Positions 1 to 64,000 of a stretch of DNA of 64,000 bases are shown here, one piece after another (the first letter of the stretch is position 1; every line of letters starts with the position of its first letter). The stretch spans positions 36,704,001 through 36,768,000 of the forward strand of contig OZ024751.1 of assembly GCA_964016885.1 (NCBI GenBank). Reading direction: 5' to 3'. Both the position numbers and the translations under genes were made by a program. The DNA is from Eledone cirrhosa. Taxonomy: Eukaryota. A model generated the notes under the pieces. It was not told where the DNA came from, searched no databases, and worked only from the letters and a program-made list of their open reading frames with translations.

Positions 1-360
<360 letters not shown>

Positions 361-552
361 TGCTTGTATATGGTGGTAGAGGGTGTGGGGATGTAACAGG
401 AGGAGGAGGAGGCGGGGGGGGGGGGGGGGGGGCATGCTATTGTAACCGCCATTTCTTTGATGTTTTAATTAATACATGGTCATGAATATTCGGCTAGCAA
501 GCCGATCAATGATGAAGTTTGGTGGCTTTTTCTACTAGGTTACTTGTTATTA

Positions 553-887
553 ACACCACCACCATCACCATCATCACCGTCACCATCACCACCATCATCA
601 TCACCATCATCACCGTCAACATCATCATCACCACCACCATCACCATCATCACCACCATCACCATCATCACCATCATCACCGTCACCATCACCACCACCAT
701 CACCATCATCATCACCGTCACCATCATCATCACCATCATCACCATCATCACCGTCACCATCACCACCATCATCATCACCATCATCACCGTCACCATCATC
801 ATCACCACCACCATCACCATCATCACCACCATCACCATCATCACCGTCACCATCACCACCACCATCACCATCATCATCACCGCCACC

Positions 888-943
<56 letters not shown>

Positions 944-1233
944 CATCATCATTGCCATCCTCACCATTACCATCATCATCATCATCATCATCATTGCCAT
1001 CCTCACCATTACCATCATCATCATCATCATTATCATCATTACCATCATCATTACCATCATCATTGCCATCATTATTACCATCACCCCCCCCCCCACACCA
1101 TCACTCTCACATCATCATCATCATCATCATCATCAATTATCATCTCAATTATTATTATTTTTTACTAATATTATTATTATCGTTATTATTACTACTACTA
1201 CTACAACTACTACTACTAGTAGTAGTAGTAGTC

Positions 1234-1283
<50 letters not shown>
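553..1283. repeat. (CAC/CAT)n followed by (TAC)n/(TAG)n trinucleotide repeats
   Basis: Direct reading; accounts for the low-complexity ORFs here. Confidence 0.97.
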
Positions 1284-1284
<1 letters not shown>

Positions 1285-1329
1285 TTGTTGTTGTTCCTTT
1301 TATTTATTTCGTTATAATATTGTGTCTGT

Positions 1330-2690
1330 TTATTATATTATACTGTATTGTATTATACTGTATTATATTATATTATATCATATCATATTATATTATATCA
1401 TATTATATTATATTATATTATATTATATTATATCATATCATATTATATTATATCATATTATATTATATTATATTATATCATATTATATTATATTATATTA
1501 TATTATATTATATTATATTATATCATATCATATTATATCATATTAGATCATATTATATCATATTATATTATATTATATTATATTATATTATATTATATTA
1601 TATTATATTATATTATATTATATTATATCATATATATCATATTATATTATATTATATTGTATTATAATGTATTATATTATATTATATTATATTATATTAT
1701 ATTATATTATATTATATTATATTTATTATACAGTATTGTATTATATTATATTATATTATATTATATTATACTGTATTGTATTATATTATATTATATTATA
1801 TTATATTGTATTGTATTGTATTGTATTGTATTGTATTGTATTATATTATATTGTATTATACTGTATTGTATTATATTATATTATATTATATTATATTATA
1901 TTATATTATATTATACTGTATTGTATTATATTATATTATATTGTATTATATTATATTATATTATACTGTATTGTATTATATTATATTATATTATATTATA
2001 TTATACTGTATTATATTATTTTATAGTATACTGTATTGTATTATATTATATTATATTATATTATATTATATTATATTATATTATACTGTATTGTATTATA
2101 TTATATTATATTATATTATATTATATTATATTGTATTGTATTGTATTGTATTGTATTGTATTGTATTGTATTGTATTGTATTGTATTGTATTGTATTGTA
2201 TTGTATTATATTATATTATATTATACTGTATTATATTATATTATATATTATATTATATTATATTATATTATATTATATTGTATTGTATTGTATTGTATTG
2301 TATTGTATTGTATTGTATTGTATTATATTATATTATATTATATTATATTATATTATATTATATTATATTATATTATATTATATTATATTATATTATATTA
2401 TATTATATTATATTATATTATATTATATTATATTATATTGTATTGTATTGTATTGTATTGTATTGTATTGTATTGTATTGTATTGTATTGTATTGTATTG
2501 TATTGTATTGTATTGTATTGTATTGTATTGTATTGTATTGTATTGTATTGTATTGTATTGTATTGTATTGTATTGTATTGTATTGTATTGTATTGTATTA
2601 TATTATATTATACTGTATTTTATTATATTATATTATATTATATTATATTATATTATATTGTATTATAATATATTATATTGTATTATATAT
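1330..2690. repeat. (TATTA/TATTG)n pentanucleotide satellite
   Basis: 5-bp period over ~1.35 kb with blocks of the TATTG variant. Confidence 0.97.
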
Positions 2691-2770
2691 CAACTTCATA
2701 ATTGTGGGTCGAATGAAAAGAAAGGATTGGCATGTTCCTGATTAAAAAGTAAAAAAGGAACAATGACATA

Positions 2771-2831
2771 AAACCATAAACTGACCGAAGGTAGGAAGCG
2801 GGTACCGTCCTGTAGAGACCGGTATTGGTTT
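2771..2831 (+). ncRNA. Decayed type I hammerhead-like motif (PLE pLTR relic)
   Basis: aaacca..CTGACCGA..stem taggaagcgg/ccgtcctg..GAGA-CCGG-TA-ttggttt; palindromic stem III (CCGG) and stem I aaacca/tggttt remain, core mutated. Confidence 0.4.
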
Positions 2832-3010
2832 GACTGTTGATTGTTAGCTGTTTGCTAGGTGGTGATCTGGTCTAGGATATATTTAGAGAGGTATATTGGT
2901 TCTTTATTGAACTTATAAAGTGAGCTGGTTGTGTTAGGGTCAGTTAAATGAAGGTGATGGGTATGATATCATCAAATCTTCCTCTCGCGCTCTCTTGCTC
3001 CTTTTCTTTA

Positions 3011-3055
<45 letters not shown>

Positions 3056-3233
3056 TATATGATATTATATTCATGAAACGTAGAAATAAGTATATATACA
3101 TATTGTTATACTTTGGGAGGGTCATGTTGCCAATAAGAAACACACGCACCAGTTGCTTTCACTTCAATTTATTATATATTTATAAATTTCTGGCTGGTTG
3201 GTTGGTTCCACAACCAGATAGTTGTTTATATAT

Positions 3234-3278
3234 AGTCATAGTTCTTTCGTCACACACTCTGTGACCTCTTCAGTGACT
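3234..3278 (-). ncRNA. Type I hammerhead ribozyme motif
   Basis: Minus strand: agtca-CTGAAGA-g-GTCACA gagtg TGTGAC-GAAA-GAAC-TA^tgact; 5-bp stem I, 6-bp stem II, minimal stem III, intact core. Confidence 0.8.
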
Positions 3279-3658
3279 GGGGACTCCTTTCTTTGTTTCT
3301 GTGCCTCTCCTTTGTTCTGTCCTACGCCATTTTGTTTCTGTGTGTGTGTTGTGTGCTCAGTCTGCGCATGCGCCACATCCGGGTGTCTGTGTGTGTTTAT
3401 GTTCATTTATCTATATATACATACATACATACATATATATATACTGTTGTAACGGCTGTCAGTGATCAGATACGAATTGTTGGTACTAATCAATTTATTA
3501 AAGGTTCGAATTCGCATCGCCTCACCCCTCCAAAAATTACTTAAAGTTTCATGAAACATTTAAAACAGACCAAATAACATGGAATGTGTCCGGGATTCCT
3601 TATCTTTCACGGCGAAATTAATATACATTTCTGAAGCATGTATATTCGTAAGAATATT

Positions 3659-3846
3659 ATGGATTGGCAGTACCGGTAGAGGGTCGGACGCCATGCTTTG
3701 ACGCATAGAATTACGGCCCTTGCCATTCTGAGTTCAAATCCCGCCGAGGTTAACTTTGCCTTTCATCCTTACGGGGTCGATAAAATAAAGTACCAGTAAT
3801 GCACTGAGTAATTGCTGGCCTTGTGCCAAAAGTAGAAACAATTATT
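3659..3846 (+). mobile_element. tRNA-derived SINE (family 1, ~190 bp)
   Basis: A box TGGCAGTACCGG, B box GAGTTCAAATC, body ctttgcctttcatccttacggggtcgataaaataaagtaccagt, tail agaaacaattatt; more than 10 dispersed copies in the window. Confidence 0.93.
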
Positions 3847-4168
3847 TATATAGTAAAAATATAAAGAAATCGCGGTCTCTTTATATATACGCAGTTAATA
3901 TTTCTTTGTTATGATTCGTACACGCGATATTCCGTAAGCTACCAATGGTTTCATGATCTAACAAAGCCTACAGAACTACAAGCTACGGTACATCCAGAGG
4001 TTGTATGTAGTGTTGCATGCTTTGATAACTCTTTAAACCATTGCTTGCAGACGGTATCTTGTGTCTACAAATCTTAATAAATACATACAAATCTCTCTTT
4101 CTCTCTCTCTCTTTTTTTCTCTTTCTTTCTTTCTCTTTCTATCTCTCTATCTATCTATCTATCGATCT

Positions 4169-4210
<42 letters not shown>

Positions 4211-4255
4211 GGGGGAGAGAGAGAAAGAGAAATAGATTATACATACATATACATT

Positions 4256-4322
<67 letters not shown>

Positions 4323-4580
4323 CTGTGTGTGATTGAATGTATATGTATATATATAATCTAATATATATGTGTATATATATATATATATATTGATAGATAG
4401 ATTTTATAAATATATACCTATACATATATTTATGAACGTGTGTGTGTTTGTATGTGCGTATTTCTATTGATATGAATAATATTGGTTTCTTTTTAATAAA
4501 TATATTAATAAATTGTGTAGGACTGCTTGTGCTGGCCTTAATGGATAACATCTACTGATAGATGAATCTATCTATCTGTC

Positions 4581-4633
<53 letters not shown>

Positions 4634-4788
4634 ACACACACACACACGCAGACACAGACACACACACACACACATATATATATATAAATTTGTATTGGTT
4701 CTCTGAAATATATCTGTTTTTTTCTATCTCTCTTTCCTCTCTCACTATATTTCTGTCTGACTCACTCTCTCTCTCTTTCTCTCCATCC

Positions 4789-4861
<73 letters not shown>

Positions 4862-4932
4862 ACTCTCTTATTCTGTCTGTCATCTCTCTCTCTATATATA
4901 TATACTCACCCACACGCACCCTCTCCCTTATG

Positions 4933-5041
<109 letters not shown>

Positions 5042-5256
5042 ATATATATATATATATATATGTCAATCCTGTTAGTTAGGCTGTAAAATAACTACTTTGT
5101 CAAACTGTTTTAATTAGTATAACTTGTGATAATATTTTGTTTAATTAATTAACCAGTCAATCACGTCTATGTAATATACTAAGTCACCGTTATAATCTTT
5201 ATTCATGAAACTGGTACAAAACACGAGTCATCTTAACAACATACACTACTTTCACT

Positions 5257-5300
<44 letters not shown>

Positions 5301-5305
<5 letters not shown>

Positions 5306-5495
5306 AACGAGTAGGACCCCGACGGCTGAGCTCAAGCCGTATCGACGGCTAATTGAGTCCAGAATTAGCCGTCGAAACGGCTTGAGCTCAGTCGTCGGGG
5401 TCCTACTCGTTCCTATTACCCACTCTACTACTCTAAGTATTGAGTACTTTGGTGCGTTATGGTCCACTTGGTTCATTACCACATTTCCTTCGTTA
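5301..5495 (+). mobile_element. Palindrome-plus-tail element in (TA)n, copy 1 (arm type ggaacgagtagga)
   Basis: ~55-bp inverted arms followed by a conserved ~80-bp tail (tacccactctacta...ccttcgtta), flanked by (TA)n on both sides. Confidence 0.9.
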
Positions 5496-5547
5496 TATAT
5501 ATATACAATATATTAATAAATGGAAATTATATTTTTAAAACCATATT

Positions 5548-5613
5548 TATTTTATTATACATATTTCAAGGGCAACCAAGGCAAATTATGGTGCGCTTTC
5601 ATCAGATAAAATA
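5548..5613 (-). ncRNA. Type I hammerhead ribozyme motif in a PLE-like pLTR fragment (~5510-5645)
   Basis: Minus strand: tattttat-CTGATGA-aagcgcacca..tggttgccctt-GAAA-TATGTA-TA^ataaaata; 8-bp stem I; homologous to the copies at 25084-25152 and 25477-25542. Confidence 0.82.
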
Positions 5614-6097
5614 CAGATTTGTTTTATAAATAAATATTGACATACCCGAAAAAAAAAAAAAAAAAAAAAGACAACCTTAACGGTTGGAGCTAAGAGAATA
5701 CTCATCGCAAGAACAGCCATTAAAACAGCTAAATGTTGTCAAAGCCAGCGATGGGCAAAAATGCCTCAGAGGACAGAAAGCAGCGGCCAGTGGTCAACAG
5801 AAAGACAATCCACAAGGTGGGTGACAGGATGATGAAATATAGAAAGGATTGAATGAGGTGGAGGACAAAGGGAAGTGCACTGTAGCACAGAAGTGACAGG
5901 AAGAAGAAATAAAGAAAGGTGATGTACAAGACAACTACACAGCAAAATTGTTTCGCACGATTTAATTGAGAGTACCATTTTAAAATGGTGGATCGAGCAA
6001 CAGAAAAATAACTCTTTCTGCGGGTATGATGTGTGTCTGATTAAATAAACCACACAAATCCTTCTATGTGTGTGCGTAAGTATACATATATCTACAC

Positions 6098-6228
<131 letters not shown>

Positions 6229-6734
6229 CATATATCTACACCCACACTCACTATCTTTCCTTGTCTCTCTCTCTATCTCACTCTCCCTCTCTTTCCCTCT
6301 CACACATAAACACATACACACATATATTTATATCATCTAAATTGTCACATCGAACGAATGATGCAATGAAACCATTTGAAATTTTGTAACTATTTTTTTT
6401 TAATTCAATATTTTCTTTCTTTTAAAGATATCATATAATTCAGCATAATATAATATTTTCTGTATAATATCAGTGTTGGCTGAGTTCGTAAAATGGAAAC
6501 AGTTTTGCTTACCTAGCACCATACACACCTCTAGACAGGCCTTCATACGGATTCTTTGGAAATTCTTTGATATCGTTTCGCTTCTATACATTCTTTTTTT
6601 AAACGTATTATTCCGCTAATTAAAACGTATTCAACATTAATATTACACATAACTTTTCTTCACTGTTTCGCCATCTTTCATTTGTTATTGCGCAATATAT
6701 ATATACATACATACATACATATATACACACCCAC

Positions 6735-6877
<143 letters not shown>

Positions 6878-6901
6878 TATATATATATATATACACACAG
6901 A

Positions 6902-7026
<125 letters not shown>

Positions 7027-7054
7027 CATATATATATATATATACACACAGACT

Positions 7055-7118
<64 letters not shown>

Positions 7119-7295
7119 TTGAAAATATATCTACATTAGTTTTATAAATAAGAATAAAAAATATTTGTATATTTCAAACTTATTTTTAGTGGTTTTCATT
7201 ATAATATTCCGAGACATCAATTTATGTTTGGTTTGCTTAACAAATATATAGTAATCGTTCCGACATTATTCTTTCTTTACAGAGGTGCTAACAAA

Positions 7296-7435
7296 GCTGT
7301 GTGGTGAAGGGGGTTGCTTCACTATCACGTGGTTTGTGTGGTTCTGGATTCAGTTCCGCTGTGTAACATCCTGGGCCAATGTCCTCTCCTGCAGCCTGGT
7401 GTGAGTTGAATATAGTAAACGGATATGGTAAACGG
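7296..7435 (+). mobile_element. Degenerate tRNA-derived SINE (family 2 head)
   Basis: gctgtgtggtgaag...ggattcagttccgctgtg...; related relics near 45800 and 60982. Confidence 0.5.
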
Positions 7436-7444
7436 ATATGGTTG

Positions 7445-7504
<60 letters not shown>

Positions 7505-7526
7505 ATATATATATATGTACACACAC

Positions 7527-7566
<40 letters not shown>

Positions 7567-7578
7567 GTATATATATAT

Positions 7579-7624
<46 letters not shown>

Positions 7625-7636
7625 GTATATATATAT

Positions 7637-7705
<69 letters not shown>

Positions 7706-7770
7706 TATATATATATGTATATATATATATGTATATATATACGAGAGAATATGCTCCGAAATCATTAGAC

Positions 7771-7858
7771 GTGTCCGTCGAACCTGCGGGTTCAGAATCA
7801 GACAGATCCATTCAATGATCGCGTCTCGAGCTGTCCGCCGGCGAAACAATTGTAACAC
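7771..7858 (+). ncRNA. Decayed long-stem-II hammerhead motif within a repeat (~7743-7900)
   Basis: gtgt-CCGTCGA-acctgcggg...tccgccggc-GAAA-CAATTG-TA^acac; region homologous to 28381-28530. Confidence 0.55.
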
Positions 7859-8008
7859 AATAAATTGAGTTCAGATGCATCACTGATTTTTCGTTTTCTA
7901 TTCTCTCTCTCTCTGTATATATATATATATATATATATATACAGAGAAAGAGAGAATATAAATACCATATATATATAAATAAATACCAATGGCATGTGTT
8001 ACACCTTC

Positions 8009-8121
8009 CAGTATGCCGATGATTTGATCAGGCACACACTGTATTTAAGGTCGAGTGACGCCATTTCAAGTGATTAGCGGCCTTTAGACTCACCTGATCA
8101 AGGAAACAATTGTTAATACTG
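8009..8121 (+). ncRNA. Hammerhead motif with ~80-nt stem II (U4C variant or decay)
   Basis: cagtatg-CCGATGA-t-TTGATCAGG...CCTGATCAA-g-GAAA-CAATTG-TT^aatactg, then AATAAA and a short tail into (TA)n. Confidence 0.62.
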
Positions 8122-8168
8122 TAAATAAAACCCTTCTTGAACAACCGACCATTTTATTCTTCACTCTT

Positions 8169-8238
<70 letters not shown>

Positions 8239-8597
8239 TTGAACTTCATATATATATATATACACATACACACACTTACGCATACATACACACACTCACA
8301 CACACAGCATTACACTGCACTACATAACAAAACGCTACACAACACTACATATACACCACATATATTACTTGACCCCACTAAGTTGAACACCATGATCCAG
8401 CTCGGGTGTACATAGGGGTCAATCGTTTGTACATGTCTCTATAGTTACAGTGTATTACATTGCAGAAAGAGGGGCCGCCCCAAATGTCACGTGGTGGTGC
8501 TGTGATCACATTTCAAACCTACAAATGTTACCCAAACATTTCATTGTCGTTTAACAAAACCCTTTAACATTTATTTTTATTTTGTTTGCTTTTGCAG

Positions 8598-8955
8598 ATT
8601 GAGTCCCTACTAGGGTATGAAAGAAATTAAAGGAGACAAGTTCATCATTGAAATATCCAGTGTACCTGACAGCAGAACTTGTCCTTTTCCTTCGCCAAAT
8701 CTAGACTATAACATCCCACCTGAGGAAGAAGGAGCTCCGAGATGTTTGAATGGCAGATGAGGCAGGTATCGCTGCCGGTTCACCATCTTGTCCCTTGCAG
8801 GTAGCAGCTAAGATATACCATCCAAGGAGTTGACAGACTGAGCCCCACCCTCCCATTTAATTATTGTTAATTATACCCCTTTAATTATTGTTTTCTATTT
8901 CTTTTTGCTATTAAAATATTGTAAATGTACTTTGAAAATTTTGAATAAATAAAGT
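8598..8955 (+). other. Candidate terminal exon or 3' UTR-like unique sequence
   Basis: Long polypyrimidine tract ending in ttttgcag (AG 8596-8597), non-repetitive sequence, AATAAA at 8944; only short reading frames. Confidence 0.3.
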
Positions 8956-9015
8956 TTCTAATATTTGAAATAAATTTACGATTGGTTGAGATATAGCTGT
9001 CATTATTGGTTACAG

Positions 9016-9428
9016 TGGTGGATTGGCAGTATCGGTAGAGCGTCGGACAACATGCTTTGTGGCATAGAGTTACGTCCTTTATGATCTGAGTTCAAATCCC
9101 GCCGAGGTTAACTTTGCCTTTCATCCTTACGGGGTCGATAAAGTAAAGTACCAGTAATGTACTGGGGTATAGCTGGTCTTGTGCCTAAAATAGAAACAAT
9201 TATTGGTTACAGTGGTGGATTGGCAGTATCGTAGAGCGTCGGACAACATGCTTTGTGGCATAGAGTTTCGGCCCTTTGCGTTCTGAGTTCAAATCCCACC
9301 GAGAGTAGCTTTGCATTTCATTCTTACGGGTTCGAGAAAATACTGCACCAGTAATGTACTGGGGTCGATTTTATCGACTTTTCCCTCCCCGAAAATTGCT
9401 GGTTCTGTACCTAAAGTTGAACAATTAT
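9016..9428 (+). mobile_element. Head-to-tail dimer of family-1 SINEs
   Basis: Copies at ~9016-9203 and ~9213-9428; attattggt(t/a)acagt occurs at 9002, 9199 and 9424. Confidence 0.9.
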
Positions 9429-9493
9429 TGGTAACAGTAGAACAAGGTAGAAAAGAACAAAACAAATGCCTTAAATAAATCCTCCATCAGATC

Positions 9494-10920
9494 CACCACC
9501 ACCGCCACCACCACCACCACCACCATCACCACCACCATCACCACAACCACCACCACCAGCACCACAACCACCACCACCAGCACCATCACCATCACCACCA
9601 CCACCAGCACCATCACCAACACCGCCACCACCACACCACCACCACCACCACCACCACCACCACCACCACAACCACCATCACCACCACCACCACCACCACC
9701 ACCACCACCACCACCACCACCACCACCACCACCACCACCACCAACACCACCACCACCACCATCACCACCACCAGCACCACAACCACCACCACCAGCACCA
9801 TCACCATCACCACCACCACCAGCACCATCACCAACACCGCCACCACCACCACCACCACCACCACCACCACCACCACCACCACCACCACCACCACAACCAC
9901 CAACACCACCACCACCACCATCACCACCACCAGCACCACAACCACCACCACCAGCACCATCACCATCACCGCCACCACCACCACCACCACCACCACCACC
10001 ACACCACAACCACCATCACCACCACCACCACCACCACCACCACCACAACCACCAACACCACCACCACCACCATCACCACCACCATCACCACAACCACCAC
10101 CACCACCACCAGCACCATCACCAACACCGCCACCACCGCCACCATCACCACCACCACCATCACCACCACCACCACCACCACCATCACCACCACCACCACC
10201 ATCACCACCACCACCACCACCATCACCACCACCATCACCACAAGCACCACCACCATCACCACCACCACCACCACCACCAACACCATCACCAACACCGCCA
10301 CCACTGCCACCACCAACGCCACCAACAACACCACCGCCACCACCACAACCACCACAAACAACACCACCGCCACCACCACCACCAACACCACCACCACAAC
10401 CACCACCACCACCACCACCGCCACCACCACCACAACGCCACCACCGCCACCGCCACCACCACCACAACGCCACCGCCACCACCACCACCAACACCACCAC
10501 CGCCACCACCACCACCGCCACCACCACCACCACCGCCACCACCACAACGCCACCACCACCACCACCACCACCACCACCACCAACACCACCACCACCACCA
10601 CCACCACCACCACCACCACCGCCACCACCACCACCACCACCACAACGCCACCACCAACACCACCACCACCACCACCACCAACAACAACACCACCACCACC
10701 ACCACCACCACCACCGCCACCACCACCGCCACCGCCACCACCGCCACCACCACCACCACCAACACCACCACCACCACCACCACCAACAACAACACCACCA
10801 CCACCACCACCACCACCGCCACCACCACCGCCACCGCCACCACCGCCACCACCACCACCACCAACACCACCACCACCACCACCAACAACACCACCACCAC
10901 CACCACCGCCACCACCACCA
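9494..10920. repeat. (CCA)n trinucleotide array, ~1.4 kb
   Basis: Direct reading; the poly-G/V/W ORFs are artefacts. Confidence 0.97.
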
Positions 10921-11229
10921 TATACCAGTGTTATTAAACACCATATCCCAATCTCTACGACAGTTCTATAACAATCAATATCTGTCTTTTCTTTAACAAA
11001 ACTTTCTGATATCTTTTGATCTGTTGCTGTAGTTTTCATCGATACTATATAATTGGTGCTGTCGTATTGGAAGGTGTGGATGGCATGGATGGAGCGGGAG
11101 GGGGCGTGGCATCAAGGATGATTGATGTGTCAAGTTCTTGTTGACCTCAACAGCTAAATACTGCGTTCCAGTTCCAATACTCAGCTTTCTTTTATTCTTT
11201 TATTCTTTTGTTGGTGGAGCAGTACCGTC

Positions 11230-11352
11230 AATAATTGTTTCTACTTTTGGCACAGGGCCAGCAATTATCTCAGTACATTACTGGTACTTTATTTAATCGA
11301 CTTCGTAAGGATGAAAGGCAAAGCAAACCTCGGCGGGATTTGAACTCAGATA
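11230..11352 (-). mobile_element. Family-1 SINE, 5' truncated
   Basis: Reverse complement of the SINE tail, body and B box (gatttgaactcag). Confidence 0.88.
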
Positions 11353-11446
11353 ACTCATTATGTGTTTAGCATCTAGGGTGCCTCCCCCGTCTCTCCACAG
11401 CGGAAGCCCGAGCAAAGTCTTATTACGAAAGACCAGTGTATATATA

Positions 11447-11478
<32 letters not shown>

Positions 11479-11519
11479 TATATATGATGTTGTCCAATGG
11501 CACCAGCGATGTCTCAACT

Positions 11520-12375
11520 ATATACAGAATATATACACACTATATACACACTATATATTCACTATATACATACTTTATATATACACTATATATACACTAT
11601 ATACACACTTTATATATACACTATATATTCACTATATACACACTTTATATATACACTATATATACACTATATACACACTTTATATATACACTATATATAC
11701 ACTATATACACTTTATATATACACTATATATACACTATATACACACTATATATATACACTATATATACACTATATATACACTTTATATATACACTTTATA
11801 TATACACTATATATACACTATATACACTTTATATATACACTTTATATATACACTATATATACACTATATACACACTTTATATATACACTATATATGCAGT
11901 ATATACACACTTTATATATACACTATATATACACTATATACACACTTTATATATACACTATATATACACTATATACACACTTTATATATACACTATATAT
12001 ACACTATATACACACTTTATATATACACTATATATGCAGTATATATGATAATGGTGATAACGATGAGGAGGAGGAGGAGGAGGATGGCGATGATAATGAT
12101 GATGGCGATGGTGATGATGATGATGGTGATGGCGATGGTGATGGCGATAATGAGGAGGATGGTGATGACGAAGATGTCGATGATGTTGATGATGATGATG
12201 TCGATGGTGATGATGATGATGATGGCGATGATGATGCGAACGATGGTCATGGTGATGGCGATGATGATCGTGATGATGAAGATGGTGATGATGATGATGA
12301 TGATGGCGATGATGATGATGGCGATGATGATGATGAGAACGATGGTCATGGTGATGGCGATGATGATGATGATGA
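11520..12375. repeat. (TATATACAC/ACTTTAT) minisatellite followed by (GAT)n
   Basis: Direct reading. Confidence 0.93.
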
Positions 12376-12612
12376 CGCAATCGGTTGGGAATTCTGTTCG
12401 GTGTTTCATTGTTCTGAGTTCAAATTCCACTGGGAGAGCACTTGTCATTTCTCTTCTCCTGGGATCGATAACTCAAGCCCTATTGAATGGCCAGATCGAT
12501 AGAAAGTTAGATATGTTGGTCTTTATTTTGTTATCATTTTTTGTTGTTGCCATTTATATCCCCCCCCCCCCTCTCAATCTACCTCTGCCTACCCCCACAT
12601 ATACATACAGAC

Positions 12613-12643
<31 letters not shown>

Positions 12644-12879
12644 AACTCACAAACAAACACACCATACATAAACACACACACATACACATACACACCCATA
12701 TACATACACACACATATATAGATATACAGACATATAAACCCAGACATACACACACACACACACACACCGCACATATATACACACACAGACACACAAATAT
12801 CGCATGCACACAGACATATACAGACACAAACATACTCACTCTCTCATATATATATATTTATGTATATATATATATATAT

Positions 12880-13294
12880 TAGTGATCCCCTCTGGCTTCT
12901 CAACATTCTCTACCAGATATTTTGTTTTAGTCCCATTCATCCTCAGCCCCACACTCATCGACACAGTCTCAACCTCCTGCATCAAATCCTCTGCCTCCTT
13001 CACTGTATTTGTCACCAAAACTATGTCGTCGGCAAATTCAGCATCCGATACCTTTTTCGCCTTAACTCTCCTGCTCTGAGCCGGTGCTACAGTAAAGCCA
13101 GAGTCCGGGTGTTTCTCCAGTGCAAGGCGCATACAATAGTCCACTACGATGATAAAAAGGTAGGGAGCCAATGTATCTCCCTGGAGCACTCCAGCCAGTA
13201 TCTCAAAGAACTCTGTCACCCCATCAGGTGTAATGACTTGGGCTTTGGTGTTGGTGTAGAGCAGTAATATCAGGTCCACTATCTTCTTGGGGAT
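12880..13294 (-). mobile_element. RTE-clade LINE reverse transcriptase fragment (inverted 5' segment)
   Basis: Translation contains GVLQGDTLAPYLF, FADD and GLRMNGTKTKY (RT subdomains 4-6). Confidence 0.92.
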
Positions 13295-13609
13295 ATTAAT
13301 CAGTATAGACTGAGGATGAAAAACTCAGAGCTGTATGGGAGCCTCCCAAAAGTTAGCTCAAAAGTGACAGAGAGGAGACTGAGGTTAGCTGGACATGCTC
13401 ACCGACATCCAGAGTTAACATTGCACTCAGTGCTCCTGTGGGAGCCCCTACATGGACACATTGGAAGAGGAAGACCAAGGTTAACGTATGTTGATGCCCG
13501 GAGGACAGACACTGGTCTGTTGGAGACGCAGGACATGGCAGCGATAATGAGGGACAGAGACCGCTGGAGAGAACTCGTCCATGGATCTCGGGAATTTTAC
13601 CCGCCCTAG
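13292..13609 (+). mobile_element. RTE-clade LINE ORF C-terminus (3' segment)
   Basis: NSELYGSLPKVSSKVTERRLRLAGH...LLWEP...GRGRPRLTYVD...MRDRDRWRELV, a typical RTE C-terminus; ends in (TA)n/(TG)n. Confidence 0.9.
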
Positions 13610-13689
<80 letters not shown>

Positions 13690-13703
13690 ATACATACAAG
13701 TAA

Positions 13704-13891
13704 GTGTATACTTGCCTATATAACGTTTGTATTCTCTTTTTCTCAGTCCACAGACACGCCCACCCCCACTCACTCATGTATAGCCACTTATATGTGTGTG
13801 TATATATGTGTGTATATATATATATGTGGGGGTGGGCGTGTCTGTGGACTGAGAAAAAGAGAATACAAACGTTATATAGGCAAGTATACAC
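13704..13891. repeat. Perfect 66-bp inverted duplication
   Basis: 13704-13769 is the reverse complement of 13826-13891; the spacer contains TA/TG repeat. Confidence 0.95.
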
Positions 13892-13924
13892 ACCGCACAC
13901 ACATATATATATATATATGTAAAA

Positions 13925-14300
13925 GGTAAACAGAAATAACAACACAATCGGTGCAGTATATGGAAGGGATATATTAGGTTAACGCTTGATATAGCAGGAA
14001 GAGGGTCTTAACATTTCGGACGCTAGTCCTTCATCAGAAGAAAAAATGAGAAATAAAATAGATCAAGGGGACGAACGGGATGTAATTGGAACAAATGTCT
14101 TTTGATAAAAATAGCAGGTCCATTCATGTTGACATCTCTTGCCTGGGAAATCAGTAATCGTATAGTGTACGTTCGTAGAGATGGGATTTCTTGTAATGTT
14201 CTTCCTTTGTCATATATAATGTTTCTTTTAATGTAAAATGAAATTATTATTAGATTCTGCAGCTGTTGCATCAATATGAATCACTTACAATAAAATTTCG
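13925..14300 (-). mobile_element. Penelope-like element 3' end: decayed GIY-YIG remnant plus pLTR
   Basis: Minus strand tat ata tga caa ag ga aga aca tta caa gaa resembles YIGQ(T)GRTLQE with a stop and frameshift; hammerhead lies downstream; second copy of the tail at 31386-31480. Confidence 0.6.
14006..14041 (-). ncRNA. Minimal type I hammerhead motif
   Basis: tctt-CTGATGA-a-GGAC tagc GTCC-GAA-ATGT-T^aaga; minimal stem III related to ACGT. Confidence 0.75.
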
Positions 14301-14624
14301 CCGGAGATAGATTAGCAACATTTAATAAGCGGATGGGGGTGGGGTGGAATATAAACCCGGGGGATGGGGGATCTGATAAATTAAGAAGCATGGGGATTGG
14401 GGGGGGGGGGGGCATTTTAGACTGCAAAGACCCTCATCAGAAAACGTACTTATCATCTAATCAACACACACACACACGTGTATATATATATATATATATG
14501 TGTGTGTGTAAGTTTTTATATATATATATATATATACTGTATGTGTTGTTTAAGGGAACGGCAAATACAGACACACTTTGGCATCAGTGCTGTGGCAACT
14601 CATTATTTTTCTACATTTTTTTGA

Positions 14625-14814
14625 GGGCGGTGGATTGGCAGTATCGGTAGAGGGTCGGACGCCATGCTTTCCAGCATAGCTACGTCCGTTTACGATCTGA
14701 GTTCAAATCCCGCCGAGGTTGACTTTGCCTTTCATCCTTACGGGGTCGATAAAATAAAGTACCAGTAATGCACTGAGTAATTGCTGGCCTTGTGCCTAAA
14801 GTAGAAACAATTAT
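14625..14814 (+). mobile_element. Family-1 SINE, full length
   Basis: A and B boxes, body and tail closely match 3659-3846. Confidence 0.93.
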
Positions 14815-15404
14815 TTTTTTACAGTTGAGTGGACAGTACAATGTGAATTATTCCCCTTGGTGAACCTGGGAATCGAACTCACAACCTTGCTATCATAAAC
14901 CTAACACTCTAACTAACAATCCACCTGCCGCTTTGTAGTTGGAAATTTGGAGCACAGCAGAGAAAAATTGTGCAGAATTTGGTGGTCAAAACAACAATAA
15001 CAACAAAGAAAAATATCGATTTTACTGATCTGGCTGGAGACTTTAAGCAGGTGGATGTCTGATTGATTTAATCAGCTGGAGACAATATTGTGTATTGGCC
15101 GACGTATACATACATATATATACATATATATATATATACATATACATACATATATACACGGACACTCACACACACAGAGGCACGCTCATAGATAGATAGA
15201 TAGACACAATTGCGCGCGCACATACACGCACATACACACACACACACACTCTCACACACACATATACATGTATTATACATAGAGAGACAGAGTGAGGGGA
15301 GAGAGAGATAGGTGTTGACAGATAAATAGACAAAGATAGATATATAGATAGTTAGATGGATATATATATATATAGACATATATAGATGGATATATATATA
15401 TATA

Positions 15405-15594
15405 TAACGAATGAAGTGTGGTAAGGAACCAGATGGACCATAACACACCAGAGTACTCAATACTTAGAGTAGTAGTGTGGGTAATAGGAAAATGTTTAAC
15501 CCCGACGGCAGAGCTCAAGCCGTTTCGACGGCTATTTCACTCAAAAAAAAGCCGCCGAAACGGCTTGAGCTCTGCCGTCGGGGTTAAACATTTT

Positions 15595-15599
<5 letters not shown>
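15405..15599 (-). mobile_element. Palindrome-plus-tail element, copy 2 (arm type ggaaaatgtttaa)
   Basis: Tail then hairpin in reverse orientation, within (TA)n. Confidence 0.9.
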
Positions 15600-15666
<67 letters not shown>

Positions 15667-15814
15667 CAAATCTAGATATAGAGATAGTTAGATAGAGAGA
15701 CATAGATAGGTATAAGGTTAAACAGTTAATATCCAGAGGGAGTGAAACGGAACAGTAGACACGTGATGGCCAGACAGATTGAGGCTCTCTCCTCCAAAAT
15801 ACACATCAATGTTA

Positions 15815-16660
15815 CAAACACCACCACCACTGGTACTGTCACCACCACCACCACCACCACTGGTACCACCACCAGCCCCACCACCACTTACAACCCACCT
15901 CTATTGGCACCAGCTCCTCCACCACCAGCTCCACCACCACCACCACCACCACTACCAATTACACTCCACCTCTAATGGCACCAACACCACTACCACCACC
16001 ACCACCACCACCACCACAACAACAACTAGCGCCATCAACACTTTACACCGTCACTATCATCTTCACTACCAATACCACCGCCGCCACCATCACTGCAGCA
16101 ACTATAATTACCACCACCTTCACCACTACCACCACCACCACCACCACTACCATTACCCTCACCACCACCACCACCACCACCCTCCCCACTATCATCACTA
16201 CCTTCAAAGACGACCACTAACAACACCACCATCGCTACCACCACCACTACCAATAGCGCCATCGCAACCACCACTGCAACTACTACTACTACTACTACCA
16301 TTAACATAAACCTTAGCCTTCTCTCAACCCTCTCCCTCTTCCTCACAACCTCTTCCCTCCCCCTCTCAACCATCAACCTTCAACCACACACCACCACCAC
16401 CACCACACACCACCACCACCACCACACACCACCACCACCACCACACACCACCACCACCATCACCACCACCACCGCACACCACCACCACCACCACCACCAC
16501 CACCACCGCACACCACCACCACCGCACACCACCACCACCGCACACCACCACCACCGCACACCACCACCACCGCACACCACCACCACCGCACACCACCACC
16601 ACCACAACCACCGCCACACCCCCCATCTCCCCCACACCTCCACCACCACCACCACCACCT
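15815..16660. repeat. (CCA)n-rich low-complexity region
   Basis: Direct reading. Confidence 0.93.
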
Positions 16661-16675
16661 CAACATCCTACTCAC

Positions 16676-16824
16676 CGTTCCGCCATGTTACACTGACAGA
16701 ATGACAAAGCTGACGTTCCGAGTCGCCCAGATATCATTGTGAGAGTCAGTTGCAATGTTGCCACTCTTCCAACGTTTCGCTTCCCTGATTTTCAGACCTT
16801 TATCGGGTTTCCACGCTTCCAAAA
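16676..16824 (-). other. Candidate 149-nt host exon, possibly containing a start codon
   Basis: Acceptor tctttctctcag, donor CG|gtgagt, unique sequence between; aacATGGcg in strong Kozak context at 16686 gives M-A-E-(R). Confidence 0.5.
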
Positions 16825-17043
16825 CTGAGAGAAAGACTCTGACACAGACTCATCAATTGTAGCAGAGAATAAAGAATTCAGAATCCTTCGTCCACTGCCT
16901 CCCCCCCCCCTCCCCTTCCTTCTCACCACATTTATTATATTTACTGTGAAATTCCCTCATCACTTAACCCTTTGCTACTTTCTCGTACTTTCTATGAAAC
17001 AAAATCATCCATTTTAAAGCGTTTCTTTATAAACATTAAAATA

Positions 17044-17234
17044 AATAATTGTTTCTACTTTTGACACAAGGCCAGCAATTACCCAGTGCATTACTGGTAC
17101 TTTATTTTATCGACCCCGTAAGGATGAAAGGCAAAGTCAACCTCGGCGGGATTTGAACTCAGATCGTAAAGGGACGTAACTATGCTGGAAAGCATGGCGT
17201 CCGACCCTCTACCGATACTGCCAATCCACCCCCC
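17044..17234 (-). mobile_element. Family-1 SINE, full length, with 14-bp target-site duplication
   Basis: ttaaaataaataat at 17036-17049 and 17235-17248. Confidence 0.95.
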
Positions 17235-17310
17235 TTAAAATAAATAATATGTTTCTATAAGAGCCATTTAAATTATGTTAGTTATTCTATCTTCATAAAT
17301 ACAGGAATTA

Positions 17311-17475
17311 CCGTATTTCCCGACACCGAAGACGCTTCGTTCTCGAGAACGCACCCTAATTTTGACAACCAAAACAGAAAAAAATAGTAAACAACCTTCG
17401 CCCTCCAAGACGCAAGGTAGAATCTTGAGACTTATTATAGGGAAAAAGTAACGTCTTCGGCGTCGGGAAATACGT
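17311..17475. mobile_element. Tc1/mariner-superfamily MITE (CCGTATTT-type TIR)
   Basis: 24-bp TIRs ccgtatttcccgacaccgaagacg / cgtcttcggcgtcgggaaatacgt (22/24 match), TA on both sides. Confidence 0.85.
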
Positions 17476-17844
17476 TAATTATTTTAGTAAATCCCTCCAA
17501 ATTCTTCATTTATTCATTCAAAAACAGTGTATTATGTGAGGGTCGACGGAAAGGTCCATACGCTGACTGAAGGATTGATGCTAGAGCTGTGAAATATTGC
17601 ATGCATCAATTTCAACTATTCTTATTCAAAACTGCATTGTTTCTTTCCAGGGATTATGTTGAAACATAAACCCCTTTCAAAATATATTTCTTTCTAGGGA
17701 ACAAAGTCACCCATTTCAAAGGGCCCCTATTTTAATAAACATATCTTCCAACATATTATATATATGAAGAATTTGTTAAGTTATATTACAAATACTATCT
17801 TGATAATCTTTTTTAACAAAGGCAGAAAGGAAGAAATCTTTGTT

Positions 17845-17955
17845 GGGAGGAGAAAGTCGATTATATCGACCCCAGTGCGTGACTGGTACTTAATTTTATT
17901 GAGACCGGAAGGATAAAAGGTAAAGTTGACTTCGGCGGGATTTGAACTTAGAATG
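17845..17955 (-). mobile_element. Older family-1 SINE fragment
   Basis: gtcgattatatcgaccccagt...aaaggtaaagttgacttcggcgggatttgaac. Confidence 0.75.
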
Positions 17956-18089
17956 TATTATATTCTAACACACACACACACACACACACACATACACACA
18001 CACGGTGTTGACGAAATAAAGTAACAGTAATGCACATGGGTCAATTTAATCGATTTTGCCTTACTGGCTTTGTGCCTGAATCAGAAACG

Positions 18090-18169
<80 letters not shown>

Positions 18170-18197
18170 TATGTATATATATATATGTATATATATA

Positions 18198-18296
18198 TAG
18201 TAATAATAATAAATTTGAAGACCAAAATCCAAAGAGGGCTCGATAAGGATAAATATATATCAAATATATAAGAACCGTAGAGCAAATATTTATTAA
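18198..18296 (-). mobile_element. TA-embedded repeat, 3' part of the 33198-33360 family
   Basis: Reverse complement matches ~33262-33360. Confidence 0.85.
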
Positions 18297-18323
18297 TATA
18301 TATATATATATATATATACATAG

Positions 18324-18387
<64 letters not shown>

Positions 18388-18495
18388 ATATATAAAGGAA
18401 CGATCGACTTTCGTCAAATCGGACCGAGGGAACAATGTTTCTGTTGGTCTTTCCAATTGCTAATACTATCTATCGGTCGCAACTCCAGGTAGAAG

Positions 18496-18612
18496 GAGCA
18501 ACGTGAAATAAAGTGTCTTGCTCAAGGACATAACGCATCGCCTGGTCCAGGAATCGAACTCAACCTTACGATTGCGAATCCAATTCTCTAACCACTCAGC
18601 CACACGCCTTCA
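18496..18612 (-). mobile_element. tRNA-derived SINE (family 3) head
   Basis: gaaataaagtgtcttgctcaaggaca...ggaatcgaactc...ctaaccactcagccac; related copies at ~20530-20738 (-) and ~50075-50260 (+). Confidence 0.75.
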
Positions 18613-18625
18613 CTATACATATATA

Positions 18626-18704
18626 TAGGGTGTCCCCCAAAAATGTATACATATTTTAATTAGAATATTGTTAAAGTGTGAATATATTTTTGGGGGACAC
18701 CCTA
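18626..18704. mobile_element. ~80-bp Tc1-like MITE / hairpin in (TA)n
   Basis: tagggtgtcccccaaaaat...atttttgggggacacccta; resembles CAGGGTGTCC Tc1-type termini. Confidence 0.75.
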
Positions 18705-18887
18705 TATATACATATATATGTACGTGTGTGTGTGTATGTATATGCATAGTTATGTCTGTGTACGTACGTATATATATATATATATATATAAAAGACACAG
18801 AAGCGAGAAGCGAAAACCAACCAAACAGTGAGTGTGTTCTGTTATTAATTCTGGCAACATTACACAAATATGACTCTCCCCAAGTAT

Positions 18888-18938
<51 letters not shown>

Positions 18939-19360
18939 TGTATTTTTGTGTGTGTATGTATGTATGTATATATATGTATGTGTATATGTATGTACAGGAA
19001 TCCAGCACAATATTTTGGAACGCACCGCTTGTGTTTTACTTTTCTTCTCGTTTAGATCGATGAGTTCCCACGAGAATGGTGTTGAGTGGTGTGAGTGTAA
19101 GGAACTTTGAACCTGCTGTGATGTTGTGATCTATAGACATAACAGAGTTAACAGGCTTATATGTCATGAAGTATTATACATAATGATCTTTCCAGAAAGT
19201 CACTATTTAACTGTTAACAGTGAACTCTGTTCTATATAGCTATCTTTCTATCTACCAACCTACCTACCTCCCTCCTCCTCATTGAGGACACCTTTTTAGG
19301 TAAACTTCCGCCATTGTACTTGTCCCACTCTTTGACGCCCTGGAGGCAAATAAAAAGAAA

Positions 19361-19406
<46 letters not shown>

Positions 19407-19433
19407 TCAATCTGTGTATGTATCTACCCCTCT

Positions 19434-19465
<32 letters not shown>

Positions 19466-19470
<5 letters not shown>

Positions 19471-19662
19471 AAAATGTATGACCCCGACGGCAGAGCTCAA
19501 GCCGTTTTGACGGCTATTTCTGGACTGTCCAGAAATAGCCGTCGAAACGGCTTGAGCTCTGCCGTCGGGGTCATACATTTTCCTATTACCCACTCTACTA
19601 CCCTAAGTATTGAGTACTCTGGTACGTTATGGTCCATCTGGTTCCTTACCACAACTCCTTCG

Positions 19663-19664
<2 letters not shown>
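19466..19664 (+). mobile_element. Palindrome-plus-tail element, copy 3 (arm type ggaaaatgtatga; most intact)
   Basis: 60-bp arms 19466-19525 and 19527-19586 with a 1-nt centre and one mismatch, then the tail. Confidence 0.93.
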
Positions 19665-19712
<48 letters not shown>

Positions 19713-20079
19713 TTCTTTCTATCTCTCTATCTACCTTCGTACATACCTACTTATATATTTATCTTTCTATCTACCCCATCACACTCTCTCTATCTTTCTA
19801 TCTATCCATCTATCTATCTAACTGTCTGTCTATCTATCTATCAATCTATCAATGTCCCTATCTAGGCCTCAGTTGTCGGCTCACTTCAACACCACGAGAG
19901 CAGCGATGGCGGTGTGGTGGGGTAGAACTACTTGTCAAAACATTGTAATTGCTATAGACTTCGCTTTCTATTCGTATTTCTCTTAACGTTTAAAAACGTC
20001 CAGATGAGACTATTTTGAAATAGTAACAATTAATATTTACACACACACACACACACACACACATACAGACACACACAAT

Positions 20080-20136
<57 letters not shown>

Positions 20137-20529
20137 GTGTGTGCATATGTACATACTAAATTTCCGACCAGTTGTACATCATATCCATCACACTGATTGC
20201 ATATGCTAAATAATCTATGTGCACCAACACCAGTGCATGTATAGCAAGTACTTATGAAGCTGCAAATCTAGAAGCCTCTATATATTTGGTCGACCTGCTA
20301 CAAATAACAGCCAAATATATTTAACATCACAGCTTACCATCTTTTAAATAATAGGAAACACACAACGCTGCCTCTCACCCTTTCGTTGTCAATACCTAAA
20401 TTATTTATCTATTATGGTTGATTAACAGAATAATTAAGTTTGCGTCTGTTGCAGTTCTGTTTCATTTGAGTCCAAATTCTGATCCCTGTTACCAGAAAAA
20501 ATGGTGACATTATAGGATTTGAACCCATT

Positions 20530-20738
20530 ATTAAAACACAGAGAGATACTGCGTGACAGAGATTGTAACTTGGCTAACCCTTCAAATTACATGTAGGACA
20601 CATTTCTGTCAGCTGAGTGGCCTGCGGTAATCTGAAATAAAGTGTCTTGATCAAGGACACGGTATATCGCCAGAAATTGAACTTACGACCTTACGATCTA
20701 GAGCCGAATATCCTAACCAGAAAGCCACGCGGCTTCAC
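20530..20738 (-). mobile_element. Family-3 SINE, degenerate
   Basis: gaaataaagtgtcttgatcaaggacac and a tRNA-like head on the minus strand. Confidence 0.65.
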
Positions 20739-21160
20739 ATACAAACACACAAGCATAAATACATACACGCACATAAATAGTCAGGCACACACACACACAC
20801 ACATACTAGTGAGTGATTATAAATATCATAGTCATCATTTCTTTTACTAAAAGGAAAGAAAATATACAACACCAACAACAACAACATCAGCTCCCAAACA
20901 ACCCAAATATATGATTTTTTCCCACTCATTTGTTGTTCTTACGTGTTAGTAAAAGACATGACCCTCTCTCCTCCCTTTTTCTGTTGACTTCGTACCATTG
21001 AGTCTGGGCTGATTGGCACGAAATATCAAGACTTATCACAAACCACCCACTTATAAATATAAAACCTTTACTTTAGAAAGACGATGCTGAGAACATTTCC
21101 ACAATTTCTACCATTAAGAACTGAACCATTCCATCACCTTAAATCTGCTAGTAGTAGTAT

Positions 21161-21208
<48 letters not shown>

Positions 21209-21245
21209 CAGCAGTAGTAGTAGTAGTAGTAGTAGTAGCAGCAGC

Positions 21246-21277
<32 letters not shown>

Positions 21278-21284
21278 CAGCAGC

Positions 21285-21325
<41 letters not shown>

Positions 21326-22711
21326 AAACTAACTACTATCATGTACTAATATCTAGATATTTTGATTGTACTAATTAAACTATGTATGAAGTGAAAAAAA
21401 AAAAAAAATCGAGCTATTTTTCTTAACTTATTTTCATTTTTGTAATTTTGTTTTTCATTAAATTAATTTTTTTTTTCTATTTTAGATTTAATTAAAAAAA
21501 TAATTTCAACTATTTCCTGTTGGTGTACTGTTTCTGTCATTTGAACTTGTGCCGAATTTTTGACACTAATAAACCACAAGAAGAGAATGAATCACAATTT
21601 GGTTGTGATTTACTTTGAAATATCTGAATGTCCTCCCCACTACATACACCCTCACTCTCTCTCTGTCCCCTTTTCTCTCTCCCTCTCTTTTTCTCTTTTT
21701 CTCCCCCCCCCTCTCTCTTTCTCTTTTTCTCCTCTCTCTTTTTCTCTATCTCTTTTTCTTTCCCTTATCCTATCTCTTTCTCTCTCTGTGCTTTTCTCTG
21801 TGCACACATACGCACACGCACACACATAAACACACGCACACACATACACACACGCGCGCGCGCGCACACACACACACACACACATATATATAGAGAGAGA
21901 GAGATAGAGAGAGAGGGAGGGGATGTATATAAAGTTAGGCATGTGTATATATATGTATGTGTGTGACAGCATTTGTCGCTGTTGAGAATTCGTGAGTTTG
22001 AGTTAGGTTACATTAGTATTTAACTGTCATCTAAATACCCACTCTCTCTCTCTCTATCTCTCTGTCTCTCTGCTTCTCTCTCTCATTATTTGCTTTTGTA
22101 TCTGTTTCCCTCTCCCTCTCTATCTGCATCACTCCCTCTTCCCCCCTCTCTCTCTCTATATATATATAGTAGTTGTCTCAGTGGCCTAGTGGTATGTATG
22201 TATTGATGTATTTATGTAAGTGTGTATGTATGTATGTATGTATGTATGTATGTATGCTCTTCTGGTTTTATAATTTCACAATTTTTTCCCAATAGAGAGA
22301 GAGTCGGTTTCTAACATAGACACAAGACTCTCTCATTGGAATTTACACATCAACTAGGTAGATTATGTCTGCATGTCTGCATGTGTAGATATGGAAGTTA
22401 TTGTATGTGTGGATGTGTATGTTTTGAGTTGTATGTGTGCATGTGTATATGCTTTGTATCTGTACATGTGTATATGCAGTTATTAGATGCAAAATGTTTG
22501 GAATGTTTTACATTTTCTACTGTTCCATTAATGGGTTGTACTTGTAATTTCCTAACTAGTTGTGTTCTTTCTGTTCCTGTGAAGCCCAGCTTCTCAAGAT
22601 TTGTATTGAGGCAGTTACTAACATGCATGTATGTATGTATGTATGTATGTATGTATGTATGTATGTATGTATGTATGTATGTATGTATGTATGTATGTTT
22701 GTATGCTTGTC

Positions 22712-23140
22712 AAGGCAGAATTCTAGGAGAAGGAAAACTCTGATATAACACCTGCAACCCTGATGGTATCCAATGATGTTGACTTGTTTCTTCTTTTTGG
22801 TAAATATCATCTTGATTAAGAGAGTGGGACTGGCTTTGTGCAGTGCCTTTGCTCACTATAAAAGCTTCACGGCATAGGCATTGCTTTATATCTGGAGATC
22901 TCTCTGCACTTGTCGTCACATGGTACCATGGGCCCAGCACTATGTGTCAATAATTGTCACAAGTGTAGTGTTTGTACCAGAGTGTTCAAGTCGCTGGCTG
23001 GACTAAAAAGTCACACTCGTTCAGCGCATCGGTAGGAGTTCTCCTACATGGATATAAAGTAGTGGCCGTACTCGAAAACGAGTTGGCAGCCACCATGTAT
23101 GTATGTATGTATGTTTGTATGTATGTATGTTTGTATGTAT
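22712..23140 (+). mobile_element. Bipartite non-autonomous RTE derivative (5' UTR fused to 3' end)
   Basis: RTE 5'-UTR-type motif ctaggagaaggaaaactctga lies ~250 bp upstream of a C2H2-like end HKCSVCTRVFKSLAGLKSHTRSAH, followed by a (TATG)n tail. Confidence 0.65.
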
Positions 23141-24208
23141 GAATAAAGTACTTTTTCCAACATGTAGGTAATTTATCAAAAGTAATTGTCATCTTCCAAG
23201 ACGTTCGTTCATAGGAAGTCAGTACATGTACTTATCAACACACACACACACACACACACACACACATTGTCACAGTCACACACACACACATTGTCACAGT
23301 CATATACACACGCACACATACACACACACACACACACACACTCATACACAAACACACACAGGTAAATGACACAGACACACACACAACATATATATATATA
23401 TACACAGATAAATGACACAGACATACACATACATACGCACGTAATCAGACATATACAAACAACACACACATATACATACATACACAGATAAATGACACAG
23501 GCAAACACAGCCATACACAAACATACACAGATAAATGACACACACAAACACACACACACTTAACCAGGGACATATACAGAAAACACACGCAAACACACTC
23601 ATACATACATTAAGACAATCGTAGAAATAAATGGCACTGTTTTCACGCATGCTCAGTCGTTGTCTTCACTATAATCCTTGTGGTATATTTAGTACATGTC
23701 AACTATAGGAGTTCAGTTCCCTTTGGGAACGTCATGCTTCCCAGGAAAGTTAAGATAAGCCAGCTACAGTGATACACTGTCTATTTAATTAGTTGTTGTT
23801 GTTGTTGCTTTTTTCTATCTCTCGCCACAAGAGGGCGCTTCTGTCTAGGCCAACGAGAACGAGTCTACGTGGACTCCTAATTTGTTCAACGTCACGTCTA
23901 ATTAAAAACACGGTACATCATCCAATGGAAGGGGGATGGGCGCTGTTTTCATGTGGTATGGAATGAACCTCCGTCAGTTTCGACGATGAGTTCTACAGTT
24001 GTTCCCTCAACGAAACAATATGCTTATGAAACTAACGTGAAATGAATGTGGCGGCCCATTTCATAGACACGTGTACCTTTAAGATGACTTTCAGGAAAAT
24101 TCAGCGTGGTGCGATATGTAACAAAACTGTTTTTTTCGAATTAAAGGTACAGCCAAACCTATACTATTGTGTTGGTGGTTGAGCATTTCACAGACACGTG
24201 TACACAGT

Positions 24209-24488
24209 CAGGGCCGGATTTAATGGGAAGCATTGCCCCGGGCCACATCCAATGGGGGGGGGGGGGGGGGCAGCGACGGCCGTAGTAATTTATTTATGCC
24301 CTCAGATGGGCTTTTTTGTTTTAGGATGGTTAGAATTGTTTTATTTAATAGCTGTATGTATCACTTTTCAATTCCAATTACTTGCGCCAAGCTAACTTTG
24401 GTGTGTAAAATTGGGGGGTTTGCTGTGTATTGTAATTTCTTGTGTATGAGGGGTGCTCCAGGTCCCTTAAGGTCTAAATCCAACCCTG
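24209..24488. mobile_element. hAT-type MITE inserted in an older SINE body
   Basis: TIRs cagggccggattta / taaatccaaccctg (12/14 match); 8-bp TSD tacacagt / tacatagt. Confidence 0.8.
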
Positions 24489-24616
24489 TACATAGTGTGT
24501 GATAATTGTGACCCTTTGAATTACAGGTACAGTCAATCCGACGTAAAAATAAATGGATGGATAGTTAGATAAACAGATAAATGCATAGATAGACACACAC
24601 ACACATACACGCACAA

Positions 24617-24690
<74 letters not shown>

Positions 24691-24706
24691 ATATGTATAT
24701 TTGTAT

Positions 24707-24738
<32 letters not shown>

Positions 24739-24741
<3 letters not shown>

Positions 24742-24900
24742 AGAAAATGTATGACCCCGACGGCAGAGCTCAAGCCGTCGAAACGGCTTGCGCTCTGCCG
24801 TCGGGGTCATACATTTTCCTATTACCCACTCTACTACCCTAAGTATTGAGTACTCTGGTGCGTTATGGTCCATCTGGTTCCTTACCACAACTCCTTCGTT

Positions 24901-24901
<1 letters not shown>
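24739..24901 (+). mobile_element. Palindrome-plus-tail element, copy 4 (centre deleted)
   Basis: Deletion between the two internal agccgt direct repeats; tail intact. Confidence 0.88.
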
Positions 24902-24991
<90 letters not shown>

Positions 24992-25083
24992 GGAGGTGAG
25001 TTTTATTGATATGTTTTATTGATATGTTGATTTAAAACTGCACTATCCACAAGTGTTTTTTAGCCTTCATATCATGTTCTCCT

Positions 25084-25152
25084 GTTTTATCTGATGAAAA
25101 CACAAATATTATTGCATGATGATGTTTGTTTTTGAAATGCGCATAATAAAAT
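25084..25152 (+). ncRNA. Type I hammerhead ribozyme motif
   Basis: gttttat-CTGATGA-aaacacaaatattat..atgatgatgtttgttttt-GAAA-TGCGCA-TA^ataaaat; palindromic stem III. Confidence 0.8.
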
Positions 25153-25183
25153 ATATGGAACTCCTTTAACCATCTTTTGATCT

Positions 25184-25255
<72 letters not shown>

Positions 25256-25261
<6 letters not shown>

Positions 25262-25670
25262 GATATTAAACAAATGGAAACTATATTTATAAAACCATAT
25301 TTATTTCATTATACATATTTCGGGGATACCATATTAAAAATATGGCATGCCTTCGTCAGATAAAATACAATATATAAACAGTTTTATAAATAATTTTGAC
25401 GTACCATAAGTATGAGCGACCATTATGTAGGAAGCTGGTTTGCGTCAAAATTATTTATAAAACTGTTTATATATTGTATTTTATCTGACGAAGGCATGCC
25501 ATATTTTTAATATGGTATCCCCGAAATATGTATAATGAAATAAATATGGTTTTATAAATATAGTTTCCAATTGTTTAATATCGTATATCTACTCCAAAAA
25601 CTTGTCGAGTGCTTTATATCAGTTATAAAATATTTACTTGTTGTAACCCAACAATTTTAAATAAAACTTT

Positions 25671-25675
<5 letters not shown>
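25256..25675 (+). mobile_element. Hammerhead-bearing pLTR insertion with ~145-bp 5' fold-back inversion plus tail
   Basis: Arms 25256-25401 and 25443-25588 (one mismatch), 41-bp spacer, ~85-bp unique tail, (TA)n on both sides. Confidence 0.88.
25477..25542 (+). ncRNA. Type I hammerhead ribozyme motif (mirror copy on - strand at 25302-25367)
   Basis: tattttat-CTGACGA-aggcatgccatatt ttt aatatggtatcccc-GAAA-TATGTA-TA^atgaaata. Confidence 0.82.
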
Positions 25676-25725
<50 letters not shown>

Positions 25726-26191
25726 AATATTCAGTCTTATTGTCAAGTATTAACCAGTGACCTGCCGTCCTAGTTTTTGACCCGGTGACGTGTCAGAAAA
25801 TAGGTGAACATGATAACATTATTTTGGTCTTCAACATATTCTCCCTCTCCTCTCGTCAAGGACCACAAGAAAGAAAGAATACTTGTAGCTGACAGCTGAC
25901 GTCAAACATCACAACTAATACTTCCTTTCCACTGATGCATTAAGGCAGTGGGGCCCCAAGTCTTTTACCCCATCCCCCATCATTCCATTATTTATTTATT
26001 TATTTATTTATATATTTGTTCGTTTATTTATATATTTATTTATATATTTATTTATATATTCATTCAACCAGTTTAAACGTCCGTATAGAGCTAGTACACC
26101 ATGACAGGCTTAGGGAGATATCTAGTACCCTTTACAGTTAAAAAAGAAAAATGAGATAGAGAAAGAGAGAAAATGTCAGATAGATAGGTAG

Positions 26192-26240
<49 letters not shown>

Positions 26241-26623
26241 TTAATGGGGAAGGAGAAGAGAAATAGAGAAAAATGCGAGAGAAGAAGAAGAAAGAGCAAA
26301 ACAACGGGAGACAATAGAGATATAAATAAGATTTTTTTGAGGGTGGGACACAATGCCAAATAACTCTAAAGAGGCCATAAATTTCTGTTGTTGAGGTATT
26401 TTCATAGCCCCCCCCCCCTCCCCCCATGTATAGAAAGATACTTTTTACTGTTGGTAGATGTTTGACAATATATTGTAACTCCAGTCTTGGTAGATTATTA
26501 AAGACCAGTGTATATATATCTGATTAACACAACACTAAAGTTGATGAAAAACTTACACAGTAAAAATTAAAAATTTAACCTCACTCCCTATTTTTCTCCT
26601 AACTCCTACATTCCAGCTTGTTT

Positions 26624-26697
<74 letters not shown>

Positions 26698-26807
26698 GTC
26701 TCCCTCGCTCTCTCTCTCCCTCTCTCTCCTTCACCCGTAAATCTCCATTTACGGAAGAAGGACTTACTTCCGAAGTACAGAGCCCTCCCCAACTTCCTCA
26801 GAAGTCT

Positions 26808-26888
26808 TTAACTTTGCCTTTCATCCTTACAGCGTCGATAAACTAAAGTACCAGTAATACACTGGTTTAATTGCTGGCCTTGTGCCAA

Positions 26889-26905
<17 letters not shown>
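26808..26905 (+). mobile_element. Family-1 SINE, 3' half
   Basis: ttaactttgcctttcatccttac...gtagaaacagttatt. Confidence 0.85.
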
Positions 26906-27171
<266 letters not shown>

Positions 27172-27202
27172 ATATATATGTATATGTGTATATATGTATA
27201 TA

Positions 27203-28326
<1,124 letters not shown>

Positions 28327-28329
28327 ATA

Positions 28330-28535
28330 CTGGCTGATTGTACTTCTGCGGGTACTTTCAGATACGTCTGTGATAAAATTTGCTCCGGACATAACAGACG
28401 AGTCTGAAAGAATCCGCAGAAGTAGAATCAGCCAGATCCATACAAGGCCAATGACTGGAGCTACATGCAGGCGAAAGATTTATAACACGAAAGTCCAGAT
28501 AAGTCCAAATGCATCACTGATTTTTCGTTTTTTTG
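28330..28535 (+). mobile_element. Older element with decayed hammerhead and 45-bp 5' inverted arm
   Basis: Arms 28330-28374 and 28391-28435; cgagt-CTGAAAGA...GC-GAAA-gattta-TA-acacg at 28399-28489; homologous to 7751-7896. Confidence 0.65.
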
Positions 28536-28750
28536 ATAATTCCTACACTCTACTCTGATGAATATCGAGTGCTAATTTTGGCATACCGCCTACGGAAGCA
28601 CCATAGCTACCAATATACACTAATATATATATATACTGTATATATATATATATCTATATCCAAAATTAAGATAAATTAAATGAATTTAATCTAAATCAAA
28701 ATTATGGGTGTCATGCCAGAAAGGCATGCGCCATATCACCCGGATATATA

Positions 28751-28812
<62 letters not shown>

Positions 28813-29250
28813 AAATGGGGAGAAGAATACTGCAGGTTGCACATGGATAACATGTTATAAAATGAGTCCCTCATCAGTGATTTGCCAACGATCATAGATA
28901 TTTCATTGCATTAAAAATCATATACTTCACGTTGGTCCAATAATAACCAAATTAAGTTATTAGGACAATTAAACCGCGTAAAGCGAGTGAGACAAGTAAA
29001 CAACAAAGAGGAAAGCTAACCGTAGATAGGAAGGGCACATAAATTTTAGTACACCATTAACGAAGCTCTAGTTCGCGGCCAAGCTAACGAATGCAAATTC
29101 GGTCTGTAGCTTTAGCACTCGGATGGGGAAAAAGTACCCCAGAGTAATAACAATACGTTTAGACAGCTTAGCAAATCAAATATAGCGATCGGCAGTCCAG
29201 CCGCATCATTAGAGCAACGAAAATACAGGACTCAGGAAAAGATTTTATAT

Positions 29251-29352
29251 ATAGGAAAATGTTTAACCCCCGACGGCAGAGCTCTACTACCCTAAGTATT
29301 GAGTACTCTGGTGCGTTATGGTCCATCTGGTTCCTTACCACTCTTCCTTCGT

Positions 29353-29354
<2 letters not shown>
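29251..29354 (+). mobile_element. Palindrome-plus-tail element, copy 5 (hairpin deleted)
   Basis: Left arm is joined to the tail through ctct microhomology. Confidence 0.85.
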
Positions 29355-29433
<79 letters not shown>

Positions 29434-29435
<2 letters not shown>

Positions 29436-29522
29436 CTGTTTCTACTTTTTGGCACAAGGCCAGCAATTATTCCAGTGTATTACTGGTACTTTATTTTAAC
29501 GACCCCGTAAGGATGAAAGGCA

Positions 29523-29523
<1 letters not shown>
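29434..29523 (-). mobile_element. Family-1 SINE, 3' half
   Basis: Reverse complement of the tail and body. Confidence 0.85.
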
Positions 29524-29569
<46 letters not shown>

Positions 29570-29667
29570 GCAAATTCAATATAGAAATTTTCTATATTAA
29601 ATTTGTTGTTTACACTCTGCTAATGTATTGAGTACCTTACTACCTGTAGTTACCCCCGATTGAACCC

Positions 29668-29755
<88 letters not shown>

Positions 29756-30204
29756 CATATGTCTGTGTGTGTGTGTGTGTGTGAATATTAACGTATGTAT
29801 ATGAAAAATACTAATGACTTTTCTCCTTATTACAATTATAATTCTCTTTGATTAAAAATTATTTTCGGCTCACCACCTTAATTAAGTATGGTAGCCTACA
29901 CTTAACTATGTGTTAATCAGGCAGAAGGCACCCTTGGGAAATTTTCCAATTTTCTCATTATGTGATAGTAAGTTTGACTCATCTGTGTGTATATGTGAAT
30001 GTGTGTGTGTATGTTTGTGTGTGTGTGTATATGTCTATATGTGTGTGTGTGTGTATCTGTGTGTGCATATGTCTATGTGTGTGTGTGTACGGGTTTGTGT
30101 GTCTGTGTGTGCGCGTGTCTGTGTGCATGTGTTTGTATTTAGGAAGAGGGCGATATAGATGGATGGATAGATAGATAGATAAATTGATTCATATATATAT
30201 ATAC

Positions 30205-30289
<85 letters not shown>

Positions 30290-30356
30290 TTCATAGATAG
30301 ATAGATATAGAGATGTATATAGAGAGAAAGAGAGCTCTCGAAACAGGGAGAGACTG

Positions 30357-30537
30357 TGGCAGTATCGGTAGAGGGTCGGACGCCATGCTTTGACGCATAG
30401 AGTTACGGCCCTTGCCATTCTGAGTTCAAATCCCGCCAAGGTTAACTTTGCCTTTCATCCTTACGGGGTCGATAAAATAAAGTACCAGTAATGCACTGAG
30501 TAATTGCTGGCTTTGTGCCTAACGTAGAAACAATTAT
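30357..30537 (+). mobile_element. Family-1 SINE flanked by a long direct duplication
   Basis: Near-identical to 3665-3845; flanks 30191-30356 and 30538-30640 are duplicates. Confidence 0.92.
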
Positions 30538-30921
30538 ATATATATACATAGAGAGAGAGAGAGAAATGGATTCATAGATAGATAGATATAGAGATGTATA
30601 TATATAGAGAAAGAGAGCTCTCGAGACAGGGAGAGGCTGATATTATATATATATATATATACATGGCTATATATTCTAGTGTGTGTGTATTGTATATTAA
30701 TGAGGCGTGTTGGCAGATTGGTTAAAGTGTTCGATACGAAGTAATCATTTCCCCTGGTTATCTTTGTTCTGTGATCAAGTCAGCTAGACGGGAAAATTGT
30801 GTGTAAGAGATTTGTATATGTATGTGTGTGTATATATGTGTGTGTAGCTTTGAGAATGCGTGTGCGTGTGTGAGTATGCATATATGTAAATTAGTGCATG
30901 GATATGACAGTGCACTTAGTG

Positions 30922-30966
<45 letters not shown>

Positions 30967-31385
30967 GTATATATATATATATATATGGATATGTGAGTGT
31001 GTGTGTGTGTGTGTATGAGTGTGTGCGTGTGTGTTTATACAGCTGCAATCTTGACTATGTTTTAATTAATAAATAAGTGTTTTAAATATTTCTTTATTCC
31101 TCCCCCTCTCTCTCACTAACTCTTTGTCTTTCTTTATATCCCTCTCCCCGCATCTTTCCTACTCTCTCTCTCTCACTCTACAAATGTATAGACACACATA
31201 CATATACATACATGTGTACGGGTTGCACATACATATATCTATATATAAATTTCATATATATATACACACACAGTCACACACAAATATGTATATATGTGTG
31301 TGTGTGTATGTGTGTATGTGTGCGTCTGTGTGTGTGTACACATACACACACACACACACACAACAGATGCAATATATATATATCA

Positions 31386-31649
<264 letters not shown>

Positions 31650-31655
31650 CATATA

Positions 31656-31733
<78 letters not shown>

Positions 31734-31835
31734 ATGAAAGAAGGCACATGATAAATTGTCAAATAATAGGGGACAAAATTCTATCCATAAAAACTACGGA
31801 TGGAGGGGTGAATACAAATTGATAAAATAATCAAA

Positions 31836-31867
<32 letters not shown>

Positions 31868-31888
31868 TGTGTGGGGGGGTGTATGCGT

Positions 31889-31931
<43 letters not shown>

Positions 31932-31944
31932 TGTGTATGTGTGT

Positions 31945-32013
<69 letters not shown>

Positions 32014-32245
32014 CACATCCGCCTGTTCCGTTCTTCCGTTACGACAATGTTGCATCTGATGACAAACAATCAACATATGAAGAACCATCGTCATAGCAAC
32101 ACTAGCCGCAATCACGTGATCCTGACGTTCCACCAGGTAATTAACCAGGTATATTTCACCGTTCTTACCTGCTCAGGTAAACTAGATAGTCCGTCATAAA
32201 TATCAAACGGATATTTGCTATAGTTACATAAGATCACTAGACAAA

Positions 32246-32294
<49 letters not shown>

Positions 32295-32949
32295 ACTTAC
32301 CTTCTGAGGTGAACATCTACTTACATATACACACATATATAGATACATACATACACACAGATACACACACATATATACACACATACACAAATGCACAGAT
32401 ACACACACATATATACACACATACACAAATGCGCAGATACACACACATATATACACACATACACAAATGCACAGATACACACATACACATATACACAGAC
32501 ACACACACACACATATGCACAGATACAAACAGATACATAAATAAACACACACACATATACACACATACGCAGATACACACTCACACACATATATATATAC
32601 ACATATGCATATACATATACACATACAGACGTGTGTATATCACACACACAATTACTCTATCATACATATACATAAATAGATATACAATCAAAACTACTGA
32701 ATTAACATATATACATATATTAAACACACATATGAATATACACACACATACATACATATATATATACATACATATATACATACATACGTACATATATATA
32801 CATACATACGTACATACATACATATATACATACATATACACATACATACGTACATATATATACATACGTACGTACACACACACATACGTAGACACGTTTC
32901 TCTTTCTTTCTCTCTCTATCTCACTCTCTCTCTATCTCTCTCTCTCTCC

Positions 32950-32980
<31 letters not shown>

Positions 32981-33197
32981 TTACCATCTTTCTTTCTTTT
33001 CCTCTATCTATGGAGAAAGAGAAGGAGGGGCTGTATGTATGTGACAAGTGTTCCGTCAGGACATTCATAATTTATCACTTCCTGTTGTGTGTGTGAACAT
33101 GTGAGTTTGTGTGTGTGAATGTGTGTGTTTGTGTGTGTATTTGTGTTGTTACATAAGAGACACTATTCAACACACACACACACAGGTATATATATAT

Positions 33198-33355
33198 AAT
33201 TTCAGAAGATCCCGTTAAGAGTGAAAGCAGCGATTCTTTGCTTAAACTTTAATCTGTAATTTTAATAAATATTTGCTCTACGGTTCTCATATATTTGATA
33301 TATATTTATCCTTATCGAGCACTCTTTGGATTTTAGTCTTCACATTTATTATTAT

Positions 33356-33360
<5 letters not shown>
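33198..33360 (+). mobile_element. TA-embedded element beginning with a variant hammerhead-like fold (CAGAAGA core)
   Basis: ttt-CAGAAGA-tcccgttaagagt-GAA-AGCA gcgattctt TGCT-T-aaac, then a tail shared with the copies at 18198 and 50435. Confidence 0.7.
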
Positions 33361-33410
<50 letters not shown>

Positions 33411-33439
33411 GCAGACAGTATTATTGATTTAGGTGTCGC

Positions 33440-33704
33440 AGAAACCCTGTATTGGATTATACCATCATTTCCAAGGGGTCCGGGTAAATTTTTCTTTCAT
33501 ATTTTGTTTGACTCGTTTAGCTTGCCTTGTCTTTTTGGCTTAGGTGGTTGATAGCTTCTTAACCGCCGTCTCAGTTTGTATGACCTTTATAACATATGTT
33601 TATTGCTCTGGTCTCTTTTGGTCCATGGAGCGCTTGCCACACAAATCGGAAATTGAGTTACTTATTTCTACCCGCCGAAATACGATTCTTTCTGAATTTA
33701 TATT

Positions 33705-33745
<41 letters not shown>

Positions 33746-34280
33746 CTGAATATGTTACCAGTAGTGTTTTTCAATCTAAGGCTTATAGTACTTCCAGCTC
33801 TTTTAGTATCTCAATCTCTTTTTTAAAATGGCCTCTATCGTCTCTGTCAATTGATGATTAAGTAATTTAGTTGAGTACCATAACTGTCTTTGATGTTTAA
33901 ACACGTCACAGCTAGACATCATCTTTCGTGCATTTACAGCTATTACTAAACAAGTTTTCTGGATCTACATCCATGTCTCGTGTATAATATATTCCAGAAT
34001 GGCTTAGTGGTAAGGTCTGGATTTATCGGATGGCCGTGGAAGCAAATGTCCAAGCCTTTCCCATACTCTCCAGTGTCTAAAGCTGTCCCTTGTTGTGGAA
34101 AAGGTTCGTTTCATAATCAACCACAACGTCCCAGGTCCAATGTCACTGTGTAGTATATCGGACAAGTTTCGTATTTCCACAGCTTCAAGAGTTTCCTTGT
34201 GGGTTCCGGGTTCCTCAGACCATTTAATATGTTGGATATTGTTGGATACAGCATTGAGGGCCGGGAACTGAAATCAGCTT
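33440..34280 (-). pseudogene. Highly degenerate non-LTR retrotransposon remnant, possibly R4/Dong-like
   Basis: Broken translations such as SIDRDDRGHFKKEIEILKELEV and TLESMGKAWTF only loosely recall the REL-endonuclease region; many stops. Confidence 0.3.
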
Positions 34281-34402
34281 AGAGAAATGTCAGAGGGACT
34301 CTGAAGAGACAAAAAGACACACACGCACACAGATATGTGTGTGTCTGTATCTTTGTGTGTGTGTGTGTGCGTGCGTGTGTGCGTGTGTGTGTGGGGGGTG
34401 GT

Positions 34403-34437
<35 letters not shown>

Positions 34438-35127
34438 CGTGCGTGTGTGTGGGGGGGGTATGTGTGTGTGTGTGTGTGTGTGCGTGCGTGTGTGTGTATG
34501 CTTATATCTATGGATGTCTATACTTTTGTGTTTGTATCTCAGGAGCAAGGTGTGGAAAGATCAAAAATCAAAGTAGGACACGATGTATATATGTAAACAC
34601 ACAAACAACACACACACACACACACGCACGCAAACACACACACACACTCACACACACACACAAAAAGACATACACACACACGCAAACACACACATACATG
34701 CACGCACATATATGTATCTTTTTTCGTCAAAATCCTTCAATTCGAGCTCACAATATACAAACCGTATTAGAATATTTATATCAAATTAGAAATTTAGTGA
34801 AGTGAAGAATCAGTGGTAGCATTCATTATAATCTGGCTGATATGGCGGGAAGAATATATAACAATATGGCGACTGTGAATTCGGCGGTCACCTATAGAAA
34901 CTAGTTTTGCCTGTAGCGTTGTGTAAGCTGTTTGACGAGATTTAACAATGTATATTATATTGAATGCTGTAGACGTTGCTAAGACCTATAGACAGACAAA
35001 TCAGATATCTTGCGTTCTAAAGAATTGTCTTCGGTCTTCGCATGTTGTTACTGTGACTTATATAAACGGATTTCCAGTGTCAATAGCAATTAGCCAGTGG
35101 TCTCGTTATATATATATACACACACAT

Positions 35128-35170
<43 letters not shown>

Positions 35171-35286
35171 GATACACCCACCCATACACACACACATATA
35201 TATATATGTATATGTACACATAGATGTGTGTATATATACCTCTGAATATTCATATATATATATATATGTGTGTGTGTGTGTATGTG

Positions 35287-35317
<31 letters not shown>

Positions 35318-35392
35318 ATATATATGTATGTGTATATATATGTGTGTATGTGTATACATATATATGTGTGTATGTATATATATATATGTGTG

Positions 35393-35458
<66 letters not shown>

Positions 35459-35527
35459 CACACACATGTATATATATATATATTTATGTATTTATATACA
35501 TACATGCATACACACACCAACACACGT

Positions 35528-35602
<75 letters not shown>

Positions 35603-35607
35603 TATAC

Positions 35608-35638
<31 letters not shown>

Positions 35639-35643
35639 TACAT

Positions 35644-35685
<42 letters not shown>

Positions 35686-35864
35686 TACCATGCTGTCTGT
35701 TACTGTAATGAATACAATTAGGAGAGAGAAATAAGGAAAACATTGGGGAAGAGATTGACACTCATTCAGTTAGAATTGAAAGAACCTGTCACATGTCAGA
35801 CTAGTCGATCGCTAATTGGTTAATTTTAGTTACGTGCTCAACTACAACAGATACCACCACAGAT

Positions 35865-35892
35865 ACTACTAATACTACTACTACTACTAACA

Positions 35893-35952
<60 letters not shown>

Positions 35953-35958
35953 TATTAT

Positions 35959-36042
<84 letters not shown>

Positions 36043-36370
36043 ATTTCTTGACCTTTTTATCTAATTACGTCTTTAACAACTAAAATATGTGGTCGACAAC
36101 CTCAACACCACCACAACAACAACTACAAATACAACACCACCACCATCACCAACAACTACAACAACAACATCACTACCATCAACAACTACAACAACAATAT
36201 AAACATCATTACCAACAACTAGGAAACAATAACAACAATTGTACCATTACAACCAATATTAACATACACCCTAACAACAACAGCAATAACAACTACTACA
36301 ACAACAGCTACAACAACTACTACAACAGCAACAATAACAACTACAACAACTACTACAACAACAACAATAA
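35865..36370. repeat. (CTA)n and (CAA)n-rich simple repeats
   Basis: Direct reading. Confidence 0.93.
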
Positions 36371-36429
36371 CATAGCTTATATACTTTTTATCAAATTATA
36401 TCGTTAACAACTAAAAGATGTGGTCAGTT

Positions 36430-39400
36430 ACAACAACAACACTACCAACACCAACACCAACACCAACACTACCAACAACAACAACACTACCAACACCAAC
36501 ACCAACACTACCAACAACAACAACACTACCAACACCAACACCAACAATACCAACAACACCAACACTACCAGCACCAACACTACCAACACCAACACCAACA
36601 CTACCAACAACACCAACACTACCAACACCAACACCAACACTACCAACACCAACACCAACACTACCAACAACACCAACACTACCAACAACAACAACACTAC
36701 CAACAACACCAACACTACCAACACCAACACCAACACTACCAACACCAACACCAACACTACCAACAACACCAACACTACCAACAACAACAACACTACCAAC
36801 AACACCAACACTACCAACACCAACACCAACACTACCAACACCACCAACACTACCAACAACACCAACACTACCAACACCAACACTACCAACACCAACACCA
36901 ACACTACCAACAACAACAACACTACCAACAACACCAACACTACCAACACCAACACCAACACTACCAACAACACCAACACTACCAACAACAACAACACTAC
37001 CAACAACACCAACACTACCAACACCAACACCAACACCACCAACACTACCAACAACAACAACACTACCAACAACACCAACGCTACCAACAACACCAACACT
37101 ACCAACAACAACAACACTACCAACAACACCAACGCCAAGACCAACACTACCAACAACACCAACACTACCAACAACACCAACACCAACACCAACACTACCA
37201 ACAACACCAACACTACCAACAACACCAACACTACCAACAACACCAACACCAACACCAACACCAACACTACCAACAACACCAACACTACCAACAACACCAA
37301 CACTACCAACAACACCAACACTACCAACAACACCAACACTACCAACAACACCAACACCAACACCAACACTACCAACAACACCAACACTACCAACAACACC
37401 AACACCAACACCAACACCAACACTACCAACAACACCAACACTACCAACAACAACAACACTACCAACAACACCAACACTACCAACAACACCAACACTACCA
37501 ACACCACCAACACTACCAACAACAACAACACTACCAACAACACCAACGCCAAGACCAACACTACCAACAACACCAACACTACCAACAACACCAACACCAA
37601 CACCAACACTACCAACAACAACAACACTACCAACAACACCAACACCAACACCAACACCAACACTACCAACAACACCAACACTACCAACAACAACAACACT
37701 ACCAACAACACCAACACTACCAACACCACCAACACTACCAACAACACCAACACTACCAACAACAACAACACTACCAACAACACCAACGCCAAGACCAACA
37801 CTACCAACAACACCAACACTACCAACAACACCAACACCAACACCAACACTACCAACAACACCAACACTACCAACAACACCAACACTACCAACAACACCAA
37901 CACCAACACCAACACCAACACTACCAACAACACCAACACTACCAACAACACCAACACTACCAACAACACCAACACTACCAACAACACCAACACTACCAAC
38001 AACACCAACACTACCAACAACACCAACACCAACACCAACACTACCAACAACACCAACACTACCAACAACACCAACACCAACACCAACACCAACACTACCA
38101 ACAACACCAACGCTACCAACAACACCAACACTACCAACAACAACAACACTACCAACAACACCAACGCCAACACCAACACTACCAACAACAACAACACTAC
38201 CAACAACACCAACACTACCAACAACACCAACACTACCAACAACAACAACACTACCAACAACACCAACACTACCAACACCACCAACACTACCAACAACAAC
38301 AACACTACCAACAACACCAACACTACCAACAACAACAACACTACCAACAACACCAACGCCAACACCAACACTACCAACAACAACAACACTACCAACAACA
38401 CCAACGCCAACACCAACACTACCAACAACACCAACACTACCAACACCACCAACACTACCAACAACAACAACACTACCAACAACACCAACACTACCAACAA
38501 CAACAACACTACCAACAACACCAACGCCAACACCAACACTACCAACAACACCAACACTACCAACAACACCAACACTACCAACAACACCAACACTACCAAC
38601 AACAACAACACTACCAACAACACCAACGCCAACACCAACACTACCAACAACAACAACACTACCAACAACACCAACACTACCAACACCAACACTACCAACA
38701 CCACCAACACTACCAACAACACCAACACCAACAACAACACCAACAACAACACCAACACCAACACCAACACCAACACTACCAACAACACCAACACTACCAA
38801 CAACAACAACACTACCAACAACACCAACACCAACAACAACACCAACAACAACACCAACACCAACACCAACACCAACACTACCAACAACAACAACACTACC
38901 AACAACACCAACACTACCAACAACACCAACACTACCAACACCACCAACACTACCAACAACAACAACACTACCAACAACACCAACACCAACAACAACACCA
39001 ACACCAACACCAACACTACCAACAACACCAACACTACCAACACCACCAACACTACCAACAACACCAACACTACCAACACCACCAACACTACCAACAACAA
39101 CAACACTACCAACAACACCAACACCAACAACAACACCAACAACAACACCAACACCAACACCAACACCAACACTACCAACAACACCAACACTACCAACAAC
39201 AACAACACTACCAACAACACCAACACCAACAACAACACCAACAACAACACCAACACCAACACCAACACCAACACTACCAACAACAACAACACTACCAACA
39301 ACACCAACACTACCAACAACACCAACACTACCAACACCACCAACACTACCAACAACAACAACACTACCAACAACACCAACACCAACAACAACACCAACAA

Positions 39401-42400
39401 CAACACCAACACCAACACCAACACCAACACTACCAACAACACCAACACTACCAACACCACCAACACTACCAACAACAACAACACTACCAACAACACCAAC
39501 ACCAACAACAACACCAACAACAACACCAACACCAACACCAACACCAACACTACCAACAACACCAACACTACCAACAACAACAATACTACCAACAACACCA
39601 ACGCTACCAACAACACCAACACTACCAACAACACCAACACTACCAACAACACCAACACTACCAACACCAACACTACCAACAACACCAACACTACCAACAC
39701 CAACACTACCAACACCAACACCAACACTACCAACAACACCAACACTACCAACACCAACACTACCAACAACACCAACACTACCAACAACACCAACACTACC
39801 AACAACAACAACACTACCAACACCAACACCAACACTACCAACAACACCAACACTACCAACACCAACACCAACACTACCAACACCAACACCAACACCACCA
39901 ACACTACCAACAACAACAACACTACCAACAACAACACTACCAACAACACCAACACCAACACCAACACTACCAACAACACCAACACCAACACCAACACTAC
40001 CAACAACACCAACACTACCAACACCAACACCAACACTACCAACACCAACACCAACACTACCAACAACAACAACACTACCAACAACACCAACACTACCAAC
40101 ACCAACACCAACACTACCAACACCACCAACACTACCAACAACACCAACACTACCAACAACACTACCAACAACAACAACACTACCAACAACACCAACACTA
40201 CCAACAACAACAACACTACCAACAACACCAACACTACCAACACCAACACCAACACTACCAACACCACCAACACTACCAACAACACCAACACTACCAACAA
40301 CACTACCAACAACAACAACACTACCAACAACACCAACACTACCAACACCAACACCAACACTACCAACACCACCAACACTACCAACAACACCAACACTACC
40401 AACAACACCAACACTACCAACAACAACAACACTACCAACACCAACACTACCAACACCAACACCAACACTACCAACAACACCAACACTACCAACAACAACA
40501 ACACTACCAACACCAACACTACCAACACCAACACCAACACTACCAACACCAACACCAACACTACCAACACCAACACCAACACCACCAATACTACCAACAA
40601 CAACAACACTACCGACAACACCAACACTACCAACACCAACACCAACACTACCAACACCACCAACACTACCAACAACACCAACACTACCAACAACACCAAC
40701 ACTACCAACAACAACAACACTACCAACACCAACACTACCAACAACAACAACACTACCAACAACACCAACACTACCAACACCAACACCAACACCAACACCA
40801 CCAACACTACCAACAACAACACCAACACTACCAACACCACCAACACTACCAACAACAACAACACTACCAACAACACCAACACTACCAACACCAACACTAC
40901 CAACAACAACAACACTACCAACAACACCAACACTACCAACACCAACACTACCAACACCAACACTACCAACAACAACAACACTACCAACAACAACAACACT
41001 ACCAACAACACCAACACTACCAACACCAACACTACCAACAACACCAACACTACCAACACTACCAACAACACCAACACTACCAACAACACCAACACTACCA
41101 ACACCAACACCAACACTACCAACAACACCAACACCAACACCAACACTACCAACAACACCAACACTACCAACACCAACACTACCAACAACACCAACAACAC
41201 CAACACCAACACCAACAACAACAACACTACCAACAACACCAACACTACCAACAACAACAACACTACCAACAACACCAACGCTACCAACAACACCAACACT
41301 ACCAACAACACCAACACTACCAACAACACCAACACTACCAACAACAACAACACTACCAACAACACCAACGCTACCAACAACACCAACACTACCAACAACA
41401 CCAACACTACCAACACCAACACCAACACTACCAACAACACCAACACCAACACCAACACTACCAACAACACCAACACTACCAACACCAACACTACCAACAA
41501 CACCAACAACACCAACACTACCAACACCAACACCAACACCAACACTACCAACAACACCAACACTACCAACACCAACACCAACACTACCAACACCAACACT
41601 ACCAACAACACCAACAACACCAACACTACCAACACCAACACCAACACCAACACTACCAACAACACCAACACTACCAACACCAACACCAACACTACCAACA
41701 CCAACACTACCAACAACACCAACACTACCCCCACCACCACCACACTCACCACGATCACAAGCAACAACACCAACAACACCAACACCAACAACAACACCAA
41801 CAACAACACCAACACCAACACCAACACCAACACTACCAACAACACCAACACTACCAACAACAACAATACTACCAACAACACCAACGCTACCAACAACACC
41901 AACACTACCAACAACACCAACACTACCAACAACACCAACACTACCAACACCAACACTACCAACAACACCAACACTACCAACACCAACACTACCAACACCA
42001 ACACCAACACTACCAACAACACCAACACTACCAACACCAACACCAACACCAACACCAACACTACCAACAACACCAACACTACCAACAACACCAACACTAC
42101 CAACACCAACACCAACACCAACACCAACACCAACACCAACACCAACACTACCAACAACAACAACACTACCAACACCAACACTACCAACAACACCAACACT
42201 ACCAACACCAACACTACCAACACCAACACCAACACTACCAACACCAACACCAACACTACCAACATCACCAACACTACCAACACCAACACCAACACTACCA
42301 ACACCAACACTACCAACACCAACACCAACACTACCAACACCAACACCAACACTACCAACATCACCAACACTACCAACACCAACACCAACACTACCAACAC

Positions 42401-43940
42401 CAACACCAACACCACCAACACTACCAACAACAACAACACTACCAACAACACCAACACTACCAACAACACCAACACCAACACCAACACTACCAACAACACC
42501 AACACTACCAACACCAACACCAACACTACCAACACCAACAACACTACCAACAACACCAACACTACCAACACCAACACCAACACTACCAACACCACCAACA
42601 CCACCAACACTACCAACAACACCAACACTACCAACAACAACAACACTACCAACACCAACACCAACACTACCAACACCAACACCAACAACACCAACACTAC
42701 CAACAACACCAACACCAACACCAACACTACCAACAACACCAACACTACCAACACCAACACCAACACTACCAACAACAACAACACTACCAACAACACCAAC
42801 ACTACCAACACCAACACCAACACTACCAACACCACCAACACCACCAACACTACCAACAACACCAACACTACCAACAACAACAACACTACCAACACCAACA
42901 CTACCAACACCAACACCAACACTACCAACACCAACACCAACACTACCAACACCAACACCAACACCACCAACACTACCAACAACAACAACACTACCAACAA
43001 CACCAACACTACCAACACCAACACCAACACTACCAACACCACCAACACTACCAACAACACCAACACTACCAACAACACCAACACTACCAACAACAACAAC
43101 ACTACCAACACCAACACTACCAACAACAACAACACTACCAACAACACCAACACTACCAACACCAACACCAACACCAACACCAACACTACCAACAACACCA
43201 ACACCAACACCAACACTACCAACAACACCAACACTACCAACACCAACACCAACAACAACAACACTACCAACAACACCAACACTACCAACAACAACAACAC
43301 TACCAACAACACCAACACTACCAACAACACCAACACTACCAACAACACCAACACTACCAACACCAACACTACCAACAACACCAACAACACCAACACCAAC
43401 ACCAACAACAACAACACTACCAACAACACCAACACTACCAACAACAACAACACTACCAACAACACCAACGCTACCAACAACACCAACACTACCAACACCA
43501 ACACCAACACTACCAACAACACCAACACTACCAACACCAACACTACCAACACCAACACTACCAACACTACCAACACCACCAACACTACCAACAACACCAA
43601 CACTACCAACACCAACACCAACACTACCAACAACACCAACACCAACACCAACACTACCAACAACACCAACACTACCAACACCAACACTACCAACAACACC
43701 AACAACACCAACACTACCAACACCAACACCAACACCAACACTACCAACAACACCAACACTACCAACACCAACACCAACACTACCAACACTACCAACACTA
43801 CCCCCACCACCACCACACTCACCACGATCACAAGCCTCCTCCATCACCACCACCATATCTACCACAACCAGCATCAGCACTCTCCCCATTTCCACCCCCA
43901 CCCCATCACCACCACCACCACACCACCCACAACAACAACA
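36430..43940. repeat. ~7.4-kb compound ACC/AAC/ACT triplet-phase satellite
   Basis: Built from CCAACA, CTA and ACA units with almost no G; internal duplication marked by ccccc...acgatcacaagc at 41728 and 43801. Confidence 0.97.
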
Positions 43941-44072
43941 TCAAAAACAACATTTATATCTAATTACGTGATTTACAAGTGAAATATCTGGTCAATGTTT
44001 TAAAACTGTTCCACGTCTTTAAGTCTGGTGGTTTTATTTTATATAATTTCATGACTTTTTATGTTACTATAG

Positions 44073-44971
44073 CCACATCTAATGAACATTCCTCTCTATA
44101 TTTTATTTGTTAAGCTTAGTTGAGCCATCAACGACCGATGGAATAGATGTGGTGATGTTGTGACCAGATGTCTACCAGATCTAATGTCTCCACCACATCA
44201 GATGTACGGTCCTCTCTATATTTTATTTGTTAAGCTTAGTTGAGCCATCAACGACCGATGGAATAGATGTGGTGCTGTTGTGACCAGATGTCTACCAGAT
44301 CTAATGTCTCCACCACATCAGATGTACGGTCCTCTCTATATTTTATTTGTTAAGCTTAGTTGAGCCATCAACGACCGATGGAATAGATGTGGTGCTGTTG
44401 TGACCAGATGTCTACCAGATCTAAAGTCTCCACCACATCTAATGAACATTCCTCTCTATATTTTATTTGTTAAGCTTAGTTGAGCCATCAACGACCGATG
44501 GAATAGATGTGGTGCTGTTGTGACCAGATGTCTACCAAATCTAATGTCTCCACCACATCTAATGAACATTCTTCTCTATATTTTATTTGTTAAGCTTAGT
44601 TGAGCCATCAACGACCGATGGAATAGATGTGGTGATGTTGTGACCAGATGTCTACCAGATCTAATGTCTCCACCACATCAGATGTACGGTCCTCTCTATA
44701 TTTTATTTGTTAAGCTTAGTTGAGCCATCAACGACCGATGGAATAGATGTGGTGTTGTTGTGACCAGATGTCTACCAGATCTAATGTCTCCACCACATCT
44801 AATGAACATTCCTCTCTATATTTTATTTGTTAAGTTTAGTTGAGCCATCAACGACCGATGGAATAGATGTGGTGATGTTGTGACCAGATGTCTACCAGAT
44901 CTAATGTCTCCACCACATCTAATGAACATTCCTCTCTATATTTTATTTGTTAAGTTTAGTTGAGCCATCAA
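44073..44971. repeat. 120-bp tandem repeat, ~7.5 copies
   Basis: Exact 120-bp period; two interleaved unit variants (ctaatgaacatt versus cagatgtacggt). Confidence 0.97.
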
Positions 44972-45175
44972 CACCTGAGGGAAAAGTTGTAGGGCTGTTG
45001 GGACATGCTATATACCAGTTTCTACATCTGTTGCAGATGTCTCCCAGATTTAAGGTCTCCGCTACAGATTTGTTCTTCTGTCCTCTTCTCCATCCCTTTC
45101 TCTCCCTAGCTTTTTTCCCTAGAATATGATGGTCTTCCCACCTTGTAACATGGCTATACCAGCTTAGCTTTGTTG
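44972..45175 (-). mobile_element. Degenerate RTE LINE 3' fragment
   Basis: Minus strand reads KLSWYSHVTR...GRRG, resembling the RLRWFGHV.R...GRP motif. Confidence 0.45.
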
Positions 45176-45520
45176 TTATTTGTCCCTATTTCCCTTAGTA
45201 TGTCCCTCCTTCATCATCCAGAGCACAGTAAGATGTTCGTTACAAGGCCATTGGATCCTCGCTACGGATCACCATACCACCACAGCCTTATATTATTCAC
45301 TGTTTTGTAAATAACTTCATGGGGGCTCATTTGATGTTGGGTGCTTTTTTTGCGGAGCAGATCTGTTAATTTTTTTATATAGCGTCATTATGTGATGACT
45401 AAGATGTAGAATCTAAATTTTCACTGCATGTATTTTTCTCTTTGTCTTTATTGAGTGAGAATCCATGTCTAACCACCTCCACCACCAATATACAAAAACT
45501 ACTACTACTACTACTACTAC

Positions 45521-45551
<31 letters not shown>

Positions 45552-46021
45552 TTCTAATCGGTCCGTATGTAGGACGTAGTAGTATAATTTCTGGATAATG
45601 TCTGGAGGTGAGAAAATAAGAGACAAGACAAAGCATTCATGTATAAATTTATCTACCTAGTTAACCTGTCCATCATCAATAACAGAAAGTAATTACTTTA
45701 CTCATTCCATGCTATCTCCTTGCTCGACTTAAAGGAAGGAGGCTGCAACGAAATGGAAATAATCAATATACTAACTATATGCTTCAGATTCGGTGCAAAT
45801 ATGGCTGTGTGTGTAAACTTAGAGCTTCTAAACTGTATGGTTTTAAGTTCGATCCTACTACAATATGTATGTGAAATTTAGTAGAAGAAAACTGTTATGT
45901 CATTATGGATAAACGAATACACTGCAACAGTGTAATAACAATATATTCGAAACAAACGGCAATAACCACACGTAACGGAACAACAATCTTTTCAAAATCA
46001 ACAATCCAACACGCTAACTCC

Positions 46022-46252
46022 AACTGTGGAACTAGTACCAACTTTGACTATCAACACACGAACTGTGGAACTAGTACCAACTTTGACTATCAACACACGA
46101 ACTGTGGAACTAGTACCAACTTTGACTATCAACACTCGAACTGTGGAACTAGTACCAACGCCGACTATCATCACACGAACTGTGGAACTAGTACCAACTT
46201 TGACTATCAACACACGAACTGTGGAACTAGTACCAACTTTGACTATCAACAC
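46022..46252. repeat. 39-bp minisatellite, ~6 copies
   Basis: aactgtggaactagtaccaactttgactatcaacacacg repeated head-to-tail with no spacers. Confidence 0.96.
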
Positions 46253-46830
46253 ATGGTCCCTCCAATACTACCAAAACACCAAACTACCAAAACTCACATC
46301 TACTTGTATATGCGCTACATTTTAAGAACATGTCACGTAGACGCAAATGGGACAGATACATATAGATATAGAGAGTCGGGCTGGAAGAGAGTTCTGTGTA
46401 GTTGATATAGAGAGGGGGAGAGTTTGGTGGTAATGGATATAGAGAGGCAGATTGGGAGATTGTGTTATATATTAGATATATAGAGAGGAATTTGAAGAGA
46501 GTTCCCTGTAGTAGATATAGAGAGGGGGAGAGTTTTCGCATATCGAAGTTTTCTGACCATTTTAGAGTGCAAACAGTTAAACTAATCACTACAACTAAAT
46601 TGTCCAAATTTTCCCCCACCCAATCAGAAATGCTTCTACCGCCTCTGATACACACACACACACACATACACACACACACACACACGCGCGCACACACACG
46701 CACACACACACACACCCACCCACATATATATATATACTTACACAAACACACACACATAATGATTAACTAATATATTATATCCAGAAAGGCTGAACTATAT
46801 CATTGAATGCAGTAGTAGTAGCAGTGGCAG

Positions 46831-46923
<93 letters not shown>

Positions 46924-46952
46924 CAGCAGCAGCATTAGTAGTAGTAGTAGTG

Positions 46953-47004
<52 letters not shown>

Positions 47005-47234
47005 CAGCGCGTAAGTAAAGTGCTAAGCTAACCTTTAGGGTGACAGTGTAATTTATTCTAAGGATATCTCCAATGTATTGTTAATTGCCAAGGTAGACGT
47101 GTGCAAGAATAATACTAGCAGAGTTGTCCTTTGTACAGTTTTACTGTCCTTTGTCGTCCTTTACTGTCCAGTCTAGTCACATGACCCAAACAATACATGC
47201 TTTGGAAAAATAACTGACCGTAATGTTTCACCTG

Positions 47235-47680
47235 TCTCTCTCTTTCCCTTCCCTTCTTCTTCTCTCTTTCCCTTCCCTTCTCTCTCTCTCCCTTCCCTTC
47301 CCTTCTCTCTCTCTCTCCCTTCCCTTCCCTTTCTCTCCCTTCTCCCTTTCCTTCTCTTTCTCTCTCTTTCCCTTCCCTTCTCCTTCTCTCTCCCTTCCCT
47401 TCCCTTTCTCTCCCTTCTCCCTTTCCTTCTCTTTCCCTTCCCTTCTCTTTCTCTCTCCCTTCCCTTCCCTTTCTCTCCCTTCTCCCTTTCCTTCTCTTTC
47501 TCTCTCTTTCCCTTCCCTTCTCCTTCTCTCCCTTCCCTTCCCTTTCTCTCCCTTCTCCTTTTCCTCTCTTTCCCTTCTCTTCTCTCTCTATTTCTCTCTT
47601 CCCCTTCTCTTCTCTCTCTATTTCTCTCTCTCCCCTTTCCCTTCTCTATCTCCCTCTATATCTATCCCCCCCTCTCTCTC
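47235..47680. repeat. Polypyrimidine (CT-rich) low-complexity tract
   Basis: ~450 bp of nearly pure C/T. Confidence 0.95.
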
Positions 47681-48012
47681 TAACACACACACACAGTCTG
47701 TCTCTCTCAAACACACTGTCTCTCTCACACACACTTAGTCTGTCTTTCTCTACAACATTTTCTCTCTCTCTTTCACTTAAGCCTCTCTCTCTCTCTCACT
47801 CTCAAACACAGTCTGTCTTTCTCAACCACTCTCTCTCTCTCCATTCCACTCTCTCTCTCTCTCACACACTCTCTGTCTGTCTGTCTGTCTATCTGTCTGT
47901 CTGTAAATGTTATATTGTCCAGCCGGACCGGATATCAGCGGTTCCTGTTTATTTTTGTTATTTGTGTGTGTATGTGTGTATGTGTATCTCTTTCTCTCTT
48001 CCTATATATATG

Positions 48013-48084
<72 letters not shown>

Positions 48085-48123
48085 CATATATGTATATGTA
48101 TAGACACATACATATTCACCATG

Positions 48124-48157
<34 letters not shown>

Positions 48158-48176
48158 GGTGTGTGTGTGTGTGCAC

Positions 48177-48207
<31 letters not shown>

Positions 48208-48419
48208 TGTATGTATGTATGTATGTATGTATATATATGGTGTGTCTATGGTAGTAAGCCAGGAACCCCCACTAATCAAAGCAGTACTCGAGGCATAATA
48301 ATATACAGAGTGGTGATATTTAGGAAGTAAATATTCGACCGTGAGCTCCTGCGGTTTCTGTTCCTATTTTCTCTCTGACGAGCGTCTCCTTGTTCAGAGA
48401 CGTACAACCGAACAAATAC

Positions 48420-48960
48420 ACTCCATTAGGCCTCTATCATACCCTAAACACCTTGCTTTCCATGGGCATGGATACAATAAAGATCCGACGTCTGGCAACT
48501 GACTTAGTAGACACCCACAAGATAATTAACCATCTTTCCAACAACAACCCCGAGCACCTTTTTGAATTCCATACGTCTAACACCTGTGAAAAGGTTTTCG
48601 AAATCAAAAAACAATACAGCTTCCATAACTTTCAGAAACATCTTAGGATGTTCAGAGTTGCGGAAGCATGGAACAAACTACCTGCATCAGTTGGTGCTTG
48701 CCGTGACATTGCATCTTTCAAAACATCCATGCTTCCTGAGATTCGCCAACACTACACCTGATATTCCCCCTCCATATAAACCTATGCAGGTGTATGTGTG
48801 TGTCTCTGTGTGTCTGTGTGTGTCTCTGTGTGTCTGTGTGTGTCTGTGTGTATATCATGATTCATAAACTGTTTCCTTTCCTGACATTTGTACATTATTC
48901 TATATACTATACATGCACCTTTGATGAGTGGTAGTGCACTGTACACAATAATTTTCATTA
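48420..48960 (+). mobile_element. CR1-group LINE 3' end
   Basis: MGMDTIKIRRLATDLVDTHKII...RVAEAWNKLPASVGACRDIASFK matches the CR1/L2-type ORF2 C-terminus; 3' UTR follows. Confidence 0.85.
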
Positions 48961-48977
48961 ACAAATATATATATATA

Positions 48978-49033
<56 letters not shown>

Positions 49034-49038
<5 letters not shown>

Positions 49039-49215
49039 AACGAGTAGGACCACGACGGCTGAGCTCAAGCCGTCTCGACGGCTAATTGTGGACTAAAATG
49101 CTTGAGCTCAGCCGTCGGGGTTCTACTCGTTCCTATTACCCACTCTACTACCCTAAGTATTGAGTACTTTGGTGCGTTATGGTCCACCTGGTTCCTTACC
49201 ACATTTCCTTCGTTA
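49034..49215 (+). mobile_element. Palindrome-plus-tail element, copy 6 (arm type ggaacgagtagga)
   Basis: Same subfamily as copy 1; right arm partly deleted. Confidence 0.9.
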
Positions 49216-49291
49216 TATATATATATATATATATTTGTGTGTACACACACACATATATATATATACTTACACACACACATATATATAAACT

Positions 49292-49362
<71 letters not shown>

Positions 49363-49707
49363 GTGTACACACACACACATATATATATATATACAGGCAG
49401 ACATACTGATATGGTACTTCCATGCTACAGTTAGTAGTTAGTGTGTAGCTAACTTTAGTCCACTCTAGCACTATATAATAGATATTTTATTATTATATAT
49501 CAACACAACTCTTTCATTGTGTACGTGTGTCCGTTGATTGCTCTGCCAGAATTACATACAATATGAGCAATTTGATTTCCTTCACACACACATGCTCACA
49601 CACATATGCACACACATGCACGACTAAAACTTACTTACATATAGACACATGCAAGCGTACATATATAAATTCATAAACGCATAGACTCGTATATATTTAT
49701 ATATATG

Positions 49708-49743
<36 letters not shown>

Positions 49744-49756
49744 GTTGTGTGTGAAA

Positions 49757-49849
49757 GAGTGGTTAACCCAACGGCTGAGCTCTTGCAGTTTCAACAGTGT
49801 CAATACTCACACATGCACATACATACACATATATGTTCATATATAATGA

Positions 49850-49927
<78 letters not shown>

Positions 49928-49992
49928 AAAGTTCGGATCTAGCTGTCGAAACGGCCGGAGCTCAACCGTCGGTGTCCTGATTCCCTTCCTTA
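49757..49992 (-). mobile_element. Palindrome-plus-tail element, copy 7, interrupted by microsatellites
   Basis: Arm fragments at ~49757-49800 and ~49930-49992; same subfamily as copy 8. Confidence 0.65.
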
Positions 49993-49995
49993 TAT

Positions 49996-50066
<71 letters not shown>

Positions 50067-50360
50067 CAGCTTTGTCGTAGTGTCATATGGCTGACGATTG
50101 TGTACGGTCGTGTGTTCGATTCACGTATCCACCGGTGTATTGTGTCCTTGAACAAGACTCTTTATTTCCCATTTGCTCCAGTTCACTGACCTCATAAAAC
50201 TGAGCCCCAGCTGTAAATACCATTCAAACTTGTGTTTGAATCGCACCACATCCAGGCAAGAATGGTCCGCTCAGGGTAACGGATATATCTGCCTTTGGTT
50301 TTCCCTCGTACAGCATCAGTGTTGTGGAGAGGGAGATATATATATATATATTTTTTTTTT

Positions 50361-50474
50361 TTAATTAAAATAACAGATTAAAGTTTAAGCAAAGAATCGC
50401 TGCTTTCACCCTTAACGGGATCTTCTGAAACTAACGAGCCCTCTTTGGATTTTAGTCTTCAAATTTATTATTAT

Positions 50475-50480
<6 letters not shown>
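50361..50480 (+). mobile_element. 33198-family element with its hammerhead-like segment inverted relative to the tail
   Basis: 50365-50432 is the reverse complement of ~33198-33265; 50435-50480 matches the 33316-33360 tail. Confidence 0.8.
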
Positions 50481-50548
<68 letters not shown>

Positions 50549-50620
50549 TGGTCTTCTTTAACACACCTTGTGAAGGTTCGTTGCCTTGTAGTTTAGAGAG
50601 GTATTTACTAGATGTAAACC

Positions 50621-50940
50621 AAACTCCTCAAATACCGGTCGCTCTCCGACAGGTTTGCGGTTGTACCCGTGGCAGTGGAGACTTCTGGTGTCCTCGGCCC
50701 CAGGGCTACCTCTTTACTCACCACCATAGGCGCTGAGCTGGCCAACCGCAGGCGTGAGCGCCGCGAGTTGGAGTGACCCTTCCAGCGCGTCTCCCTTACC
50801 ATCCTCCGAGGAAACGCCGTCTCCATTTTGTCCGCCGGGGCTGTGGGTGGGCCCCATCGCGTACCGTTGTAGTTGTTGTAGAGACCCTTCTAATTAAATA
50901 CACATTCTGAATTATCGTACAGAGTATAAATAGATTTATT
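50621..50940 (+). mobile_element. CRE-clade non-LTR retrotransposon 3' end (REL domain tail)
   Basis: KLLKYRSLSDRFAVVPVAVETSGVLGPRATSLLTTIG...FQRVSLTILRGNAVSIL, with one in-frame stop. Confidence 0.8.
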
Positions 50941-50998
50941 TTAAAGATGTAAACCTACAGTTAGCTATGACTGAAGGGTGCATTCATACACACACACA

Positions 50999-51050
<52 letters not shown>

Positions 51051-51056
51051 CACACA

Positions 51057-51117
<61 letters not shown>

Positions 51118-51463
51118 TTATATATATATATATATATAACACAAACACGCACACACACATATGTATATAGATATAAAATACTGAAATAAAGCATAGGTGT
51201 ATATTACCACATGTACTAAAGCATATACAATATTGTGTTTGTGAGGTTGTTAATGTGTGTGTGGGAAGGACCGGAAGTGTGAGGGTATGTGTTTGTGTGT
51301 GCGTGTGTGTGTGTGTGTGTGGCCAGATTCTTTAGAATTTGAAACGGTATTAAATTTGTAAAAACGGGTTTACATTTTTTAAATTTTTATAATCATTGCC
51401 TGTTTATCAGGCATAGGACGGTGATCATGCTGGAGCATCGCCTTCAAAACACTGCATACACAA

Positions 51464-51506
<43 letters not shown>

Positions 51507-52827
51507 TACATACATATACACATATATACATACATATATTTACACACACACACATATATAAATATGATATGTATTTATATATACGTATGTAATTGTGTGT
51601 GTTAGACGGATACACACGCACACTCATGTATATTAGATATAATAGATATACATGATACATAAATATGTTTACAAGTACCTTGTGGTGTTGATTTCTAGTC
51701 TGCAACCGGAGGACCCTGATACAAATGACCGTTCTCTTCTTCTCCCTGTTGTTGTTATAAAAGAATGAGGAGAAATATATTAAACCTACATAATCATTCA
51801 TTACTTTTGATTAGGAAGAGGGCCAAGTTTTTTGTAGAGGAGAGAGGTAGAATCGATAAAATCGACCCCATATATACATGTCTAATTTTTGTTTTTATTT
51901 TATCGATCTCGGGTATGTAAAGAAAAAAATAAAGGAAAAATTTATTAAAATCGACTCCTTTGAGGTTTGAACTCAAATTGAAAAACTACGAAACAAATTA
52001 TTTTTTGTTATTAGCTATTTTAGATTGGTAGATTGTAATTTAAAAGATATATATTAATATTATGGCATATATTTTTAAGGGAATGAGGTTTCGGCAGATT
52101 ACATCTACCTGATAATATTACTGGTATTACCATATTTAGACATGAACACACTAGGCATCATACGGTGTGTTGGGGATATGACCACCATGTCTAGGTCCAA
52201 CATGTTAATCTATGTATGTTATGGTTGTGTATGTAAGGGCCCCGGTGTTTTGCTATGTCCAAATGCTTATCGGGTCTGTTGTTCTATGGTTGTGTATGCA
52301 AGAAAGGGTCAATGATACTGATAAGTCAGGCTTGATTACTAGTGTTGGTTTCGTCATTCTTGCGTTAAAGGACATCATCAGTTTTGGTAGTAGATTTAAT
52401 TTTGGGGATGCTAGACTTAATTGCGGGCAGTAGACATAATCTTGCTTCGTGCCACCGACCTATGGCCCATTGCTGACTTTAGTAAAGTCCACTAAAGTTT
52501 CGTATATAGTATTATTATGGCTGGTTTCAAAGTAAATATAAATACTTTAAAACATACAGTTGTGTATCGACGAACTAAAGGTCGAGATCAAGAAATATTC
52601 AAAGTATTAAGAATGACTTCCTCTCACCTTCCTACCAGTCATGAATTAAGTAAGGGTTTCTTGTGGTTTAATATAAAAATATTTTAGAATAATGTCCTTT
52701 CTCCCTCCCACCAGTCTTGAATTAATGGGAGGCCTAAAGATGTTTGGTATCAAAAGATTGAAGGATAACCTCCCCTCACCTTTCCACTAGATTTGTTTGC
52801 CTGAAAAGAGACATGGATTCTCAGAAA

Positions 52828-52960
52828 CATAGGCGCTGAGCTGGCTAGCCGCAGGTGTGAGCCTAGCAAGTTGGAATGGCTTTTCTAGCGAGTCTCCCTT
52901 GCCGTCCTCCGGGAAAACGCCTTCTCTATTCTGTCCGCCGGGGCTGTGGGGAGGCCACCA
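52828..52960 (+). mobile_element. Second, shorter CRE 3' fragment
   Basis: Homologous to ~50725-50855. Confidence 0.78.
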
Positions 52961-53244
52961 ATATGATTGAGTCACTTGTCATTTTATCAGTCAACTGTTG
53001 CTGTCGATAGATAACTAGGTATCTGTAGATGAACGGTATTAACCAGGAGGTAGACATTCAAGAGAAACTTCTGTTTTAAAGCTTTCCTATTCTTATGCTA
53101 TTTTGTTAAAAGTTAAAAATAAAATAATTATTCCCTATACGATTTAAACTCACAATTTCAAGAATCAAACAAATCTATCGACTGAAACGTATTTATGTAG
53201 AGTCCAGCCCACTGAATACCTTGGATCTTTAGTAGAATTTGTAC

Positions 53245-53645
53245 TCAATGTTCTGATAGACAAACAGAAGAAGTATCAAAACTAATACTGGTGGATCCAG
53301 TGGGAAGGCATGGTAGATATATTGATATATATGACATATATGATAACCTGATGTAGGATACTGGCTTGGAAGATATCCAGGAATTGAACAATGGGGGGGG
53401 GGGGGGGGGGGCAGGGAAGTGTGGTGGACATCGTGTCACATACATTGACAACTTGAAGTAGGATAGGATACTGGCCTGGAATCTATCCAGGAACTGATGA
53501 TGGAAATGGTAGACAGAGAAATGTGGACCTCATGACACATATATTGACAACCTGATGTAATATCCTGCATGAGGCTAGCCTTATGGGAACCACATTTAAA
53601 AGTGACAAGGAATGGTAGATATTGTGTCGCATACATTGACACCCG
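53245..53645 (+). mobile_element. Tandemly reiterated degenerate RTE C-terminal fragments
   Basis: Repeated TYIDNL..DTGLE.IQEL..M.DRE.W-like segments, related to 13450-13575. Confidence 0.55.
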
Positions 53646-53842
53646 CTTATAATCCTGAACTTACCACTGATAACTAAATGTGTATGCTCTGGCTCATGGA
53701 CTGGTGCTTCGGAAGTGCAAGTCCCGCGAATTGATTGAGCTAGTGGAAAGTTCAACGTACTAGCACAAACTCAGTTTGTCTGCTTCGATACACTTACATA
53801 TATATATACATATATATATACATATATATATACACACATATA

Positions 53843-54043
53843 TAACAAAGAGGGTGTGGTAAGATACCAGATGGACCATAATGCACCAGAGTACTCAATT
53901 CTTAGGGTAGTAGAGTGGGTAATAAGAAAAGAGTCAGGACCCCGATGGCTGAGCACCGGCCGTTTCGACAGCTAGATGCGAACAGTTCTGATATAGCTGT
54001 CGAAAGGGCCGGAGCTCAACCGTCGGGGTCCTGACTCTTTTCC
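53843..54043 (-). mobile_element. Palindrome-plus-tail element, copy 8 (arm type ggaaaagagtcagga)
   Basis: Same tail; arm sequence differs from the other subfamilies but remains self-complementary. Confidence 0.88.
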
Positions 54044-54139
54044 ATATACATATATATTTATATTTATTATATAAATATATAGGTGTGTATTGTAGGTTTA
54101 TATATTCTGGTTAATCGTGTACCTGTATACGTAGTCTAC

Positions 54140-54790
54140 AAACCAGCCCACCATCCACCCAACCAGCCCACCATCCACTCAACCAGCACACCATCCACCC
54201 AACCAGCCCACCATCCAACCAACCAGCCCACCATCCACCCAACCATCCACCCAACCAGTACACCATCCACCCAACCAGCCCACCATCCACCCAACCAGCC
54301 CACCATCCACCCAACCAGCCCACCATCCACCCAACCAGCCCACCATCCACCCAACCAGCCCATCATCCACCCAACCAGCCCACCATCCACCCAACCATCC
54401 ACCCAACCAGCACACCATCCACCCAACCAGCCCACCATCCACCCAACCAGCCCACCATCCACCCAACCAGCCCACCATCCACCCAACCATCCACCCAACC
54501 AGCACACCATCCACCCAACCAGCCCACCATCCACCCAACCAGCCCACCATCCACCCAACCAGCCCACCATCCACCCAACCAGCACACCATCCACCCAACC
54601 AGCCCACCATCCACCCAACCAGCCCACCATCCACCCAACCAGCCCACCATCCACCCAACCAGCCCACCATCCACCCAACCAGCCCACCATCCATCCAACC
54701 AGCCCACCATCCACCCAACCAGCCCACCATCCACTCAACCAGTCCACCATCCACCCAACCAGCCCACCATCCACCCAACCAGCCCACCAG
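54140..54790. repeat. 21-bp minisatellite (aaccagcccaccatccaccca)n
   Basis: ~30 head-to-tail copies. Confidence 0.96.
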
Positions 54791-54934
54791 TCCTTTCATC
54801 ACCCCTCCAACACCACCTCTAGCCCCACCGCCAACAAATAAAAACCGTATCAGGTGGCAGACGGTGTACTTTTGAGCACCTGTCACACTAATTGATAATG
54901 GTGTCGGCACAATCATCACGTCTAGTCAACGGAC

Positions 54935-55738
54935 ACACGCATGCACACACACACCACACATGAACACACACCACACATGCACACACACCACACATGCACA
55001 CACACACACATGCACACATACCACACATGAACACACACCACACATGCACACACACACACATGCACACATACCACACATGAACACACACCACACATGCACA
55101 CACACACACATGCACACACACCACACATGAACACACACACACACACCACACCACGCATGCACACACACCACACATGAACACACACACACACCACACATGA
55201 ACACACACACACATCACACATGAACACACACACACACCACACATGAACACACACACACACCACGCATGCACACACACACATACATCACGCATGCACACAC
55301 ACACACCACATGAACACACACACACCACACATGAACACACACACACACCACACATGTACACACACCACACATGAACACACACACACACACCACACATGCA
55401 CACCCACCACACATGAACACACACACACACCACACATGTACACACACCACACATGAACACACACACACACACCACACATGCACACACACCACACATGAAC
55501 ACACAAACACACACACACACCACACATGAACACACACCACACATGAACACACACACACACCACACATGCACACACACCACACATGCACACACACACACAC
55601 ACACACCACAAGCACACACACCACATAAGCACACACACACGCACACACACCACGCATGCACACACACACATATACGCACACACATATACGTATGTAGACA
55701 TATATTAACATACATACATCTATCTATATATATATATC

Positions 55739-55790
<52 letters not shown>

Positions 55791-55849
55791 ATATATATAT
55801 ATATATATATATATATCTATATATATATATATATCTATATATATATATC

Positions 55850-55895
<46 letters not shown>

Positions 55896-56460
55896 ATATA
55901 TATATATATATATATATATATCTATATATATATATATATCTATATATATATATCCTCTATATATATATATATATATATATATAGATATAACCGATACGGT
56001 CCATTTATCTGTTGGTATCGATCACTTGAAAAACCAGCCTGTGTGTGTGTATGGGGGTATGTATGTATATGCATCATATGTGTTAGTGTGTGTGTATCTG
56101 AGTGTGTGTCGCTGTGTGTGGGTGTGTGGTCGCTGCGTGTGTGTGTGTCTGTGTGTGTGTGTCTCTGTGTGTGTGTGTGTCTGTGTGTGTGTGTCTCTGT
56201 GTGTGTCTGTGTGTGTGTGTGTCTGTCTGTGTGTGTGTCTGTGTGTGTGTGTGTCTGTGTGTGTGTGTGTGTCTGTGTGTGTGTCTGTGTGTGTGTATCT
56301 GTGTGTGTATGTGTGTGTGTGTGTCTGTGTGTCTGTCTGTGTGTGTATCTGTGTGTGTGTGTCTGTGTGTGTGTGTGTGTGTGTCTGTGTGTGTGTGTCT
56401 GTGTGTGTGTGTGTGTGTGTGTCTGTGTGTGTGTGTGCCTGTCTGTGTCTGTCTGTGTGT

Positions 56461-56521
<61 letters not shown>

Positions 56522-56560
56522 TGTGTCTGTGTGTGTCTCTCTGTGTGTGTCTGTGTTTTA
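54935..56560. repeat. (CA)-derived, (TA)n and (TG)-derived microsatellite blocks
   Basis: Direct reading. Confidence 0.95.
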
Positions 56561-56689
56561 CTCTATAAAGAGGCTAGAGAGCCAGTCGTGTGTTACCAAG
56601 TCTGTTAGTCTCACAGCCTCTATGTTTGTAGTCGACTAATACATACTCCTGTGGCTAGACGAGAGACTAACGAGGGAGGGTTTGATGTG

Positions 56690-57050
56690 CTCACTTGCAG
56701 TGGTTACTCGATGTGCTAGAAATAGCAACCAGATTTTTCCTAAACAACACACTACCTATTTACTTAGTGTAACAGTTTTACTGCCAGTATGCCCAGATAA
56801 GCTAATGAAGGAGTGTTCGACATAGACTCTTGCAGTGGTCACTCGATGTGCTAGAAATAGCAACCACATTTTTCCTAACCAACACACTACCTACTTTCTT
56901 AGGGTAATAATTTCACTGTTAGCATGTCCAGACAAGTTAATGGGGAAGGGCTCGGCGTAGTCTCTTACTGTGGTCAGTTGATGTGCTACTAACAACAATA
57001 AAATCTTCTCATAACCTCAACCTACTCGCATTCGATAAAGGTTTCGCTGC
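56690..57050. repeat. Diverged ~135-bp tandem repeat, ~3 copies
   Basis: cttgcagtgg..gatgtgctagaaatagcaacc at 56694, 56829 and ~56964; related copies near 57300, 57545 and 20287. Confidence 0.75.
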
Positions 57051-57096
57051 CTACCTATCTCTAGTAATCAGATATAAATTCACTAATAAATAATAC

Positions 57097-57276
57097 TTGT
57101 TTCTACATTTGGCACAAGGCCATCAATTACCCAGTACATTACTGGTACTTTATTTTATCGACCCCGTAAGGATGAAAGGCAAAGTTAACCTCGGCGGGAT
57201 TTGAACTCGGACCGCAAAGGGACGTAACTATGCTGGAAAGCATGGCGTCCGACCCTCTACCGATACTGTCAATCCA
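57097..57276 (-). mobile_element. Family-1 SINE, full length
   Basis: Near-identical to 17044-17234. Confidence 0.93.
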
Positions 57277-57717
57277 TGTATTCCATTAAGGAGAGTTTGA
57301 TGTGGTCGGTCGTTGTGTTAGCTCTGCGTGCTAGAAATAGCAACAAGATATCCAACAAGCTAAATCCTATGTTCATAGGATAATAGTTTCACTCCCTAAA
57401 AACCTGTCTGAAGAGACAATAAACGAAGATAACGAGAGTGGACTTGACGCCCAAACAAGGACGTATTAGATAATAGTTTTAATACCCACATCTAGAATTC
57501 AAATACTATTAATGATAAAGGAAACTAACAAGGGGAGGCTCGATGGGCTAAAATAACAGCCAATTCTCTCTGAAATCGTCTTACCTAGGAATTCTAAGCA
57601 TATGTAGGGATGTATTATCTTTAATAACATGACCTGTTCCGGTATGAAACCTGATGGTAACCTACATATTGTTGTGTAAGTTCGTTATTATATAACCTAT
57701 ATACATAAACGCACAGC

Positions 57718-57751
<34 letters not shown>

Positions 57752-58202
57752 CATGCAAATGCAAACGCGCACACACAGTCGCAAACACACACACATACAC
57801 ATATATATTATACATATACACTCACACACATATATATATACAACTCACACGCACATACATGTACATGTACATGTTCACATACACATAAACATTTCTATTA
57901 TAATATATACAGAGAGAGAGAGAGAGCGAGAGAGAGAGAGACCAGACATCCATGACTGCCTGTGTATAATGAATTCATTTAATCATCCAAATTGATATGC
58001 TTACATTTGGTAATGTCTAATTTGAGTCAATACAGCCATGGTCCACTCTGTTTATTTTTGTCGTTGTTTCTCTCTCTAACTTTTATACTTTATTTTTAGT
58101 GTTTCTGTCTGTTTCTTTGTTTGTTGGTGATAGAAAGATTGGCTTTCCCTTGTTTGTTATTATTTGTGGAGCGGATATAGGTTGTCTAGCTTGTACAATG
58201 TT

Positions 58203-58262
<60 letters not shown>

Positions 58263-58349
58263 AAGAGAGAGTCAGATATATACATACATTCTTTTCCTGG
58301 TTTTTGTCATTAGTCTCCGGCCGCGTATATGTATGTGTATGTATCTATA

Positions 58350-58418
<69 letters not shown>

Positions 58419-58954
58419 GTGCATATATATATATATATATATACATATATGCAAGTATATATATGTATATATATATATATATATATACAAACACACACAC
58501 ACAAACAGACACACACACACACATATATATATATGCACATAGTTTGCTTGTGGTATTTAAGTAAGACTGGACATATCATGAAATATTCAAGCGAAAATAA
58601 CAACCTATTAGATCATCGCTGAAAATATTATCAATAAAATATATATTGTAGATCGGCTCCAGATGGACTGGTGCTTTCTCTCGAGCAGAGACTGAAAAAT
58701 AACCTACAGAAAACAACGTGAAATATTAATAGCCAAAGAGCACACCGGGATAGATCCTCCATCGGTTTCGAAGATGATCATTCAGTCGTTAAATCACTTG
58801 AATCTCCAGCTCGTGGAATATCACGTAAGCTTTAGACTGCTTCAAAGACAAGTAATTCCTAAACCGAATCAGAGAGACACAATATATGACAAGCGAGGCT
58901 GCCCTTAGGAGAGGCACGGCCCAATTAAGTGTTTCTATATATACATGCGTGTGT

Positions 58955-58996
<42 letters not shown>

Positions 58997-59095
58997 TTTC
59001 CTATAATATTGCCAGTGTGCACTCTTGGAATTTTAGCTCTAATTCCCGCATTGACCATTCATATGATCGTTATATATTATATATCAATCTCTTTT

Positions 59096-59145
<50 letters not shown>

Positions 59146-59266
59146 CCACAAACCCTCCATCCCAATTCTTAAAAAGACTTGTTGCATTTTCGATTTCATC
59201 TTTTTTCCTTATACATTCACTCATGTAGGACATATCGTTTTTTTTTCATTTTGTAAAAAGAACCTC

Positions 59267-59322
<56 letters not shown>

Positions 59323-59327
<5 letters not shown>

Positions 59328-59511
59328 TCTACATTTGGCTCAAGGCCAGCAATTATCCCACTTTATTACTGGTACTTTATTTTATCGACCCCGTAAGGAT
59401 GAAAGGCAAAGTTAACCTGGACGGGATTTGAACTCAGACCGTAAAGGGCCGTAACTCTTTGCTGCAATCCATGGCGTCTGACCCTCTACTGATACTGCCA
59501 ATCCACTGCCC
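59323..59511 (-). mobile_element. Family-1 SINE, full length
   Basis: A and B boxes and body on the minus strand. Confidence 0.92.
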
Positions 59512-60595
59512 TATGTGTTTATGGTTCCGTACACACGTTGTTTCTTTAGACGTGTGGCCTCTTAGATCTGTGGTTCGACTGGAAGCAATTGGTCAAATTC
59601 GCCCCGAAAATGAAGACAAAGCAGACTCTTTCAATTACATGTAGAATCCATCTGTCTACCCACTTTCACTCTCAAACGCTTTGGTCAACTCTTGGAGGCC
59701 AACGTTTTGGCCCTTCATTCTTCTGGTGGTCGATGAAACAACCAGAACGTCAATAACACCAACAGTGCCGTCATCTCCAATACCAAGCACACCACCATCT
59801 CTTCGAAAACATACCATCACCACCACCACCACCACCACCACTATCATCACTGCTAATTCCTCCACCACATTCCACAACCACTGACGAAACCACCACACCA
59901 ACCAACGAAACAAATACTATCACCATAACTCCACCTTATTTCAACACCACCAACGAAACCACCATGACCAGCACCAACACCACAACCTCCACCACCACCA
60001 CCACCAACACCACCACCACAACCTCCACCACCACCAATTCCCCCACCACATTCTACCACAACGACCACCAACTCCCACCACCACCACCACCACCACCACC
60101 ACCACCACCACCAATAATAAAGATAGATACACAATGACCAAGCTAACACAACAGAAACACGGCACACAACAATGTAAGAGAAATGTTTTAACAGGCGAAG
60201 GTTGGACTAAAAAAGAAATGTAGGGACTTGAGAAGGACTATAAATAAATGAATAAATAAATATATAAATCACTAAATAAATAAATAAATAAATAAATGAG
60301 GTAAAAAAAGGAAGCCTCTAGACATATGTTGATAAAAAAATGAAGGTGGTATATTCTCTCCAGTAATTCTTTTATTGATTTCGTTATTTTTTCTAATACA
60401 TATATTTTGATAGTAGATTATTATTATTATTATTATTATTATTATTGAAACAGAAAGGAAACGCATATAAACACGCATACACACTTTCACACACACACAC
60501 ACACACATACACACATAGACCCACATAGGCGCGCACACACACACACATATATATAGAGAGATAGATACAATACATACACCAAATGTTTATATACA

Positions 60596-60650
<55 letters not shown>

Positions 60651-61277
60651 CCATATTGAATTTCAATTTCCCTTACGACAAGAAAATAAAGTGAAAATAT
60701 AAGAAAATAAGAAAAATAATTAAAACAAAATGAAACTACATAAAAATATAAAAATAACCCAATTTGGAAACTGATTAAGTAAAAAAAAAAATAGATGATA
60801 TTTTTTCGTTTTTCCTCGTGAAAATAATAAGAAAAACGATAAGAAAAAAGATGAGAAGAAAGTGTTGAATTAAATTATTTTTGTAATATGAGTTTGTTTT
60901 TCGCATCTTTTTTGTCTCTCCTCTTCAGAAAAAAATAACTACACCCTTACTCATCATAGCAACTACCATGGTGCAAATTACAGGCGTGGCTGTGTGGTTA
61001 AGAGTATCACCGCTTCATAGCCACGTCACATTGACAATCGAGTTCGTTGACGGTCAGATGCTTTGACCTAGTGTCACATATTATAAGAGATTTGGGGCTG
61101 AGTACGAAGAAAGCTCTTATACATTCAAATTTTGAGGTGGTTATATTCATATATACAACACATGGGTGAAAAGGTACTCAATACTGAAAATAATGTATAA
61201 AATATTTCATTCAATCAAAACAAAACCATTTTTGTTTTACAGTCACCGATTATATACATTTATATGTATACACACAT

Positions 61278-61390
<113 letters not shown>

Positions 61391-61739
61391 CGTGCGTGTG
61401 TGTATGCATGTATTTGTGTATATATATATTGTCTTCAATAAGATAATTTACTCCCGGCGTGAAACCAGCCGGTAACCTTATGCAATATTGTGTAATATCG
61501 TTATTTTGTAATTATGTATGCATATCTATATCTATCTCTCTCTATATATATACATATATACCTTTGGCGTTGTATCCAGTGATTGAAATGGAATAAGGGT
61601 GGGACGTTGTGAGTAGGCGTTTCCATACATTTGGATTTTGAAAAGAGTAAATGTATCATACATCTTCACCTTCCCAAAACCTTCGTGTACCTTTTGATGC
61701 TAAAAACCAAATGCATCATTGCTTGTGCATATGTAATAA

Positions 61740-61772
<33 letters not shown>

Positions 61773-62647
61773 TATTATTATTATTATTATTATCATCATC
61801 ATTATTATTATCTATTTATTTTAAACCAAGGATCCAAGAAATAAAAACATATGTTCTGTAATAACTTTCGAAAATTTAACTCAAATTTAAAAAAAGAAGG
61901 AAAGAATTCTATTTGAACTTAAAAAGAAAATTTAATTAAATTAAGTAGAAAATTAAAATAAAGTTTTGAAAATAACTTTCTTTATAAAATCTAAATATAT
62001 TTAAACCGCTTTAGTTCAATTTTCATGCTAAACAATATCTAAAGTAAAAAAAATATCATTTCGTTGATGAAAATTTCATAAAAAATGAACTAAAACTACG
62101 ATATTTTTTTCTCCTTCTGATTCAAAGCTTATAGGAAGAACATTAATTAAATGATTACGTAGATTATTTAAAGTTTTCAACTTTTAGATCCATATTCTTC
62201 AAATTAACCGAAAAAAAATTAAAAACAAAAGAATGAAAGAAAGAATAAGATAGTAAGGAAAGAAAAGAGCGAAAAATAGCTCCTATTACTTTTTTTAATT
62301 CTCAAATTTACTGAGAAATTGAAAATTGTTTTATATACATATTTTTTTTTTCATTATTATTCTAATTGAACCGAACTAGATTTGATAGCAAATATCGGGT
62401 TATTCTTTTAATGTTTGGTGGAAGACATGTTGAATTTTCCGTAAAATTTCACAAGAGGCAATTATTTCATAATTTCGTTTATTTTCTAAAAAAATAGTTT
62501 TTCATATTCAGTGAGAAAATCTTAGATTTTTGTCTAGATTCTACTAAGTTACGTTCTACAATTTAGCCCCCCCCCCTCCCCCATAAAAATCCAATATTTC
62601 ATACAAAAAAGAAAGAGAAAATATCCATTATTATTAACACTATTACA

Positions 62648-62830
62648 AGGGTGGTGGATTGGCAGTATCGTTCTGAGTTCAAATCGTACCGAGATTAGCT
62701 TTGCTATTTAGCCTACCAGGCTCGATAAGATAAAGTACCAGGGGTCGATTTAATCACACTGGGGTTAACTTATTCAACTTTCCCTTTCCGTTCAAATTGC
62801 TCGCTTTGTGCCCAAACTAGAACCAAATAC
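62648..62830 (+). mobile_element. Family-1 SINE, old, deleted between the A and B boxes
   Basis: ggtggattggcagtatcg joined directly to ttctgagttcaaatc. Confidence 0.75.
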
Positions 62831-63888
62831 TAATACTATTTCAAAAGACAAAAGAGTGTCAGAGCGATGCATAAAGTTCGGGTTTCTAGTTTTTTTCCTT
62901 ACGATTCTTTACATTCCGAGTACAAATATCGTCGAAGACAAATGTGCTTTTTCTCCTACCGTGGTTGACAGGTAATAGAATAATTTTGATGAATTCCAAC
63001 TATTCTCCCTCTCATCTTCTAAACTAAGGAGCTTTAAATAGGTATGGAGTGGCATATGTCACGTAGACCAATGCTTACTAACCAACCTGCTCATCTCTGT
63101 TCTGGCCAGCAGGCAACCTTAAGGAAGTTGTCAACATCACAAATTTACATCAACTTATTTCAGTAATATTATTTAAGGTCTATGACAAAAGAAAACAAAA
63201 ATAAAACAACCTATAAATGGATCATTTTAACAATTTAGGATAACACTTCATTTATTTATAAAGAAATTAATGAAAAAACAGGAATGGAAACAATAAGGGC
63301 AAAGGAAAACAAAAACGGAACGAAACACGGGAAATGTTCATCAATGTAGAAATGTAATGATTTGTTTTAGTTGTTTTTATAGTTGTTATGTTTATTGGAA
63401 TCATACAGAAGACACACATACACACACATACACACACATTACATACACATCCATATACACATATATATGTGTGTCTGTATTTGTACGTTTGTGTGTGTGT
63501 ATTTGTGTGTATGTGCATGTGTATTTGTGTATGTGAGTGTGCGTATGTACATCTATGTATGTAGATATAAAACATTTTCAAAATTTCTCTGCTTTACCTA
63601 TTTCAGCCATTCATTTATTTTATATTAGGTTTTTCTCCCATTTTTTGTCTAACTATTTACTACAAATTTTAGCAGAATATTTAAATCGTTCTTATTGTTA
63701 CTTATGTTCTTTTTGCTATCTATGTTGTTGTTGTTGCTATAGAAGTGAAAAGTTTAAAGGTTATTGTTGTATTTAACACATTTTTATACTTTTATTTGTT
63801 ATTGAACATTATCTTTATTTTTTTGGTATTTTCATCCATTTTTTTTTGTAAGGGCAGGAAATAATCTATCTATCTATCGACTTTTCTC

Positions 63889-63981
<93 letters not shown>

Positions 63982-64000
63982 GGGTGGATATAGATATATT

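What the first reader, a model, noticed from the sequence alone, without database searches (positions are those of the whole stretch)
25084..25675. Fold-back insertion placing a hammerhead on both strands, with covarying paralogs
Seen: 145-bp arms with one mismatch, so recent, plus a tail. The inverted arm stops exactly where the element reads cgTATAT and merges into the flanking (TA)n. Across the three paralogs (5548, 25084, 25477), stem II is almost completely different in sequence yet still pairs, and stem III swaps TATGTA for TGCGCA, while the core and stem I are fixed. This is direct evidence of selection on the ribozyme fold. It is also the clearest example of the inversion-plus-TA-microhomology insertion signature.
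Basis: partly seen in the sequence, partly recalled or inferred. Interest (0 to 1): 0.72.

Follow-up and report, generated by a model that had tools for sequence, protein, structure and literature searches.

The report
Penelope fold-back with hairpin-marked ends
This mirror-image insertion is a short stub of a very abundant Penelope-like jumping gene whose back-to-back ribozyme-like motifs are a known by-product of its shape, but its two fixed ends each lie a few bases before a copy of a small conserved hairpin that likely tells the copying enzyme where to start.

Summary
In detail: 146-bp arms with one mismatch, a 41-nt spacer, a tail of about 85 nt, and a type I hammerhead motif on each strand. 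It is a 5'-truncated, 5'-inverted copy of a (TA)n-targeted Penelope-like retroelement with Hydra-clade protein motifs; a parent copy with an open 749-codon frame was found. Inverted pLTR, tail, opposite-strand hammerheads and hammerhead covariation are all published. The span given joins two separate insertions. Outer ends are fixed and fold-back centres vary, so it is no MITE. TA microhomology at the ends is real but short (mostly 1-6 nt) and does not fix the position alone. Each end lies 3-10 nt before one of two copies of a bulged hairpin (RCTC..UY-GAGY) that covaries in 101 hairpins from distant marine relatives. Arm geometry favours two separate priming events, one per DNA end. I found neither point in print (four searches), but this scan has reported the same hairpins several times on other DNA of this genome. 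No cleavage, binding or expression was tested.

The parts
25256..25442 (-). Left arm: antisense copy of the pLTR from the inner start site (P) upstream; 25256-25401 pairs with the right arm, 25402-25442 (the 'spacer') is its unpaired continuation
25443..25673 (+). Right arm plus tail: sense copy of the pLTR 3' end down to the outer start site (T)
   Evidence: 97% to both pLTRs of full-length L061
25479..25540 (+). Type I hammerhead motif: stem I, CUGACGA 25485-25491, stem II 25492-25522, GAAA, palindromic stem III 25527-25532, predicted cut after 25534
25304..25365 (-). Mirror copy of the hammerhead motif in the left arm
25584..25588 (+). TATAT at the inner start site P; matches the (TA)n flank of the left arm
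25591..25613 (+). Hairpin 1 (ACTC-CAA..TTG-TC-GAGT-GCT), 2-7 nt after P; hairpin 2 follows T in full-length copies and is absent here
25589..25673 (+). Single-copy tail, the stretch between the two start sites
25184..25260 (.). (TA)n target, left side (shared with the neighbouring insertion)
25674..25723 (.). (TA)n target, right side; first 6 nt also match the element beyond T
24987..25191 (.). Separate two-armed insertion of a paralogous family: T-ended arm of about 20 nt (24987-25008, minus) and P-ended arm (25019-25191, plus) with the hammerhead core at 25091; the arms share no template
5498..5691 (-). P-ended arm of a third family with hammerhead core at 5605

Best explanation
The segment 25256-25673 is a truncated, inverted, non-coding copy of a (TA)n-targeted Penelope-like retroelement with Hydra-clade motifs, likely made when both ends of a cut (TA)n target each primed reverse transcription on the element RNA, one at each of two start sites that are likely positioned by two copies of a small bulged hairpin. 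Shown: parent element with RT fold; two fixed outer ends and a variable centre; both arms from one subfamily; each end 3-10 nt before a hairpin copy; hairpin covariation across distant relatives. Inferred: the GIY-YIG domain nicks both strands in (TA)n; protein (perhaps a dimer) binds the two hairpins; a 1-6-nt TA match picks the exact base; both cDNAs stop early, often near a structured region 250-285 nt upstream of T, and are joined through 0-6-nt overlaps; the tail is simply the distance between the two hairpins; the hammerhead works in the parent's tandem transcript, probably as a dimer through palindromic stem III, and is a passenger here.
For: Parent: L063 has inverted arm, partial pLTR, 749-codon open frame, pLTR, tail, (TA)n; model pLDDT 84, best fold match telomerase RT, E 3e-9. 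Of 83 copies taken in chromosome order by a tail word, 51 show an inverted arm; 46 of 48 with the outer end in view stop at P. Inner ends vary: 26 of 43 left arms reach further upstream than the right arm, 10 less far, 7 equal; in L033, L116 and window 24987-25191 the arms share no template; in L151 and L152 the P-ended arm is the long ORF-bearing one. 14 of 16 head-to-head pairs have one P end and one T end (hand count). Subfamily markers agree between arms at 568 of 574 cells, 205 discordant expected. Ends lie 3-10 nt before a hairpin in the families measured; hairpin 2 predicted and found for an unrelated window family, 335 hits, control 0. In metagenome relatives at 33-39% protein identity: 30 of 41 have the hairpin in the last 170 nt before the ORF (1.3 by shuffle), 19 of 41 have two; 12 of 21 repeat ends fall 0-8 nt before one (hand count); upper stem pairs 83, 61, 52 of 101 versus 44, 30, 25 permuted, minus strand 14, 16, 21 of 63.
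Against: Inner ends are more alike than independence predicts (17 of 43 within 20 nt, 9.6 expected, p 0.0014), which fits some snap-back. 32 of 83 copies show no inverted arm in the DNA held; 2 of 48 inverted arms do not end at P. 2 of 16 pairs are P/P or T/T. 9 of 21 repeat ends in relatives are not 0-8 nt before a hairpin by the strict rule. In two window-genome families hairpin 1 did not fit the pattern. The hairpin is weak by energy alone (z about -1.1 to -1.4) and almost lacks G-U pairs, so RNA and single-stranded DNA recognition are not told apart. Several family-level end classes rest on 1-3 copies. In the Poseidon element tested in vitro both strands used the same start sites and no homology to target (PMC11167929). 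P0001 has no Pfam or PDB sequence hit.
Confidence: 0.7

Rival explanations
1. One cDNA primed at T snaps back on itself and is copied toward the tail; the endonuclease then resolves the intermediate at P, the hairpins being DNA signals (self-priming and EN-mediated resolution, as proposed in PMC3846280 and PMC8557442).
For: Inner ends are coupled; 7 of 43 junctions are near-perfect palindromes and 10 of 43 have the geometry this model needs; both arms from one source; few G-U pairs in the hairpin.
Against: 26 of 43 left arms hold sequence that the right arm lacks; three insertions have arms with no shared template; P-ended arms can be over 3 kb and carry the ORF. It could still account for a minority of copies.
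Confidence: 0.15
2. Ends are set by TA microhomology alone; hairpins serve another step such as transcription, translation or packaging.
For: 14 of 15 family-site main classes have at least 2 nt of match against a background of 0.16-0.31 (my tally; families are related); alternative ends at two T sites track alternative TA steps.
Against: End position is constant while the match shrinks from 5 to 2 or 1 nt; other TA runs in the pLTR were not outer ends in 46 of 48 arms; one relative ends in an (ATTT)n flank still 2 nt before a hairpin.
Confidence: 0.1
3. An ordinary MITE or DNA transposon with terminal inverted repeats and TA target duplication.
For: The 30 best whole-element matches look alike at both ends.
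Against: Arm lengths vary from about 35 to over 400 nt, a one-sided tail is always present, and the same sequence is the pLTR of an RT-encoding element.
Confidence: 0.01
4. Inverted arms arise or are homogenised after insertion (palindrome repair, gene conversion).
For: 6 private variants are mirrored in both arms.
Against: 53 private variants are in one arm only; the unpaired centre is element sequence joined at varying points with short overlaps.
Confidence: 0.04

Closest known systems
Hydra clade of C-terminal EN+ Penelope-like elements, e.g. Hydra-1_Obim, Penelope-13_HM (Craig et al. 2021, PMC8557442; passages, section 11, supplement parts 1, 2, 52 of 59 read)
   Same: RW(K/R), DKT, CxCX5C linker, CxxC and CxH near the C-terminus, (TA)n target, canonical hammerhead in the pLTR; Penelope-13_HM has a 5' inverted copy with the hammerhead listed on both strands.
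   Different: Unit 3.9-4.1 kb (long 3' UTR) against 'generally under 3 kb'; tail 78-99 nt between hairpins against 30-40 bp; the paired hairpins are not mentioned in the parts read, though one is visible by eye at the 3' end of Hydra-2_Amil.
Poseidon_Ac in vitro system (Frangieh et al. 2024, PMC11167929; parts 1-2 of 4 read, term search, supplement search without hits)
   Same: Two internal RT start sites that bound the tail; both target strands cut and extended; AT-rich target; hammerhead dispensable for insertion in vitro.
   Different: There the starts lie inside the ORF in an AC-rich stem-loop with no homology to target and no strand difference; here they lie before the ATG, each ahead of its own hairpin copy, with short TA homology, and one arm uses each site.
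PLE minimal and palindromic-helix-III hammerheads (Cervera and de la Pena 2014, PMC4209133; parts 1-2 of 4 read)
   Same: Type I, long helix II, extra nucleotide next to A9, palindromic helix III, families full of compensatory changes, pairs on opposite strands 100-700 bp apart.
   Different: Stem II here has an invariant C-Y mismatch at its fourth position in 7 of 7 clusters; 67,334 pattern matches against thousands reported.
Inverted pLTR with optional tail in Adineta Penelope (Arkhipova et al. 2013, PMC3846280; passages read)
   Same: Head-to-head inverted arm lacking the tail; palindromes at junctions.
   Different: Explained there by self-priming; most junctions here do not fit that alone.
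LINE-1 twin priming (recalled, not read here)
   Same: Second target end primes internally; short overlaps at the inversion joint.
   Different: Here the internal site is fixed and the two cDNAs usually copy the same stretch, giving an inverted repeat.

Membership tests
Penelope-like elements (EN+) | Single ORF with telomerase-related RT | tested here: met
   749-codon frame in L063 with YRDD; best fold matches are telomerase and other RTs
Penelope-like elements (EN+) | GIY-YIG endonuclease domain | tested here: inconclusive
   C-terminal Y..YVG..R..H pattern seen by eye; no Pfam hit; domain not folded and searched alone
Penelope-like elements (EN+) | Tandem pLTRs, 5' inverted truncated copy, one-sided tail | tested here: met
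   L061, L062, L063
Penelope-like elements (EN+) | Hammerhead in the pLTR | tested here: met
Hydra clade | RWK motif, DKT in place of DKG | tested here: met
   RIRWRAF and SDKTNN in P0001 (K to R; a sister family reads RWK)
Hydra clade | CxCX5C linker; CxxC and CxH around conserved E and N; CCHH absent | tested here: met
   CNCRDRYKC, CDLCAEE, CRH; one Cys only before YVG; read by eye
Hydra clade | (TA)n target | tested here: met
   78 of 83 tails run into (TA)n, 3 into short TA, 2 into the ORF; 42 of 43 left flanks
Hydra clade | Placement in an RT tree with published Hydra elements | not tested
   Published sequences were read only by eye
Hydra clade | Typical, not defining: length under 3 kb; tail 30-40 bp | tested here: not met
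   Unit 3,857-4,091 bp; hairpin spacing 78-99 nt
Type I hammerhead ribozyme | CUGANGA, GAAA, UH core with three helices | tested here: met
   96% of cells paired, core invariant in 9 of 9 representatives; note 8 of 9 were found with a core pattern
Type I hammerhead ribozyme | Self-cleavage | not testable with these tools
   Monomer fold is not the minimum-energy fold for any of the three window copies
MITE | Fixed-length terminal inverted repeats, no tail | tested here: not met
Non-LTR retrozyme | Tandem non-coding hammerhead units | tested here: not met
   Dispersed copies of the end of a coding element; definition from preprint 10.64898/2026.07.22.740005, part 1 of 5 read

The most novel reading that the evidence does not exclude
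Hydra-clade Penelope elements carry a clade-wide pair of bulged RNA hairpins, each a docking site for one reverse transcriptase of a dimer, so that both ends of the cut target are primed at once on one transcript a fixed few bases upstream of each hairpin. This would be the first defined RNA signal for start-site choice in these telomerase-related enzymes and would explain tail, inversion and 5'-end joining in one scheme.
Probability: 0.5. Interest if true: 0.75.

Novelty: new variant of a known kind. Interest (0 to 1): 0.52.

Why it matters
How Penelope-like elements form inverted ends, tails and microsatellite bias is named as open in PMC8557442. A young family with an open-frame parent, thousands of copies and a short, covarying candidate start signal gives a direct bench test.

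Tried and rejected
Whole-window repeat search was swamped by microsatellites. Rfam: no hammerhead or hairpin family. Pfam and PDB sequence searches of P0001 and alignment A1: nothing useful. First junction-mapping scripts failed or mis-anchored and were redone (L076 was a false anchor and was dropped). L038 and L039 were dropped as duplicates of the L036/L037 locus; 2 tail-to-tail matches and the last 13 of 100 listed places were not sampled. The pairing step crashed; pairs were counted by hand from its list. An early idea that arms are homogenised was rejected. An early worry that the A-C apposition next to the core kills this subfamily's ribozyme was dropped: PLE hammerheads commonly carry an extra nucleotide there. 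Literature searches for twin priming or a start-site stem-loop in Penelope elements found no such report; subscription papers and figure images are not covered, and unseen supplementary figures of PMC11167929 (S1, S2) may bear on this. No tree with published Hydra proteins was built.

Full report
Observation. The inverted repeat is real: 25256-25401 against 25443-25588, 146 bp, one mismatch, 41-nt spacer, then a single-copy tail to 25673, with (TA)n on both sides. A type I hammerhead motif sits at 25479-25540 (+) and is mirrored at 25304-25365; paralogs have cores at 25091 (+) and 5605 (-). Rfam does not detect them.

Family and parent. The window lies in a 3.0-Gb animal genome; the host was not determined (one named homolog is from Argonauta, 42% over 63%). 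A 31-nt tail word has 1,832 exact matches and a looser hammerhead-lineage pattern 67,334, counting arms; both reversed controls are 0. Tail words 3.9-4.1 kb apart led to full-length copies: (TA)n, inverted arm, partial pLTR, ORF, long 3' UTR, pLTR, tail, (TA)n. L063 has an open 749-codon frame; L061 and L062 are broken. The protein has no Pfam or PDB sequence hit but 37 homologs at 32-42%, a confident model and telomerase RT as best fold match. Its motifs match the Hydra-clade description. So the fold-back is the last 230-275 nt of such an element, once in each orientation.

Ends fixed, centre variable. The 30 best whole-element matches share both outer ends and differ at the centre; that set is biased, so I took 83 copies in chromosome order by the tail word alone. 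78 tails run into (TA)n, 3 into short TA and 2 into the ORF; 51 have an inverted arm, 46 of 48 visible outer ends are at one site (P, about 89 nt before the tail end T); 32 show no inverted arm in the DNA held. For 43 mapped copies the left arm stops 123-528 nt and the right arm 59-1,167 nt upstream of T; joints mostly overlap by 1-6 nt (21 of 44 rows) or are blunt (5), the rest have longer overlaps or inserts.

How the inversion forms. Both arms come from one source: 568 of 574 subfamily-marker cells agree, arm-arm divergence 1.1% against 4.1% between copies, and private variants are mostly one-sided (53 against 6). A single snap-back of the T-primed cDNA cannot give a left arm with sequence the right arm lacks, yet that is 26 of 43 copies; L033, L116 and the neighbour at 24987-25191 have arms with no shared template; in L151 and L152 the P-ended arm is the long, ORF-bearing one. 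14 of 16 head-to-head pairs have one P and one T end (hand count). Inference: each target end primes its own cDNA, as in LINE-1 twin priming (recalled). Against a pure version, inner ends are somewhat coupled (17 of 43 within 20 nt, 9.6 expected). One RNA read twice versus two pLTRs of one tandem transcript is not resolved.

What fixes P and T. Across the hammerhead families sampled, ends cluster 97-106 and 184-199 nt from the core. TA microhomology is present, mostly 1-6 nt (9 in one case), above a background of 0.16-0.31 for 2 nt or more, but varies while position does not. Each end lies 3-10 nt before a hairpin, RCTC, short upper stem, 2-nt UY bulge, GAGY, RCU; copy 1 is in the tail, copy 2 just after T and before the ATG. 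A two-motif pattern has 5,490 hits against 56 (it also catches unrelated tandem repeats, and 2 of 30 loci read were composites). For an unrelated window family I predicted copy 2 after the tail and found it (335 hits, control 0; the pattern required the motif, so misses are not counted). In 77 metagenome loci of distant relatives (58 with the ORF start analysed, 41 with enough upstream DNA) 30 have the hairpin and 19 have two, 12 of 21 repeat ends inside contigs fall 0-8 nt before one, and the upper stem covaries only with a 2-nt bulge and only on the sense strand. One copy is visible in the published Hydra-2_Amil consensus. That the hairpin binds the RT is inference.

The ribozyme. Nine family representatives give 96% paired cells and 14 of 17 pairs changed on both sides, above all 500 shuffles and all slid controls; relatedness and ascertainment by the core pattern inflate this somewhat. 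A C-Y mismatch at stem II position 4 is invariant in 7 of 7 clusters, and stem III is nearly always palindromic, as expected for dimeric PLE hammerheads. This shows selection in active lineages. In this copy a read-through RNA is predicted to be one 146-bp duplex (-228 kcal/mol), so the two motifs are probably inert. Activity is untested.

Comparison and novelty. Inverted pLTR, tail, (TA)n targeting, opposite-strand hammerheads, covariation and two RT start sites are in print. The longer tail, the paired hairpins and the population evidence for one start per target end were not found. I noted the hairpins and stated them before my first look-up; the scan's notes then showed the same reading several times on other DNA of this genome. 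Those notes are not independent support. Verdict: an ordinary stub of a known kind of element that exposes a plausible, unreported and testable start signal; interest 0.52.

Noticed in passing
window 5303-5495, 15395-15600, 19465-19670, 24742-24905, 29250-29355, 49033-49235, 53838-54046: A second fold-back family with the same plan (P end, hairpin 1, tail, T end in TA). Its parent has a Hydra-type ORF in 3.5-kb tandem units, but no CUGANGA core was found within 400 nt upstream of the tail; a stem and GAAA are present, so a variant ribozyme core is possible.
   Followed up: partly
window 27613 (minus): Compact canonical type I hammerhead of another family (CTGATGA, 5-bp stem II, GAAA-CTAG-TC).
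   Followed up: no
window 24987-25028: Joint of the neighbouring insertion holds a 13-nt tandem duplication, suggesting slippage during joining.
   Followed up: partly
window 36274-43824: 7.5-kb (CAA/CAC/TAC)-rich tandem array; also 120-bp tandem repeat at 44073-45004 and 197-bp repeat at 9002-9365.
   Followed up: no
L064:1-2965 (reversed): 310-bp tandem array at 99% identity next to element copies; the scan's notes describe a 310-bp hammerhead repeat, identity not checked.
   Followed up: no
L065: Two copies tail-to-tail around one short TA run.
   Followed up: no
L061/L062: The same broken full-length copy lies twice on C1, about 0.9 Mb apart and inverted, with shared flanks: a segmental duplication.
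   Followed up: no
L063 ORF residues 489-521: Asparagine-rich low-confidence insert between RT and linker, recalling N-rich inserts in rotifer Penelope.
   Followed up: no
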